Source: Vampirovibrionaceae bacterium NZW_1234
GTDB taxonomy: Bacteria > Cyanobacteriota > Vampirovibrionia > Vampirovibrionales > JAGQHJ01
Reading direction: 5' to 3'
DNA: 64,000 nt
Assembly (NCBI GenBank): GCA_041697335.1
Contig: JBGUGD010000023.1
Coordinates: forward strand, 96,001 to 160,000
Shown: piece after piece, positions 1-64,000 of the stretch
Layout of the letters: every line of letters begins with the position of its first letter
How positions within the stretch are numbered: the first letter of the stretch is position 1
Translations under genes and position numbers: made by a program
Notes under the pieces: generated by a model
Told to the model about the DNA's origin: nothing
The model's database searches: none
The model's input: the letters and a program-made list of their open reading frames with translations, nothing else

Positions 1-144
1 GGGACCCATGTGCGTATCAGTTCTAAAGGCATCTGAAAATTGTCCTTCGATTCGTATCGATCTGAATAACATGAACACACTGAATTTCAAAAGTTGCTAT
101 CACTCCAGACCGTTTACGAGGACGGAGGATTGAATCGCAAGCCG

Positions 145-2250
145 TTATAAGTTACATTGTGCTCCTTCTTTGGACAGACGCTGGAGCAGGCACTCCAGCT
201 CACGGCGTTTGGCCTTGTTTTCCTCGGAGGACGGTTGTTCATCGAGACGCTTTATTTCTTCGGAAACCGCTTTTTTCAGCGCTCCATTTTGACGGCAATG
301 GATTTCACGATTCAGTTTATCCAGGTTCTCCTGAAGCGTTTGTGTTTCCCGGGCCAGGTCTTCCGGGCTAAAGAAATCTTTTTGGACCGATTTTTCAGAC
401 TTCCCGTCCCGAACAAGTTCAGTCACATAATTTGTCCGGGGAATTTGCCGTTCGGGGGCAATGTCTTTCCCTGGCGGAGGGGTGCCGCTGGTACCTGATA
501 CGACAATTTGAACGTGTCTGGTGACTTTCTTGCCCTGAGCCAGACAGTTGTACTGTATTTCCTTGTGAGCGGGTTTTGCAGAGACAGTATCCGGATTGGT
601 ATTGAAGCCGACGGCCTTGAGGACGTCAAGCAACATGGTATGGTATGTTTGCTGAACGAGCAGGTCCTGATAGGCGCAATCTTGTTCGGTCGTCTGAGTG
701 GCTTTGTCAATGATGTCTGGCGGGATCGGTTGATCCTTGCATGGCTTCTCCGGCGATGGCTGGCCGACCAGGGAAAGATGTCGTGAATAGGTGGCTTGAA
801 GGTTTATTTGACCCATATTGAGATTGAAAGGGGTGGTCTCCGACCAGGTAGCCCCTGGTTTCCATGGGATGTCCCCAAAAAAAGTGTTCAGCCATTCCGT
901 CATGACGCGTTGGCTGGATAAGGACTCGTTTATTGCACCCTCTGAATCGTCACATCGACAATAAAGCTGGGCATTATGATTCACCATTTCAAGGTTGGGA
1001 CTCGGCACCTCGACGGACAGGCTGGCTTGCCCGTTTTCATCCACCTGGCCGGTAACGTTGACGTCAGTCCTGCCCGCTGGATAGTTAAAGGATCCCTGGC
1101 AGGCGCCGCTGTATACATGGACCATATCAGGCAACATCACGGTTGCTTGACCTGTCACTTTTCCGGTGGACTTGTCCAACACCAGGGGAATCTCTCCCTG
1201 GGTTGGCCAGTTCGTTGTAACCGTTATAGGACAACCCTCGGGATATGCGGATAATTGGAAGTTGACGTCGCCTTTAAAGCGCAAGGTCATTTGGTCATTC
1301 AGGTTTTTATAGCGGTTTTGAGATTGATTTGTGTTGCGTTTGCCGTTATCAGACGGGTTGATTTTGACGGATACTTTGGGCACCGTCAGAACGGCCGAAT
1401 CTGCTGTTGTCATTCCGCTACGTCCATCGGGCAATTGCGCGGTCATTCGTGCCGTAATTCGGGTTTCGCCATGTTGTCGGGCACCGATAAAGGTTGTTTC
1501 TGCAGTGCCTCCTCGTATCGCTGCATTGATAGAGGAAAGATGGCCAACCTGGGGGTTGCTGCTTTCAAAGCGGACAATGCCGCTTGTGATTTCATATCCC
1601 CGTAAATCGGTAACATAGGCTGAAAATGGAGCTTTCCAGTCCTGGGTTAGTTTGAGTTCAGCTTTTTGGGGTTGGAGGTGGATGCAGTTTATGGCCGGTG
1701 CAAACGATTCCGCAATCTGATCGATGGCTTGGCCCAGTTGCCATTCCAAGTCATCCAACGATGTCAGCGGCAAGGTCGATTGAGCTACCTGGCCATTGCT
1801 GTCTATGGCGATTAGCTGGGTCTGGACTTGATACCCCCCTGGGCCACGAACCAGGCGACCCATCAGGCGGAATAGGGGGGTGATGTTTTTCGATGGTTTC
1901 GAACCCAGGCTGAATTCCATTCCCGTTTTGCCACCCATCTGTTTTTGCAGTTGCATCAGTTGGGTTTGGAGGTTTCCCGTGTCGTTTTCATCGAGGTCAC
2001 CGTCATCATTGAAGTCGCCCGGAGGTGGGTTGGTGATAACCACTTCCGAAAGGTTGGATTTGATCTGAGCACTCATGGTCCGTTGAGCCGCATCGACGTG
2101 ATGGGGCGGTAAAAGGCCGTTTGCCTCAAAACGGCCAAGCTCAATTCCAATAGGGCAATTGGGCAATGCATCTGCTGCGTGGGTCGGCAAAACCCACCCA
2201 TAGGATCCCAACAAACCTAATGACAAGGCAACGAACGCCCAATGTCGCAT
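145..2250 (-). CDS. Secreted multidomain hypothetical protein (signal peptide, DxNxDG Ca-binding loop, Ig-like beta region, Cys-rich C-terminus)
   Basis: 701 aa ORF; signal peptide ending in THA-A; DFNDDGDLDEND EF-hand/dockerin-like loop; beta-rich segment resembling invasin/Big domains. Confidence 0.65.
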   Translation of the reverse strand: MRHWAFVALSLGLLGSYGWVLPTHAADALPNCPIGIELGRFEANGLLPPHHVDAAQRTMSAQIKSNLSEVVITNPPPGDFNDDGDLDENDTGNLQTQLMQLQKQMGGKTGMEFSLGSKPSKNITPLFRLMGRLVRGPGGYQVQTQLIAIDSNGQVAQSTLPLTSLDDLEWQLGQAIDQIAESFAPAINCIHLQPQKAELKLTQDWKAPFSAYVTDLRGYEITSGIVRFESSNPQVGHLSSINAAIRGGTAETTFIGARQHGETRITARMTAQLPDGRSGMTTADSAVLTVPKVSVKINPSDNGKRNTNQSQNRYKNLNDQMTLRFKGDVNFQLSAYPEGCPITVTTNWPTQGEIPLVLDKSTGKVTGQATVMLPDMVHVYSGACQGSFNYPAGRTDVNVTGQVDENGQASLSVEVPSPNLEMVNHNAQLYCRCDDSEGAINESLSSQRVMTEWLNTFFGDIPWKPGATWSETTPFNLNMGQINLQATYSRHLSLVGQPSPEKPCKDQPIPPDIIDKATQTTEQDCAYQDLLVQQTYHTMLLDVLKAVGFNTNPDTVSAKPAHKEIQYNCLAQGKKVTRHVQIVVSGTSGTPPPGKDIAPERQIPRTNYVTELVRDGKSEKSVQKDFFSPEDLARETQTLQENLDKLNREIHCRQNGALKKAVSEEIKRLDEQPSSEENKAKRRELECLLQRLSKEGAQCNL

Positions 2251-2506
2251 TGTGATTCCAACTCAGATTAGACGGATATAGGAATGGCTCAATCTTATCA
2301 TGGGACCGGATCCCAGAACGAGGTCTCTGTTTCTCCAGGCTTTATCGGCGAAAATCCGGTCGCGTATTGGGACGTTTGTGTCTTGAACCCCGCTCAAACT
2401 CAACTGATGGGAGGGCCCGCTCGACGCAGGAAACACAGCCTTATCTCAATAGCACGCATTGTCCACTTCACCTCATCTTCGAGGAGAGTGGATGTTGGCA
2501 CAGGGC

Positions 2507-3745
2507 CTAGTTGAAGCTCATTTCGGTGCGGACCTGGTTGCGCTTGAGTTGGTTGGGGATGGGGGCGTAAGGCGCCGCATTTTCGATGGCTTGAACAACG
2601 GCCTGATCGATATCGGCATCCCCCGAAGATTGTTTGATCTGATAGCCCCGTAAATGGCCATCTTTATCCACGTTAAGGGATACCTTGACCCCATTGCCCA
2701 AGGATGCCGCAGGACGGATGAAATGGGTTTTTACCTTTTCATTGACGCCTTCCAGGTACTGTTCCTCATGGGGTGTGGATGAATTGATCTCAGGCTGACG
2801 GGTTGCAGCTTTTGCGCCACTGCCGTTTACCGTGTGGTTGTGCGAGTGCATGTGCCCCGTGGTGGCGGAGGCCACTTTGCGGCCTTGGGTGGTCACTGCG
2901 GCGTATAAATCCTGGCCACGCTGCCATTGGTTGCTGTACAACAGGCGAATAGCCTCAATGTCGTTGCGAGAAAGCTTGGCTTTGTAGTTGAAATATTCAT
3001 CCGCGGATTTCCAGTCGCGGCCGCTTCGCATAATGTCGTCATTATGCGGGCTGTGACCCGAGATGCCCAAGGCATGGCCGATCTCATGCATGATGTCGGC
3101 CTTGATAATCTGATCCGGCAGTTTGACGGTTTTAATCTCAATAGCCGCATGCCCGACGCTAAACGAGGTTTCGCCGGCCTGATCCTTGTCGGCAAACCCG
3201 GCTACCCAGCGGACGGTAATATTGGCATTGCCGGGGTTCTGTACCAATTCGTATTTCAATCGTCCACCCAGGGCGTTGGACCATTCATCCAGGCTTTCTT
3301 TCACAAATACCGGGTATTGTTTCTTGTAGAGCCGGGTTTCCTGGGGATGCGTTTCCACATACACCTTGAGGGGCTTGTTCAGCGTCCGGGTTAAATGAAA
3401 GGTGCGCACAGAGTCCCAGTTGGGATCAAAATCTTCCTGCAGGCTGCCGCTGGAATAGGTTTCCTCATCCTCGGCAGGGCGATAGGTGGGAACCATGCGA
3501 TTGTATTGCTGTAAAATCTCCTGGGCCGGTCGCTGATAGCTCTCTGCCGGTTGGGGCAGGCGACTGATGGCCAATTGCTGAATGGTATTCTTCGGGCCTT
3601 CATAGCGAATCAATCGGCTTGAGTTATGGGTAGAGCCGGTTTCATTCAACCAGTAAATCTTCTCGGCAAAAGCGGTTGGTATGGCAGATACTGCTAAATT
3701 TGCAAGCAGCAGCGCTGCAACCGCAACGCGTACGGCGCACTTCAC
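2507..3745 (-). CDS. Secreted matrixin-like (M10) zinc metalloprotease with C-terminal TonB_C/TolA-like domain
   Basis: Signal peptide AFA-E; HEIGHALGISGH zinc motif plus DIM Met-turn; C-terminal IKQSSGDADIDQAVVQAIENAAPY is typical of TonB_C/TolA. Confidence 0.85.
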   Translation of the reverse strand: MKCAVRVAVAALLLANLAVSAIPTAFAEKIYWLNETGSTHNSSRLIRYEGPKNTIQQLAISRLPQPAESYQRPAQEILQQYNRMVPTYRPAEDEETYSSGSLQEDFDPNWDSVRTFHLTRTLNKPLKVYVETHPQETRLYKKQYPVFVKESLDEWSNALGGRLKYELVQNPGNANITVRWVAGFADKDQAGETSFSVGHAAIEIKTVKLPDQIIKADIMHEIGHALGISGHSPHNDDIMRSGRDWKSADEYFNYKAKLSRNDIEAIRLLYSNQWQRGQDLYAAVTTQGRKVASATTGHMHSHNHTVNGSGAKAATRQPEINSSTPHEEQYLEGVNEKVKTHFIRPAASLGNGVKVSLNVDKDGHLRGYQIKQSSGDADIDQAVVQAIENAAPYAPIPNQLKRNQVRTEMSFN

Positions 3746-4310
3746 TCGTCACTAACTCCCTGATTACTTCTCTTCGTTACCCTCGATAGAGCTGTTACGA
3801 ATATAATAATTTGGATGGGTGATAGATACCTTCAACGCCAGGGGAATTTTGGTGTGGCAGAGGCTTCTTCCCTTGGGTTCAGGCTGTCTGTGTTGGATAT
3901 CGACCAGATATTGTCAAACTTGAATCTGCTGCAATGTGGATCCTCCCTCTTCCCGATATTCCTACCCTCTTCTGGTAAAAGTTAAGGCCCTAACAAGACT
4001 TTAGTGACTAAAGCGTTTTAGGGCCTTGAGATAGACGGAATACTGACTGCTTCAGTCGTTCCGTTCACTATTATGACGAGTGTCCTTGAATTCAATATCC
4101 TCTGGACAGCTGAGTTTTAATAAGAGATGAGAAATCATATATTAAATTTTGTTAACAGGATTGTTTTTTGGCGTGCTGTTTGGGTTTTAGGCTTTCGTTT
4201 TTATACTGGCTTCAATTTGTTTAGTATAATGGTTGAATCGAATGAATTTAGTTGTTTGCGATTTTGGTTTTGGTTGGGTTAGTGAACAAGATGGTGGGAG
4301 GATTCACATC

Positions 4311-4811
4311 ATGAAGGTTGTAACGCCTGCATTGCATGTTTCGGCTGGGATTAGCCGTCCCCGGTTTGGGTATATGACACAAGAGCAAGCTGCTGCGGTG
4401 TTAGAGATGCTGCATCCCAAAGACCGGGCCCGTGAACTGGTGGAAAAACTAGAGGACCTGGCCCGGCAGGAGTTCGGGTTTATGAGTCAGGAGCGTCGGG
4501 CCAACTTGACGGCGCAAAACGACAAAACCCAAAAAGAACTGCTCAAGGTTGTGAAAGAACCCGATTTTGGTAAAAAGGATGCCATTGAACTTTTGGCGTT
4601 TCTCTACAGCAATCGGGACACCTTAAAGCATGAGCTGAAGCCGGAAGTCTTTAAAGCCATTGAGGCCAAGGCAAAGTCGCGTGCGTCTTCGCCACCCCCG
4701 GTGGAAACCGAAATTCCAGAGGCCATTAAGAGACGATTGGGTATCCAGACCGGTGCCGTGACAGCGGAGCAGGTGCTCTCCCAGTTGGGGGTGCTGACAA
4801 ACCAGTCATAA
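4311..4811 (+). CDS. Hypothetical helical protein with N-terminal RFG extension
   Basis: ATG 4311 preceded by GGGAGG SD; followed by a terminator. Confidence 0.7.
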   Translation: MKVVTPALHVSAGISRPRFGYMTQEQAAAVLEMLHPKDRARELVEKLEDLARQEFGFMSQERRANLTAQNDKTQKELLKVVKEPDFGKKDAIELLAFLYSNRDTLKHELKPEVFKAIEAKAKSRASSPPPVETEIPEAIKRRLGIQTGAVTAEQVLSQLGVLTNQS

Positions 4812-4882
4812 ATTGACATCGCGATATTGAGAGAGAGGTTAATCACGGTCATCCATAGACGTATCTAAGATAACCACAGGAC

Positions 4883-4912
4883 AGAGCAAGTGGAGGCTTG
4901 CTCTTCTTTTTT
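4883..4912 (+). terminator. Intrinsic terminator
   Basis: AGAGCAAG-tggagg-CTTGCTCT stem followed by a T-rich tract. Confidence 0.75.
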
Positions 4913-5032
4913 ATGGGCTGCCTCTGGGTTACGGGATTTTTGCATTTTCAAAGAGATTCCCCGACTAGGGAAAATCACGCACTGAAAACTATTTCATACT
5001 AAGGCCAGGAAAAATAGGGATCAGGGGATGGG

Positions 5033-5398
5033 ATGATGCTGGCCCAGTGGACTCATCCGGTCACATGGCCGGAGGCCGCCTACCTGGTGATGGTCGTTTT
5101 TATCATTGCGCTCAATGCCGTGGTGCTTTTCGTGGCCCTCAGGCGCGCCAAGCTGGATGATCTGGAGTGTACCAAGTATGTTGTATTCACTCAGGATCCG
5201 TTTCCCAAAGATGTGCCGGAACCTGCTAAGCCTTTTTATTGTGAACTCAACTATGCCAAGGACCACGCCTTTTGGCGCGGTCTACGGCATCCGCGATTTG
5301 GAACCCACACCCGGTGGATGGGCGTGGTGCTATTAATCTGGTTGGTATGGCTGGTCGTGGTGTTCGGTGCTTTTTTCCGATATCACCTTAACTCCTGA
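5033..5398 (+). CDS. Small two-TM membrane protein; N-terminal half resembles CcoS/FixS
   Basis: TM helix followed by ALRRAKLDDLECTKY, similar to the CcoS WAVRSGQFDDLE pattern; second TM at the C-terminus. Confidence 0.5.
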   Translation: MMLAQWTHPVTWPEAAYLVMVVFIIALNAVVLFVALRRAKLDDLECTKYVVFTQDPFPKDVPEPAKPFYCELNYAKDHAFWRGLRHPRFGTHTRWMGVVLLIWLVWLVVVFGAFFRYHLNS

Positions 5399-5411
5399 AC
5401 GCACCTGTCGC

Positions 5412-5690
5412 TTAGCACTGCTGATTCAGGCGTTCGCGCTCGGCCATAAAAAACTTGTGTGCCGCTCGAAAGCTGGGAATGTTGCTCAGGCTTTTGGGAA
5501 GTGCCTGATTGTTCCCATCCCCAATCGACATGCGATTTAAAAAGCCGGTCATGGCCTGATACACCGAGCCAAAGTTGTCATCTTTTTTGGACGAGCTTTT
5601 GTCTTTGTCGTCTTTATCTTTATCCGATGAGCCTTTGGATTTTTTGGAATACTTGTTTGGAAGTGCAAAAGATGCCATAAAAATGCCCAC
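5412..5690 (-). CDS. Small Lys/Asp/Ser-rich hypothetical protein
   Basis: 92 aa ORF with a G-rich SD-like run before the GTG. Confidence 0.55.
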   Translation of the reverse strand: MGIFMASFALPNKYSKKSKGSSDKDKDDKDKSSSKKDDNFGSVYQAMTGFLNRMSIGDGNNQALPKSLSNIPSFRAAHKFFMAERERLNQQC

Positions 5691-5823
5691 GTGAAACCCC
5701 CCATATCTGTTCTTCGATTGTCCCCCATGCAGTCCACAAAACGTCCTGCATGAGCATAAAACCCAGCTTAAGATTTTTTTTGCTATTGTTTAAAAATTCA
5801 ATGACAGGTTTACATGAACAGCG

Positions 5824-5991
5824 TTACAGGGCAGCCTCCGTCACTCGTCGGCAATAGCCGGCCAGAATGTTTTGCAGTTCATACTCCAACAGTTTGAGAC
5901 GATAGGTGCTATCGTCCTCGTCGGCCTTGTCGGTTTGACTCAAAGACGACAACACCTGGATCAGTTGTTCATCGTCACGTGAAGTTCTCAT
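5824..5991 (-). CDS. 55 aa small protein (MRTSRDDEQL...VTEAAL), not in the ORF track
   Basis: Translated by hand; strong GGAGAGGAG SD just upstream of ATG 5991; TAA at 5824. Confidence 0.65.
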   Translation of the reverse strand: MRTSRDDEQLIQVLSSLSQTDKADEDDSTYRLKLLEYELQNILAGYCRRVTEAAL

Positions 5992-6207
5992 ACTTCTCCT
6001 CTCCTATGCGAATCAATTGAATTGTGTTATGGGAAGAAAAAACAGACATCGTTGGTGAATATCATTGTCCATAAACAATGTCCTGCGACCATACAGGATG
6101 TTCATGATTTTTTTAACACGTCTTTTTTAACACGTCTCGATGGCAAAACAATGATATTGCCGAGGGGTTGTCATCGGCATAAACCAGTGATATGGGTTGC
6201 AAAAGGG

Positions 6208-8022
6208 TTACTTGAAATTGAGGTTTTCCTTGCGTAACCGAATGTTTAATGGGGTCACTTCCATCAGTTCATCCTGCGCAATATAGTCCAACCCAAACTC
6301 CAGGGTGACTTCAATGGGTGTTGACAAAACCTCCAGCACATCGGCGGTGGCGCTTCGCATGTTGGTCAGCTTTTTGGCCTTGCAGACATTCACCAGGAGG
6401 TCGGATTGGCGGTTATGCTCTCCGACGATCATTCCCCGATACACCGTGGTGCGGGGTTTGATGAAATAGGTCCCGCGATCTTCCAGGTTTTTCAGAGAGT
6501 AGGCTGTCGCTTCGCCCGGTTCATGGGCGACCAGAACACCATTGCGGGTGCTGCCGATATCACCCACCCAGGGATGATAGGCGTCAAAGGCGTGTGTCAT
6601 CATACCCTGGCCCCGGGTTAAGCGAATGAAGTCACCTTTGAAGCCCAACAGGCCTCGGGACGGGATGTAGAACTCCAGCAAGGTCCGACCGCCGGTGCTG
6701 TGCATGTGCTTTAACTCGCCTTTGCGTTGGCAGAGCTTTTCGATACAGCCGCCGGTCATGTCTTCGGGCACATCGAGAATCAGGTTTTCAAAGGGTTCAT
6801 TCAATTGCCCGTCAATGGTCTTGGTCAAAACTTCGGGCTTGCTGACCTGGAATTCATAGCCTTCACGACGCATGGTTTCAATCAGAATGCTCAGGTGAAG
6901 CTCACCACGGCCGCTGACCACAAAGCTTTCGGAGGATCCGCCTTCTTCCACGTGAAGACTGATGTTCGTTTTGGCTTCCCGCATCAGGCGATCGCGCAAC
7001 TTGCTGGAAGTCACGTGCTGACCTTCCCGACCGGCCAGAGGGCTGGTGTTGACGGAGAACGTCATTTTTAATGTCGGCTCCTCAATGGCAATCAAAGGCA
7101 GGGGTTCAGGGGTTTCTGTCGCGGTAATGGTTTCTCCAATCTGGGCGTCGGGAATGCCTGCCACAGCAACAATATCACCGGCACCGGCCGTTTCGATTTC
7201 CATGCGCTTGAGGCCCTGAAATCCGAAGAGCTTGCTGACCCGATGCTGGCTGATTTTTCCGCTGCGCTGGACCAGAGAGATGGTTTGGCCCATGTTGATC
7301 TGGCCTCGACGGATTCGCCCGATCAGGATTCGACCCAGATAATCGTTGTAATCAAGGGTCGAGACCTGAAGCTGCAAGGGAGCTTCCTCATTGCCCGGAG
7401 GCTCCGGAATCTTGGCGATGATGGTCTCAAACAAGGGTTCCAGTGTGTCGGTCATGACGGCCGGGTCCAGGGAGGATTTGCCATCCAGACCACAGGCATA
7501 CACCACCGGGAAGTCCAATTGGTGTTCATCCGCACCGAGTTCAATAAACAGATCGATGACGCGATCCACGGCCCGAGCCGGATCGGCGGCAGGGCGGTCC
7601 ATCTTGTTGACGACCACCACGACTGTGAGGCCCAGCTCGAGGGCTTTTCGCAAGACAAACCGGGTCTGGGGCATGGGCCCTTCCACGGCATCCACAACCA
7701 GAAGCGCCCCATCCACCATGGTTAAGACGCGCTCGACTTCGCCGGAGAAATCGGCGTGGCCAGGGGTGTCCAGAATGTTAATCTTGTATTGGTTGTAGGG
7801 AATGGCAGTGTTTTTCGCCAAAATCGTAATGCCCCGTTCCCGCTCCAGGTCGTTGGAGTCCATGGCGCGTTCGGTGACTTGCTCGTTGTCGCGGTAAACA
7901 CCGCTCTGGCGGAACATGCTGTCGACCAGCGTGGTTTTGCCATGGTCAACGTGGGCAATAATGGCAATGTTTCGGATGTTGGGGTTGGTTTTTTCCATGA
8001 TGGGTTGAGGGGCGGTTTGCAT
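6208..8022 (-). CDS. typA: Translational GTPase TypA/BipA
   Basis: [47 protein letters not shown] motifs. Confidence 0.97.
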
Positions 8023-8167
8023 AGGTCGTGATTCTGTCTTCTTGTGGGCTTTATAACAATGACTTCATTTTGAATAGCCCGAACTCGAATGTCAAACCTT
8101 CATTCTGATTTGACGCCAAGATCAGGATGGTTCTCGGTGAAAATAGGGTTGGGATGGATGGATGAAC

Positions 8168-8611
8168 CTAGACCACCGCGTTTTGTACGACGGTGACTTT
8201 GGTCATTTTGTCACCGACCCGGATTTCCGCAGGAACATCGGTGCCGTCCACGAGCTTGCCGAAGACGGCATAGTTCTTGTCCAGAAAACGGGCGGCATTC
8301 AAGGTGATGTAAAACTGGCTGGAGGCACTGTTGGGATCCTGGCTACGCGCCATGCCCAGCACACCGGGGCCGTCGTGGGATAAATCCGGGTGAATTTCCA
8401 GGGGGATAGTCTTGTCGGAGCCGCCGTTGCCGTTGCCCTTAGGATCGCCGGTCTGGATGACAAAGCCCGGCTCCACACGGTGGAAGACTAGGCCGTCATA
8501 AAAGCCGGATTCGGCCAGCTTGATAAAGTTTTCGGTGGTAATGGGGGCCTGTTCGGTAAACAGCTGTGCTCGCATGGTGCCTTTTTCGGTTTCGATAATG
8601 ACTTCGGTCAT
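8168..8611 (-). CDS. Cyclophilin-type peptidyl-prolyl isomerase
   Basis: [37 protein letters not shown]. Confidence 0.95.
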
Positions 8612-8838
8612 GGGTTAAACTCCTTTTGAGGTCATCGATATGAGGGGCGTATGACACACAATAGAACGAAACGCCCCATTTCGACAACGGCTGTAAGGGC
8701 ATTGGGCGACGCTTTGTGCGAGGGACGTTGATTCAGGCAGGTAATATTTCTTCATAATTTGGTCCAAGTTTTTCTTGAGAGGACTTAAAGACAGCATAGA
8801 ACACAGCAACGCCTAAGGGCTCGATGAAGAGGTAAACG

Positions 8839-8970
8839 ATGTCCGTATTGACCGTCATGATCTATATTCTGGTCATCTCTCGCTTTATTTTAAGCTTGAG
8901 TCGACTTCTGAAGCCGCTTTTGTCCCGTGAAGCCCTTGCTCCCGTCTATGACAGAAACCGCTGGTTTTAA
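8839..8970 (+). CDS. Putative 43 aa single-TM small protein (MSVLTVMIYILVISRFIL...)
   Basis: Translated by hand; GAGGT SD; hydrophobic N-terminal half. Confidence 0.4.
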   Translation: MSVLTVMIYILVISRFILSLSRLLKPLLSREALAPVYDRNRWF

Positions 8971-9312
8971 GGCTTTTTCATTCCCTGGACTTCTCAAAGA
9001 ATTTCATTAGGTAAGGATAGGGCGTTTGAGTCGCCAAAAAAATGCTCCCTCTCTGGAACAGACAGTCGATGAACATTGGATAGGGCTTATTGAGAGTTGT
9101 TTTAATACTATCCATATTCTCATCCCCACAGTTTCTGCTTGGGCTTGCTTAATAAGCTGTTCATCCGGGCTAGCCGCGACAGGCCTTGTAGGAGATTCGG
9201 CTAACCCCAATAATTACTGTTTGGCACAGGTTTGTTTATCCTTACTCAATCGGGCAGAACGGGCCTCGTGTAATCGATACCACTCAACGTATTAGGACCA
9301 AGGAGGCCTCGG

Positions 9313-9630
9313 ATGTCAGCGGTAGCGGATCGTCAAATTACTTGTCGCGTTTGTCAGAAAGATTTTTTGTTTTCTGCCGAAGAGCAGGCGTTTTACCAGG
9401 AAAAAGGGTTTCAAGAGCCTCGCAAGTGCAAAGCTTGCAGAGATGAGGCAAAGCAGCATCGCTATGACTCTCAGGAACAACGGCATGGCGAGTACCGGCG
9501 CCCGCATCGGGAATTATATGATGTGGTGTGTTCAGCCTGTGGTGTGCCCACCAAAGTGCCCTTCGAACCCAAGGGAAGTAAGCCGGTGTATTGCCGAGAT
9601 TGCTTTCAGGCGACCATGGACTATTCATAA
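9313..9630 (+). CDS. Zinc-ribbon protein (zf-trcl plus CxxC-x17-CxxC)
   Basis: CRVC...EQAFYQEKGFQEPRKCKAC and CSAC...VPFEP...PVYCRDCF; AGGAGG SD. Confidence 0.9.
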   Translation: MSAVADRQITCRVCQKDFLFSAEEQAFYQEKGFQEPRKCKACRDEAKQHRYDSQEQRHGEYRRPHRELYDVVCSACGVPTKVPFEPKGSKPVYCRDCFQATMDYS

Positions 9631-9754
9631 TCATCGGTTCGGCCATCTGGGAATGTTGCAGACAATCCGTTAAAACGAGGCCAAGGGCTTGCTCATGGTC
9701 TGTGTTTCAGCGATGATCAGCGCACATGATCCGATAACCAGTTGGATGATTGCG

Positions 9755-10030
9755 ATGAAACGGTTTGTGATTGTTCTGTGTGTTTTAATGGGCCTCTGGG
9801 GCTTTATGTTCTCGGGTTGCAGCCAACATCGGCCTGAAAATCCCGTGATCCGGTTTTGGCATCAAAGCGGGATTGGCGATTATGTTCACGATGTGACTCA
9901 TCCTCGGCTTTCGCTGAAGACCCAGTTCAAGTTGTGGCGGATGTCGCGTCGGGTGCATAAAACCATGTACCGCTGGTCCAAAGACCTGGATACCCGTCTT
10001 CACGATCTGGCAGACGCTTTGCCGATATAG
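9755..10030 (+). CDS. Small putative lipoprotein
   Basis: MKRF plus hydrophobic stretch plus FSGC lipobox. Confidence 0.65.
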   Translation: MKRFVIVLCVLMGLWGFMFSGCSQHRPENPVIRFWHQSGIGDYVHDVTHPRLSLKTQFKLWRMSRRVHKTMYRWSKDLDTRLHDLADALPI

Positions 10031-10072
10031 GCCGGCTGCCTGATAATTTCTTCTTGCGACGAGTGTCTTTGC

Positions 10073-11227
10073 CTATTGTGATTTCGACGTCGGACGGCTG
10101 AGAATGCGTTTCAGCGAATCTTTTACGTCTTGCGACAGCACCTGGGTACCGGGGGGTGTTGCATCCTGTTCCGTAGCCAGTTTGGCGGAGATGCCTACCT
10201 GAGGCCCGGTGGGCTTGGGGAAGGTGGTCAAGGCCATTTTCTGAGCCAGTTTGTCAGACACCAGCTTGAACTGGATCATGCTGTCGCTGTCATCGAAGAC
10301 GGATTTTGTGAAGTTCTCAAAGGCGTTCAAGGGGACCTTGGCTTCGGCACGACGTTGATAAACCAAGACCATGGAGCCGTTTTGGACGTTATAGACCTGC
10401 ATATTACCGGTCACATAGAAGTTGGGTTGCTTGGGCAGTTGATCATGATGGTAGTACAAGTACTTTTCCAGCAAGCCGGACGGCCGGGTCAACTGGTTGT
10501 AGTCAAAGGTGGATCCAACGAAAATGACCCAATCCACAGGGTGGTCTTTGGTGCTCAGCTGGTTGGCCAGGGTCATGATATCGTTTTCATCCGGCTCACC
10601 CGCTTCGATGTAATCACGCATCACCTTTTGATAAACCCCGTCTGCGCCTCTGGCTTTCAGGCGATCATAGGCGTAGATGGGGTTCATCACGTGAAAAGGC
10701 TGGTTTTCCTTGGCAAACTTGATTCGAAACTCTTTTGCGACAGCCGTGGACAGAATCAGAGGCAAGTCCGAAAAGGCTTTGTTCTGGTTGCTATGGTACA
10801 TCACCGGGAATATGGCAATCCCCGGTGATGATGTATTGATGGATTGGAGCTGGGAGGGTGCCTGCGGCGACGGATTCAACGTGGCCGGCTGACCCTGGAC
10901 TTCCGGATTGGGTGCGGATAGGGTTGCCGGTTGGGCCTCAATGGTCGCCGGTGAACCGGGTCTTAACTGCAAGGCCTGCTGAGTGTTGGGCCGGTATTCC
11001 AGCGACTGGATGGCTTCAAAGCTGGTGGTGGGCTGTTGTTTTTGAAATCCTACCGGTACCGTGGTTTTGGCGTGTGCCGGTTGAGATTGGATATCTTCAA
11101 CCGAGGTATAGCTGTAGACGTTCTCCTGGACGGACAGATCCAACGACCAGGCGCTGGGGTACAGGGTTGTTGCCACCAGCATCAGGAAGGCCGTCAGCGA
11201 CAGAAAGATATGCCATTTCTTTGTCAT
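10073..11227 (-). CDS. Secreted/periplasmic hypothetical protein
   Basis: Start re-assigned to MTKKWH (signal peptide ending in AWS); Pro/Gln linker then an alpha/beta domain. Confidence 0.7.
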   Translation of the reverse strand: MTKKWHIFLSLTAFLMLVATTLYPSAWSLDLSVQENVYSYTSVEDIQSQPAHAKTTVPVGFQKQQPTTSFEAIQSLEYRPNTQQALQLRPGSPATIEAQPATLSAPNPEVQGQPATLNPSPQAPSQLQSINTSSPGIAIFPVMYHSNQNKAFSDLPLILSTAVAKEFRIKFAKENQPFHVMNPIYAYDRLKARGADGVYQKVMRDYIEAGEPDENDIMTLANQLSTKDHPVDWVIFVGSTFDYNQLTRPSGLLEKYLYYHHDQLPKQPNFYVTGNMQVYNVQNGSMVLVYQRRAEAKVPLNAFENFTKSVFDDSDSMIQFKLVSDKLAQKMALTTFPKPTGPQVGISAKLATEQDATPPGTQVLSQDVKDSLKRILSRPTSKSQ

Positions 11228-11572
11228 TCGTTTCCCTTTCTCACTTTTTGTACGCAATATCTTCTCCACAATAATCCCATTATGGTGTTGGGTCCCTGGC
11301 AACACATCCCCAGATGGGTGGAGCTTGATTCCGAATCCTCAGGAGTATCGACCGGTATTTGGATTTTCTTTGACAGCCTTTATGAAGTCTATTCTGATTT
11401 TTCCAGGCGATGTCGTCTCACCATCATTGAGAATCTTCAAATTCTTTAGTCTCCAATACCACAAACCTCTGTGAATCGCAGTCTCCCAGGATGGAAAAAT
11501 AACGATATAATGAACTCATGATGAGATTTCACCCTGTTCCGAAATCCAGGGCTGCGTGTAAGGAAAACCCCT

Positions 11573-12934
11573 ATGCCTGCTGAGCTCGACCCAGCCAGTC
11601 CCCATTCTGCTTTCTTCCGGTCCCGGCGCTCCTCTAAACGGATGGTCTTTGCCCTGGCGTTTTTGCTGGTGGTGGGAGGCGTGTATTGGGTTACGCATCG
11701 AGGGGGGAATGGGATGAATGCGGGTGCCCCATCCATGGCCGAGCTGATGAAAAAGCCCGTTCCGGTCATTGTTTCCCCGGTTTCGATGCAATCCGTTCCG
11801 GTGGTTCTGACGACGATTGGCAATACCGAACCGATGTCCACGGTGGCCTTAAAACCTCAGGTCACCGGCCGACTGGAGAGTATTCACTTTGTTGAGGGGC
11901 AATATGTTCAGCCGGGACAGATTTTGTTTACCCTGGATTCCCGGCCCTTTGAGGCGGCTTATCGCGAGGCTCAGGCGACCCTCCAGAGTGCTCGGTCGCA
12001 GGTGCAGCAGTTGCGGGCCAACGTCATCAGGGATGAAGCTGCTGTCCGCCAGGCGCAAGCCAACCTGTCTCGAGACACCGCGCAATTAACGTATGCCGAA
12101 TCCCAGGTACGTCGCTATGCCAGTCTTTTACAACAGGAGTATATTTCCCGAGATCAGTATGAACAGTCCGTTGCCAATCGTGATGCGGCCCGCTCGGTGG
12201 TAGCGGCCAGCAGAGCGGCAGTCGAAAATGCCAATGCTCAATTGCTGTCCGATCGGGCATCGGTACAGACGGCTGTTGCACAGGCTCAAGCTAATGAAGC
12301 CATTGTGGAGAACCGTCGTCTTGAGTTGGGGTATACGACCATTCGGGCGCCTTTTTATGGCCGGACCGGAAGTTTTCGGGTTCATGCCGGAGATATGATT
12401 CAGGCCAACACCACGGAGTTGGTGACCTTGGATAAGACAAATCCTATCTATGTCAGCTTTTCCGTGCCCGAGGCCCAGTTGGCCGAGATCAAGCGTCGTC
12501 AGGCCGTGCGGCCCCTCACGGTCAATGTGACCCTCAAAAATTCAGAACGCACCCGACTGACGGGGCGCCTGACCTTTGTGAACAATGCCGTGGACCAGAC
12601 CACCGGAACCATTCGCCTGAAGGCTTTGTTTGATAACGCAGACCGCAGGCTTTGGCCCGGTCAGTTTATGGATGTGGAACTGGTGATGGGCATTGATGCC
12701 AACATGATGGTTGTCCCGGCCTCGGCCATTCAAACCGGCCAGAAAGGGGATTATGTATTCCGTGTGGTGGATGGCAAAGCCGAGTACCAGGACGTTAAGG
12801 TCGTTCGTGTTGTCGAGGATCGAGCGGTTATCTCGTCCGGACTGAATACGGGAGATACCGTGGTAACGGACGGGCAGATGCAGCTTAGTCCAGGTCAGAA
12901 GGTGACCCTGAAGCGGTCGTTGTCACAAGAGTAG
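11573..12934 (+). CDS. RND efflux membrane fusion protein (MdtA-like)
   Basis: TM anchor, lipoyl motifs, TTIRAPFYGRTG, NAVDQTTGTIRLKA, LWPGQF. Confidence 0.92.
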   Translation: MPAELDPASPHSAFFRSRRSSKRMVFALAFLLVVGGVYWVTHRGGNGMNAGAPSMAELMKKPVPVIVSPVSMQSVPVVLTTIGNTEPMSTVALKPQVTGRLESIHFVEGQYVQPGQILFTLDSRPFEAAYREAQATLQSARSQVQQLRANVIRDEAAVRQAQANLSRDTAQLTYAESQVRRYASLLQQEYISRDQYEQSVANRDAARSVVAASRAAVENANAQLLSDRASVQTAVAQAQANEAIVENRRLELGYTTIRAPFYGRTGSFRVHAGDMIQANTTELVTLDKTNPIYVSFSVPEAQLAEIKRRQAVRPLTVNVTLKNSERTRLTGRLTFVNNAVDQTTGTIRLKALFDNADRRLWPGQFMDVELVMGIDANMMVVPASAIQTGQKGDYVFRVVDGKAEYQDVKVVRVVEDRAVISSGLNTGDTVVTDGQMQLSPGQKVTLKRSLSQE

Positions 12935-12954
12935 GGAAGGGTTGTCCTGCCCCC

Positions 12955-15900
12955 ATGAACTTTAGCCGAGTCTTTATTGAGCGTCCCATTATGACCACCC
13001 TGGTGATGGTGGGGATTCTGCTCTTTGGGCTTTTGAGTTACTTCCGCCTGCCGGTCAGTGATCTGCCGAACGTGGATTTCCCGACGATTCTGGTTTCTGC
13101 GGCCTTGCCCGGTGCCAGTCCCGAGACCATGGCGTCCTCGGTGGCGACGCCGTTGGAACAGCAGTTCTCTACGATTGCCGGGTTGGAGTCCATGAACTCG
13201 TCCAGTTCCCTGGGAAACACCTCTATTACGTTGCAATTTGACTTGGAGCGCAATCTCGATGCAGCGGCCCAGGATGTCCAGGCCGCAATCTCCTCGTCTC
13301 TTCGCAAGCTTCCGGTCGATATGCCCGCCCCGCCGACCCTGAGAAAGGTCAATCCGGCGGATCAGCCGGTGCTGTATATGGCGGTCAGTTCCAGTTATCT
13401 GCCGCTGTCTCAGGTTGATGAATACGCCGAAAAATTGATTGCCCAGCGGATCTCCATGGTGTCCGGGGTGGCTCAGGTTTCTGTTTTCGGCTCTCAGAAA
13501 TACGCCGTTCGGGTTCAGGTCGATCCTACGGCATTGGCCTCTCGCAGTATTGGTCTGGATGAAGTGACGTCGGCCATCCAGGATGCCAATGTCAACCGTC
13601 CCATTGGGTCTTTGTATGGCTTGAATCAGACATTCACCGTCAAGGACAACGGGCAGTTGTTTAATGCCGCTGCCTATCGGCCGGTGATTGTGGCCTATCG
13701 TAACGAAGCTCCCGTGAGACTGGAAGAAGTCGCCAATGTCATTGACAGTGTCGAGAATACTCGTATTGCCAGCTGGCGAAATGGCACACGAGCTGTTGTC
13801 TTGGCGATTCAGCGCCAGCCGGGAACCAATACCATTGAAGTCATTAACGACATCAAGGCGCTGCTTCCCACCTTTCAAACCATTCTGCCGCCAGGGATTA
13901 ATCTCGATATTGTCTTCGATCGCTCCATTACGATTCGAAAATCGGTTAACGATGTCCAGTTTACCCTATTGCTGACCATTGTCCTGGTCGTGATGGTGAT
14001 TTATCTCTTCCTGCGCAGTGCCTTTGCAACCATCATTTCCAGCCTGGCGCTTCCAATGTCGATTATTGGGACCTTTGCGGCCATGCACCTGTTGGGCTTC
14101 AACCTGGATAATATCTCCCTCATGGCCCTGACTCTGTCGGTGGGCTTTGTCGTGGACGATGCCATTGTGGTTCTGGAGAACATTACCCGGCATATGGAGA
14201 TGGGCAAACATGCGTTTCAAGCAGCACTGGAAGGAGCGCGGGAGATTGGGTTCACCATTGTCTCAATGACCCTGTCCCTGGTGGCGGTGTTTATTCCGGT
14301 TCTCTTTATGGGAGGCTTGATTGGGCGTTTGTTTAACGAGTTTGCCGTGACCATCAGTGTGGCCATTCTGATTTCCGGTGTCATTTCCCTGACCTTGACC
14401 CCCATGCTCTGCAGCCGCTATCTCAAAGTCGCTCCCAAAACCAGTGCGAATCCTGTTTTGGCTACCTCCGGTTATTTCTTTGACCAGCTTTATCATCTCT
14501 ATCAGTGGACTTTACAGGCCACGCTTCGACATAAGCCCCTGGTACTGATACTCTTTTTTGTGTTGACCGTCTTGACCGGTGTTCTGTTTGCTGTTACCCC
14601 CAAAGGCTTTATGCCCAACGAAGACAATGCCCAGATTTATATCTCCACGGAAGGTCCCCAGGGAATTCCTTTTGCCGAGATGGTCCGTCACCAGCGGGTG
14701 ATTGCCGAAATCGTGCGCAAGGACCCCAACGTTCGTACGGTGATGTCTACTGTCGAGAACAGCAATACCGGTCGGATGTTCATTGCCCTCAAGCAGCGAG
14801 AAGAACGAAGCAAAGGGGTCGAGGAACTGATTCAGGAATTGCGGCCCAAGCTCAATGCCGTTCCTGGAATTCGGGTGTTTATGCAGAATCCGCCCAGCAT
14901 TCGTTTGGGTGGCCAGCTCACAAAGAGCTTGTATCAGTTGACGCTGCAAAGCCCGAATACCGAGGATCTGTATAATGCCACCGTAGAGCTTGAAGCGCGC
15001 ATGAAGAAGATGCCGGATCTGTTGGATGTGACCTCTGATTTGCAAATTAAAAACCCGCAACTCAACATCCATATTGATCGGGACAAGGCCTCCTCGCTCG
15101 GGGTCAGCATGGATCAGATCGAAGAGGCGTTGAGCAACGCGTATGGCACGCGCCAGATTTCGACCATTTATACGCCCAATAACAGCTATCAGGTCATCAT
15201 CGAATTGATGCCCGAGTATCAAAAAGATTTTAGCGCTTTGTCCTTTTTGTACATTCGTTCCCAGTCCGGCCAATTGGTGCCGTTAAATGCAGTTGCCTCC
15301 ATTACCCAGACGGTGGGTCCCTTAACGGTGAATCACTTGGGGCAATTCCCCTCCACCACCCTTTCTTTTAACCTTCCTCCCGGTGTGGCCCTGGGAAACA
15401 AAGTGAACGAAATCGACGATATGGCCCGTTCGATCTTGCCCGATACGGTTCGAAGCAGCTTCCAGGGAACGGCTCAGGCGTTTCAGGCTTCCTCGCAGGG
15501 GATGGGGATCATGTTACTGGTTGCTGTTCTGGTGATTTATCTGATTCTGGGAATCCTGTACGAAAGTTTCATTCACCCGTTGACTATCCTGTCAGGCTTG
15601 CCACCGGCTGGCTTTGGTGCTCTGATTACCCTGTTGCTGTTCAACAAAGATCTCAACCTCTATGGGTTCTTGGGGCTTATTATGTTGATAGGCATTGTCA
15701 AAAAGAACGCCATTATGATGATCGACTTTGCGCTTGAAGCCCAACGACATGAAGATAAACCGGCTGAGGAAGCCATTTTCTCGGCGTGCCTGATCCGTTT
15801 TCGTCCCATCATGATGACAACGCTGGCTGCTCTCATTGGAACGTTGCCCATTGCCATTGGGTTGGGGGCCGGGGGGGAAGTCAGACAATCCCTGGGGCTT

Positions 15901-16011
15901 GCCGTGTTTGGCGGTTTGGTGGTGTCCCAACTCTTGACGCTCTATATTACGCCGGTCCTGTATGTTTACCTGGAGCGCCTCAAAGCGCGTCTGGTGAGGT
16001 GGGCTGCATGA
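12955..16011 (+). CDS. RND efflux permease (MdtB/MdtC-like)
   Basis: FIERPIMTTL, GFVVDDAIVVLENI, GIVKKNAIMMIDFAL, RFRPIMMTT. Confidence 0.95.
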   Translation: MNFSRVFIERPIMTTLVMVGILLFGLLSYFRLPVSDLPNVDFPTILVSAALPGASPETMASSVATPLEQQFSTIAGLESMNSSSSLGNTSITLQFDLERNLDAAAQDVQAAISSSLRKLPVDMPAPPTLRKVNPADQPVLYMAVSSSYLPLSQVDEYAEKLIAQRISMVSGVAQVSVFGSQKYAVRVQVDPTALASRSIGLDEVTSAIQDANVNRPIGSLYGLNQTFTVKDNGQLFNAAAYRPVIVAYRNEAPVRLEEVANVIDSVENTRIASWRNGTRAVVLAIQRQPGTNTIEVINDIKALLPTFQTILPPGINLDIVFDRSITIRKSVNDVQFTLLLTIVLVVMVIYLFLRSAFATIISSLALPMSIIGTFAAMHLLGFNLDNISLMALTLSVGFVVDDAIVVLENITRHMEMGKHAFQAALEGAREIGFTIVSMTLSLVAVFIPVLFMGGLIGRLFNEFAVTISVAILISGVISLTLTPMLCSRYLKVAPKTSANPVLATSGYFFDQLYHLYQWTLQATLRHKPLVLILFFVLTVLTGVLFAVTPKGFMPNEDNAQIYISTEGPQGIPFAEMVRHQRVIAEIVRKDPNVRTVMSTVENSNTGRMFIALKQREERSKGVEELIQELRPKLNAVPGIRVFMQNPPSIRLGGQLTKSLYQLTLQSPNTEDLYNATVELEARMKKMPDLLDVTSDLQIKNPQLNIHIDRDKASSLGVSMDQIEEALSNAYGTRQISTIYTPNNSYQVIIELMPEYQKDFSALSFLYIRSQSGQLVPLNAVASITQTVGPLTVNHLGQFPSTTLSFNLPPGVALGNKVNEIDDMARSILPDTVRSSFQGTAQAFQASSQGMGIMLLVAVLVIYLILGILYESFIHPLTILSGLPPAGFGALITLLLFNKDLNLYGFLGLIMLIGIVKKNAIMMIDFALEAQRHEDKPAEEAIFSACLIRFRPIMMTTLAALIGTLPIAIGLGAGGEVRQSLGLAVFGGLVVSQLLTLYITPVLYVYLERLKARLVRWAA

Positions 16012-17627
16012 GGAAACGTCATCAACTGCTTGCGTTGGCATTTGCGCTTCAGGTTTCAGGGCTGGCATTGGCACAGACCGAACCGGGATCTGCAATACCG
16101 GCCCCATCTTCAGGAGCACCGAATACCGGAAATGTCTCTTCAACGCCTGCCGTACTCCCCCCGAGTGCCGATCCGGGCTCAACTTCCCCAACAAAGTCGA
16201 CCTCTCCCCTGACCGTGAATGTGGAGGGACAACAGGTGGCATTGCCGGAAGGCACCATGGAGGCGGTGACACTGAGAGCCCATTTGCAAAAATCGCAGGA
16301 ACTGCCTCTAACACTGGAAAACGCCCTCCGCTTGGCTATGGGGCAAAATATTGTCATTGATTTGGCTGATGAGAACGTTCAGGTTCGCCGTTGGGAGCGG
16401 ATGTTGTCGCTGGCGACCCTGCTGCCGGATGTGACGTTTCAGTACAACCAGTCTCGGTTTCGGGGTGCAGTTCAAATCTTTGGCGGTGGGACCGTGGCCA
16501 TTATTCGTCCCACCGTGCAACCTCAGGTGACCTTCAATTACACCATCTCGACAGGCGGACGCGATATCTTTCTCTTGCGCGCCTCTCAGCAGCGTGAGGC
16601 GGCTCAAAAGAGTCTTGCTGAAGAGACGCGTCAGGACATACTCCGTCAGGTGGCACTGGCCTATTATGATTTGCAGCAAGCCTATTGGTTAAGAGCCATT
16701 GCACTTCAGTCCATCGAAGAAGCCCAGCAGCAGGTAGACCTGAACCAGGCTCGCCTCACCAGTGGTGTGGGTGTGCGGCTGGAGTTGCTGCAGTCCCAGA
16801 CCACGCTTGCAACCCGTCGAAACGATTTGATCACCACCGAGAATTCCATATCCACCGCATCTAACCGACTGTCACAATTATTAAATATGGACTTTGACGT
16901 GGATATTGTCCCGAATGCCTTGGAAGCCACGGTTCATCCGCTGGTGGATGAAACGATCTCCATTGATACGCTTTTGGCAACGGCCTATGCCAATAATCCC
17001 CGCATCAAAGCTCTTCAGAATTTAATCGAAGCCGGTCGCTCCGATGTTCGGGCGGCCATTGCCTCTATTTTCCCGGTGGTGCAGATTACGGCCTTTGCCA
17101 ACGGCACCGGCCCGGATTGGGCGAGTTTGCAATTCAGCCGGTTTACGGGGATTCAGGCCTCAACATCGCTGTTGCAGGGTATGGGTGTGGCACCGTTTGC
17201 GGGTGTACAGCTGGCTCGCACCAATGAGCGTATTGCCAAACTGAACCTGGCTGACTTTGATAACACGCTTCGGGAAAATATTGCCAATGCCGTGGTGTCT
17301 TTGCGGACGTTTGAGGCCAGGATTGCGGCATCTCGGGAAGCCCTTTCCTTTGCCCGTTCCGCTTATGAACAGGCATTGGGTCGTTTGCGAGAAGGTGTGG
17401 GAACCAATACCGATGTCATTGCCGCCAATACGACACTGATTCGGGCTCGAGCGGATTTGGCCAATGCTTTTCTGGACTACAACAAGGCAGCGGTGAACCT
17501 GGTTTTTGTTTTGGGAGTGGCCAGTGTGGAAACCCTGACGCAAGGCTATACGTTTTCTCCTGCACCTGCTGCACAGGTATCTCCAAATTTGGGAGCCGCC
17601 CTGGCCAAGTCACGGCTCAAGCCGTGA
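16008..17627 (+). CDS. TolC-family outer membrane efflux protein
   Basis: Start re-assigned to the ATGA overlap with the permease stop; signal peptide ALA-Q; two OEP repeats. Confidence 0.9.
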   Translation: MRKRHQLLALAFALQVSGLALAQTEPGSAIPAPSSGAPNTGNVSSTPAVLPPSADPGSTSPTKSTSPLTVNVEGQQVALPEGTMEAVTLRAHLQKSQELPLTLENALRLAMGQNIVIDLADENVQVRRWERMLSLATLLPDVTFQYNQSRFRGAVQIFGGGTVAIIRPTVQPQVTFNYTISTGGRDIFLLRASQQREAAQKSLAEETRQDILRQVALAYYDLQQAYWLRAIALQSIEEAQQQVDLNQARLTSGVGVRLELLQSQTTLATRRNDLITTENSISTASNRLSQLLNMDFDVDIVPNALEATVHPLVDETISIDTLLATAYANNPRIKALQNLIEAGRSDVRAAIASIFPVVQITAFANGTGPDWASLQFSRFTGIQASTSLLQGMGVAPFAGVQLARTNERIAKLNLADFDNTLRENIANAVVSLRTFEARIAASREALSFARSAYEQALGRLREGVGTNTDVIAANTTLIRARADLANAFLDYNKAAVNLVFVLGVASVETLTQGYTFSPAPAAQVSPNLGAALAKSRLKP

Positions 17628-17632
17628 GGATT

Positions 17633-18190
17633 TTACTCAAGCATCAATTCCATTTCGAGGGTTATTGGGCAATTTTTAAACACCCGATTTTCGTCGAGGG
17701 TAACAAATCCAAGCTCCCGGTATAGGCGGGTGGCTGCTGTGAATTCCCGCAAGGTGGCCAGAAAGACTTTGCGATAACCCAGTGCTCTGGCTTTGGCAAT
17801 GAGTCCTTGGGTCAGCGCTCGTCCAAGTCCATGGCCGCGATAACGCGGGTGAAGATACAGTTTGACGATTTCGCCCAGAACCTCGTTCTGGTGATATTGG
17901 GGGTCGGCTTGTTTTAGAGCGGCTGATCCGACGATGTTCTGCTCTGAATCCTGAAGAATCCAGAAGCATCCTTGAGTTGGATTGAGGGCCGTTTCCAGTT
18001 CCGAATAAATATGTCCCTTCTTTTGGGCTTCCTCCACCAGCAGAGCGCCATGGGCAAATTCTCCCGGCAGGATCTCCGCCATTAAGTTCAACACCTTGGC
18101 TATGTCCGATTCGGCGCCATCTTTCAAGGTTAACCCCACGTTTTTTAAGTGCAGGGTGAGCGTGGAATCCGGCATGTGCACACGTCTCAT
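17633..18190 (-). CDS. GNAT N-acetyltransferase
   Basis: KLYLHPRYRGHGLGRAL acetyl-CoA motif A; ATRLYRELGF. Confidence 0.9.
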   Translation of the reverse strand: MRRVHMPDSTLTLHLKNVGLTLKDGAESDIAKVLNLMAEILPGEFAHGALLVEEAQKKGHIYSELETALNPTQGCFWILQDSEQNIVGSAALKQADPQYHQNEVLGEIVKLYLHPRYRGHGLGRALTQGLIAKARALGYRKVFLATLREFTAATRLYRELGFVTLDENRVFKNCPITLEMELMLE

Positions 18191-18410
18191 AAAAGCCTCT
18201 TTTTCAATGAAAACGGCTCCGTAAATGATAGCCCTGTTTCTACGATTAAAATCGTAGAAATCAGTATTCCAGATGTCTCATAGTCTAACACCAAATGAAT
18301 CATTTAGACAAATCATTTTTGCGCATGGCACTCGTACTATTTTTTATCTATCTAAGCATCCCAATTGTTTACTACGGTATAATTTCAGATTCAATCGAAG
18401 GGTACGAGGT

Positions 18411-19037
18411 ATGATTCTCAAACAACCTGGGCCGACAGGGACGTCGGCTCCTCCCAAGCTGGGAGTTTATACGGTCCCGTACTCCCTGCAAGGAAAGCCT
18501 GAAGTGGCTCAACTTGCAGTTAAAGCCATTCAAAATGAAGTCCGTTTGCTGCAAGGAGACGATTTTCCCTTTGTGGCCCATTACAATGGCGGAACCATGT
18601 CTCCGCGGGACGCCGATAGCTTCAAGGCGTCTTACACCATTTATATGGGAAAACATGCGGACTTTTTTAAGCGGTACCAGAAGGTTTCCAATCGTGAAAA
18701 TGATGTGTTTCTCCAATACCGCGATGCCATTGATGCGGTGAACACGAGTAAACGTCATGATGCAACGGAAAAGCAAGCCATGCTTGCCCGCGTGCACGAT
18801 TATTTTAAACCTCGCTATGACCTGATCAAAGGTCGCTACGACAAGATGATCAAGGCCTTCCGCCGAATGGTGAAAAAAATGGATGACACCCCCATTCCGG
18901 CAGAAAAAATTCTGACCAGTTTGAAACAGGGTGTCTTTGATGTCTATACAGGTCACATTCGGCGCTTTGCGCCTCCGGGTTCAGGTCGGATTCCACGGGA
19001 TGCTGCCGCCCAGACCCGAGTCCGCATCAGCGCTTAG
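18411..19037 (+). CDS. Hypothetical protein
   Basis: TATAAT at 18378, GAGGT SD, ATG 18411, downstream terminator. Confidence 0.7.
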   Translation: MILKQPGPTGTSAPPKLGVYTVPYSLQGKPEVAQLAVKAIQNEVRLLQGDDFPFVAHYNGGTMSPRDADSFKASYTIYMGKHADFFKRYQKVSNRENDVFLQYRDAIDAVNTSKRHDATEKQAMLARVHDYFKPRYDLIKGRYDKMIKAFRRMVKKMDDTPIPAEKILTSLKQGVFDVYTGHIRRFAPPGSGRIPRDAAAQTRVRISA

Positions 19038-19057
19038 ATAGACAATTCCATTTCCAT

Positions 19058-19094
19058 AAAACCCAAGTTGCCACGGACGGTGACTTGGGTTTTT
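19058..19094 (+). terminator. Intrinsic terminator
   Basis: AAAACCCAAGTTGCC-loop-GGTGACTTGGGTTTTT inverted repeat. Confidence 0.75.
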
Positions 19095-19328
19095 AGGTTG
19101 TTTTTACACTACCAACTTTTTTGAAACGAGGCATTGTATTCGACAGATGTCCCAGGCGTTTTCGGGATACCCATGGGTTTTGGCTGAGCGTCCGGAGAAC
19201 AACATCGCCTAGCGACGCCAGACTCATCATTGCGGGTCACAGGATGCCTCGGTCAGCTACGCCGAAGCAGTCAATGACATCATGAAAGGTTGTCTCTATA
19301 GTAATTTGGACACGTCGATAGGGATGAT

Positions 19329-19958
19329 TTGGTGTTGGGTAATCTGAAGTTGCTGTTTCAGCCCAAACTGTTTTGGCTGGCCCTGGTGCTGATGTATGTC
19401 GTGCCTCAAGGCGCCAGTGCCGAGTCATCGGACATGCAAATTACGGAAGCCACCCACTATTTTCGTCGCCTGATGCTTGAATCCACCAACCCGGTCATTG
19501 CCACCATGGCCCAGTGGAGTCTGGATTATCTGCATCAAGACGACCATGCCAGAACGCTCAGGTCGGTTGAGATTCCATTGACCTCCTCCGGGAGTTCGGG
19601 CTTGATGGTGACTGCGCAAATCTCGGCCAAGAGCCAGCGGGTGCAACACGGCCAGTTTATGTTTGATACCGGCTCCACCTACTCGTTGATCACACCTCGG
19701 TTTGCGCGACAACTGGGTATTCAGATTACCTCCAACACTCCCCATCGCTTAATCTATACCGCCAACGGCAGTATGACTGTTCCCCTGGTCGAGCTGGACA
19801 ATGTCACTGTAGGGGCCTACCGAATCCCGAAACTCCAAGCTGTCATCAAAGACATCGGCGATAACGAAGGTTCCCTGGCGGGCCTATTCGGCATGAATGT
19901 CTTCCAAAACCACGATTTCTCCCTCCAAAAAAACAAGGTCATCGTGTATCTGAAATAG
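19329..19958 (+). CDS. Secreted retropepsin-like aspartic protease (clan AA)
   Basis: FMFDTGSTYSLI catalytic motif, TANG, GLFGMN; signal peptide; exact start uncertain. Confidence 0.85.
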   Translation: MVLGNLKLLFQPKLFWLALVLMYVVPQGASAESSDMQITEATHYFRRLMLESTNPVIATMAQWSLDYLHQDDHARTLRSVEIPLTSSGSSGLMVTAQISAKSQRVQHGQFMFDTGSTYSLITPRFARQLGIQITSNTPHRLIYTANGSMTVPLVELDNVTVGAYRIPKLQAVIKDIGDNEGSLAGLFGMNVFQNHDFSLQKNKVIVYLK

Positions 19959-20185
19959 AAACCGTAATTACGGTATTATTGAGCAGCAAAATAGCAGACC
20001 TGTTCTTTGTCTAATGATTTTCCTTGCCGTGTGTCAGGACTGGTGCTAAACAGATAATTGTGACTGAAAAAGCGATGTTACCCTATGATAAATCAAGGAT
20101 CAGTGTTGACGACTTATAATAATAGAAGCAACTGCCTAATGATTTTTTGAGATAAGTGCAGCCTAAATAGTGTAGATTAAATTAG

Positions 20186-21220
20186 GTGATGAAAAAGGTA
20201 CTTATAATTTCATTTACAAGTGTTGGAGACACTATCTTATGCATACCTATGTATAAGGCTCTAGGTACCAGCCCGAATATTAGTCGAGTGGACCTTCTTA
20301 TCTTTAACACGACGATTCGGGATTTATTAATTGGGCAGCCGGTCAATCTGATATACTTTCCATCCCCGAGCAATATATTTTCGTTTTCCATTAAGTTTTT
20401 GATGCTCCTAAAAACCGAAAAATATGATGTTTTCATTCTTCCTAAACCTTCGATATTTATACCTCTCTTGGCTTTTCTTATGAGAGTTCCGGAAATCATC
20501 AGCTATGAAGAGCGGCCCAATATTTTTTCTTATTTGAGTCGGTTTCTTCGTGATTTACAAAGAATTGCTCCACAAAAATTGAAGTGCTGGATTAGCAAAA
20601 TAGAATCACGCTTACCCTACCCGTATTCTCGCTGGGGTGGCTTTTTAACCCATCCTATTTTTGTTGAGCATCCAGAAGAAGGCGTTTATGTCAGGCATTC
20701 GAGAAATACATTTGTAAATCCTCTTGGCGTGGTAGTTACAGATAATTCCTTAGATGTAAACTACACATCTCAAGATAAAGTATCTGTTGAGCTTCTATTA
20801 AAGCAACATTCGGTTGATATAAATAGGCCTATTGCTATTTTTAATTGTTTTGCATCATCACAAGAGAAATCTATTCCATTAGAACATTATGCTTTATCAC
20901 TATCCTACTTAAGGGATAAGGGGTATCAGATCATTTGCACTGGTGCACTTGATACGAGTAAGCTTTATGATGAATTCAGAGTGAATCATCATTTAGAAAG
21001 TATGGTTAATTTAGCGGGTCAAACTACAATTCGTGAACTCGTTTACCTCTGCTCTAAAGCTGATATTTTACTGACGATTGATACGGGAACATTCCATGTA
21101 GGAATTGCTTCAAAAACGCCCCAGATATTTGTTCTATTTAAGTCCACAAATCCTGACAATTGGCTACCGGAGGAACAAGAAACAAAAATCGTACCAATAG
21201 TGACCGAAAACAACCCCTAA
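20186..21220 (+). CDS. Glycosyltransferase family 9 (heptosyltransferase-like)
   Basis: SVGDTIL, NLAGQTTIREL, IDTGTFHVG; AT-rich. Confidence 0.88.
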   Translation: MMKKVLIISFTSVGDTILCIPMYKALGTSPNISRVDLLIFNTTIRDLLIGQPVNLIYFPSPSNIFSFSIKFLMLLKTEKYDVFILPKPSIFIPLLAFLMRVPEIISYEERPNIFSYLSRFLRDLQRIAPQKLKCWISKIESRLPYPYSRWGGFLTHPIFVEHPEEGVYVRHSRNTFVNPLGVVVTDNSLDVNYTSQDKVSVELLLKQHSVDINRPIAIFNCFASSQEKSIPLEHYALSLSYLRDKGYQIICTGALDTSKLYDEFRVNHHLESMVNLAGQTTIRELVYLCSKADILLTIDTGTFHVGIASKTPQIFVLFKSTNPDNWLPEEQETKIVPIVTENNP

Positions 21221-21602
21221 AAACGTTTATCAAACACCAAGGCTGCAAATTTCAGGGTATAGAGATACAATTAGAAGATTATATATTCGAGGTTGTCAAA
21301 ACAGAAACAGATCTACGTTAACTAAACTTCTCGGGAATTAGACAACATTGCTGTTTCTGAGACAAATCTTGTTGAATTGTGGCGTGAATATTTGAACATG
21401 CGAAGCCCTACAGTATGCTATAATAAGGTTCTCTTTTGTATGTTTCGATTAACTCTGGGAAGCGTCAAGGGTATGGGTTCTCGCGAAGTCTTTCAAAACG
21501 ATTTTAAGAGGCTTTATGAGATGCAAGGTTTGTATTTCATTGCTCTCGACTTTTTGGGGTTAGTAACCTTATTGAAGAGCTGCCCATACTGGAGCTTTTG
21601 CG

Positions 21603-22505
21603 ATGCAACCTATTGATTCGAATCTACTGGTAGAGCTTGAGACCCATTTTAAGCTTTATTCTTCTCAGGTAGCTCAGAATGCAAAGAAGCCAAGAGGCCT
21701 TTTAGGGACCCTAAATCATTGGTTGTCTTTGTGCTTGCCCTCTAAATTATATAATTTATTCCGTTCCTCCTCCTGCTATCGAAACTTTTACCTGTTTTTT
21801 CGACGCAAAGCTTTGTTGACTCCCGATCCGGCTTTACTTGCTTTGTACTCCCAATTTATTACTCCAGATATGGTATGTTTTGATGTTGGTTCCCATTTAG
21901 GCTCTCGTATTACCGCTTTTCTTGCATTAGGGGCAAGAGTCATTGCTTGTGAACCTCAAAAAAATTGTGTCGCTATCTTGAGTTGTCTTTTTGATAATTC
22001 TTCTCGTGTAAATCTAATCCCGAAAGCGATAGGGAGCGCGACTGGCGTTACAGAGATTCAGATATGTAACAATACGCTGGTATCTTCCTTGAACCCTTCT
22101 TTTACTAAAAGCATGTTAGATACAGGGTGGAAAATTGTCTCAATTGCAACTCAACGTGTGGATGTGACGACTTTGGACTCGTTGATTGCGGAGTATGGGG
22201 TGCCGGGTTTTTGTAAAATTGATGTTGAAGGCTTTGAGTCGGCGGTTTTACAGGGGCTGACAAGCCCAATTCCAGCTTTGAGCTTTGAATTTCATATGTG
22301 GACACCAGAAATGAGAGAGGCTCTTTTAGATTGCTTGGCTCAGCTTGAGTCTTTAGGGCAGTATCAGTTTAACTTTTCTTTGGGGATGACCTACACGTTG
22401 GCGCTATCTTCATGGGTCGGTAAAGACGAATTACAAGACATGTTAATGAATAGACTGCCTCACGATGCTGAAGGCGATATTTACGCCAAACTGATTTCGG
22501 CATAA
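21603..22505 (+). CDS. FkbM-family methyltransferase
   Basis: FDVGSHLG, ACEP, VTTLD, KIDVEGFE. Confidence 0.9.
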   Translation: MQPIDSNLLVELETHFKLYSSQVAQNAKKPRGLLGTLNHWLSLCLPSKLYNLFRSSSCYRNFYLFFRRKALLTPDPALLALYSQFITPDMVCFDVGSHLGSRITAFLALGARVIACEPQKNCVAILSCLFDNSSRVNLIPKAIGSATGVTEIQICNNTLVSSLNPSFTKSMLDTGWKIVSIATQRVDVTTLDSLIAEYGVPGFCKIDVEGFESAVLQGLTSPIPALSFEFHMWTPEMREALLDCLAQLESLGQYQFNFSLGMTYTLALSSWVGKDELQDMLMNRLPHDAEGDIYAKLISA

Positions 22506-22811
22506 AGCAAAAGACAAGCAACTTGTCTGGTGGTCTTGTGAAACTGGCATAGTCGTTGTCGGATCAAACTCGTTGGGGCGTGCATAGACGCTTTATTAAA
22601 TCCTGGCTCTCCTGGTAGACGTCTATCAATTTCCTATCGGATTGGTGCCTGCGAGTTCAGACTTCTTGAACTAAAGGTCAGTCAAATCATAAATAGCTGA
22701 GAATGATGACAAAATCACGCGTTCCTATTTTGTGAGGTTCGTACTCGTGCAATGAAGTGCTAGACTAGAGCTATTGCAAACTCTAGTGAACTGGTATTGT
22801 TTGTGAATATA

Positions 22812-24047
22812 ATGCCCAAGCCCATTGCTGAACAGGTTGATCATGCGCCCCATATATCCAAGACGGCGGCGTTGTGTTGGTTTGGGTGGGTGTTTGATTT
22901 TTATGACTTGATCCTGATTGCCTTTCTCATTCCGGCCATTGAGGAGTCGCTGCATTTGGATGTCAAGGCTGGGGCATGGCTTTTAGGTGTGGGCTTGGGG
23001 GCTTCGGGACTGGGCGGTATTTTGTTTGGGTGGTTGGCGGATTTGTATGGGCGTAAAAAGATTCTGACGGTGACTGTGTTGCTGTTTTCGCTGGGGATGC
23101 TGGCCACCGGGTTCACCCAGACAGCATGGCAGTTTTTAATTGCCCGTTTTATTACCGGCCTTGGCCTGGGCGGGGAGTGGGCTGTTGGGCATGCGCTGAT
23201 TGCCGAGTCTGTTCCGGCGGCAAAGCGGGCCCGATGGAGCGCTTTTTTACAAAGCGGGGAACCGGTCGGGGTTGCCATTGCTGCCGTGATGGGGTTTATG
23301 GTTGCTCCGGTGATTGGCTGGCGAAATGTCTTGATTTTATCGTCATTGACCGGGCTATTGGCGCTGCTGTTTCGGCGTCACCTGACGGAGTCGCCGTTGT
23401 GGCTGGCTTCTCCCGCCTTGCGCTCTCGCGAGCGCCTGGAAGCCTTGAAGCCCTTTTTGCGGAATTACAAAGGCCTGATGCTGATTGCCTTTATTTTGGC
23501 CGTATTTAAGCTGGGCACCTATTGGACCTGCTACACGTGGTTGCCCCGGTTTATCAAGGCTTCGTTTGGGCTGGAGCTTCATAAGTCGGCCCTGTGGATT
23601 TTGTGCGGGCAGTTGGGGCAGTTTATCGGGATGTATGCCTTTGGCCTGGTTGCCGATAAGATTGGCCGCCGCTGGGCCTTTACCGGATTTTCCCTGTTGA
23701 CTGCCATGGCGTTGTTGCCTCTGGCCGTGTTCTGGCATGAGCTCTTTGCCGATTGGCCGACCTTGTTTTGGGCGTTGATTTTTCTGCTGGGCTTTGGCTC
23801 CGGCTGTACTGCCGGGTTTGGGGCCTTGCTGTCGGAATTGTTCCCCACGGTGCAGCGGACCTTTGCCATGGGTACCGTATATAGTCTTGCCAGAGGGGTG
23901 CAGATTTTTGCACCCGTTATTGTGGCTTCCGCTGTCAGTGAGGCGGGCTTGATGGGAGGATTGCTGGTACCGACTACGCTGGCGGTTTTAACGGCGCTGT
24001 GGGTTTGGACATTGCCGGAGCGGAAAGGGACTTCGCTGGCGGCTTAA
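22812..24047 (+). CDS. MFS transporter
   Basis: GWLADLYGRK motif A, ARFITGLGLGGEW, about 12 TMs. Confidence 0.92.
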   Translation: MPKPIAEQVDHAPHISKTAALCWFGWVFDFYDLILIAFLIPAIEESLHLDVKAGAWLLGVGLGASGLGGILFGWLADLYGRKKILTVTVLLFSLGMLATGFTQTAWQFLIARFITGLGLGGEWAVGHALIAESVPAAKRARWSAFLQSGEPVGVAIAAVMGFMVAPVIGWRNVLILSSLTGLLALLFRRHLTESPLWLASPALRSRERLEALKPFLRNYKGLMLIAFILAVFKLGTYWTCYTWLPRFIKASFGLELHKSALWILCGQLGQFIGMYAFGLVADKIGRRWAFTGFSLLTAMALLPLAVFWHELFADWPTLFWALIFLLGFGSGCTAGFGALLSELFPTVQRTFAMGTVYSLARGVQIFAPVIVASAVSEAGLMGGLLVPTTLAVLTALWVWTLPERKGTSLAA

Positions 24048-24209
24048 GGCTCCGCGGACTGAATGCTCTGTAAATATTTCGTAATACACGTCGGGCTTTT
24101 GGCAATTCAGCATCTTGAGCGAGTATCTTTAAACTAACCCCACCCTGAAGCAAATTGGCTCTGTGTGCTTCTGGAACGGGGTGTGATGTCCTATAGGAGT
24201 TTCCACCCG

Positions 24210-25100
24210 ATGAACGTAATTTCTTTTCAACCCGCGTTTCAAGCCGTCCAGTCCAAGGCATCCGGCTTGATGCGCCAGCAATTGAAACAAGGTTTACTGC
24301 CGTTGGCATCGACCCAGGCCAAGGATACCGTCACGTTCCGGGGGCGCGGGGATGATTATGATGCGCCTCGCAACCTGTCTCCAAGCGAGAAGAAATATGG
24401 GGAAGCCCTGGCTCTGGCAGAGCGGGTGACCCAGCAAGACACCCCCAAGCTGACGCTGTCGAAGCGGGCCGGGCAAATTGAGAAGCTCTTTGCCGAGGCC
24501 GTCGAATTGGGTGTCAAGGAAGGCAACGCCAACCTGGTCTACAGCGTTGGCCTCGTGAACCATCATGGGGTTGAGCGCTTTTATGAGAACGGCTTGGGTG
24601 GTGTGCACCGGTATCATCAACTGCCCAAAACCGCAGACAAAGGGCAAGCAGAACCATTGGATAAATGGATTGTGGTGCCCAATTACGAGTTGGGTATGGA
24701 CTATTTCCGCAAGGCGGCCCAAGTGGCGCAAAAGACCGGCGATAGCTGGACCATGATGAATGTGGCCCGCAAGTTTAGCGATGGCCTGCGTCGGCATTCG
24801 GCGGATCGTCCCAGCTTGCCCATCACCCCGGAGATGTGCCACAACGAAGCCAAGGATTATCTGGGTCAGGCGGTGTCGCTGGCTCGTAGAACCCTGGCCG
24901 ATGTTCCCAAACCGGAGAACTTCCGGGTTGCGGATAACGTGAAGTATGCCGTCGGTGTGCTCCGCAAGGTGGATGACATCTACCGCAACGGTGCTGAGAT
25001 GGATCGCTATGATGACGCTCGCAAGACCTTTCCGCCGATGCCTGAAAAGGCCGAGGAGCTGGCACCCTTGCTGGCTAAGTTTGCCAAAGTGGTTGTCTAG
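24210..25100 (+). CDS. Helical-repeat (TPR/Sel1-like) hypothetical protein with N-terminal DTVTFRG extension
   Basis: AGGAG SD before ATG 24210; GMDYFRKAAQ-type helices. Confidence 0.65.
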   Translation: MNVISFQPAFQAVQSKASGLMRQQLKQGLLPLASTQAKDTVTFRGRGDDYDAPRNLSPSEKKYGEALALAERVTQQDTPKLTLSKRAGQIEKLFAEAVELGVKEGNANLVYSVGLVNHHGVERFYENGLGGVHRYHQLPKTADKGQAEPLDKWIVVPNYELGMDYFRKAAQVAQKTGDSWTMMNVARKFSDGLRRHSADRPSLPITPEMCHNEAKDYLGQAVSLARRTLADVPKPENFRVADNVKYAVGVLRKVDDIYRNGAEMDRYDDARKTFPPMPEKAEELAPLLAKFAKVVV

Positions 25101-25163
25101 CCGGATTGAACTGGCAAGTATGATGCAGCCGAGCCGTATCCTTCGTGGTGTGGCTCGGTTTGC

Positions 25164-26093
25164 TTAGTAAGCTCGCGGGGGAATGCCGTGGACCAGGAGA
25201 TCGATGATGCGGTCGCTGATGGGGTAGCCGGAGAGCTGCTCATCCAGGATGAACACGGGTGTGGGGTTGCCTTCGAAGAAGACGTATTCGCCCTCCGGGG
25301 TGCGGCGCAGGTCGATGCCGGTGAAGACCAGTTTAAGGACATCGGCCAGGCGTTTGCAGTCGGTCAGAACCTCGTCGGGGAGGGTGATGGGCACCCGCTT
25401 GGCTTCGTCGTCCTCTCGAAAGTCCAGGGTGGTGCTGTGGATCTCCATGGCAAACATCTCGTTGCCCACCAGGTAGGCTCGGATGTCCGTGCCGGGGATG
25501 AACTCCTGGAGCTTCACGGGTGAGTTGGCCAGGGTTTTGAGGCGCTCGGAGGTCAGGTCCTCGTCTTTTAAGAGGGTGGTGTGGGCCCAGCCTCGGACGG
25601 GTTTGAAGATGACCTGCTTGTTCAGGCGTTCGTAGAAGGCGATTAATTCGTCCGGGTCGTTGGTGATGAGGGTTTCGGGGACGCGGATGCCCGCCTGGTT
25701 GAGGAGTTGGAGCTGATAGCCCTTGTACTTGTGCATTTCCACCGACTCCCAGGGGTTGACCCAGGGGCAATCGAGGACCCGGCAGAAGCTGCCGATGGCC
25801 GATTCGATGTTCCAGTAGACGATTTCGTTGAGCATGGGGTCGTCTTCGTGGGGGGCGTTGACCCCTTTGGACCAGCGGCGGTAGACGCCCTGAATATCGG
25901 AGAAGGCCACCTTGGGTTCGGAGGGGGAGGCCTGGAAGAAGCCTTCGCATGGGCTTTCGGGTTTGTAGGATATCAAGGTCACCGTGGGATACTGGGTGGT
26001 ATCGAACATGGTGGTCTTGAGCCCCCGTTGATGCATTTTGGATTGCATGTAGACGGAGGGGTAATCATCCGGGGTGCCGACAATGAGAATCAT
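25164..26093 (-). CDS. ATP-grasp ligase, MdnC/MvdD-like graspetide synthetase (paralog 1)
   Basis: FDTTQYPT, WVNP, QL...AGIRVPETLITND, FKP, QEFIPG, IDLRRTPEGEYVFFEGNP. Confidence 0.85.
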   Translation of the reverse strand: MILIVGTPDDYPSVYMQSKMHQRGLKTTMFDTTQYPTVTLISYKPESPCEGFFQASPSEPKVAFSDIQGVYRRWSKGVNAPHEDDPMLNEIVYWNIESAIGSFCRVLDCPWVNPWESVEMHKYKGYQLQLLNQAGIRVPETLITNDPDELIAFYERLNKQVIFKPVRGWAHTTLLKDEDLTSERLKTLANSPVKLQEFIPGTDIRAYLVGNEMFAMEIHSTTLDFREDDEAKRVPITLPDEVLTDCKRLADVLKLVFTGIDLRRTPEGEYVFFEGNPTPVFILDEQLSGYPISDRIIDLLVHGIPPRAY

Positions 26094-26099
26094 AGGTCC

Positions 26100-26108
26100 A
26101 CTATAGCA
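26100..26108 (-). promoter_or_regulatory. Extended -10 (TGCTATAGT) 6 nt before the ATG; leaderless promoter
   Basis: Minus strand reads TGCTATAGT-ggacct-ATG; no SD. Confidence 0.55.
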
Positions 26109-26182
26109 CGAGGGGGGCTTTTGCGGGTATGGGGGAGGGAGCGGTTGTCTGAGGTGAAGGAAACGGGATTTTCAACTCGTTT

Positions 26183-26519
26183 TTGCTCATTTTTGCTCAG
26201 GGTGACTTTGTTTTTGGTTTTTTGCCTCGTTTTTACTCAAAAATTACTCAGGGATTGAGTTGTTTTTTACCCAAAATTACTCAGGGCTTGAGTTATTTTT
26301 GTTGTTTTTTACTCAAAATTACTCAGGGCTTGAGGTATTTTTGTTGTTTTTTACTCAGAATTACTCAGGAATTGAGGTTTTTTGTTGTTTTTACTCGAAA
26401 TTACTCAGGGAGGTGGGGTTTTTGGTTTGTTTTTTACTCAAATTGACTCAGGATGTTGATTTTTTTACTCAGTTTTACTCAGGTTGTTGTTTTGGTTCAG
26501 GGTTACTCACCGATACTCA
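26183..26519 (+). repeat. Array of about 9 paired TTACTCA direct repeats with T/G-rich linkers
   Basis: Pairs start at 26183 (TTGCTCA variant), 26233, 26267, 26309, 26351, 26391, 26434, 26465, 26503; 10-11 bp within pairs. Confidence 0.85.
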
Positions 26520-26886
26520 CCCAGGTGGGGTGGGAGGGACTCGGGGGTAGGGTGTTGTGAATTTTGAAGGGTGTGATTAATTCAGGTGGTCTTGTTTGTT
26601 TTCCGGGTGTGTCATTCGGTAAAATGGCTTGAGGTAGGTAAATAGGGGTGTGTTATGGGTATTATTCCTGATTTGGGCTTGGTTTAAACCTGGTTTCTGT
26701 TTTTTGTGCCGTTGATGCCCAGAGGGCGATTGCGGCGGTCGTCTTTCGATGGGGCGTATTAAGCAGATTCGGAATGATTTTTGCGTCGCTTCCCATGGCG
26801 TTTCAAGAATACCGCTATTTGTCCAATGGCGGGTTTTTATCAGATTGGGGTAACCTGAAGTATCGAATTGGGAACCAGGATGAGCG

Positions 26887-29754
26887 ATGACTGCAGAAAT
26901 GTCTCTTGGGCCAAGCGGCGAGGAGGCCCAAAAATTTCAGAAAATGGCATTTTGGTTTGCCTGTGCCATCGGGGGCATTGGCCTATTGGCGCTAACAGGG
27001 TTTATTCTTGATATTCATTTGCTGCGGTCGTTTCTGCCCCATTTCGCGCCGCTGATTTCCCTGCCATCTACGGTCAACATCCTTTGTGTCAGCATAGCAA
27101 TGTTCCTGTATGCGTTATTTGACTCAAAACCATGGTCTCGCAGGGCGATCATCTGTCTTTTGCTGGTTCCCTTGTCCGTTGCCGGGTATTTCATTGTGCG
27201 TTCGTTATGGGCGGCACAGTTTGACGTGATTTCCTTGCTAATTCAGGATTATGGCATTGTCATGCCCTTCTTGTCTGCCATGAGTATGGGGCTTGGAGCA
27301 TTGTCCTTCATGTCTTTTATTCTCTGGAAGGAGAATCGTTGGGGGACTTTGCTCTCCGGACTATTGGCCATGCTGATGGTTCAGATGAACCTGTATGCCT
27401 TGCTGGGGTATTTGCTGAAACTGCCGGTCCTTTACGATGATCGAATGTCGCTGCCGTCGTCCTTGTCTTATGTTCTGATTGGGACGGCGTTACTGATTAT
27501 GACGACCCCCTTCGAGGGCTTTCTGGTACCGCTCTTTTCCAAAAACACCCGTGTTCGTCTTCTCACCATGTTCGCCCTCACCGTTGGCATTTTGATTTTG
27601 GTCGAGGGGATGACGGACGTGTCGCGTTTTCATCATACGGTTGAACAGGGGATGATGGCGGATGTGCTTCGATTTAATTATTTCTATGTGATGACCTCGT
27701 TTTCCAACATCGGATTATCTATTTTAATGCTGGTGGGGGCTTTGGAGGCGATTTACTATTTCGAGGCGTCCACGATCTATCAACGAGAAAAGCAGGTGGC
27801 CCAGCGCGAAACGCAACGGGCGGAGGAGGCTTTAGAAGCTTCATATCGGCAGTTGGAAGACTTTAAAAAGGCATTGGATGCATCCGATATTGTGGCCATT
27901 ACGGATACGCACGGGGTGATTACCTATGTGAACGACGCTTTTTGTCGTATTTCAGGGTATACCCGTGACGAGCTGATCGGTCAAACCCACCGGCTGATCA
28001 ATTCGGGCTATCATCCCAAGTCGTTTTTTAAATCCATGTGGTCAGCCATTGGCCATGGCCATGTGTGGCATGCGGAAATAAAAAACAAGGCTAAGGATGG
28101 GAGCTATTACTGGGTTGATACGACGATTGTTCCGTTTTTGCGAGACGATGGCAGGCCGTACCAATACATTGCCGTCCGGCATGATATTACCGAGCGAAAA
28201 CGTGTTGAAGAGCAACTTCGGATGGCCTTTGACGACGTCAAGGAGAGTGAAGCCCGATTTCGGACCATTGCGGATGAGTCGCCCATGTTTATTGTCATGG
28301 TCGATCTGGCGATGCGCACCACGTTTCTCAATAAAACCTGGATTGACTTTACAGGGCAATCGTTCAGGGAGAGTCCTGTTCGTCCGTTTCTGGCCGAGGT
28401 GCTTCATCCGGATGACGTGGACAGAACCGTTGACATGTATCAGCAGGCGGCACTATCGCCTCACACGTTTTCGCTGGAGAACCGACTGCGGTCCAGGGAG
28501 GGGGAGTATTTTTGGGTTCTATGGCATGGGACGCCGCGGTTTTTGCCCAACGGTGAATTTCTGGGCTTTATGAGCAGCGGGGTGGATATAACGGTTCGCA
28601 AACACATGGAGGAAGCCCTTCGAAACAGTGAATCCCAATGGCGAACGCTGGCCAACTCCATTCCGCAACTTGCATGGATGGCCGATCAGACCGGCTGGAT
28701 CTTCTGGTATAACCAGCGCTGGTATGAGTACACGGGGCTCCCCATTGAATCTGTTGAAGGGTGGGGATGGCAGCAGGCGCATCATCCGGACCATGTGGAT
28801 CGGGTGACCGAATCGATTCAATATGCCTTTATCCACGGAACCCCTTGGGAGGATACTTTTCCGCTCAGAAGCAAGGAGGGCCAATGGCGTTGGTTCTTGT
28901 CCCGTGCACTGCCGATTCGAAACGATGCAGGCGAGGTGATTCGCTGGTTTGGATCCAATACCGATATTACCGATGAGCTGACAACGAAAGCGGCGCTGGA
29001 ACAACTGACCCGGGAATTGGAACACCGGGTTGCCGAACGGACGGCAGCACTGGAGGAGAGCAATAAAGAATTGGAATCGTTTTCCTACTCCATTTCACAT
29101 GATTTAAGGGCCCCGCTACGAAGTATTGATGGGTTTAGCCGACTGGTGTTAGCCGAACAGGCTGATAAGCTGGATGACGAAGGCCGACGTTACCTGCGGT
29201 TTATTCGGGAAAATACCCAGCGTATGGGAGAACTGATCGATGACTTGTTGCAGTTGTCCCGGGTGGGTCGGGCCGAGGTAAAACAGGAACCGGTGGATTT
29301 GAGTCAACTGGCAACCCAGGTGCTGGAGGAATTGCAACTGCAAGAGCCGCATCGGCACCTGATGATTCATGTACAGGACGGCTGTCTGGCCACCGGGGAT
29401 CGGATCCTGTTGAGAACGGTGTTGCAGAATTTATTGGCCAATGCCTGGAAATTTACATCGAAAACCGAGCAGGCCCGAATTGACTTTGGGTGTGATCAAG
29501 ATGATACTGGAAAGCCGGTTTATTATGTGAAAGACAATGGCGCCGGATTTGATCCGGCCTATGCCGGAAAGTTGTTTGGTGCGTTTCAACGCCTGCATGA
29601 TGCCCGTGATTTTCCGGGCACAGGCATCGGCCTTGCGACGGTGAAACGCATTATCAATCGTCATGGGGGAGAGATTTGGGCGGAAGGACAAACTAACCAG
29701 GGGGCTAACTTTTATTTCACCCTGGGTTCTCGCAAAATAAAGCTGGGAACATAG
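26887..29754 (+). CDS. Membrane multi-PAS sensor histidine kinase
   Basis: Multi-TM N-terminus, three PAS/PAC domains, FSYSISHDLRAPLR H-box, HATPase GTGIGLA. Confidence 0.93.
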   Translation: MTAEMSLGPSGEEAQKFQKMAFWFACAIGGIGLLALTGFILDIHLLRSFLPHFAPLISLPSTVNILCVSIAMFLYALFDSKPWSRRAIICLLLVPLSVAGYFIVRSLWAAQFDVISLLIQDYGIVMPFLSAMSMGLGALSFMSFILWKENRWGTLLSGLLAMLMVQMNLYALLGYLLKLPVLYDDRMSLPSSLSYVLIGTALLIMTTPFEGFLVPLFSKNTRVRLLTMFALTVGILILVEGMTDVSRFHHTVEQGMMADVLRFNYFYVMTSFSNIGLSILMLVGALEAIYYFEASTIYQREKQVAQRETQRAEEALEASYRQLEDFKKALDASDIVAITDTHGVITYVNDAFCRISGYTRDELIGQTHRLINSGYHPKSFFKSMWSAIGHGHVWHAEIKNKAKDGSYYWVDTTIVPFLRDDGRPYQYIAVRHDITERKRVEEQLRMAFDDVKESEARFRTIADESPMFIVMVDLAMRTTFLNKTWIDFTGQSFRESPVRPFLAEVLHPDDVDRTVDMYQQAALSPHTFSLENRLRSREGEYFWVLWHGTPRFLPNGEFLGFMSSGVDITVRKHMEEALRNSESQWRTLANSIPQLAWMADQTGWIFWYNQRWYEYTGLPIESVEGWGWQQAHHPDHVDRVTESIQYAFIHGTPWEDTFPLRSKEGQWRWFLSRALPIRNDAGEVIRWFGSNTDITDELTTKAALEQLTRELEHRVAERTAALEESNKELESFSYSISHDLRAPLRSIDGFSRLVLAEQADKLDDEGRRYLRFIRENTQRMGELIDDLLQLSRVGRAEVKQEPVDLSQLATQVLEELQLQEPHRHLMIHVQDGCLATGDRILLRTVLQNLLANAWKFTSKTEQARIDFGCDQDDTGKPVYYVKDNGAGFDPAYAGKLFGAFQRLHDARDFPGTGIGLATVKRIINRHGGEIWAEGQTNQGANFYFTLGSRKIKLGT

Positions 29755-29776
29755 TGTCTTGTTACACTGAGGCGAT

Positions 29777-30217
29777 ATGAAAAATTGCGTTATCTTGTTG
29801 GTTGAAGACAACGAATACGATCAGGAACTGACCATGAAAGCGCTTAAAATGGTGGGGCTTCAGGCAAAAATTGTGGTTGCCTGTGATGGGGTAGAGGCCT
29901 TGGATTATTTGATGGGGTCGTTAGAGACCGGTCAGTGCGATTTGAATGAGCACCCGCAGTTGGTTTTATTGGACTTGAAACTGCCGAAATTGGATGGGCA
30001 CGAAGTCTTGAAACAGATTCGCTCTAATGCCCGAACCCGGTTGCTTCCGGTGGTGGTTCTAACGTCGTCGCGTGAAGAAGAGGACGTGGTGAAGAGTTAT
30101 GCCAACGGCGCGTACAGCTATATTCGGAAACCTGTGGATTTTGACGACTTCCTGGATGTGGCTCAGAAAATCGGGGATTATTGGTTGAAAGTGAACGAAA
30201 ATCCTCCGGTGGGTTAG
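29777..30217 (+). CDS. Single-domain response regulator (Rcp1-like)
   Basis: ILLVEDN, LLDLKLPK, VVVLTSS, YIRKPV. Confidence 0.93.
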   Translation: MKNCVILLVEDNEYDQELTMKALKMVGLQAKIVVACDGVEALDYLMGSLETGQCDLNEHPQLVLLDLKLPKLDGHEVLKQIRSNARTRLLPVVVLTSSREEEDVVKSYANGAYSYIRKPVDFDDFLDVAQKIGDYWLKVNENPPVG

Positions 30218-30221
30218 GAGG

Positions 30222-31772
30222 ATGGCCGTGAACTCGTCCAACTTGACGCCTATTCGGGTTCTTCTGGTTGAGGATTCTGAGTATGATGCTGAACTGATCA
30301 TTAAAGAGCTGAAAGCCAGTTGGGATGTTTTTTATGAACGGGTATGCACCCCGGAAGAGATGACTCAAAAACTGTATGCGCATGACTGGGATATTATCCT
30401 GGCCGATTACCAGATGCCCCGCTTTAGCGGCCCTGCGGCCCTGGAGTTGCTGAAGAAGACCGGCTTGGACATTCCCTTGATCATCGTGTCAGGGACAGTG
30501 GGGGAAGAAATTGCCGTGGATGCCCTTCGGGCCGGTGCCCAGGATTTTATTGTCAAAGGACACTTCATCCGGTTGATTCCGGCTGTCAAACGAGAACTCA
30601 GCGAGCGGGTGGCCCGTCAGGAGCTGCGTCAGGTCGAGCGTCAGTTTCGCCAGAGCGAAGAACGCTATCGGACCTTGATTGAAGGATTAACCCAATTTGC
30701 CATTCTGATCATTGATGCGACGGGCTATATTCAGACTTGGAACGAAGGGGCGCAAAAAATATTGGGGTATCCCCCGGAAGAAGCCATCGGAATGCATTGT
30801 TCTTTCCTCTACTGCCCTGAAGACCGGGACCGTAGTATCCATGATCAAAGTTTGGCGATTGCCGTAAAGATGGGACAATATCATGAAGAAGGGTGGCGCT
30901 TAAAAAAGCATGGGGAACGCTTTTGGGCCGAAATTACCATTACGCCGATGTTTGATGACAAGGCGCAATTGATAGGTTATTCCAAGATTGCCATCGATCG
31001 TACCCAGGAAAGGGAAGCCCAAAAAGCGTTAGAAGAGTCGAAAGATCAGGCCGAACTTGCGAATCAGAAAAAAAGCCAGTTCCTGGCCAATATGTCCCAC
31101 GAACTCAGAACACCACTGAACTCCATTATCGGGTACTCGGAGATGATTCTGAACAATATGGTCAAATCTTCGGAAGATCTGGAACGCTACGCCAGGAATA
31201 TTTCCGTTAGCGGGCGTCACCTGCTGGACATTGTGAACGATATGCTGGATGTGTCCAAAATTGAAGCCGGAAAGCTGGAGATTCATGCCCAGCCTGTTGA
31301 TCTGCAGAAGTTGGTGCAGGAATTGCATGATGTGCTGGTGATGTTGGCCAATCAAAAAGAAATCAAGATTTTCTGGGATGTGGCTCCGGAGGTGAAGACC
31401 GTCGAAGCGGATCCCCAGCGGTTACGGCAGATTCTGTTTAACCTGATGAGTAATGCCATTAAATTCAACCGACCCGGGGGCAAGGTGATGCTGAACCTGT
31501 GCCGAAGCCAGGATGAACGCTGGTTTCAAGGTGAAGTCACGGATACCGGCATTGGGATCCCGCGGGATAAGATTGATCAGCTGTTTTCCGATTTTTACCA
31601 GGTGGACAGTTCTTCGTCCAAGTCCTACGACGGGACGGGGTTGGGGCTGGCCCTGACCAAGCGCCTGCTGGCTGTGCAAGGCGGTGATATTTCCGTTGAT
31701 AGCGAAGAAGGCAAAGGATCGACGTTTCTCTTCCGTCTGCCGATTCGACGGGCCAACCCGGAGTCGGCCTAA
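30222..31772 (+). CDS. Hybrid REC-PAS-histidine kinase
   Basis: N-terminal receiver (ADYQMP), [23 protein letters not shown]. Confidence 0.93.
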
Positions 31773-31815
31773 GGCCCCGGCATCATTGAGACCCAGGCGC
31801 ATGATTGTTGCCTCA

Positions 31816-32883
31816 TTATTTTTGCATCATTCCCTGCAGATGGGCGATAAACTGGCTGATATTGCCATTGTCCAGGTGTTGGTACATGGTATTGGATTCC
31901 GAGTAGGTGTTCAGATCGGTCCAATTCATCTGACCCGCATAACCGCCGGGATTATGGTTACTCATATAGGTCGGGGTGCCTCCCAAGGCAATCTGGACGG
32001 TATTGATTAGTTGGCCAAAGGGACCCACGGAATCGAGGACGGCGGGTTGTACAATTTCGTGACCAAAGTTGGCCAATCCGGGCAGGGTTCCTGCGGCTTG
32101 CTCTTGCCAGGTTTGATGTGGGCCTGCTAATGCTGGCGCCAGAATATGATAGAGGTTTCCATTGGGATGGTGCTGTCCATCTGCAAATTGTGCCAAAATG
32201 CCAATGTCGGCAGGGTCAAAGTGTTGCTGCATATGCCCGAACAAGATAGGGGCTGCAATGCCGGAAAACACCTGGCCATTGCCCGGGCCATCGGGAATGA
32301 TATTGTGGAGTTCTTGCAGTACCATCAGAACATCCTGCCAGGTGTAGGGTCTGGGCTCATGACCCAGGACGTTGACGGCTAGAAACTGAAGCAGATAAGC
32401 CTGGATTTCCTGGGATGTGGCTGTTGCCGGTGGTCTGCTTGGGGTGACGTCTGATACATCGGCTTCTGGGCCGTTTTCTCCCAGCATTTGAGGAATGTTT
32501 TGAGGCGGTGGCGGGGGCGCTGGCGGGGGTTGTAAAACCGGTATCTTGATGGGAATCCCCGTTTGCTGCGAAATCAGACCCAATGTTCCCATGTTACTTA
32601 AGCCGGGTGTGATTCCATACTGAGGCAGCGGGTTCATGACGGTGGTATTGTTCAGATAAACCAGGGAGGTGAGGACGTCACTGGCCGTGTTCTGGGCAAA
32701 GTTGGTGACCGATTCAAAGGTGTCGACAGCGGCATTGTATGCCCCTGAGCCCACCTGGTAGATGGTGTTGACCGTTCCCAGGACCGTGCCTGCCGCCTGC
32801 TGAATGTTATTGAGGGTGTTCACGGCAGAGTCGATTGGGTTGGGAAAGTTACTGGGAATGGAAAAGAAATTGCCGAGTTCCAT
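31816..32883 (-). CDS. Hypothetical protein (Asn/Thr-rich N-terminus, poly-Pro linker, His-rich helical domain)
   Basis: 355 aa ORF; GGAG SD; shares the upstream motif with the precursor genes. Confidence 0.7.
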   Translation of the reverse strand: MELGNFFSIPSNFPNPIDSAVNTLNNIQQAAGTVLGTVNTIYQVGSGAYNAAVDTFESVTNFAQNTASDVLTSLVYLNNTTVMNPLPQYGITPGLSNMGTLGLISQQTGIPIKIPVLQPPPAPPPPPQNIPQMLGENGPEADVSDVTPSRPPATATSQEIQAYLLQFLAVNVLGHEPRPYTWQDVLMVLQELHNIIPDGPGNGQVFSGIAAPILFGHMQQHFDPADIGILAQFADGQHHPNGNLYHILAPALAGPHQTWQEQAAGTLPGLANFGHEIVQPAVLDSVGPFGQLINTVQIALGGTPTYMSNHNPGGYAGQMNWTDLNTYSESNTMYQHLDNGNISQFIAHLQGMMQK

Positions 32884-33020
32884 AGCTCATCTCCGCTCTT
32901 TGCCTGATGTCATACATAACCAGGGTTCGCCTATAATCCCGGTATCAGCGCGTGAATTCACGTCGTCGCTGTGCCCTGGGAGGCCCATCGCCATTAGTTA
33001 GGGTGATAGGCTTTCTTATT

Positions 33021-33051
33021 TATATAAAGTAAATATCCTTATCAAGATTGC
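33021..33051 (-). promoter_or_regulatory. GCAAT-N18-TTTATATA motif, copy 1
   Basis: Plus strand tatataaa 33021-33028 and attgc 33047-33051. Confidence 0.6.
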
Positions 33052-33139
33052 GGTTTACGTATTTAAAATTTAAATAAATTTACGTTAGAAATGGTTGCCC
33101 CCATCGGTTTCCAGTCAACAACAGCGTGGGGTCGTTTTT

Positions 33140-33178
33140 AAACGAAAACGCCGCCTTCTGAGTTGAAAGCGGCGTTTG
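33140..33178 (-). terminator. Intrinsic terminator after precursor 1
   Basis: Minus strand AAACGCCGCTTTC-loop-GAAGGCGGCGTTTT followed by further Ts. Confidence 0.7.
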
Positions 33179-33195
33179 TACGAAACAATCCTGGT

Positions 33196-33630
33196 TTAGG
33201 AAAAGGTTCTGTTGCCCTTGAGCAGGTTGAGCAGGACTTGAAGGCGTTGGAGTATCTGGGTGATGTCCATATTGCCTCCGGGCGGGCGGAAGCCGCCTTC
33301 CTGATCGCTGGGGAATTTTTCGGTCCCAACACCGCAGAACATGGGCGGACGTGTGCCGCCTTCCTGGTCGCTGGGGAACTTGAGCGTTTGGATGTCGCCA
33401 CCGATGGGGGGACGCGTGCCGCCTTCCTGATCGCTGGGGAATTTTAAGGTTTGAATGTCGCCACCGATGGGAGGACGTGTGCCGCCTTCCTGATCGCTGG
33501 GGAATTTGCGGGTTTGAACATCGCCACCGATGGGGGGACGCGTGCCGCCTTCCTGATCACTGGGGAATTTCATCGTGGTCGCAATGTTGCGACTTCCGAG
33601 GCTTGCATAATCTAAAAAATATCCCGACAT
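33196..33630 (-). CDS. Multi-core graspetide (microviridin/marinostatin-like) precursor 1, 144 aa, 5 cores TxKFPSDQEGG
   Basis: Start re-assigned to ATG 33630 by alignment with precursor 2 (MSGYFLDYA vs MSQYFFDYA); TxKxPSDxE cores. Confidence 0.85.
   Translation of the reverse strand: MSGYFLDYASLGSRNIATTMKFPSDQEGGTRPPIGGDVQTRKFPSDQEGGTRPPIGGDIQTLKFPSDQEGGTRPPIGGDIQTLKFPSDQEGGTRPPMFCGVGTEKFPSDQEGGFRPPGGNMDITQILQRLQVLLNLLKGNRTFS
33292..33576 (-). repeat. Five 63 bp coding tandem repeats
   Basis: Exact 63 bp period; the invariant FPSDQEGG residues differ only at synonymous positions (AGC/AGT, GAT/GAC, TTC). Confidence 0.9.
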
Positions 33631-33670
33631 GAAAACCGTCCTATCTGAACACCACAAAAATATCTATATA

Positions 33671-33701
33671 TATATAAACAATTTATTTCAGGATTAATTG
33701 C
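33671..33701 (-). promoter_or_regulatory. GCAAT-N18-TTTATATA motif, copy 2
   Basis: tatataaa 33671-33678 and attgc 33697-33701; 40 nt upstream of the start codon. Confidence 0.65.
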
Positions 33702-33872
33702 CACGAAACGCCCAAAGGTAACGTTTTGTAACACCATTAGGCATCATGGTCAGTCCTCACGATTCGGTGTGTTCACCTTGGGGTATCTCCATCTGAGGGT
33801 GTGATCGCCGGTGTCTGGCAAGCTCTGGACGCGGTTAGCCAGAATACATACTGAGTGTGACCCGTAACAAGC

Positions 33873-34406
33873 TTACGAATTGGCTCTGAAATTCTGCAAA
33901 AGCAGCATCAGAACAAGAATTCGCTGGAAGGATAGGCCCGAGGAATTGTTGTTTCCCGGTGGGCGTATGCCGCTTTCATCGTCACTGGGAGCTTTCATGG
34001 TGAGGCTTATCTTGTCGATGGGTGGGTGCATCCCTCCTGGCGGACGGATGCCGCTTTCATCATCGCTGGGAGCCTTCATGGTGAAGCTAATCTTGTCGAT
34101 GGGTGGGTGCATCCCTCCTGGCGGGCGATAGCCGCTTTCATCATCGCTGGGGGCCTTCATGGTGAGATTGATATAGTCAAAGGGAGGGCGATAGCCGCTT
34201 TCATCATCACTGGGGGCTTTCATGGTGTATGCCAAAGCATCGTTAGGAGGACGATAGCCACTTTCATCATCACTGGGGGCTTTCATGGTATAGGCCAAAG
34301 CATCGTTGGGGGGACGATAGCCGCTTTCATCATCGCTGGGGGCTTTCATGGTGTACCCGATATTTCGGGGAGCCGACTGGGCATAGTCAAAGAAATATTG
34401 AGACAC
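33873..34406 (-). CDS. Multi-core graspetide precursor 2, 177 aa, 6 cores TMKAPSDDESG
   Basis: AGGAG SD plus GTG; six identical cores; adjacent ATP-grasp ligase. Confidence 0.88.
   Translation of the reverse strand: MSQYFFDYAQSAPRNIGYTMKAPSDDESGYRPPNDALAYTMKAPSDDESGYRPPNDALAYTMKAPSDDESGYRPPFDYINLTMKAPSDDESGYRPPGGMHPPIDKISFTMKAPSDDESGIRPPGGMHPPIDKISLTMKAPSDDESGIRPPGNNNSSGLSFQRILVLMLLLQNFRANS
33969..34352 (-). repeat. Six coding repeats (63 bp spacing x3, then 81 bp x2)
   Basis: In-frame periods; synonymous variation in the core codons. Confidence 0.9.
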
Positions 34407-34446
34407 TAACTCTCTCCTAACATGGATGTGGTTATTTAATCATATT

Positions 34447-34477
34447 TATATAAAAAAATAATATTTCTACCAATTGC
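34447..34477 (-). promoter_or_regulatory. GCAAT-N18-TTTATATA motif, copy 3
   Basis: tatataaa 34447-34454 and attgc 34473-34477; 40 nt upstream of the start codon, the same spacing as copy 2. Confidence 0.65.
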
Positions 34478-34605
34478 CTGAAGTCGTCCTCATGTAAACT
34501 TTTGTGTAAAAGAGCGCAGTGCCTGAGAAACCTGGAGCTGCTGTGCTTTATGCCCAGGAAATCGGTGAGATTATTTAAGCTCTGAAGCCTGCAGAGACAA
34601 AGGGT

Positions 34606-35514
34606 CTATGAACCGCCTCTGACCAAGGTGTCCGCCAGGCAATCGCTGATTTTAAGGCCGCTGCGGTCTTCGTAGATCATGAACAAGGGGCTGGGGTTGG
34701 CCTCGAAGAAAACGTACTCGTCGTCCGGGGTACGACGCAGGTCGATTCCGGTGAGCCTGAGACCCAGGGTCCTGGCCAGGCGGCGGCACTGGTCTTCTAC
34801 GGAAGCGGGAAGGGCTGCCGGAAGAATCCGCATGGCTTGATCGGTTTTGTAATGCTCGGTGTCCGTATGGACTTCCGTGATGAACAACTCGTCCTCGATA
34901 ACATGGACCCGGATATCCACGCCGGGAATAAATTCCTGGCACTGGACCGGCAAGGCGGAGAGTCGACTGAGGGCGTCGGGGGCCATATCCTGGTCCGTAA
35001 GCTTATGGGCAATGGCACTCCCGGCCAGGGGTTTGACGATGGCATGTCGTTGGTGGGCTTCGTAAAAGGCAACCAGCTTTTCCGGATCGTTGGTGATCAG
35101 GGTCTCAGGGACGCGAAAACCAGCAGACTTCAGTATCGAGAGCTGATGTGGCTTGAACCGGTGCAGTTCGATGGCGGTGGCGGGGTTGACCCAGTAGGTG
35201 TCCAGATTGCGCCACAGGCTGCCGAGGGCGGCTTCCAGCTCCTGCTGAACAAAGAATCGATAAGCGACATCCTGGTGAGAGGGGAGAGACAGCCCTTCAT
35301 AGCAATACCAATACACGGCGTCGATATCTGAAAAGGGGATGCGGTTGGGCAATTCTGGTGTTTGAATCCATCCCTCCCCGGCTTCGGTAAAGCTGATTCG
35401 GGTCTGGGTCGGGAACGTGCGGGTATCGAAGCAGACAACCTGCTTCCCTCGGGCTTCGATTTTCTGTCGAACCCGATCGGAATGAATATCTGAGGAGCCA
35501 AGAATGAGTATCAC
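34606..35514 (-). CDS. ATP-grasp ligase, MdnC/MvdD-like graspetide synthetase (paralog 2)
   Basis: FDTRTFPT (cf. MdnC FDTDRFPT), WVNP, VPETLITND, VKP, QEFIPG, IDLRRTPDDEYVFFEANP; directly upstream of the precursors. Confidence 0.88.
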   Translation of the reverse strand: MILILGSSDIHSDRVRQKIEARGKQVVCFDTRTFPTQTRISFTEAGEGWIQTPELPNRIPFSDIDAVYWYCYEGLSLPSHQDVAYRFFVQQELEAALGSLWRNLDTYWVNPATAIELHRFKPHQLSILKSAGFRVPETLITNDPEKLVAFYEAHQRHAIVKPLAGSAIAHKLTDQDMAPDALSRLSALPVQCQEFIPGVDIRVHVIEDELFITEVHTDTEHYKTDQAMRILPAALPASVEDQCRRLARTLGLRLTGIDLRRTPDDEYVFFEANPSPLFMIYEDRSGLKISDCLADTLVRGGS

Positions 35515-35520
35515 ATCCCC

Positions 35521-35526
35521 ATTATA
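35521..35526 (-). promoter_or_regulatory. TATAAT -10 box 6 nt before the GTG; leaderless promoter
   Basis: Minus strand reads TATAAT-ggggat-GTG. Confidence 0.5.
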
Positions 35527-35536
35527 CGGCGTGATG

Positions 35537-35578
35537 AAAAAAATGCTTGGGGAGGCTCAGATGAGACGCCCCAAGCAT
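35537..35578 (-). terminator. Intrinsic terminator of the glycine-zipper gene
   Basis: ATGCTTGGGG...CCCCAAGCAT stem followed by a T7 tract on the minus strand. Confidence 0.75.
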
Positions 35579-35601
35579 ATATGACTAGCCAATAACTGCC
35601 G

Positions 35602-36084
35602 TTAATCGGGTTGCTCTAAAATATGCTTGCGGGTGTAGTGGACCCCCGCCCCTACGCCGGTGCCAATGGCTGCCGCAGGAAGGATACCTGTACCTGCGGT
35701 AATGGCCGCACCGGCACCAATGGCTGTTCCTTTAAGGGCACGTCGGGCCAGGGGCTTGTCTCTCAGTAATTCACTTTTGTCCATCAGGCCAACCCCCGCT
35801 CCGGTGGCTGCACCGACCAGCCCTCCTTTAAGCAAGGATTTGCCGGTCAGAGCACCGACACCAACGCCGGCAGCGGTGCCAATGGCGGAGCTTCGGACAA
35901 CCGGATTGCGCCAGGCATTTTGAATGCGGTCTTTGGCGGTTGGTTTTTGGACGTAAACGTAGCGCCGGGCACTGGCATCATACACCCGTTCGTAACTGGG
36001 ATTGGCCCAGGCCGGGGCAGCGGAGGCCATCACCAAGACCATGGCCATGGATGCAGCCCAAAAACGTGCAAGATTCGATTTCAT
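35602..36084 (-). CDS. Secreted glycine-zipper protein
   Basis: Signal peptide AWA-N; repeated GxxxGxxxG; GGAGG SD; TGCTAGGAT extended -10 at 36135-36143. Confidence 0.75.
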   Translation of the reverse strand: MKSNLARFWAASMAMVLVMASAAPAWANPSYERVYDASARRYVYVQKPTAKDRIQNAWRNPVVRSSAIGTAAGVGVGALTGKSLLKGGLVGAATGAGVGLMDKSELLRDKPLARRALKGTAIGAGAAITAGTGILPAAAIGTGVGAGVHYTRKHILEQPD

Positions 36085-36241
36085 CAGGGAACCCTCCATT
36101 GCAGGAACCTAATCGGCTTATACCAACAGCATTTATCCTAGCAGTTGACCCTGTCAGCACACACTAGTCTCTGGTCTTACTACCGGTACTATTTTTGAGA
36201 GACGATGGCTGAGCCTGGATGTTCCCGGGAGGTGTATGGGG

Positions 36242-38326
36242 TCAGGCCGGTTTTTGTGTGTCCGCTTTTCTGCTGGCCAGCGTCTTTTCCCACAGGGCAC
36301 GCCAGTCGGCGACGCCTGAGGTTTGGAACATCTCCCGAATGGCCACGGGATCGTTCATGGTTTCTTCCTGTTCGATACGGGCGATGATTTTTTCCCGGGC
36401 TTCGGGGGGAATGGCCTTGATGAAGGCCACAGTGGTTTCATACAGTTGGCTTAACAGGTCGTTGCGGACGGACTCGCCTTTTTCCTTCAATGCCGGAGAG
36501 ACATCGCTGTGGGCAAAAGGATTGTCCGAGGGAGGGATGATGACCTGGCCGAAGCGCTCCGGGTAGAGGGCCGAGGTTTCGATAGCCTCTTTCATCAACT
36601 GGTTCACCTTGGCCCAGTCGTTGGAGGCCCCGGAGGAGACGTTGTCCTTACCATAGAGGGCTTCTTCGGCGGCGCGGCCTCCCATGATCATGCAGGCCAT
36701 CTTCTCCACAAACTGACGGGTCTGGTGGTACTTGGGCATGCCTTCGGGATCGGTGCCCATAATGCCCAGGGCCGTGCCACCACCTTCCATGTTTCGGGGG
36801 ACTACGGTCAGGAACTGGACGGGTAAGCCCAGGGCCCACGCCACGGCCGCATGGCCCAGGGTTTCATGGACCGCGACCCGGCGTTTGTCCTCCGGGGTAA
36901 AGGCTACGTCCTTTTTGGGCAGGCCCAGGTAGATTCGCTCGATAGCATCCAGAAAATCCTGGCGCTCGATAGCGGTCTTGTCCCGGCGCCGTGCCAGGAG
37001 AGCGGCCTCGTTGGCGATTTTTTCGATTTCGGCCCCGCTGGTTCCCGGCCACATGCGTCGGGCAATGAAAAGGGAATCCACATCGTCGGCGACTTTCTTG
37101 TTGCGCAAGTGGACGTTGAGAATATCCCGGCGTCCTTCCGGGGTCATCGGCGGTGTGACGGTGTATTTCTTATCGAAGCGCCCGGGACGGACCAGGGCCT
37201 TGTCCAGGGTCTCGGCCCGGTTGGTGGCGGCGATGACCAGGACGTCATCGGTGGCGTTAAAGCCGTCCATCTCCGAGAGGATGGCGTTGAGGGTCTGCTC
37301 GCGCTCGTCGTGTCCGCCCACGCCGGGACCGGCACCGCCGCGCTTTTTCCCAATGGCGTCGATTTCGTCGATAAAGATGACCGAGGGGGCATGTTTTCGG
37401 GCCGTGGCAAACAGATCCCGGACACGGCGAGCGCCCATCCCGACGAAGAGTTCCACGAAGTCGGATCCGCTAAGGCTAAAGAAGGGTCGATTTAACTCAC
37501 CGGCGATGGCCTTTGCCAACAGGGTCTTACCGGTTCCGGGCGGGCCTTCCAAGAGGATGCCACTGGGTAAGCGCTCTCCAACTCGGCTTTCGCGATCGTT
37601 AAAGAGATTGAGGATGTCGGCCCGGATTTCATGCACGACTTCAGGGATGCCTGCGACATGATCCAGGGTGACCTTGGGGGCGTTGGCGTTGGTAGTATGG
37701 CTTTGGAGGGCGCTAAAGCCACCCCGGCCAGCCATGCCGCTCATCATGCGATAGGCCAGGTACCCGATCAGGGCCAGCGGGAGAAGTTGTATGGCCAGCA
37801 TCAGGAAAATCGCACCCACCTGGCTTTCGTCTTTAACCTGCGGGTGAAGTCCTTTTTCCCGCATGGATTGAACCAGTTCGGTATAGCCGGGTTGTTGTGG
37901 GTTGGGCACAAAATGCTGGACGTTCTTGTTGTCGAGAATTACCCGCCATTCGATGGCGGTTTTACCGGCCTGGATTTCGATGGCCTTCACCCGCCCGGCC
38001 TGGATCTGCTGCATGAGCTCCTGGGGTGTGGCGATGAGGAGGCCGTTCGCATCGGGGATGGTTTCGCCGGGTTGGACCGGGGCGGTTAGCTGCGGGTTTG
38101 GCTTTTGAGGGGCCAGGGCGGAATAGCCCATGTATGCGGCAAGGCCCAGGGTGAGATACAGGAGCAGTTTGTTTCGTCGGGGGGGCTGTTTCTGCGGGGA
38201 TGCGGTTCCGAAACGAAGCAAATCGTCAGTCCGATGATGGTGTGCGTTGGCCAACGGTCGCTCGGGAACGTGTCCGATAGACAGCGCCGTCCGATGGGCA
38301 GGCACCCCCAGAAGTGGTGTCACCAT
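36242..38326 (-). CDS. ftsH: FtsH-family AAA+ zinc metalloprotease (divergent paralog)
   Basis: Two TMs, GPPGTGKT, IDEIDA, SRH (AATNR...LDKALVRPGRFD), HETLGH, GASND. Confidence 0.9.
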   Translation of the reverse strand: MVTPLLGVPAHRTALSIGHVPERPLANAHHHRTDDLLRFGTASPQKQPPRRNKLLLYLTLGLAAYMGYSALAPQKPNPQLTAPVQPGETIPDANGLLIATPQELMQQIQAGRVKAIEIQAGKTAIEWRVILDNKNVQHFVPNPQQPGYTELVQSMREKGLHPQVKDESQVGAIFLMLAIQLLPLALIGYLAYRMMSGMAGRGGFSALQSHTTNANAPKVTLDHVAGIPEVVHEIRADILNLFNDRESRVGERLPSGILLEGPPGTGKTLLAKAIAGELNRPFFSLSGSDFVELFVGMGARRVRDLFATARKHAPSVIFIDEIDAIGKKRGGAGPGVGGHDEREQTLNAILSEMDGFNATDDVLVIAATNRAETLDKALVRPGRFDKKYTVTPPMTPEGRRDILNVHLRNKKVADDVDSLFIARRMWPGTSGAEIEKIANEAALLARRRDKTAIERQDFLDAIERIYLGLPKKDVAFTPEDKRRVAVHETLGHAAVAWALGLPVQFLTVVPRNMEGGGTALGIMGTDPEGMPKYHQTRQFVEKMACMIMGGRAAEEALYGKDNVSSGASNDWAKVNQLMKEAIETSALYPERFGQVIIPPSDNPFAHSDVSPALKEKGESVRNDLLSQLYETTVAFIKAIPPEAREKIIARIEQEETMNDPVAIREMFQTSGVADWRALWEKTLASRKADTQKPA

Positions 38327-38480
38327 GGTCTGTTTCTCCCTTTACCCTAAAATGCACATCCTTCATGGATGTGTTTGATGATGGATGAAGGTATTTTTAT
38401 ACAATTGTTTTTCTATTGCAATGGGTTATCGGGTATTCTTGGGGGGATGAGTTTACCCCGGGCCATATGACATGCAGTCC

Positions 38481-39776
38481 TTAATACCCGTAGTTGTAAT
38501 CAATGGGCTGCTCTTCATGGAGGCGAAGCAGGACGGTTTTCTGCTTGAGTCCGGCCAGGGCAGGGACGGTGCTGGTATCCCAGGCCAGAAGATTGTCGCC
38601 ATAGATGAGGTTATTGGGGCCAAAGTGCTGATATCCGGCCTGAGTCAATTCCGTGGATTTGCTCTGGGCCGGGTGGATGCCGGGAACCTTTGACAGGGCT
38701 TGCTGTAAGTCCGCCAGTGGCGGGCAGTTTTCGTTGTAATGCAGAACCAGGTGCTTGGGGTAGCGTTTGGCTCTGGGGAAAGGAGTATCCTGGCTGACAG
38801 CAGGGGTGGGCAAGCCAGCCGTTTTCAGCTGCTGGATGAATTCGTGGTGGATCTGCTGATCTTCGGGCGTGAATATAGGACGATTCGAAGTATTTACAAT
38901 GGGAACCAGCATATAGCGCGAAAACTGCGGCTGATGGGTCAGTCCCGGGAGTTTCGTCAGATCCAGGGCGTAGTAGTTCTTGGGGTACTTGCCCTTGCGC
39001 TTGTAATCGGCGTAGCCGGGGACCTTATCCAGATCGGCGGCGACGGTATTGGCTGATACAAGCTCCGGGAGTCGTCGTAGGGCTTTTTTGATGTCCTTGG
39101 GGGTGGCGTGGCCGTATTCCGTGGGGTAGGCGTAGGAAATGAGCATGTCCCACAATAAGGGATGAGGGGCTTTTGGCGAGTTGTGCCCGCTAAGACTGAC
39201 GGCAGCTATGCCGTTTTTAATGCCGGTGGCTTTCATAAATCGACGACGCAGGATTTTTTCCGCCTGCTGATGGTATTCCAGTTCGCTGTAATCCACATAG
39301 TGCAGTTTTACCAGGACGGTTTTCTGAGACGTCCCGGGGAAATAGCTGTGCGGGAGTTTCGTTATGTCCAGCGCGTATTCGTTGGGGCCGAATTTTCCTG
39401 TCTGGGGATCGCCGGGGTATCCTGCGGCATGGAGCTGGGCTTCGGCTGCGGAGGCCGGTTGCAGTTGGGGAAGATGCTGTTGGATGTGTTGTGCCGCTTG
39501 TTGATGGAACTGCGGTACGGACTTGCCGAAGTTGGAGACCACCAGAATGGCGCGTCCCGGAGACAGGTTCTGGGGGTATTGGATGCATGCCTGGAGATGG
39601 AGCGGGTTCTTAGGCGCCTGGGCCAGAAGGCGATTTAACCCGTCCATGGCGGATCCGATTTGGCCTGCCGTGAGCGGTGGCGGTGGCGTCTGAGGGGCGT
39701 GTGAACCGAAGCGCGTCGAGGCGGTCACTGTCGTTGTACGGGGACGTGTGGGGGACATGGAGCCATTAATGCGCAT
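38481..39776 (-). CDS. Hypothetical protein with three internal domain repeats and an N-terminal RFG extension
   Basis: GGAGG SD; TGCTAGGAT at 39813-39821; repeated GY...YALD(I/L)TKLP...VLVxL. Confidence 0.75.
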   Translation of the reverse strand: MRINGSMSPTRPRTTTVTASTRFGSHAPQTPPPPLTAGQIGSAMDGLNRLLAQAPKNPLHLQACIQYPQNLSPGRAILVVSNFGKSVPQFHQQAAQHIQQHLPQLQPASAAEAQLHAAGYPGDPQTGKFGPNEYALDITKLPHSYFPGTSQKTVLVKLHYVDYSELEYHQQAEKILRRRFMKATGIKNGIAAVSLSGHNSPKAPHPLLWDMLISYAYPTEYGHATPKDIKKALRRLPELVSANTVAADLDKVPGYADYKRKGKYPKNYYALDLTKLPGLTHQPQFSRYMLVPIVNTSNRPIFTPEDQQIHHEFIQQLKTAGLPTPAVSQDTPFPRAKRYPKHLVLHYNENCPPLADLQQALSKVPGIHPAQSKSTELTQAGYQHFGPNNLIYGDNLLAWDTSTVPALAGLKQKTVLLRLHEEQPIDYNYGY

Positions 39777-40024
39777 TTGAATTTTCCTCCCTCAGATGAG
39801 ACCTTGCCGCACATCCTAGCATAAAAAAGTTTGTTTTATTCAATTTCGATGCCGTTTTTCTCACCGACAAGAGAATCTAAATTGTTCCTTAAATCCGCTG
39901 CAAATTTGTCACAAGAGATTCAAGAGTTGTTTTTATATCTTTAAGAAATGGGCTTAGGCAATGTTCTCAGTAAAGACGATTGTCTTCGTTTTCGGGCTTG
40001 GGTAATGAAGGAGTTTGTAGCGGT

Positions 40025-40453
40025 ATGACATATGCGGTTCAACCTCGGGGTAGCGTTCTCTGTGGTGCTTACACGGCTTCGAATCTGGCAAAGGAACTGG
40101 GCAAGAATATTTCGCCCGAGCAGGCACGAATGTCAGGCTTTGAACCGGATCGGCCTGCCGGTATTGGTCCGAATGCGGTTGAACCTGGATTGGAACGCAT
40201 GGGGCTGGATGCTGAACGCCAGCCTTCGGCACAAAGTTCGTATAACAATCTGAAAAACGGGGGCAAGGAATTCTTCGCCGTCATGCAACGGGATCCGCAA
40301 ACGGGGCAGGTCTTTGGCCATGCGGTTGCCGGGAAAGGTGTCGACAGCCAAGGAAATGTCGTCTACGTGGATCCGATCGACGGGCAAGAACATCGGGAAC
40401 GTCCTGAAGAATTTTATGGCCGGACGATGGGCGCTTGGAGCGTCACGGCATAA
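40025..40453 (+). CDS. Stand-alone papain-fold cysteine peptidase (C39-like)
   Basis: AAGGAG SD before ATG 40025; Q-x6-CG, GHAV, VYVDP give a Gln/Cys/His/Asp arrangement. Confidence 0.7.
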   Translation: MTYAVQPRGSVLCGAYTASNLAKELGKNISPEQARMSGFEPDRPAGIGPNAVEPGLERMGLDAERQPSAQSSYNNLKNGGKEFFAVMQRDPQTGQVFGHAVAGKGVDSQGNVVYVDPIDGQEHRERPEEFYGRTMGAWSVTA

Positions 40454-40466
40454 TCTCGATTTCGCG

Positions 40467-41504
40467 TTATAGAATTCCCCGAGGCAGGTGGCGAACTTGT
40501 CGTTGTTGAAGCGGCAAGGGTGTCGCTGTTTTGGTTGATGACGCCTCTTTTCGCGGCAGGGTGAGCATGGCCTCGATGTCATTGATGTGCGTGACAACTT
40601 GGGCACCCAGTTTCCCCGGATTGACGAGTGGGGAGCCATGACGGATTGCCGCTAAAAAGGCATGGGTCTGAACTTCCAGAAGATTGTCGGCGATACGAGC
40701 CTCGACTGGCAAGTGGTTCAAGACGGGTACCTCCTGACGTTGCTGCCCTTCCAGGATCATAAGCGCTTTTTCCGCAGGCTGGTGGAAATCGAGGACGGCG
40801 ATTTTCGATGCGCCGGTGACGACGATTTCATGCGTTCGTGATGCTGCCCGGCCATTAACCTCAATACTGGCATGGCGTCCGGACCAGCTTTTAAAGGCGG
40901 TAAAATAGGTGGCCGTGGGATCCATAGACGTGTGATGGCCGGAACAAATGGCGCCTGTTGTCTCAACAGGCTCGTTCAGGAGAAATCGGAGCAAGGCAAT
41001 ATTGGTGTGCCCCCACTGTTCCCACACATGCCCAACGGGCCTGTCTTCAGAATGGGCATGCTGGTAAATCCGAAGGGTTGAAATGGGTCCCAGAACATCG
41101 TTGTGAATCATCTGATACAGGGTTTGGACAGCACGGTGAAAGAGGAGCGGGTATCCTACTGCCAGACATAAAGCTCGTTTATTGGCGTGATGCACCAGTC
41201 GTTCTGCATCGTCAGCAGAAGGTGTCAACAAGGATTCAACCAGGACGGGTTTATTTTGGGCCAGGCATTGATGTGCAATGTCGTTGTGGGTTTGCGTGGG
41301 CGTGGCGATGATCGCGGCTTCCGCGCCGGATGACAGCAGAGCCTGGGAAAGGTTGTCGAAACACGCCACGTTGGGATAGCGGGTTTGCAGCTTGGCCAGT
41401 CGTTGCGGATCGCGATCGCAAATTGCGGCTAGCTCACCCATGTGTGCCAGTGTCGCTGCCCAGGCATTGCCCCATTGTCCGCACCCAATCAGTAAAATGC
41501 CCAT
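40467..41504 (-). CDS. Gfo/Idh/MocA oxidoreductase (degenerate)
   Basis: GCGQWG Rossmann motif, IIATPTQTH, KPVLVE. Confidence 0.8.
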   Translation of the reverse strand: MGILLIGCGQWGNAWAATLAHMGELAAICDRDPQRLAKLQTRYPNVACFDNLSQALLSSGAEAAIIATPTQTHNDIAHQCLAQNKPVLVESLLTPSADDAERLVHHANKRALCLAVGYPLLFHRAVQTLYQMIHNDVLGPISTLRIYQHAHSEDRPVGHVWEQWGHTNIALLRFLLNEPVETTGAICSGHHTSMDPTATYFTAFKSWSGRHASIEVNGRAASRTHEIVVTGASKIAVLDFHQPAEKALMILEGQQRQEVPVLNHLPVEARIADNLLEVQTHAFLAAIRHGSPLVNPGKLGAQVVTHINDIEAMLTLPRKEASSTKTATPLPLQQRQVRHLPRGIL

Positions 41505-41572
41505 CGTCTAAACTCTCGTGACGCCCCGCTGCTTATTTTACCGGCCCAGACCAGCCTACCCACTAGATTACT

Positions 41573-43162
41573 TTAAATTGGCTCTGCCGACAAGGAAGGT
41601 CCCGCTTCAGGCGCCGGGGAGAGCGTACTGGAGAGGACGTGATAATACTGTTCAACTTCAGCCCGATCGTCAAAGGCGATGGTTCTGTCGGCCAGAATCT
41701 GATATGTTTCGTGGCCTTTTCCGGCAATCAGGACCAGGTCATCCGGATGAGCCAGGTTCAGGGCGTGATGAATCGCCTGTCGGCGATCGGGTTCAACGAT
41801 CATCCGTTCCGGGCGAAACCGCTCGATGCCGGTGAGAATGTCGGTGATGATTTGCTGCGGATCTTCCGAGCGGGGGTTATCCGAGGTAATGACCAGAATA
41901 TCGGCGTCTTTTTCTGCAATCATCCCCATCTGGTGCCGTTTGGCAATGTCTCGTTCGCCGCCGCAGCCAAACACGAGAATCAGGCGACCCGTCGGGGTAA
42001 GTAGGTTACGAGCCGCACACAGAACGTTTTCCAGACCGGAAGGTGTGTGTGCATAATCCACAATGACGGTTGGACGTTGGTGGACACGTTCAAAACGGCC
42101 TCGAATTTCCGTAATTTCAGACAAGGCCTCTTGAATGACCGGAATCGGGACCTTCAACGCCAGAGCGGCAGAAATGGCTGCCAGAGCGTTATAAATGCCA
42201 AACTGGCCAATAAGATTGAGTTTTACTGGAAAGGCTTCCGCAGGCAAGACACACGTAAACGTGGTGTGCTGCAATTCGTTACGAATGTCTGTCGCAACGA
42301 CATCGGCTTTGGGCTTGGGATTATTGGCCGACGCCACGGCATAGTAAACCCGGCGAACATGGGGGGGGCAATGCGACTCGAAGTGAGACACATAGGGATC
42401 ATCCGCATTCAGCACCGCGATTTTAGTCTTGTTTTCTTCGGGTTCAAGGGATTGGAATAGCAGTGTTTTTGCTTGGACATAGCGTGTTGTTGATTTATGA
42501 AAATCCAAGTGCTCAGGCCAAATGTTGGTCAATACGGCCATATCGAAATGGCACCCTGCAACTCGGCCTTGTGCCAGGGCATGGGAGCTGACTTCCATGA
42601 CCACGGTATCGATCTCAGATTGGGCCAGTTTGGCCAATAAGGCTTGCAACTCATCGGCTTTGGGTGTTGAGGGTTTTGCCTGAATGGGATCACATAAGCG
42701 CTCGGATTCCAATCCCAGCGTGCCAATGACTGTGGTGTTGCGATGATGTTTTTTCAGAATGTGATCCAGAATATGTGCGACCGTGGTTTTTCCATTGGTT
42801 CCGGTAATTCCGATCATGGTGAACGTTCGGCTGGGATCCTGAAAAAAACGGCTGGCTAAGGTGCCCAGAATTTGATGGGTACTGTGGACCGAAAGAATGG
42901 CACACTGATTTAAAATTGCGGGCGGGATGCTTTTCGGATTTTCAACGATCAGCGCAATCGCACCCTGGACAACGGCATGTTCTGCAAACTCGTGCCCATC
43001 AGTAATATGGCCCGGCATGCAAACAAATACGGCATCGGGTTTGACTTGGCGAGAATCCGAGAACACGCCTGAAATTTCCCGGTGTCTCACTTGGTCATAG
43101 AACTCGGGATTGATAAGGGTGACCTGATCCCCAAAGTCGGAAAATAACGCTTGCAATTGCAT
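41573..43162 (-). CDS. murE: UDP-MurNAc-tripeptide synthetase (meso-DAP-adding)
   Basis: GITGTNGKTT, MEVSSH, VDYAHTP, FGCGGERD, DNPR, AGKGHE. Confidence 0.95.
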   Translation of the reverse strand: MQLQALFSDFGDQVTLINPEFYDQVRHREISGVFSDSRQVKPDAVFVCMPGHITDGHEFAEHAVVQGAIALIVENPKSIPPAILNQCAILSVHSTHQILGTLASRFFQDPSRTFTMIGITGTNGKTTVAHILDHILKKHHRNTTVIGTLGLESERLCDPIQAKPSTPKADELQALLAKLAQSEIDTVVMEVSSHALAQGRVAGCHFDMAVLTNIWPEHLDFHKSTTRYVQAKTLLFQSLEPEENKTKIAVLNADDPYVSHFESHCPPHVRRVYYAVASANNPKPKADVVATDIRNELQHTTFTCVLPAEAFPVKLNLIGQFGIYNALAAISAALALKVPIPVIQEALSEITEIRGRFERVHQRPTVIVDYAHTPSGLENVLCAARNLLTPTGRLILVFGCGGERDIAKRHQMGMIAEKDADILVITSDNPRSEDPQQIITDILTGIERFRPERMIVEPDRRQAIHHALNLAHPDDLVLIAGKGHETYQILADRTIAFDDRAEVEQYYHVLSSTLSPAPEAGPSLSAEPI

Positions 43163-43243
43163 AATAGGCTCTGATCCCCAGATGACTCTGCCTTATTCTA
43201 GCATCCTTCCGCGTGGGGATGTTGGTGCCAATGGCAATAGAGC

Positions 43244-43702
43244 CTAAGCCAAGCCTAAATCCTGGGCAATAGCCAGTGCACCCGCGTCATCCAGTAATTC
43301 GCCGGGACGCCGGAACTTTTTTGCAATCTTCATCATCTTGGACAATTCATCGAAGGATTGATCAAACATCTCTTCGTAGAATTCCTTAAATTCAGGATGC
43401 TCCTTTTTATTGGCGAGTGCCAGATTCCATTGCTGTTTAAAGAAATGTGTTTTTTTGATTTTTGCAGCTAATACGGGGTTCCATTTGGCTTTCATCATAT
43501 CCCGATACGCTTCTTGTTGATTTAACCATTCCAATAGCGGAGTGCGCCGCCTCCCAGTCAGCGGATCACAGTTCTCCTGTCGTTTTGGCCCTGAAAATTT
43601 TGAGATGGGCGAGCCATCGTACCCAAGCCTGAAAGGTGTTCCAGAAGGTGAACATCCGCAGGATTTTGTCTGTTTTTTCGAAAACCAGTCCAAACTGAAC
43701 AC
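43244..43702 (-). CDS. Hypothetical protein
   Basis: Start re-assigned to GTG 43702 after a G-rich SD-like sequence. Confidence 0.6.
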   Translation of the reverse strand: MFSLDWFSKKQTKSCGCSPSGTPFRLGYDGSPISKFSGPKRQENCDPLTGRRRTPLLEWLNQQEAYRDMMKAKWNPVLAAKIKKTHFFKQQWNLALANKKEHPEFKEFYEEMFDQSFDELSKMMKIAKKFRRPGELLDDAGALAIAQDLGLA

Positions 43703-43966
43703 AGTCCGTTTCCCCCGACTTACTCCCAATGCACTCTGAATTGATGTGACTTTACAAATTATAGCAAGTATCGGTAGTTCTGTCTTCGATGTTAAAGATT
43801 TTTTAAGGGTATCCACTCTAAAAGATACCGTCTTGTAGATTTTATATATTCAATTTAATGATAGAGAAACGAGAGGGATACCTTTCTTTATCTCGGGTTT
43901 TTCAGTCAGAGAAATGCTAGGATAGAAAATAGAAACAGGTTAGTCATTCAGCGTGGAAGTTACTAC

Positions 43967-44776
43967 ATGATGAACGTCCTCGGTTCGGGTTTACGTCTCC
44001 ATCGCATTGCTGTCTCACAGGTATTGCTTTCGGCCCTGTTATTCTCGGGCAGTTTCTCCTCTGTGGATCTGCCGGCTCATGCGGCTTCGGAAAAAGTTGA
44101 ATCTCACGCAGATGATGCTCACGCGGTTGCGTCGAAACGTCAGTATATTCAGTGGCAACAATTGCCTCCAGGCAAAACCCGTCAGGCTTTCGATGCTTAT
44201 GGTTCCAAGCTCATAAACAATCTCAATCTGGTAGCGCTGGAAAACGGTAAGCCCACGTTGATTCGGGGCGGCGGGTTTACCAAGGCCGGGTTGAACTGGT
44301 TGGTAAATGACATGGGGGTGAGGACCATCATTGATCTACGCGGCCGCTTTGCTGATGACAAAACAAACCAGATCATCGTGCATTCCCCGGAACTCTTGGC
44401 GAAACATAAAAAGGCAGGAACCTTGGATCAACTGGAAAACTTATCTCCTGCCGAGGTAAAAGCCTATGTTGCCGAATTGAGTCGGCAGAAAAAAGTGCCC
44501 ATTCAGTATTACAACATCAAGGCAGAAGATCCGGCTACGATGACTTATTTGTCAGCTTCTTCTCCAGAAAATCCTGTGGCGATGTTCTGCCAATATGGGG
44601 TCAATCGGAGTGGTACGGCCTGGGGTGCTTTCGTTGCGCAGCAGGGCTGGCCGATCGAGCAGGCTTACCAGCACTTTGGAATTCGCAACGACCAGGGTGA
44701 GATCCGCAATAAGCGTGACATTCTGTACGGGTATAATGTCCATCGCTATCGGTCGAAACAGGCGCCTTTAAAATAA
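43967..44776 (+). CDS. Secreted protein-tyrosine/dual-specificity phosphatase-like protein
   Basis: Signal peptide AHA-A; LIRGG, GVRTIIDLRG, CQYGVNRSG CX5R loop; TGCTAGGAT at 43915-43923. Confidence 0.8.
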   Translation: MMNVLGSGLRLHRIAVSQVLLSALLFSGSFSSVDLPAHAASEKVESHADDAHAVASKRQYIQWQQLPPGKTRQAFDAYGSKLINNLNLVALENGKPTLIRGGGFTKAGLNWLVNDMGVRTIIDLRGRFADDKTNQIIVHSPELLAKHKKAGTLDQLENLSPAEVKAYVAELSRQKKVPIQYYNIKAEDPATMTYLSASSPENPVAMFCQYGVNRSGTAWGAFVAQQGWPIEQAYQHFGIRNDQGEIRNKRDILYGYNVHRYRSKQAPLK

Positions 44777-44785
44777 CGAGGGGAT

Positions 44786-46186
44786 TTAAGCCGTCGTTGT
44801 CATGGGCCTTGGTTTACCAGGTTTTGCCTGGGTTACCGTATAGTGTTCGATGATTTTGCCCAGCCAGTCATTCACGTGGACAACCGATTGCCAGTCTACT
44901 CGTTCTCGAACGGTATGGGCCTCCTCGATATGAGGCCCGATCAGAATGGCATCAAACTGCTCGCCATAGGCATTTTTCTTATTGGCCAAAATACTGGCCT
45001 GGGCTGCTGCATGTATGGGCCCCACCTGGACCTCGGGGCCGTTCATGGCTTTGGAGGCGTCTTGGCATACGCCTGGTAGTACCGATTTCGGATCGCCCTG
45101 CCAGGCTGGATAGTGTTCCTGCCAGTCCATTTTGATTTTTAAATTGGGCTGGGTCTGACGGTGACGTCGCTCGTAATTGCGAAATAGTTGGTCCATCCGG
45201 GTGAGTTCTTTGCTTTGTGCATCTTTATCGAAGCTGCGCATCATAATGGTCATGTTGGCAGACTCCGGGATGGCGTTTGATGCTGTTCCGCCCTGCATCA
45301 TGCCAATGTTCTTGGAAATCAGGGGCATGTTCGGGTAATGCGGATGCATGGTCACCGGACCGGTTCCGATTTTTGGAACCATGCGCGACATTAGATCAAT
45401 GGCATTCAACCGATTCGGGCGGGTAATATCAACGCCGGAATGGCCGCCATTGGTCCCGGTGACCTTGACGTTGATCTCCACAGCACTTGCCAGACCGTTG
45501 ACGACTTTGAAGGCGTTAAACTCATCCACCACAATGACATGTCTGGCTTTGAATTTTGAGGTGTCCAGCTTTCGCAAGGAGTCACACGAGCTTTCTTCAT
45601 CGGGGGACAATACGATCTCAATGGGGACATGGGGTTTGTTTTTAAGGTTGGCGACGTTTTCAATAATGATGGATAAGCCCCCTTTGTCGTCGGCCCCCAG
45701 GGTGGTGGTACCATCCGTTCCGATAAATTCTCGTCCCTCGTGCTGGAAAAGACGCCGTTGGACCGGCCGGGTCGGATCCAGGGGATTGCCCGCCACAATG
45801 TCCATATGGGCCGTCAGCATCAAAGGGCGTGCTTTTTCATAGCCTGGAGAACCGGGGACCCGAATGATCAGCGATCCCCATTCATTTTCTTCAATCTGCA
45901 AGTTGGGAATTTTTAAATCCTGAAAACTTTTGATCACCAGGGCTTTCATTCGTGCCATTTGCTCCGTAACAGGCTGGTGGTGCCTGGGATCGGCTTGAGG
46001 CGTTGCGCTGGGAATATCAATCATCTCAAACATGCGTCGAATAACAGGATATTGTTGGGCAAGTGCTGACATACGCTCCTGTCCTTGACTGTTTTCGGCT
46101 CCAAAGCGATTGTTTCCTGCGTGCTTTTGGGGCAGGGGCGTCTGCAATGCCATGGGTTTGAATTGTACACAACGAACCATCATCAC
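44786..46186 (-). CDS. M20 family metallopeptidase (peptidase T-like) with N-terminal RFG extension
   Basis: AHMDIV, LGADDKGG, DEE, GGHSG, AHTVRE. Confidence 0.88.
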   Translation of the reverse strand: MMMVRCVQFKPMALQTPLPQKHAGNNRFGAENSQGQERMSALAQQYPVIRRMFEMIDIPSATPQADPRHHQPVTEQMARMKALVIKSFQDLKIPNLQIEENEWGSLIIRVPGSPGYEKARPLMLTAHMDIVAGNPLDPTRPVQRRLFQHEGREFIGTDGTTTLGADDKGGLSIIIENVANLKNKPHVPIEIVLSPDEESSCDSLRKLDTSKFKARHVIVVDEFNAFKVVNGLASAVEINVKVTGTNGGHSGVDITRPNRLNAIDLMSRMVPKIGTGPVTMHPHYPNMPLISKNIGMMQGGTASNAIPESANMTIMMRSFDKDAQSKELTRMDQLFRNYERRHRQTQPNLKIKMDWQEHYPAWQGDPKSVLPGVCQDASKAMNGPEVQVGPIHAAAQASILANKKNAYGEQFDAILIGPHIEEAHTVRERVDWQSVVHVNDWLGKIIEHYTVTQAKPGKPRPMTTTA

Positions 46187-46570
46187 CTAAAACTCCCAAC
46201 ACATGACTCATTAATCATTCTTTGTAATATAAAAATAAAGTTTTTGCATGAACAACTTTGTCGGGCTATTAGGCCATAGAGCAATAGGTGAAAAATATAT
46301 TGGGACGCTCTAACAAGATGTCGTCGTTTGAAGGCCTTCAGGAGTGGCCACGTGTCTTCTCCCAGGATTTTTTATCGCTGATTTGCGTGCGCAATGATCT
46401 CTTTCCAGAGGCGTTCCGGAACGCTTCTCCATGATGTTTCGTGACACGTGTAATCGTGAAGGTTATTAATAAAGTCGAGAGAAAAAATTGGATGCTGACA
46501 TATACGTCCATGCTCAGAACAAAATCATTCGGGCCGGAACGCAAAAGTCGAATATTCAATTGTTGATGGG

Positions 46571-47887
46571 TTACTCCCCTCGAGCCGGGCCAGGATTGGC
46601 AATGGTGTCCGGGAGGATCTCCGTTCTGAGGGAGACGGCATCCAGCTGGCCGTTACGAAGGATTTGAAAATTAATGGTGGCATTAACCGGTTGGGAGCGG
46701 ATAAAGTCCTGGATTTCCTTGGGACTTCTCACGGCCTTGCCGTTCATACGCTGAATGACATCGCCCTGCTGAAACCCGGCACGAAAAGACGGGCTGTCGG
46801 GCATGACCTGGGCTACAACAACCCCGTTGGTCGTTTCAGGTAGGCCAAGACTCTTGGCCAAGTCCGGTTTCAGCTCGGCCATGCTGATCCCAATCCAGGG
46901 CCGAGTGATTTTGCCTTGGGTGATCAATTCATTGGTGATCTTCTTGACCGAGTCAATGGGAATGGCAAAGCCAATGTTTTGGCCTGTTCCGGCAATGGCG
47001 GTGTTGATCCCAATGATTTCGCCTTTGAGGTTCACCAACGGGCCGCCGGAATTGCCCGGGTTAATGGCGGCATCGGTCTGGATGAAATCGACGTTTGCAT
47101 TAATGTCGGGAACCTGACGAGACAGCGCACTGACAATCCCCAGGGTGACGGTATGATCAAAGCCCAAGGGTGAGCCGACTGCGATGACCCAGTCTCCGGG
47201 GCGAAGGATTGAACTGTTTCCCATAACTGCCGGACGCAGGCCGCTTGCACCATCCATCTTCAACACGGCAATATCCGTCATCGGATCGCGGCCAACGACT
47301 TTGGCGTTGAACTTTCGTCCATCATTGAGTGTAATGATGATCTCATTGGCCCCTTGGACCACGTGGTTATTGGTCAGCACATAGCCATCGGGACTGATGA
47401 TGACCCCGGAACCGTTTCCACGAAGTACGGGCATCCGCTGCGGAACGCCTTGAAAAGGAACCATGTTACCCCCGAAGAAGCGTTCAAAAAATTCCGGACC
47501 AAAGGGCGTTACTGCAGCAGCCGGGTTTGCCGTTTTTTTAATGTCAATATTCACGACACTGGGAGCAATGTCCTGAGCCACATCGGCGATAATGCTGGAA
47601 GAACTGGAAAAGAGTGAATGCTCAGCGGAGCGGTTGACCAATTGAATGGGAGAACGCTCAGGCGCAGAACCTAAAAGTTGTACAGAATGAGTTTGCTGGG
47701 AAGGCACGCCGAGAGAACCCAACGTAAGGACTAATGCGGTAGAAGCCACCAAGAAGGCACTTGCCGAGAGCAAAACCGGGGCGGATAACTTGGATTTTGC
47801 TTTGACAGTCGGTAGCATGGGCTCCTCAGCGTTTGGAGATTGCTCAAGACCAGTACTCGTATGCGGATCCATCGTGTGCTTATCCAT
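46571..47887 (-). CDS. htrA: HtrA/DegP serine protease with one PDZ domain
   Basis: TNNHVV, DIAV, IQTDAAINPGNSGGPL; start at MDKH after AAGGAG. Confidence 0.92.
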   Translation of the reverse strand: MDKHTMDPHTSTGLEQSPNAEEPMLPTVKAKSKLSAPVLLSASAFLVASTALVLTLGSLGVPSQQTHSVQLLGSAPERSPIQLVNRSAEHSLFSSSSSIIADVAQDIAPSVVNIDIKKTANPAAAVTPFGPEFFERFFGGNMVPFQGVPQRMPVLRGNGSGVIISPDGYVLTNNHVVQGANEIIITLNDGRKFNAKVVGRDPMTDIAVLKMDGASGLRPAVMGNSSILRPGDWVIAVGSPLGFDHTVTLGIVSALSRQVPDINANVDFIQTDAAINPGNSGGPLVNLKGEIIGINTAIAGTGQNIGFAIPIDSVKKITNELITQGKITRPWIGISMAELKPDLAKSLGLPETTNGVVVAQVMPDSPSFRAGFQQGDVIQRMNGKAVRSPKEIQDFIRSQPVNATINFQILRNGQLDAVSLRTEILPDTIANPGPARGE

Positions 47888-48042
47888 AGGGTGCAGTGCT
47901 CCTTCAACAAACAGCGTTTTCATTTTTCACATTCAGTGTAATGCAAAGAGGAAAAGGGTCAAGCCGAGTTCTCAGATGTCTTGAGATTCCGACAGACTTA
48001 CGGTATAAAGATGACTATCATCAAAGGAAGAAGTTCCCATTC

Positions 48043-49452
48043 GTGGATTTAACACTTAAAGATACGTTACAAGAGTTTTTGCTTCACCATGACCTTATTG
48101 GTCGCGACAGAGAAGCGCATTTTATAGTGGCCTTCTCCGGCGGGCGTGACTCTACTGCATTACTGCACTGCCTCGCTGAACTCAAGACTTCTTCCGATGT
48201 CGGGATTAATATTACGGCGGCATATTATTGGCATCCTTGGCGTCCCTTGCAGCAAGATTTGCAGGTTGTCCATCAAAGTTGCAAAGCGCTGAATATTCCC
48301 TGGGTGATGTTAACGCCGAATTTAACCTTGCCGAAAACGGAAACGGCGGCCCGGGAAGATCGCTACCGGCAGTTAACCAAACTGGCGCTGGATTTGGATG
48401 CGGCGGCAATTTTAACCGCACATCATCAGGACGATCAGATTGAGACCATTCTGTTTCGCTTGTTCCGGGGAACAGGGCTGGATGGCATCACCGGGATTCC
48501 TTCCCTTCGTCTGTTATCCGACGATACCTCCAAGCCGGTATGGCTGGCCAGGCCCTTTATTGATACCCCGAGAAACCGGGTTGACGACTATGTTCAGGCT
48601 CGAGGCTTGCGCTATGTGGATGACCCCACGAATACCAATACTCAACTCAAGCGTAATGCCATTCGCCATGAGCTGCTGCCTCAAATTGAACAGGCGTTTC
48701 CCCATGTCAGACAATCCATCATTCGTCTGGCATCCCTGGTTGAGGGTGAAATCGACATTATTGAGAATAAAATTGATGAGATCTGGCAGGATGTCTTCGA
48801 TTCGGAAGAACAAAGCCTGGATGAGATCCGTTTTAATCAGCTCTCGCCACCGTTTCAGCGCCGAATTATGCGCTGTTTCCTGAATCGGGCGGGGCAAGAA
48901 GCCGGTTTTCAAAAAATTGAGGATATTATTGGCTTTTTGGCTGGGAAGAATCGCAATATCCAGATGCCTTCGTTGCATTCTCTGGATGCCAAGCACTTTC
49001 TGCATGTCTATCGCAACCGGATTACGATTGAGTCTCCTCAACAGTCCAGCATTGCTCCTGTGCCTGTTCAGATTCCAGGCCAGGTGACCCATCTGGATTT
49101 GAAGACCACGGTTTCGATTATTCCCTTGACCGCCGAGCAAAAGCTGAGAAATATCGATTTTTCACGGCTGCCGGACAACGAAGTTTACGTGGATCTGTCC
49201 AAATTCACCGGCAGTGAGCTGATTCTGCGGTCCCGTCAGAAAGGGGACCGGATTAAGCCTTTAGGGATGTCGTCACCGATGAAGCTCAAACGGTTTTTCA
49301 TTAACCGGTGTATTCCACGCTTTAAACGTGACAGTATCCCCCTGCTTGCCGCAGACTCGGAAGTCTTGTGGGCGGTTGGGGTTGAAATCAGTGAACAAAT
49401 TCGGGTCAAGGATCGGCCCACCCATTTGATAACCGTAAAAAAGGAAGTGTAA
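48043..49452 (+). CDS. tilS: tRNA(Ile)-lysidine synthase
   Basis: AFSGGRDS, TAHHQDDQIET, DPTN, RNAIR; precedes hpt; start re-assigned to GTG 48043. Confidence 0.92.
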   Translation: MDLTLKDTLQEFLLHHDLIGRDREAHFIVAFSGGRDSTALLHCLAELKTSSDVGINITAAYYWHPWRPLQQDLQVVHQSCKALNIPWVMLTPNLTLPKTETAAREDRYRQLTKLALDLDAAAILTAHHQDDQIETILFRLFRGTGLDGITGIPSLRLLSDDTSKPVWLARPFIDTPRNRVDDYVQARGLRYVDDPTNTNTQLKRNAIRHELLPQIEQAFPHVRQSIIRLASLVEGEIDIIENKIDEIWQDVFDSEEQSLDEIRFNQLSPPFQRRIMRCFLNRAGQEAGFQKIEDIIGFLAGKNRNIQMPSLHSLDAKHFLHVYRNRITIESPQQSSIAPVPVQIPGQVTHLDLKTTVSIIPLTAEQKLRNIDFSRLPDNEVYVDLSKFTGSELILRSRQKGDRIKPLGMSSPMKLKRFFINRCIPRFKRDSIPLLAADSEVLWAVGVEISEQIRVKDRPTHLITVKKEV

Positions 49453-49453
49453 C

Positions 49454-50020
49454 GTGCCGACTATGACTCAAACGTCCTCCATTCCTGACACACTGCAGGT
49501 CCTGATCTCGGAAGAACAGATTGATACCCGGCTGCAAGAAATGGCCGATGAGATTAATGTCCTCTACAAGGATACGGAAGCCTTGATCCTGGTGTGTATC
49601 CTTAAGGGTGGGTTTATGTTCGCCTCGGATTTGGCTAAAAAACTAACGGTTCCTTGCCAGATTGAATTTGTGCGCTTATCCAGCTACGGGAATTCTCAAA
49701 AAACGTCAGGGGTTGTCAAGCCTGTGGATCTGACCCTTCCCCCCCTGAGCGGCAAAGATGTGCTCCTGGTAGAAGACATTGTCGATACCGGGCTGACCTT
49801 GAGCTTCTTTATGGAGTATCTGGAGTCGTTGCATACGCCCAAGTCGCTCCGGCTTGCCGTGTTGCTGGACAAGAAAGAGGCTCGCCAAAAGCCTGTTAAA
49901 ACCGATTTTGTGGGCTTTGAAGTCGGAAATCAGTATGTGGTGGGTTACGGCTTAGACGATAAAGGGTTCTATCGGAATTTACCCTATATTGGCTATTTCC
50001 CCATGCCGGATTCCGATTAA
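49454..50020 (+). CDS. hpt: Hypoxanthine phosphoribosyltransferase
   Basis: LSSYG, VLLVEDIVDTGLT, VVGYGLD, YRNLPYI. Confidence 0.95.
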   Translation: MPTMTQTSSIPDTLQVLISEEQIDTRLQEMADEINVLYKDTEALILVCILKGGFMFASDLAKKLTVPCQIEFVRLSSYGNSQKTSGVVKPVDLTLPPLSGKDVLLVEDIVDTGLTLSFFMEYLESLHTPKSLRLAVLLDKKEARQKPVKTDFVGFEVGNQYVVGYGLDDKGFYRNLPYIGYFPMPDSD

Positions 50021-50033
50021 GAGAGTCTCTCGG

Positions 50034-51131
50034 ATGATGCGCCCCGGCTTTACCGTTGCCGTGATGATTCCGACTGGCATTGGGGCCAGCATCGGAGGAT
50101 TTGGCGGTGATGGTATGGTGTTGCTGCCCATGCTGTCCTCCATCTGCGATACGGTGATTACTCATCCCAATGTTGCCAATGCTGCCTGTTTCCAGACGCT
50201 GCCGTCAAACACCCTGTATGTGGAAGGCTATGGGCTGGATCAGGTTTTTCGAGGCCATTGGGGTCTTAAGCCGGTTATTAAGAACCGGATTGGCATTATC
50301 TGGGATTCCGGGATTTGCGAGGCCATGGAAACCCTGCATCGCAATACCATTGCCGGTGTTGAAACGGTTTATGGCGTTGATGTGGTTGGCGTTCAAGAAA
50401 CATCGAGCCCTGTGGGGCTTGAAATCTGTGTGGGCGAATCGGGTCGCTCCACGGGGAAAATTACCAATCCCGATGTGTTGATCGAGGCGGGGCAGGCGCT
50501 TTTGGAACAAGGGGCAACGGCCCTTGCGGTATGCTGTTTAATGCCCAAGATTGATACGCCTGAAGATGAGCAGGCCTATAAACAGGGTCAAGGGGTTGAT
50601 CCCATTGCCGGTTTGGAGGCGATGATTTCCCATTTACTGGTCTCTCATTTCCGTTGTCCTGTGGCTCATGCACCAGTCTTCGATTATGAAGACGCCCTCC
50701 CGGTGGTGGAGTATCTCGTGGATCCCAGGGCGGCTTCGGAATTTATTGTGTCGACGTTTCTCCCGTGTGTGCTGACGGGATTGGCCAAAGCCCCCCAGTT
50801 TTATGAGCTGCCCACACTCACACCGGGCATACAATGGGATGATATTCGTGCGGTTGTGGTTCCAGCCGATGCGTTGGGGTCTCCAGGCGTGCTTCGGGCT
50901 TTGGAAAAAAAGATTCCGGTCCTGGCTGTCGAGAATAATGCAACTGTGATGACCTGTGATGCCACAGCACTGAATGCCGACGAGCATGTTATCCGCTGCC
51001 GCACCTATCTGGAGGCGATGGGGCACCTGGTGGCATTGAAAGCCGGAATAAAGTTGCCTGCTCATATTGTGTCGCCTTCTGCGGTGCATCATCTGCATCC
51101 TCATGGAGTGGCTTCCTGTTGCGATTGCTAG
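50034..51131 (+). CDS. DUF3326 family protein
   Basis: IPTGIGASIGGFGGD, ITHPNVAN, LYVEGYGLD, GVDPIAGLEAMISH. Confidence 0.85.
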   Translation: MMRPGFTVAVMIPTGIGASIGGFGGDGMVLLPMLSSICDTVITHPNVANAACFQTLPSNTLYVEGYGLDQVFRGHWGLKPVIKNRIGIIWDSGICEAMETLHRNTIAGVETVYGVDVVGVQETSSPVGLEICVGESGRSTGKITNPDVLIEAGQALLEQGATALAVCCLMPKIDTPEDEQAYKQGQGVDPIAGLEAMISHLLVSHFRCPVAHAPVFDYEDALPVVEYLVDPRAASEFIVSTFLPCVLTGLAKAPQFYELPTLTPGIQWDDIRAVVVPADALGSPGVLRALEKKIPVLAVENNATVMTCDATALNADEHVIRCRTYLEAMGHLVALKAGIKLPAHIVSPSAVHHLHPHGVASCCDC

Positions 51132-51236
51132 CAGCCGTTTTTTGCAGGGCGGGAACATCAGCCTTGGTCAGGAAGGGGCGGTATGGATCGATGGTGATTT
51201 ACGAGTTGAATGAAACGTATAGGTAGAGCCAGAGCG

Positions 51237-52187
51237 ATGCGAATGTTGTTTCCCCCAATCGAGCCCTATAAAAGCTATTACTTTCCTGTGTCCGATGGGC
51301 ACCAGCTGTATGTGGAAGAGGTGGGAAATCCTGACGGAATTCCGGTGGTGTTTCTTCATGGCGGTCCAGGGGGCGGCTTCAGTCCGGATCATCGCCGTTT
51401 GTTTGATCCCGGTGCCTACCGCATTGTGCTTTTTGATCAACGAGGGGCGGGGAAGAGCAAGCCCCATGCCAGCCTGGAGGCCAATACGACGTGGCATCTG
51501 GTGGCCGATCTGGAGGCGTTGCGTCAATCGCTCAATATTTCGAAGTGGCTTGTCTTTGGCGGTTCATGGGGGAGTACTTTGGCACTGGCCTATGCCGAAA
51601 CTCATCCCGAGGCGGTATCCGGCTTGATTCTTCGGGGCATCTTTCTCTGTCGTCCTGAAGAGATTCGCTGGTTTTATCAGGAAGGGTGCAGCTGGATTTA
51701 CCCCGATTTATGGGAGGCCTATATTGCGCCGGTCCCCTCTTCCGAGCGGCATGACATGATACAGGCGTATTACCGGCTCCTGACGCATCCGGATGAAGCC
51801 ATTCGGCTGCAGGCGGCCAAAGCATGGAGTGTCTGGGAAGGCTCAACCTGCAAGCTGATCCCGAATGAGTCGGTGATTGCCAACTTTGAGGCCGATGCCC
51901 ATGCCTTGGCCATGGCTCGGATTGAGTGCCATTACTTTGTCAACAATGCCTTCTTTACGAAAGAGAATCAGTTACTGGCCGATGTGGATCGAATCCGCCA
52001 TATCCCGACCTGGATTGTCCATGGGCGTTACGATGTGGTCTGCCCGGCCAAAAATGCGTGGGATCTGCATCAGGTCTTTCCCGAAGCCCAGCTCCGGATT
52101 ATTTCGGATGCCGGCCATGCCTACAACGAACCGGGTATTCTAGAAGCCCTGCTAGAGGCGACTGAAACCTTCAGAACGTTAACTTAA
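51237..52187 (+). CDS. pip: Proline iminopeptidase
   Basis: HGGPGGG, FDQRGAGKS, GGSWGS nucleophile elbow, GRYD, AGH. Confidence 0.95.
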   Translation: MRMLFPPIEPYKSYYFPVSDGHQLYVEEVGNPDGIPVVFLHGGPGGGFSPDHRRLFDPGAYRIVLFDQRGAGKSKPHASLEANTTWHLVADLEALRQSLNISKWLVFGGSWGSTLALAYAETHPEAVSGLILRGIFLCRPEEIRWFYQEGCSWIYPDLWEAYIAPVPSSERHDMIQAYYRLLTHPDEAIRLQAAKAWSVWEGSTCKLIPNESVIANFEADAHALAMARIECHYFVNNAFFTKENQLLADVDRIRHIPTWIVHGRYDVVCPAKNAWDLHQVFPEAQLRIISDAGHAYNEPGILEALLEATETFRTLT

Positions 52188-52199
52188 CAAGACATCCAT

Positions 52200-52919
52200 T
52201 TAAGGCATCCCTGTAAGCGTATTTGGCCAGTCGGACGGCTTTTGGCCAATAGGAGCTGGCTTTGATGGTAGTGTCTGTCTTTTTTCCCAAATGTCATTGC
52301 CATCATTTAACGCTTTTTGAGCCGCTTGATATTCCGGGTGGTCTGGTTGGATTTTAAGATGATCTCCCAGAGGACTTAAACCGGGACGTACATAAGTGGC
52401 ATAGCGCCCATACAAGCTCCTTGGTGTGTTATTTTCCAGCGCATCAATTGCATTTGAATAGGTTAATCCACTAGGTGAAGAAGGTGCATTGAGGACTAGA
52501 TCAAACCCTGATTTTGCCATCGCCAGTCCAGCGCCACTTCGTCCCAGCATTCCGACACCTGTCCACCCAACATTCATGAGGTTTCCTGCTAAATCATTGT
52601 TAGGGATATCTGCTAATGTAGTGGCCAGACCAAGTGTCGTTCCTCGTTTTCCGGGAATAAAGTTTGCTACTGAACCCGCCAACGATATCAGTGATGGGCT
52701 AGAAGGTTCATCAAGTCGGGGTGGTTTTTCTGGGGCTTTCGAATCATTGGATACAGCGCTCGAGCGCGTTAATGCATCGGGATATAAGTTTGGCGGTTTG
52801 CCCATGGGCTTGTACAGAGGAGGCTGACTGAATGCTTCCCCGGGGATATTCGAATGTTTGCTTTTAAATACCGACGCACGACTGGGCGTGCAAATGGGGT
52901 CGGATAGGAATTCTGGCAT
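52200..52919 (-). CDS. Hypothetical protein
   Basis: 239 aa ORF with GGAGG SD. Confidence 0.6.
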   Translation of the reverse strand: MPEFLSDPICTPSRASVFKSKHSNIPGEAFSQPPLYKPMGKPPNLYPDALTRSSAVSNDSKAPEKPPRLDEPSSPSLISLAGSVANFIPGKRGTTLGLATTLADIPNNDLAGNLMNVGWTGVGMLGRSGAGLAMAKSGFDLVLNAPSSPSGLTYSNAIDALENNTPRSLYGRYATYVRPGLSPLGDHLKIQPDHPEYQAAQKALNDGNDIWEKRQTLPSKPAPIGQKPSDWPNTLTGMP

Positions 52920-53221
52920 GGATCAGAAAGCCTCCCATACGTAAAAGTGCCTATGTGTGCCAATGAACGACAATTTTAAAGATGATTTTAAAATCAACCG
53001 AGCGATAGTGATATAAAAAAATATTTTTCATTGTTTGTGCTGAATTCTACTTTAATATTTTATTAAAGCTTGATTCTGGAATTGGAAAATGCCCCCAACC
53101 TGACTGGTATTACCAGATTGGCGTGGGTTTATAAGATTCGTAATCACTTTTCTTCAGTGACATCTGTGATTCTGAAAGTCCACACCGAGGCAACCGAGGC
53201 TGTCAAACTGCGAAAGCCTGT

Positions 53222-54259
53222 TTAGTCGTCGATGAGCGGGTGGGTGCCGTACAGGTCCTGGTACTGGAAGTAGCCTTCCTTGGTGTAGAAGTTGGCAAAA
53301 GAGAGGCTCATACTGACCCCGATGGAGCGGACAAAGTGCCACCAGCCAATGGGGAGAAACAGGATTTCGCCAGGTTCCAGAATAAAGTCATAGACTTTGG
53401 CCCGAGCAAAGAGCGGGAATTTCTCCAAATCCACACCATGTTCCAGATCGACTTTGCTCAGAAAGTTTCGATACGGATAGACATTGGGCAGATAAATCGG
53501 TGAAACCATCTGGAAATGCTTTCGCCCATGAACCTGGCAATAAATGGCGTTGGCCAGGTCAAAATGCAGGTCGGTAATCGTTCCGGAAGGGCCGAATAGA
53601 AGATACCCATGAGGGTGATCGCCCTCGGGATCCAATAACTCGGGTAAAAACTCCACCTCCTGGTACAAATCCAGAATCGTGGTTTCGTTAAAATCCGTAT
53701 TGCTGTTGGTCATGTACCAGGAGTTGCTTTCGCCAGCGGAAATGGTGTCGACATACTCGGCCATGGTCATGTGGACATGGGATTTTTTAAAGTGTTCATC
53801 CATATGCACCACTTGGACTTCGCGCTCGCCATACTTGGATTTAAAGTATTCCGGCGACCAGTCCTGGAGGATTTTCCAGTGGGCGTTCATTTTCGTGAGA
53901 ATAATGGGGCGGTTGGTGCAGTGGTAATGTTTGTAAAACTCTTCTCGGGTAATCGTTTCCCGGCGTTCAATTTCTTCGAACTGGCCGGAATTCTCCGAAA
54001 GCATCTGGTAAAGACGCAGGAGCCAGTCCCGACGTTTCATCTGTCGGGCAAGCTTGGTGCCGGCAATGATATACGGATGCGTTGCAGCTTGTTCCACTTC
54101 TTTGGCAACGACGTCCTCATCAAAGCCCTGGGCAGTCATAAATTTAACAATGTCGGCGTCACTCACCTGCATCATCAGGCAATCGGCCATCCATTCCTTC
54201 CAATCGTCAGGGATGGATTTGAACGCGTCCGTCATTGGGGGGTCCCATCGTTGAGGCAC
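53222..54259 (-). CDS. JmjC/cupin_8 Fe(II)/2-oxoglutarate oxygenase with N-terminal helical domain
   Basis: TDLHFD...QVHGRK and LEPGEILFLPIGWWHFV give an HxD...H triad; start could be ATG 54235. Confidence 0.88.
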   Translation of the reverse strand: MPQRWDPPMTDAFKSIPDDWKEWMADCLMMQVSDADIVKFMTAQGFDEDVVAKEVEQAATHPYIIAGTKLARQMKRRDWLLRLYQMLSENSGQFEEIERRETITREEFYKHYHCTNRPIILTKMNAHWKILQDWSPEYFKSKYGEREVQVVHMDEHFKKSHVHMTMAEYVDTISAGESNSWYMTNSNTDFNETTILDLYQEVEFLPELLDPEGDHPHGYLLFGPSGTITDLHFDLANAIYCQVHGRKHFQMVSPIYLPNVYPYRNFLSKVDLEHGVDLEKFPLFARAKVYDFILEPGEILFLPIGWWHFVRSIGVSMSLSFANFYTKEGYFQYQDLYGTHPLIDD

Positions 54260-54325
54260 TCTAGGACCTATCCTAGGGAAATTCCCTCGAAAATGGCACC
54301 TTTAAATGAAGGATCTGCGGCCTGA

Positions 54326-54748
54326 TTATCGCCGCGTATTGAATTGGCCGAGTAATTTTGTCAGCATCTGAATCAAGTCCATCAATTGCTTGACCAGGTC
54401 ATTGGGTACCGGGTTCGGAGCCGGTGCGGGAGATGGTGTTGGGGCCGGGGTCGGTACGGGCGCCGGGGTTGGTACTGGAGCAGGGGTAGGTGCCGGTACG
54501 GGTGCTGGTGTAGGAACAGGAGCTGGAGAGGGCACCGGAACATCGATGGGCAGAATACCCATGGGGTGAATTTCCGGGGTCGGGTCTCTATCAACTGGTA
54601 GGATACCTAGCGGGCGTACGTCCGGATTTCTATCAATGGGAAGAATACCCATGGGGACAGCATACCCGGGTCCTGGTGTTCCCGTGGTTCCGTCAGGACG
54701 AAACCCAAGGGGGGCAGCTGGAATTTGTTTTGAATTCTGAACAGACAT
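54326..54748 (-). CDS. Repeat peptide, putative RiPP-like precursor (3x P(M/L)GILP(I/V)D, Pro-rich linker, amphipathic C-terminal helix)
   Basis: GGAG SD; repeats visible; co-oriented 66 nt upstream of the JmjC gene. Confidence 0.7.
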   Translation of the reverse strand: MSVQNSKQIPAAPLGFRPDGTTGTPGPGYAVPMGILPIDRNPDVRPLGILPVDRDPTPEIHPMGILPIDVPVPSPAPVPTPAPVPAPTPAPVPTPAPVPTPAPTPSPAPAPNPVPNDLVKQLMDLIQMLTKLLGQFNTRR

Positions 54749-54755
54749 AACACTT

Positions 54756-54780
54756 CTCCATAGACTCTCACTCTATGGAG
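54756..54780 (-). promoter_or_regulatory. 9 bp hairpin sequestering the SD
   Basis: Minus strand CTCCATAGA-gtgagag-TCTATGGAG-aagtgtt-ATG. Confidence 0.55.
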
Positions 54781-54838
54781 GCATGAAAACTTAAGTTTAT
54801 ATAAATATGATAGTTTGTTAAATTATGTTTATGGCTTT

Positions 54839-57604
54839 TTAATGAGATGATTTTTGTTTCTCCGCCAGTAAGGTCAAGCTTTTCTCTACGATTTCCTGAA
54901 CGTTGTTGGAGGTCACATGGTCTCGGATACGCTCAAGCTGAGCTTTCATCACGGCTTGGCGATGTGGATCGAATTTATGGGGGGCGGCTAGTCGCTTGGC
55001 CAGTCCAGCCGCCAGCATGGGGTTGAATTTATCGATATCAATAATTTGATCCGCCAGGAAGGTGTATCCAGAGCCGTCTTTCTGATGGAAATGAACCGTA
55101 TTGGCGCAAAATCCGCCAATTAAACTCCGAACACTATTGGGGTTCTTCGGATTATAAGCCGGATGATTCAGCAGCGCGTTGACTTCCGCTAACACATCAT
55201 GGCGATCGGCCATGGCCTGATCCGAGAACCATTGATCAATCGCCAGCTTATTGTTCTGATGTTTCTGGTAAAAAGCCGTAAGCCTTGTCGAACGGGTTTC
55301 CGTATCTCCATGATTCAGGATATGGCCCAAAGCAGAACGAGTGTCTGTCATATTATGATTTCGATCAAACTGTGCAATGGCGAGGGGAAGGTGTTTTGCC
55401 GGGTTACCTGCGATGAGGTAGGCCAGGGTCGCATTTTTAATCGCCCGTTCGCCCACATCCTTGACATTCCAATCATAAGGACGGGTTTCTGTAGACCGAT
55501 TCTCCTCAAAGCGTTGTAAGAGTAAGGGCTCCAGGGCTTGACCAATTGCCCTTTGGGTATGTTTGCGAGCGGCATAGAGGGCATCGATATCAACCTGACC
55601 GTCCGGGTAGAGTTCCGAGAGGTAGCTGATACTGGGTAATGCGAGGGCGCGAGCGGCCAGTGCCGGGTCCAGTGTCCTATCCTCGAGGACGCCCTGAAAT
55701 GCCTGAATTAAGCGGGAGTCCATTTGAAGGGACTGGCCTGACTGGTGAGCCTGAACCAACTCCTTTAAAACCTCGACAGCCAATGTCTGTCCGGCTTCCC
55801 ATCGATTAAAGCCGTCATTATCATGGGCCATCAAGAACATGAGTTGGTCTCGGCTATAGGGGTAGTCCAATTTCACTGGGGCTGACCAGTTTCGCAATAA
55901 CGAGGGTGTTGGCTTTTCAGGGACATTATGAAAGATGAATGTCTGTTCGTTCTCTTTTAAATTCAAGACATCGCCATTGGTCAGCAGATGGGCCTGGGAG
56001 GCATCGAGCTGGAGGGGGATATCGTCACCTTTGGCATTCAACAAGCCCACTCGAACCGGAATATGAAAGGGGGCTTTGGTGGGTTGCCCAGGTGTTGGCG
56101 GTGTCGATTGCCTGAGGGTTAAACGGTATTCTTTTTTATTCGGATCGTAGGCGTCGGTGACGAATAAGGTTGGGGTTCCCGCCTGGTTGTACCAGGTTTG
56201 CTGAAATTGACTCAGATCCACGCCGGAAGCATCTTCCATGGCGTTCACAAAATCTTCGCAGCTGACCGCCTGACCGTCATGACGCTCGAAGTAAAGGTCT
56301 GAACCTTTGCGGAAGGCCTTTTCCCCGATTAAAGTATGAATCATGCGGATGACTTCTGCCCCTTTTTCATACACGGTGGGGGTGTAGAAGTTTTCGATGG
56401 ACCCTACCGACGCAGGTCGAATGGGATGGGCCATAGCACCGGCATCTTCCGGGAATTGGACGGTCCGCATCCCGGTGACATCATCAATCCGTTTTACCGC
56501 ACGGGAGTTGAGATCCGAGGTGAACTCTGAGTCCCGAAATACGGTAAATCCTTCTTTCAAGGTCAAATCAAACCATTTTTGAAGCGTTACCCGGTTACCG
56601 GACCAATTGTGGAAGTACTCATGAGCAACGACCGCCTGAACGTATTCATATCGGGCATCAGTTGCCGTGTCGGGATCGGCCAATACGGCAGAGGAATTGA
56701 AAATATTCAGCCCCTTGTTTTCCATGGCTCCGAAATTGAAATCGCTGACCGCAACGATTTGAAAGAGGTCCAGGTCGTATTCACGGCCAAAACGCGCTTC
56801 ATCCCATTTCATGGCTTGCTTTGCCGCGGTCATGGCATGGGATAACTTGCTTTCATCGCCGTGATCGGAATAGATGCGAATGGTGACATCGCGACCGGAC
56901 ATTGTTTTAAACCGGTCCTCTTTCACGGCTAAATCGCCGGCGACAAACGCGAAAAGATAGGATGGCTTTTTGAACGGATCATGCCAGGTCATCGACTCGC
57001 GTCCATCCGGTAGGATGGTTCTGGGACCTGGATTGCCGTTGGACAAGAGATGGGGGTATTTGCCTTTGGGGGCAATTAGCGTTGTTGTATATTCACTCAT
57101 CACGTCGGGGCGATCCAAATAGAAGGTAATGTTGCGGAACCCTTCCGATTCACATTGGGTCGTAAACTTTCCCCCGGAGGTATACAGGCCGTTTAACGAG
57201 CGGTTTGCCTGAGGGTTGATGCGGGTTTTGATTTCCAGTTGAAAGGGCTTATCGGGCAGTTGCGTCAGCGTCAATGTCTCTTGGTCTCTGGAGTATCTCT
57301 CTGGTGAGAGTTCCTGGCCATTGAGCTTGATGCCCAATAACTCCATGGTTGGTGTTTCGGTCCCTTCCGGGGCTGTCTCAGGAGCGCCAACCAGCTGCAA
57401 TGTCTCAGAAGACGCCTTGGACTTGGGGTTGGGTTGAATGCTCAGTTTTGATGTGACCTCCACATGGTCTTCCGAATGAAGTTCAAAGACTAAATCCGTT
57501 TTGCTGATGAGGTGTGAAGGGGGGGTGTAGTCGTTAATATTGAGCTCTTTAAGCGGCTGTGCGCCGAAGAGGAGGGGGGCCTGTGTTGTGTTTTGGCTCG
57601 TCAT
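54839..57604 (-). CDS. pepN: Aminopeptidase N (M1)
   Basis: TQCESEGFR, GAMENKGLNIFN, HEYFHNWSGNRVT, VYEKGAEV; start re-assigned to ATG 57604. Confidence 0.95.
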   Translation of the reverse strand: MTSQNTTQAPLLFGAQPLKELNINDYTPPSHLISKTDLVFELHSEDHVEVTSKLSIQPNPKSKASSETLQLVGAPETAPEGTETPTMELLGIKLNGQELSPERYSRDQETLTLTQLPDKPFQLEIKTRINPQANRSLNGLYTSGGKFTTQCESEGFRNITFYLDRPDVMSEYTTTLIAPKGKYPHLLSNGNPGPRTILPDGRESMTWHDPFKKPSYLFAFVAGDLAVKEDRFKTMSGRDVTIRIYSDHGDESKLSHAMTAAKQAMKWDEARFGREYDLDLFQIVAVSDFNFGAMENKGLNIFNSSAVLADPDTATDARYEYVQAVVAHEYFHNWSGNRVTLQKWFDLTLKEGFTVFRDSEFTSDLNSRAVKRIDDVTGMRTVQFPEDAGAMAHPIRPASVGSIENFYTPTVYEKGAEVIRMIHTLIGEKAFRKGSDLYFERHDGQAVSCEDFVNAMEDASGVDLSQFQQTWYNQAGTPTLFVTDAYDPNKKEYRLTLRQSTPPTPGQPTKAPFHIPVRVGLLNAKGDDIPLQLDASQAHLLTNGDVLNLKENEQTFIFHNVPEKPTPSLLRNWSAPVKLDYPYSRDQLMFLMAHDNDGFNRWEAGQTLAVEVLKELVQAHQSGQSLQMDSRLIQAFQGVLEDRTLDPALAARALALPSISYLSELYPDGQVDIDALYAARKHTQRAIGQALEPLLLQRFEENRSTETRPYDWNVKDVGERAIKNATLAYLIAGNPAKHLPLAIAQFDRNHNMTDTRSALGHILNHGDTETRSTRLTAFYQKHQNNKLAIDQWFSDQAMADRHDVLAEVNALLNHPAYNPKNPNSVRSLIGGFCANTVHFHQKDGSGYTFLADQIIDIDKFNPMLAAGLAKRLAAPHKFDPHRQAVMKAQLERIRDHVTSNNVQEIVEKSLTLLAEKQKSSH

Positions 57605-58162
57605 CTTCTTGGAAATCCTTCTTTGAAACTGAGGCAACAGGGTAAATATGTCGGCTGCTGGTGGGCCTGGTGTCAGAGGTTTATCGGGGAGCGATGATTC
57701 ACCTAAGTGATTTGCGCCCTCTGACTTCCTATTAGTATAGCCTGATCTGAACCGGCCGAGGTTGGATCCTGTTATCTGAATCATGCGACGCATTCCCCCG
57801 TAATATGGCTTTGTTGGTCTCCCCTGGGACTGGGATATACGATACGGCGTCAACAATGTTTGTCAAATTAAATTAAAAAAACCTCTAATGTAGCCCCTGA
57901 TGGGCAATGAAATTCAGGCGATATCTTCCGTCGGTTTCCAGCCCTCAACCGAATTTATGTGCTCCTCAACTTTGGGTGACCGGATGGCCTCTTTGGAATT
58001 TCTTAATCATTGTAACTGTTTGTTAATAAATTAAATGAAATTATAAACAAGTTAGCATCAAAGATTAATTTTTTGTTTTTATACTTATGTGACATATACA
58101 GTGTGTTCTCAAACTAAGGTCGAAACGGTGTGAACCTAACGGTTTCTGGAGGTTAAACAAAA

Positions 58163-58384
58163 ATGGGCTTCTTTGATTCAGCAATTAACAACGCAGCAGT
58201 CAACAGCGGATTCGTTGCGCCTAAGTTTAACAACACGGTTAAAAAAGACAAGGAAGACAGCCCCAGCTTTGCCAAAAACATTCTGGGTGGCGCCTTAAGT
58301 AAATTTGATGCCAGCGCAGCTGTTTCTGACAGCCAACGGGTGAATGGCTTCAACTTCGGTTCCGGCAACAGCTTTATTGGCTAG
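58163..58384 (+). CDS. Small hypothetical protein (73 aa)
   Basis: GGAGG SD; AT-rich upstream promoter region. Confidence 0.65.
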   Translation: MGFFDSAINNAAVNSGFVAPKFNNTVKKDKEDSPSFAKNILGGALSKFDASAAVSDSQRVNGFNFGSGNSFIG

Positions 58385-58501
58385 TTTTTGGGTTGGATAA
58401 AACTAACTGCGTTGAATATGTAGGTTTCTAGGTTGAAATTATAACTGCGACAAATACACAGTTAAGCGTTTCTTTCGATGAAGTTTGTTGTTTCCTGAGC
58501 C

Positions 58502-58882
58502 TTAGTGGACAGAAACAGCTTCTTCCAATTGTGGTGCACTGACGGACTCTGGATGTGCTTTTTCAGTTTTAGCTGCTTTCGGCGAGCCATTTTGGTTTGC
58601 CGAAACTGCCACATGAAATTCTACGTGCAAGATAGAGCCCTTGGATGAGTGCTTTTGAACTTGTTTGGCTTCGGCTTGCAGGCTTTGACCAAGACCGTCC
58701 AGGTTGAACTTGCGAATTCCCCGAGCTAAGGCCAGGTCCAGTTCGTGTGTTTTCAATTGAATGGACAAGGGGGCGAAGTTCTTACCGTAAATGGTGGCCG
58801 GAACATAGCCGATGGCTCTGAGTTTGCGGGGAGTAATGGTGTTGTCACGCTCAAAGATTTTCAATGTTTCGAGGTTGGTCAT
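58502..58882 (-). CDS. rplY: 50S ribosomal protein L25 (short form with tail)
   Basis: RKLRAIGYVPATIYG, ILHVEF. Confidence 0.85.
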   Translation of the reverse strand: MTNLETLKIFERDNTITPRKLRAIGYVPATIYGKNFAPLSIQLKTHELDLALARGIRKFNLDGLGQSLQAEAKQVQKHSSKGSILHVEFHVAVSANQNGSPKAAKTEKAHPESVSAPQLEEAVSVH

Positions 58883-59069
58883 GGTTGAAATACTCCAGGG
58901 CTTGAATTATCGCGATAAGTAACCTGTATGGTGCCATAAACCCATGAAGGGCGTCAAGATTGTCTTCGAGTTCTGTCGTAGTCAAACCAAAGCGAAACAA
59001 AACCTGCCACCAAGGTTCATGCCGACGGCGAGTCTTGTTCCGCTTGTTACAGTGATTCAAATTAGCCGG

Positions 59070-60170
59070 TTAGAGAGCTGAAACCAGTTTTTTGGTCGAC
59101 TCAGCCTCTTTCACGGGCTTTTTTCTGGCAGCGTCAATCCTCCTCAATGCAAGCCGGTAAGCGGCTTCTTGAGTGGTGACGTTTTCCTCCCTCGCAACTT
59201 TGAATACTTCGAGCGCCTGTGAATAAATTCCCTCGGTCAATTCTCGGGCTTCATCAAAGGATTTGCCCTCGATTTCACAGGCGACCATGATTACCCCACC
59301 CGAATTAATGACATAATCCGGGGCATACAATATATCCCGCTCCTTTAATACTTGTCCGGCCTGGTCATCGACCAAAATATTGTTGGCCCCGCCTGCCACG
59401 ATATTGACGGGGATTTGCTCAGCCATACTCTGGCTGATAACGCCCCCGACGGCATTGGGCGAGAAGACCTCGGCCTCGATTTTAAACAGCTCGTCCAAAT
59501 TGGCCACCAGATTAATCTGCGGGTAATTGGCCTTGATTCGGAACATGGCCTCTTCGCTCACATCGGTGACCCACAGCTGGCAACCGGCTTTGTAGAGGTG
59601 ATCGATGAGCTTGGAGCCGACTTTACCGGCGCCTTGCATGGTAATTCTAAGGCCCGACAGATCGTCGGTGCCTAACCGCTCTTTTACGGCCGCCTTAAGA
59701 CCCATGAACACGCCCAGGGACGTTAAGATTGCCGAATCTCCCAATCCGCCATCGTCTTTGGCGAGGCCCGTAATCCACGGTGTAACCTCTCTCATCAGTT
59801 TCAGGTCCCGTGTATCCGAGCCGATATCCCCCGCTCCAATATAGGTTCCGTTTAATGCATTGATGCGTTGTGCCAGGGCACGGAGCAATTCCGGTGTTTT
59901 TTGAGCTGGGTCGTCCAGCATTACGACGGTTTTTCCGCCGCCCAGGTTCAGCCCGGCCATAGACGACTTGAAGGTCATGGCACGGCTCAGGCGCAAGACG
60001 TCGTCCAATGCTTCGCTTTCGGATGCGTACTGTTTCATGCGGCAGCCACCCAGGGCCGGGCCTAACGTGGTGTCATGAATCCCAATAATTGCACGCAAAC
60101 CGGATTCTTTGTCCGAGCAAAAGACAACCTGCTCATGATCAAATTCCTGAATAAGGTCAAAATACCCCAT
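59070..60170 (-). CDS. Leu/Phe/Val dehydrogenase
   Basis: IHDTTLGPALGGCR, GGGK, QGAGKVG, GGANN, YAPDYVINSGG. Confidence 0.92.
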   Translation of the reverse strand: MGYFDLIQEFDHEQVVFCSDKESGLRAIIGIHDTTLGPALGGCRMKQYASESEALDDVLRLSRAMTFKSSMAGLNLGGGKTVVMLDDPAQKTPELLRALAQRINALNGTYIGAGDIGSDTRDLKLMREVTPWITGLAKDDGGLGDSAILTSLGVFMGLKAAVKERLGTDDLSGLRITMQGAGKVGSKLIDHLYKAGCQLWVTDVSEEAMFRIKANYPQINLVANLDELFKIEAEVFSPNAVGGVISQSMAEQIPVNIVAGGANNILVDDQAGQVLKERDILYAPDYVINSGGVIMVACEIEGKSFDEARELTEGIYSQALEVFKVAREENVTTQEAAYRLALRRIDAARKKPVKEAESTKKLVSAL

Positions 60171-60212
60171 GCCTTCATCCTCAATATGTTGTTGATTCGT
60201 GAAATGTCCTAA

Positions 60213-60827
60213 TTAATAGAGGGTCGATGTAAGTGGTGAAGCGATATAGGTCGGTGTCAAGAGCAACACCAGACTTAAGTTATACAAATTATCTTCAGGC
60301 CATGGCAAGGCGTCAATCTTAGTGTACATGGTACCCCCCTGATTGGAGGCGAGTTCATCCCTGAGGGCCTTCAACTCTTCCAGTTCGTCTTTCATCCGGT
60401 TGAATTTTTCTTTCACTGCCTTGGCCCAGGGCTCAAAGGCACATCCCGGAGCAAATACAACATAGGGCGTATCCGGGTAGGCCCGGCAAAGTTCGGGTCT
60501 ATCTTCCCAAATCTGGCACTTGTTGTCCTCGCCGATGTAGCGACAGTGGTAAAACACAACGTCGTCCGGCGATTCAAATTCGTCCTGCTTTTCAGCGGCT
60601 TTTAATGTCTTGTCCACCAGGCCGGGAACCACGGCTCGGGCTTCATCGTGGGATGCGTAGGGGATAAAAATATTGAAAAAGTCTCTTGCAAACACATCCC
60701 CGTTGGCGGCTTTTTCCATCAATTTGGGAAACGGCGTACTGGGCGATGCGCCGCGACAGCAGCATCCCTGCATTTTGCAGGTCGGCAACGGAACTCCGGT
60801 GGCTTCTACCCATGATTCAGCGCTCAT
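60213..60827 (-). CDS. YkgJ-family Cys-cluster (Fe-S/Zn) protein
   Basis: CKMQGCCC and CRYIGEDNKCQIWEDRPELCRAYP. Confidence 0.85.
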   Translation of the reverse strand: MSAESWVEATGVPLPTCKMQGCCCRGASPSTPFPKLMEKAANGDVFARDFFNIFIPYASHDEARAVVPGLVDKTLKAAEKQDEFESPDDVVFYHCRYIGEDNKCQIWEDRPELCRAYPDTPYVVFAPGCAFEPWAKAVKEKFNRMKDELEELKALRDELASNQGGTMYTKIDALPWPEDNLYNLSLVLLLTPTYIASPLTSTLY

Positions 60828-61128
60828 AGTTTAAGCGTACTTCGTTTTTGGAAAAGGCAAACCCTCTAAAGAGTCGAGTATCGTTTCGGTATTTTGTCCG
60901 CCACAGGTGCCAGTGCAGGGGGTGACCCTGGATTCGCGAATTCAACGCTATAATTTTTTAAAGCGCACGCTGCGTCATGGATCCGATCAATTTTCACACG
61001 TCATTGTTTTCTCATGTCCTAATTCGGTCTTGGTTATTCTCCTTCTCTTCAATTTTTTCCTTGCTTGAGACGTCATTGTATTGTTCCTGATTGTTCCCCC
61101 ATTCAGGTCTGAAAGGATAGTCCCCTCT

Positions 61129-61776
61129 ATGAAGGTTCCACCACCCTCTGTTTTGCCGTTTCGTCCAACTGAACCGGTCGATTGTCGCGCCCTCCAGGCG
61201 GTATTTGATACCTATGGCCTTGATCTGACCGATGTTCTGATAGGGGCCTATGATCGTGAAAATCCGGTTAAAGTGGTTGCTGCCGAGTGTCTTCTCTCTC
61301 GCATGGCCATTTGCAGTGATGAACGCCTGCATGCCTACCGGAATGATGGGGATAATGCCACCCGTTATCGGCGTCATCCGTTGTCGGTGATGCAGAAAAT
61401 CCAGAAGGCCTTTATGCAAAAGGTCCGAGACATTAAGGTTCTGGCCCATGATGATTCGTCCCAAGCCAGTTTGGACCCCTCATCACAGTCCCCGTCCGTT
61501 ATGCTTATTCCCGCAGAGCATCCTGTAATGGTTCGTGCGGCCCAGTTTTTAAACACCTCGTTCCAGAAGCTGCTCCTGTTCCAGAGAACCATGTCCTTGC
61601 CCTATCTGAAGCAATCGTCGCCAAAGAAACCGCCGCCGCAAGATCCGATTGCCGCCCTGATTCGTTCGGCACCCAAACCCACGATGGATGAGGGCTTTCG
61701 AATCGGTGACAGTGTTTATCAGGGCTATGTAGTGCAAGATTGGATTGAAGGTTTTCACCAACCCAAAGAATCCTGA
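61129..61776 (+). CDS. Hypothetical protein
   Basis: AAGGA SD before ATG 61129. Confidence 0.55.
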   Translation: MKVPPPSVLPFRPTEPVDCRALQAVFDTYGLDLTDVLIGAYDRENPVKVVAAECLLSRMAICSDERLHAYRNDGDNATRYRRHPLSVMQKIQKAFMQKVRDIKVLAHDDSSQASLDPSSQSPSVMLIPAEHPVMVRAAQFLNTSFQKLLLFQRTMSLPYLKQSSPKKPPPQDPIAALIRSAPKPTMDEGFRIGDSVYQGYVVQDWIEGFHQPKES

Positions 61777-62152
61777 ACACCGTCTCATTTACCGAACGTG
61801 ATTTGCCAGCCGTGTTTTCAATACCGTCCTGAATTTATGAGGGGCGGAGCCCTCATGGGCCTCTTTTTTAATTACATCTGTAACAAATTGTAAATTCTTT
61901 GCGGCAGTACGCAATTTTACATCTTCACGACGCTTTATATCGGTGCAAGGTAAACCACACACTGATACGAAATGACAGTGATGTGCTTGCATACTGCCTC
62001 TCTCTATCCGTTATCTCTTGCTACTCCCCCCTCAGCAAGAGATTTTTTTTTGTGCACTTTTCAAAAGACCTCCCTCAGGCAAATTTGGGTCCCGACATGT
62101 TTTCGTTGGAACAGAAAATAAGCGCCTCTTAACCGATGGATGATCGCAACCT

Positions 62153-62959
62153 ATGACCATGGCTTTTGCAGTTTCTCCCCGTTTTGGCTGGCACCGAACG
62201 AAGCCGCCTTCGGCCGAAATCCGATTCTCGCCAGCCGATATCCGAAATCTCCAAACCCTGGAGCCCACCGACAGTTTTACCGAAAAAGTGGCCGAAAAGC
62301 TGGTCGGCGACTCGGACGAGTCCCCCCGCTTTGCGGTCATTCCGGGCCTCTTGTCCACCCTGGGTTCTGCCGTTAAAGCACGGATATTTCAATGGCAAGT
62401 GTCCCGGGCGGTTTTTGAGAAACTCAGCCGACGCGATCCGGATCGCTTTGGCGTGTGGCCCGGGTTTTACCCCGCCCTGCATGCCCAGTACCGAAGCCAC
62501 TCCGAGCCTCTAACCGAGTTGCACCAGGATGGCGGGGGTGTTCTGGTCTCCCTGACCTATGGCCAGAACAAGGGGTTGGAAGGGGGCGCACCGCGTCTGG
62601 CCGATGTCCGCCAATTCTGTCGGGATGCCAAAACCACATTGATGTCTGTCCGCGGCAAACCCCGAGACAATTACCTCAGGCCGGATGTGGATGCCCGGGT
62701 GCTGAAGGACTATGCCATCGACATCGATGATCTGGAGATGAGCCGGGACATGGGCATGGTCATCCTGAACAATACCGATGACGGCGTGTTTCATGCCGGT
62801 GCTCCGGCTCGTAAGACAGCCGGTACCCTTCGGCCCACGCGCCCGTTGGGGGTCATTCGCATTTCCAACAACGAATCCGAACCTGCGAGCGTGGCCGTAA
62901 ACGGTTTTCTACAGGCTTTTTTCGACGGCCAGGTGGACCCTACGTTCCGTAAATCCTAG
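62153..62959 (+). CDS. Putative TauD-like Fe(II)/2OG dioxygenase with N-terminal RFG extension
   Basis: LHQD, GGAPRLAD, ILNN...FHAG match a TauD/clavaminate-synthase-like motif order. Confidence 0.6.
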   Translation: MTMAFAVSPRFGWHRTKPPSAEIRFSPADIRNLQTLEPTDSFTEKVAEKLVGDSDESPRFAVIPGLLSTLGSAVKARIFQWQVSRAVFEKLSRRDPDRFGVWPGFYPALHAQYRSHSEPLTELHQDGGGVLVSLTYGQNKGLEGGAPRLADVRQFCRDAKTTLMSVRGKPRDNYLRPDVDARVLKDYAIDIDDLEMSRDMGMVILNNTDDGVFHAGAPARKTAGTLRPTRPLGVIRISNNESEPASVAVNGFLQAFFDGQVDPTFRKS

Positions 62960-62991
62960 TCGCTTCACATGCCTCTGGTTTCTGTGACTCG

Positions 62992-63684
62992 TCAGGCAGG
63001 CTGCTGTTTTTTGCTGACAGTGATATTGGGCAGTTGGAGGTAAAGGGGCTTCAAGGTCTCCCAGCTCACTGCAAAGCGAGTGGCCTGATGCTGCATCAGA
63101 AACTGCATGGCCTCAGGGGAAAACCAGTCGGTTTTTTCCAGGATGAGGGGCGATTGAGGCGCCGTCGATGTCCACTGCAATTTGTTTTCAAGAAAGGCTT
63201 CCAGAATCACGATGTCACTGTGGATTTCAGGCGGGGCCTCATTGGGGCAAACAAACGGCGCCGTCGTCCAGTGGGTTTCGCCGGATTCGGAGACCGTCAG
63301 GACGGCATGATAATGCTGTTGCCGGGAGGCATTGAGGAGAACCGTGACGGATTTTTCCCGAAACATCGGGTGGGCCGCAATCAGCTCAAAGGTGTTCATG
63401 GCAAACACCTTTACTGGCAGGAATTGCCCCAGAATCCGGGCAACAGTCATCCCGGTCCGAATCCCGGTAAAGCTGCCGGGCCCCATGTTCAGGACAATGT
63501 GGCTTAAATCCGTGGCAGTCTTGTGGTGTTGGGTCAACAGACCGGAAAGCACCGGTAACAGAATCGTCGAGTGATAGCGGTAGGAGGTATGGGCTTCCGT
63601 ATGCCGGGCCAATACCCCGGTGTCATCGGTCAGCATCAGCATCAGTGTGGCCTGGGTGGTATCCAGAAAAAGGTTAAGGCTCAT
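62992..63684 (-). CDS. tsaB: t6A biosynthesis protein TsaB
   Basis: LDT, GPGSFTGIRTG, PLYL. Confidence 0.92.
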   Translation of the reverse strand: MSLNLFLDTTQATLMLMLTDDTGVLARHTEAHTSYRYHSTILLPVLSGLLTQHHKTATDLSHIVLNMGPGSFTGIRTGMTVARILGQFLPVKVFAMNTFELIAAHPMFREKSVTVLLNASRQQHYHAVLTVSESGETHWTTAPFVCPNEAPPEIHSDIVILEAFLENKLQWTSTAPQSPLILEKTDWFSPEAMQFLMQHQATRFAVSWETLKPLYLQLPNITVSKKQQPA

Positions 63685-64000
63685 GGGAAAAACCCTCCAT
63701 CAACTGCGTCAGGGCGTTGGCGTGTTGCGTTTCAATCTGCAGCCGACGTCCCTCGGGACCGCCCGATGTATCGTAGGCAAAGTCCAGATGCCATGTCCAT
63801 CGATAGTCCAAATCCGGAGCCAGATCCGCCCATTCCATTAAGACAAGACCCTGGGTGGCGGATTCGTCCAGGTAGGCTTCCAGCTCCGGCAGGTTCGCCG
63901 CCAGTTCCTCCGGCGTCAGACGATAGAAGTCCCCGTGAAACACCGTCAGGTGATCGCCGTGATACTCGTTCAGCAACGTAAACGTGGGGCTGGTAATGGC
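63674..64000 (-). CDS. tsaE: t6A biosynthesis ATPase TsaE (5' end outside the window)
   Basis: ITSPTFTLLNEY, HGDFYRL, MEWA; adjacent to tsaB. Confidence 0.9.
   Translation of the reverse strand, partial: AITSPTFTLLNEYHGDHLTVFHGDFYRLTPEELAANLPELEAYLDESATQGLVLMEWADLAPDLDYRWTWHLDFAYDTSGGPEGRRLQIETQHANALTQLMEGFSHEP

Follow-up and report, generated by a model that had tools for sequence, protein, structure and literature searches.

The microviridins, like marinostatin, inhibit serine proteases potently and in a tunable way, and their biosynthesis, with a leader, a core and a single ligase each for esters and amides, is the textbook case of a graspetide pathway. In the accessible parts of the published accounts, class II microviridins (AMdnA/AMdnC of Anabaena PCC 7120) are described as having one leader and tandem TxKxPSDxE-type cores with Gly-rich spacers (PMC5934393, PMC7823629), and MdnC and AMdnC as forming both lactones, with MdnB-less clusters considered normal and marinostatin-like (PMC7823629, PMC5934393). 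Marinostatin, the MdnB-less bicyclic form, is described there as having a PFFARFL leader and as phylogenetically derived from the microviridins; core position 5 is P1, and Ser9 pairs with the position-12 acid in both microviridin and marinostatin (PMC7823629). Plesiocin is characterized by a TTxxxxEE core and an LFIEDL leader, and PsnB alone makes two rings (excerpts of bioRxiv 10.1101/2021.03.09.434688). The myxomiditides, a microviridin subclass with four cooperating ATP-grasp ligases and a TxKxPSDx(D/E)(D/E)-type core, add N-terminal KxxE lactams and keep the canonical tricyclic core and microviridin-type ligases (excerpts of PMC12848669).

We analysed a 64,000-nucleotide stretch of DNA from Vampirovibrionaceae bacterium NZW_1234 (the window), which carries a locus that is apparently a rare variant of a known natural-product class, with the same inhibitor loop on a different leader, handled by a different branch of ATP-grasp ligases. 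On balance, we lean towards a dispersed graspetide (omega-ester peptide) system, in which two paralogous ATP-grasp macrocyclases would act on three multi-core precursors by the two-ligase mechanism described below. The general traits of graspetides are present, namely a maturase with an MvdD-type pre-ATP-grasp domain (ligase 1) and an adjoining precursor with a conserved leader, Thr/Ser/Lys and Asp/Glu. Those of the microviridins (group 1), namely an acid at core position 13 (acid-13), a PFFARFL leader, MvdD/MvdC-type ligases and clustered GNAT and ABC/C39 genes, are absent from the locus. The preliminary description of a multi-core, microviridin/marinostatin-like graspetide locus without acid-13 is supported by the family models and the core alignment.

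The cores resemble that of marinostatin in the pattern Thr-x-basic-aromatic-Pro-Ser-Asp and in their presumed action as canonical-loop serine-protease inhibitors, and the residues for two marinostatin-type esters (T4 and D10, S9 and E12) are present. Here, as in marinostatin, there is no acid for a Lys lactam, and therefore at most two links are expected, via D10 and the position-12 acid. The cores of one relative (G029) begin with TMRYPSD, which we take to be the start of the marinostatin core. In contrast to marinostatin, the locus has the leader [Y/F]F[F/L]DYA, ligases outside the MvdC/MvdD clades, a retained Lys6, 5-12 cores per precursor and two implicated ligases. As in class II microviridins, one leader is combined with tandem cores and Gly-rich spacers, and a distributive ATP-grasp ligase would be expected; unlike in them, all cores lack acid-13, GxxPP linkers and a C-terminal hydrophobic helix are present, and PFFARFL, orthologues of MdnB/MdnC, C39/ABC proteins and an adjoining GNAT are all missing from the locus. 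The likeness to plesiocin (PsnB, group 2) lies in the ligases, for both of which PsnB is the closest solved structure, in the multi-core precursors, in the leader (YFFDYA/YFLDYA and LFIEDL are both x-F-hydrophobic-acid, as judged by eye) and in the TTxxxxEE-matching repeats that adjoin clade-mates of the window ligases. However, the cores here are T.K.PSD.E instead of TTxxxxEE, so that the rings are expected to cross, as in microviridins, rather than to nest as hairpins, and two ligases are implicated as compared with the one needed for plesiocin. Myxomiditides provide an earlier example of several paralogous ATP-grasp ligases sharing the work on a core, although fewer links are expected here and the ligases are of another lineage.

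Precursor genes and their surroundings

The ORF list contains three co-oriented minus-strand ORFs, the ATP-grasp gene followed by precursors A and B (Table 1), with six TMKAPSDDESG and five TxKFPSDQEGG cores and xRPP after each, as had been noticed at first.

Table 1. Features of the graspetide system in the window
Feature	Position	Strand	Description
Ligase 1 (type X1)	34606..35514	-	ATP-grasp ribosomal-peptide maturase; 302 aa
Ligase 2 (type Y)	25164..26093	-	Paralogous ATP-grasp peptide maturase; 309 aa
Precursor A	33873..34406	-	177 aa; GTG start; leader MSQYFFDYA; 6 cores
Precursor B	33196..33657 (ORF); 33196..33630 from likely start ATG 33630	-	153-aa ORF; 144 aa from ATG
Terminator-like hairpin	33139..33179	-	Directly after precursor B; stem 13-15 bp, 6-nt loop, then U-rich tract

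The cores of precursor A are identical (6/6) and are followed by YRPP (four) or IRPP (two); its C-terminus is a hydrophobic helix, LSFQRILVLMLLLQNF, and the GTG is preceded, at 5 nt, by AGGAGAG. Precursor B has the leader MSGYFLDYA, five T[M/R/L/L/E]KFPSDQEGG cores followed by TRPP (four) or FRPP (one), and the C-terminal helix ITQILQRLQVLLNLL. T4, K6, P8, S9, D10 and E12 are kept in 11/11 window cores, with S (6/6 in A) or G (5/5 in B) at position 13, in agreement with the conservation of T4/K6/S9/D10/E12 and the missing acid-13 claimed earlier. The arrays are visible in the DNA, with periods of 63/126 and 63/81 and 83-92% matches (Tandem Repeats Finder). The synonymous variation between repeats proved to be real: in 15-codon units, 71 synonymous versus 8 non-synonymous differences were found among 225 codon pairs of precursor A, and 35 versus 13 among 150 of precursor B, where the non-synonymous changes are located at core positions 5 and 15. 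The cores are under purifying selection. Both precursors passed the NCBIfam microviridin/marinostatin RiPP model NF033738 (A 50.9 and B 70.9 bits, cut-off 26), and the Inhibitor_I10 assignment (PF12559, cut-off 21) was borne out for precursor B (57.5 bits) and not for precursor A (19.4 bits); both models align to the core only (30-44 of 46 and 46-62 of 63 model positions, respectively). It is hardly credible that the repeat ORFs encode proline-rich repetitive proteins instead of RiPP precursors, the ATP-grasp enzyme doing other work such as RimK-like glutamylation: RimK family models do match the ligases weakly, but synonymous substitutions outnumber the non-synonymous within the cores, family models score above their cut-offs, the ligase-precursor neighbourhood is kept across 8 genera, and RiPP-maturase models beat RimK by more than 80 bits.

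Folding of the hairpin after precursor B gave -25 kcal/mol (z = -5.17; 0/200 shuffles equally stable); a consensus terminator scan did not list it, and a consensus scan for promoter-like sites gave 0 at the locus. Fragments from four DNA sequencing runs, all of them short, agree with the window except for one 3-base variant in the repeat region, and as they may stem from the source sample they lend the window no independent support.

That no MdnB-type ligase, acetyltransferase or ABC transporter is adjacent, as stated in the preliminary description, holds at the locus, where we found no adjoining GNAT, ABC/C39 transporter or additional ligase; it needs amendment for the window, in which a second ligase sits 8.5 kb from the precursors, beyond a three-gene two-component block. 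No precursor was found next to ligase 2. A Pfam scan of 31 ORFs across 10-52 kb of the window detected no ABC transporters; a C39-like match at 39980-40453 was weak and sub-threshold (19 bits, cut-off 24), and the GNAT at 17633..18190 is of a generic kind and 16 kb distant from the locus. When 10 neighbouring proteins in the window were compared by BLASTP with the ORFs at the relatives' loci, nothing but a weak histidine-kinase match emerged. We can propose no protease or exporter dedicated to the system. The genome has only two ligases of this kind. Contig C28 carries a third precursor, whose 12 cores bring the genome total to 23 (6 + 5 + 12). The genes originally noted stand as parts of the locus, to which ligase 2 and the distant GNAT had not been linked, and the system as a whole is larger than first described. 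A search with ligase 1 for related loci among the genome contigs gave 31 pattern matches, 0 of them confirmed. The C28 precursor is followed, 1.25 kb downstream, by a radical-SAM/SPASM gene, which matched no specific RiPP family (best score 48.7 bits, cut-off 170) and was left out of the system. The host had been taken for a non-photosynthetic cyanobacterial relative, consistent with the lack of any Photo_RC or PsaA/PsaB match in the 94.75%-complete genome; a ligase identical to that of a genome of the same order carries the name 'Candidatus Melainabacteria bacterium'.

Lineage of the two ligases

Ligase 1 matched the MvdD pre-ATP-grasp domain (PF21068, 36.5 bits, cut-off 27) and the RimK ATP-grasp domain (27.3 bits) in Pfam, and gave full-length matches to TIGR04187, TIGR04184 and TIGR04185 (E 1e-32 to 1e-44), its NCBIfam scores (TIGR04187 152.3, MvdD 114.9 and MvdC 111.6 bits) all being under the models' own cut-offs. 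Its best match among PDB structures was PsnB 7DRM (132.5 bits), as compared with 85.2 bits for MdnC and 62.3 for MdnB (phmmer). Ligase 2 shares 44% identity with ligase 1 across 303 aa (E 1e-87) and scored 132.8 bits with TIGR04187 and 23.9 bits, below the cut-off of 27, with PF21068. PsnB was again the best PDB match (103.8 bits), with AMdnB at 75, MdnB at 73 and MdnC at 62 bits; among the family models, ligase 2 is slightly nearer to those of the amide ligases (MvdC 121.7 versus MvdD 109.4 bits).

A search with the MvdC and MvdD models spoke against an assignment of the ligases to that type: both scored 109-122 bits, with cut-offs of 425/475, and bona fide MvdC proteins of Cyanobacteriia reached 454-550 bits on the MvdC model as compared with 111-121 for the window's two ligases. 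In a maximum-likelihood (ML) tree of 70 rows, the Vampirovibrionia-type ligase clade was split from both MvdD and MvdC at 100/100, with support of 98/92 for X and 100/100 for Y within it. Ligase 1 fell into clade X1 (96/93), and ligase 2 into clade Y (100/100) together with ligases flanking PSD-type precursors in G029, G122, G185, G191, G149 and G078. A grouping with RimK, LysX or glutathione synthetase, named earlier as evidence against a graspetide, was not seen, the RiPP-maturase models scoring 112-152 bits on the ligases versus 67 bits for RimK. By sequence comparison, the ligases are a separate clade and not orthologues of MvdC/MvdD (MdnB/MdnC), with PsnB (plesiocin) as the closest solved structure. 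Both apparently come from the plesiocin branch of the enzyme family and cross-link the precursors; this lineage label rests on phmmer scores and neighbouring precursors, the 70-row tree having been built without PsnB. The ligase of a TTxxxxEE-associated relative also had PsnB as its closest PDB structure (156.2 bits).

These ligase scores, together with the leader and the cores, already contradict a reading in which the locus is a regular microviridin cluster of class II, belonging to graspetide group 1 and equipped with orthologues of MdnC/MdnB, and owes its oddities to sequence drift. The T.K.PSD.E core passes NF033738, precursor B passes PF12559 too, and among the database relatives precursors with several cores (3-15) are frequent; but the ligases lie far below the MvdC/MvdD cut-offs and outside both clades, the PFFARFL leader is missing with the family models matching the core only, and among the database relatives acid-13 is found in all or almost all cores of 36/38 and a PF[FW]xx[FYL]L leader in 31/38. 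We therefore regard this reading as very improbable. Only 2/38 database relatives lack acid-13, both resembling this locus, and one of the two, P0132, has the leader YFVNYA.

Core types and ligase complements in related genomes

PSD-type precursors were found in 9/49 genomes of the order, and the ligase complement tracks the core type in 9/9; since these genomes are related to one another and a number of them are fragmented drafts, some ligases or precursors may have escaped detection. Genomes with Y only (G029 and G122) have T.R[YF]PSDD[GP].G cores, without K6 and E12. Those with X1 and Y (this genome, G000, and G182, G185 and G191) have T.K.PSD.E[STG]G cores with K6/E12 and no acid-13, and those with X2a/X2b and Y (G078, G149 and G164) have T.K.PSD.E[DE]GG cores, in which acid-13 is present. 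Ligase count follows possible ring count across the relatives, and they share a leader of the form [YF][FLIM]x[DNQ][YF]A. X1, Y and the precursor lie in one locus in three relatives, at contig ends. The order is ligX1-precursor-ligY in G185 and G191; in G182, Y, the orthologue of ligase 2, is separated by a 2-kb gap from X1, and the precursor comes after X1. In G152, the Y ligase is truncated (238 aa), and a search for precursor B gave no match at E 0.01 and 0.001. G284 was dropped, as its precursor match was weak (E 0.005) and inspection revealed no PSD-type ORF.

Since these relatives place two ligases around acid-13-less cores, the missing adjacent MdnB does not mean a single-enzyme pathway. 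We infer that ligase 2 belongs to the same system as precursors A and B, although its distance (8.5 kb, with no adjoining precursor of its own) counts against this. A marinostatin-like pathway in which ligase 1, like MdnC, makes both esters and ligase 2 has a different, unseen substrate would agree with the position of ligase 1, which alone adjoins the precursors, and has precedents in MdnC/AMdnC, in the normal MdnB-less clusters and in PsnB. It is nevertheless improbable, as acid-13-less cores are flanked by or near both X1 and Y in G185, G191 and G182, no other precursor lies beside ligase 2 with just two such ligases in the genome, and ligase number rises with possible links in 9/9 genomes.

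Predicted cross-links and products

As regards the cross-links, their order and the ligase responsible for each, we infer that the two ligases would place two links on each core, T4-D10 plus either S9-E12 or K6-E12. Each ligase would dock on the N-terminal leader [Y/F]F[F/L]DYA, the presumed counterpart of plesiocin LFIEDL and microviridin PFFARFL, and act distributively along the repeats. The Y ligase would form the Thr4-Asp10 ester, a ring common to all core variants including the Y-only ones, and the X1 ligase a second, Glu12-dependent cross-link, likeliest an ester between Ser9 and Glu12, so that the product would be a bicycle like marinostatin, with Lys6 left free. A sister group of the Y ligases adjoins a precursor with 11 TTQAFPENGGG cores, which have one acid, at i+6 from Thr, and would fit a Thr-acid(i+6) ring for Y. 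The lean of ligase 2 to the amide-ligase models sits uneasily with an ester role.

Among type-i cores (the X1+Y-type, acid-13-less cores, n = 36; all three core types, n = 87), T4, P8, S9 and D10 never vary; K6 is found in 34/36, as is E12. Position 13 is T in 15, S in 12, G in 7, A in 1 and V in 1, and position 11 is Q in 15, D in 11 and N in 10, varying even inside one precursor. This D/N/Q interchange argues against the new tricyclic 'DDE' topology suggested in the preliminary description, and an obligatory third ring via Asp11 was ruled out on these grounds.

Such strict conservation of Lys6 is unexpected for a free Lys and favours another topology of the same parts, in which X1 forms a Lys6-Glu12 lactam, Y forms the Thr4-Asp10 ester and Ser9 is free. 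K6 and E12 co-occur with X ligases, the Y-only cores lacking both; K6 is also present in 7/7 cores of P0125 and P0132, is never Arg in type-i cores, Arg being common in K-less type-iii cores, and is encoded by synonymously varying codons (AAA/AAG). The sole two type-i cores without K6 (TMAYPSDQDAG and TKAYPSDDGVQ, both C28) are also altered at position 12, but two are too few to show covariation. Against the lactam, Ser9, the partner of the position-12 acid in microviridin and marinostatin, is kept in 36/36 type-i cores and 84/87 over all types. Moreover, two of the four K6-less cores of type-ii precursors lack acid-13 yet keep E12 (TLAFPSDAETGG and TERYPSDNETG), so that the partner of E12 there is other than K6, and the remaining two have lost E12 too; this pattern fits K6-acid13 and S9-E12 pairing. 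We consider the lactam topology possible but rather doubtful. The X1 step could, in that case, yield an ester/amide bicycle not yet described; we know of no such connectivity (K6-E12 lactam plus T4-D10 ester) from microviridin or marinostatin.

Clade-mate ligases in other genomes of the class adjoin TT[LQ]A[VL]GEEGGG repeats, which match TTxxxxEE and are absent from this genome. The TTxxxxEE precursors of the class have a [SMY]F[IVL]N[FY][AG] leader, EEGGG..PP linkers and an LLQ-rich tail helix, and as judged from these motifs the scaffold (leader, GGxxPP linkers and tail helix) is common to them and the PSD-type precursors. Tentatively, and with clearly less than even confidence, we suggest that a graded series in the Vampirovibrionia (TTxAVGEEGGG, TTQAFPENGGG, T.RYPSDDGPG, T.K.PSD.E[STG]G and T.K.PSD.EDGG) may join plesiocin- and microviridin-type graspetides on one scaffold and ligase lineage. 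One ligase would be added per ring, in the order Y, X1 and X2a/X2b in the PSD branch, a one-ring-per-enzyme logic unlike that of MdnC or PsnB. If confirmed, the system would provide a natural enzyme set in which each member installs one defined ring, a view of core-motif change within one RiPP scaffold, and the first natural-product lead for the non-photosynthetic cyanobacterial relatives. A full-text literature search found no 'Melainabacteria' graspetide report; no microviridin match, as judged by title and the start of the abstract, concerned such clusters, though published group tables may already list them.

The products of the two-ligase, marinostatin-like pathway that we prefer would be canonical-loop serine-protease inhibitors with core position 5 as P1. 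The cores may remain strung together as polyvalent inhibitors, as in plesiocin, which is suggested by the Gly-x-x-Pro-Pro linkers and the lack of a dedicated peptidase or exporter. Position 5 is the most variable site of the core proper (positions 4-14), with M9 L8 R6 K5 E2 T2 A2 Q1 D1 among the 36 type-i cores. A whole set of specificities would thus be encoded in the genome, which, if confirmed, would amount to a natural library of 23 cores in one genome varying mainly at P1. Across the C28 cores, position 5 reads M, K, Q, M, D, R, L, K, R, L, R, L.

Precursors and surroundings of the window locus

The preliminary description of this stretch had placed an ATP-grasp gene and two multi-core precursors in one locus, with synonymous variation between the repeats. 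We found all three ORFs as described, on the minus strand, and a codon comparison of the repeat copies gave 71 synonymous versus 8 non-synonymous differing codon pairs of 225 in precursor A, and 35 versus 13 of 150 in precursor B, in which the replacements fall at core positions 5 and 15 (numbered so that the cores carry T4, K6, P8, S9, D10 and E12). The observation itself was confirmed; its interpretation is supported in part only. Both repeat arrays were also detected in the DNA by Tandem Repeats Finder. Precursor B likely starts at the ATG at 33630 (MSGYFLDYA), with AGGA about 10 nt upstream; for precursor A, the start is a GTG with AGGAGAG ahead of it. Precursor B is followed by a strong hairpin ending in a U-rich tail (-25 kcal/mol, z -5.17), so that the downstream 355-aa ORF looks like a separate transcription unit.

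Features of the two-precursor locus and its surroundings
Feature	Position	Strand	Description
Ligase 1	34606..35514	minus	ATP-grasp ORF, 302 aa
Precursor A	33873..34406	minus	177 aa; six identical TMKAPSDDESG units, then YRPP (x4) or IRPP (x2)
Precursor B	33196..33657	minus	ORF; five T[M/R/L/L/E]KFPSDQEGG units, then TRPP (x4) or FRPP (x1)
Tail helix, precursor A	33873-33940
Tail helix, precursor B	33196-33270
Ligase 2	25164..26093		309 aa
42-bp tandem repeat	26230-26493		about 4.7 copies; consensus containing ACTCAAAATTACTCAGGG
Gly-zipper membrane protein and FtsH-like protease	35602-38326	minus	YMGG-like and AAA+/M41, respectively; directly upstream of ligase 1
355-aa protein	31816-32883	minus	Pfam-less; Pro-rich middle
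431-aa protein	38481-39776	minus	Pfam-less
HtrA/DegP-like trypsin-PDZ protease	46571-47923	minus	11 kb from ligase 1
Retropepsin-like aspartyl protease	19329-19958	plus	5 kb from ligase 2

Both precursors matched the NCBIfam microviridin/marinostatin family NF033738 (50.9 bits for A and 70.9 bits for B; cut-off 26). In the suggested search against Pfam Inhibitor_I10, precursor B passed, whereas precursor A fell short (19.4 versus 21 bits); alignments to either model cover the core alone and leave the leader outside. A genome-wide search revealed a third precursor on contig C28, which starts with MAYFLDYA, carries 12 cores, mostly T.KYPSDQE[TG]G..PP, and scored 113.6 bits on NF033738, bringing the genome to two ligases and 23 cores. 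It is flanked (locus L058:5469-11977) by a sigma-70 factor and a type IV prepilin peptidase (A24) upstream, and by a Pfam-less 241-aa membrane-like protein and a radical SAM/SPASM enzyme downstream, none of which matches known graspetide accessory families. A C-terminal Leu/Gln-rich hydrophobic helix (e.g. ILVLMLLLQNF, ILQRLQVLLNLL) closes most precursors of the lineage; it is mid-protein in two genomes (G164 and G122), absent from a third (G029), and present in TTxxxxEE-type and some PFFARYL-type multi-core precursors (database proteins P0121, P0122 and P0124).

A PAS histidine kinase, a response regulator and a hybrid kinase stand between ligase 2 and the precursors, and no precursor-like ORF was found adjoining ligase 2. 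Upstream of ligase 2, the 790 bp that separate it from the PAS histidine kinase gene hold the 42-bp array, which lacks an open frame on the ligase 2 strand and could be a regulatory site. The N-terminal region of the 694-aa FtsH-like protease is long and non-canonical. Neither this protease nor the Gly-zipper protein is conserved beside the relatives' loci, where homologues of the 355-aa and 431-aa proteins were also looked for and not found. Near these loci we found no conserved peptidase or exporter; the HtrA/DegP-like and retropepsin-like proteases are neighbours for which no link to the system was found.

Ligase phylogeny and its relation to core type

Ligase 1 has an MvdD-type pre-ATP-grasp domain (36.5 bits, cut-off 27). 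In the model check proposed in the preliminary description its matches to RiPP-maturase models spanned the whole protein but stayed far under the cut-offs (TIGR04187, 152.3 against 350; MvdD, 114.9 against 475; MvdC, 111.6 against 425), with 67 bits on RimK. These scores argue that ligase 1 is a graspetide maturase, yet no equivalog of MvdC or MvdD. Ligase 2, found by the genome-wide search, is 44% identical to ligase 1, and no further ligase of this kind was found elsewhere in the genome. Among solved structures, ligase 1 was closest by sequence to PsnB (7DRM, 132.5 bits), the plesiocin macrocyclase according to the depositors' preprint (bioRxiv 10.1101/2021.03.09.434688), followed by MdnC (5IG9, 85.2), CdnC (68.2) and MdnB (5IG8, 62.3); ligase 2 likewise ranked PsnB (103.8 bits) before AMdnB (75.1), MdnB (72.7) and MdnC (62.0).

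The reference set came from photosynthetic cyanobacteria of the phylum and comprised bona fide MvdC genes and the paralogues next to them; MvdC/MdnB is described as the amide ligase and MvdD/MdnC as the ester ligase (PMC7823629). On TIGR04185, true MvdC scored 454-550 bits, the neighbouring paralogue 282-313, and the ligases of this genome 111 and 121. In a maximum-likelihood tree (70 rows, LG+G4), the Vampirovibrionia-type ligases formed one clade, parted from both reference clades by a long branch with 100/100 support, which speaks against an MvdC/MvdD assignment. Ligase 1 fell in clade X (98/92), sub-clade X1 (96/93), and ligase 2 in clade Y (100/100).

Of 301 genomes sampled from the class, 54 carried homologues of ligase 1 (E <= 1e-20), with a concentration in the host's order (families f1, 2/4; f2, 11/19; f3, 18/25). 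Multi-core precursors with PSD-type cores were present in 9 of the 49 genomes of the order, in 8 of 30 genera; a tenth, weak match outside the order proved spurious. The cores fall into three types that differ in Lys6, Glu12 and an acid at position 13 (acid-13).

Core types and ligase complement of precursor-bearing genomes
Type	Core	Genomes	Ligases
i	T.K[FYA]PSD[QDN]E[TSG]G..PP, without acid-13	this genome, G182, G185, G191	X1 + Y
ii	T.K[AYF]PSD.E[DE]GG, with acid-13	G078, G149, G164	two X2 paralogues + Y
iii	T.[R/x][FY]PSDD[GP].G, without K6 and E12	G029, G122	Y only

The ligase complement matched the core type in all nine genomes, which are kin and include several fragmented assemblies. The association is no single inherited block, since every core type is found in two or more of the three families. 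In type ii, the ligases stand in tandem beside the precursor in G078 and G149, and the X2 and Y ligases of G164 lie on contigs other than those of its precursors. In three relatives, contig ends place the X1 and Y ligases in one locus: G185 and G191 have an X1 ligase followed by a precursor start at a contig end, and another contig that opens with the end of a precursor of this kind and then Y; in G182 two contig ends carry the halves of one X1 gene, with Y 2 kb away on one side and an 8-core type-i precursor on the other. It is mainly for this reason that we count ligase 2 as part of the window's system.

Predicted cross-links and products

Thr4, Pro8, Ser9 and Asp10 are invariant across the three core types, save for rare Ser4 and Thr9. 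Since Y is also the sole ligase in type iii, it most likely forms the Thr4-Asp10 ester, the ring that frames the reactive loop in microviridin (PMC7823629). The X ligases co-occur with Lys6 and Glu12, and a second X paralogue co-occurs with acid-13. Of the four type-ii cores without Lys6, two also lack acid-13 and keep Glu12 (TLAFPSDAETGG, TERYPSDNETG), and the other two have lost Glu12 as well, a pattern that fits the canonical Lys6-acid13 lactam and Ser9-Glu12 ester. The most parsimonious reading of the window's type-i cores is that ligase 2 would form Thr4-Asp10 and ligase 1 Ser9-Glu12, giving a marinostatin-like bicycle. A Lys6-Glu12 lactam in type-i cores is a live rival to the Ser9-Glu12 ester, as Lys6 is strictly retained (34 of 36 cores, never Arg) and both cores without it are also altered at position 12. 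The preliminary description had also raised a new tricyclic topology for the DDE cores. Position 11, the site of their extra Asp, interchanges among Q (15), D (11) and N (10) in the 36 type-i cores, even inside single precursors, which argues against an obligatory extra ring and makes this Asp an unlikely obligatory cross-link partner.

In the microviridin J-trypsin structure the P1 residue, which sets specificity, is that at position 5 (PMC7823629). Within the core proper (positions 4-14), no other position varies as much among the 36 type-i cores (M9, L8, R6, K5, E2, T2, A2, Q1, D1). Together these suggest a panel of predicted inhibitors with differing protease targets. The Arg-Pro-Pro linkers would be expected to resist trypsin-like cleavage, and the cores may remain joined in the final products, as in plesiocin.

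Plesiocin-like scaffold and database relatives

Other sub-clades of the ligase clade adjoin multi-core precursors with TT[LQ]A[VL]GEEGGG units (for example in G110, G130, G161, G179, G074, G094 and G041), which match the plesiocin motif TTxxxxEE as given in the PsnB preprint (bioRxiv 10.1101/2021.03.09.434688); one of the associated ligases scored 156 bits against PsnB. Their leader, [S/M/Y]F[I/V/L]N[F/Y][A/G], is comparable to LFIEDL of plesiocin. These precursors share with those of the window an N-terminal leader, a GG-x-x-PP linker after each core and, often, the hydrophobic helix near the C-terminus. The common scaffold and ligase clade suggest that the microviridin-like cores here ride on a plesiocin-like leader, scaffold and enzyme family, which may reflect a shared ancestor of the two graspetide groups, replacement of the core or convergence. 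Next to the sister group of the PSD-associated Y ligases are 11 identical TTQAFPENGGG units, which have one acid, six residues past the first Thr, and look intermediate between the TTxxxxEE and PSD types. They lie in a 344-aa frame convergent with the Y-sister ligase (locus L028 of G004, minus strand, about 2380-3410), together with variants APGENG[SG]G and TMRDPENGGG.

The system is not categorically new: multi-core (class II) microviridin precursors and MdnB-less marinostatin-type clusters (PMC7823629, PMC5934393) and multi-ligase microviridin variants (PMC12848669) are already published. No paper joining Melainabacteria with graspetides was found by full-text search, and none was evident from titles or abstract starts in the Melainabacteria and microviridin literature; the supplements to Lee 2020, Ramesh 2021 and Ahmed 2017 may contain such clusters. 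The locus offers a good lead for genome mining and an enzymology hypothesis that can be tested. Among 38 relatives matched from 5.8 billion database proteins, acid-13 is present in all or almost all cores of 36, and the leader reads PF[FW]xx[FYL]L in 31; P0125 and P0132 alone lack acid-13, the latter with the leader YFVNYA. The joint presence of acid-13-less cores, a leader other than PFFARFL and ligases outside MdnB/C makes the window type, judged by sequence, a rare and coherent subtype.

In the metagenomic, type-i-like P0125 and P0132, T.K[FY]PSDNETG cores alternate with [IV]xKIK[AQ]D[DN]E[TR]G units, which offer no Thr or Ser as nucleophile and could represent a core type with lactams only. 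Database precursors reach 15 cores: in P0140-P0145 (460-517 aa), a helical domain of about 150 residues opens the protein, followed by PFFARFL and 15 canonical cores, far more than the "up to five" given for class II microviridins in PMC7823629.
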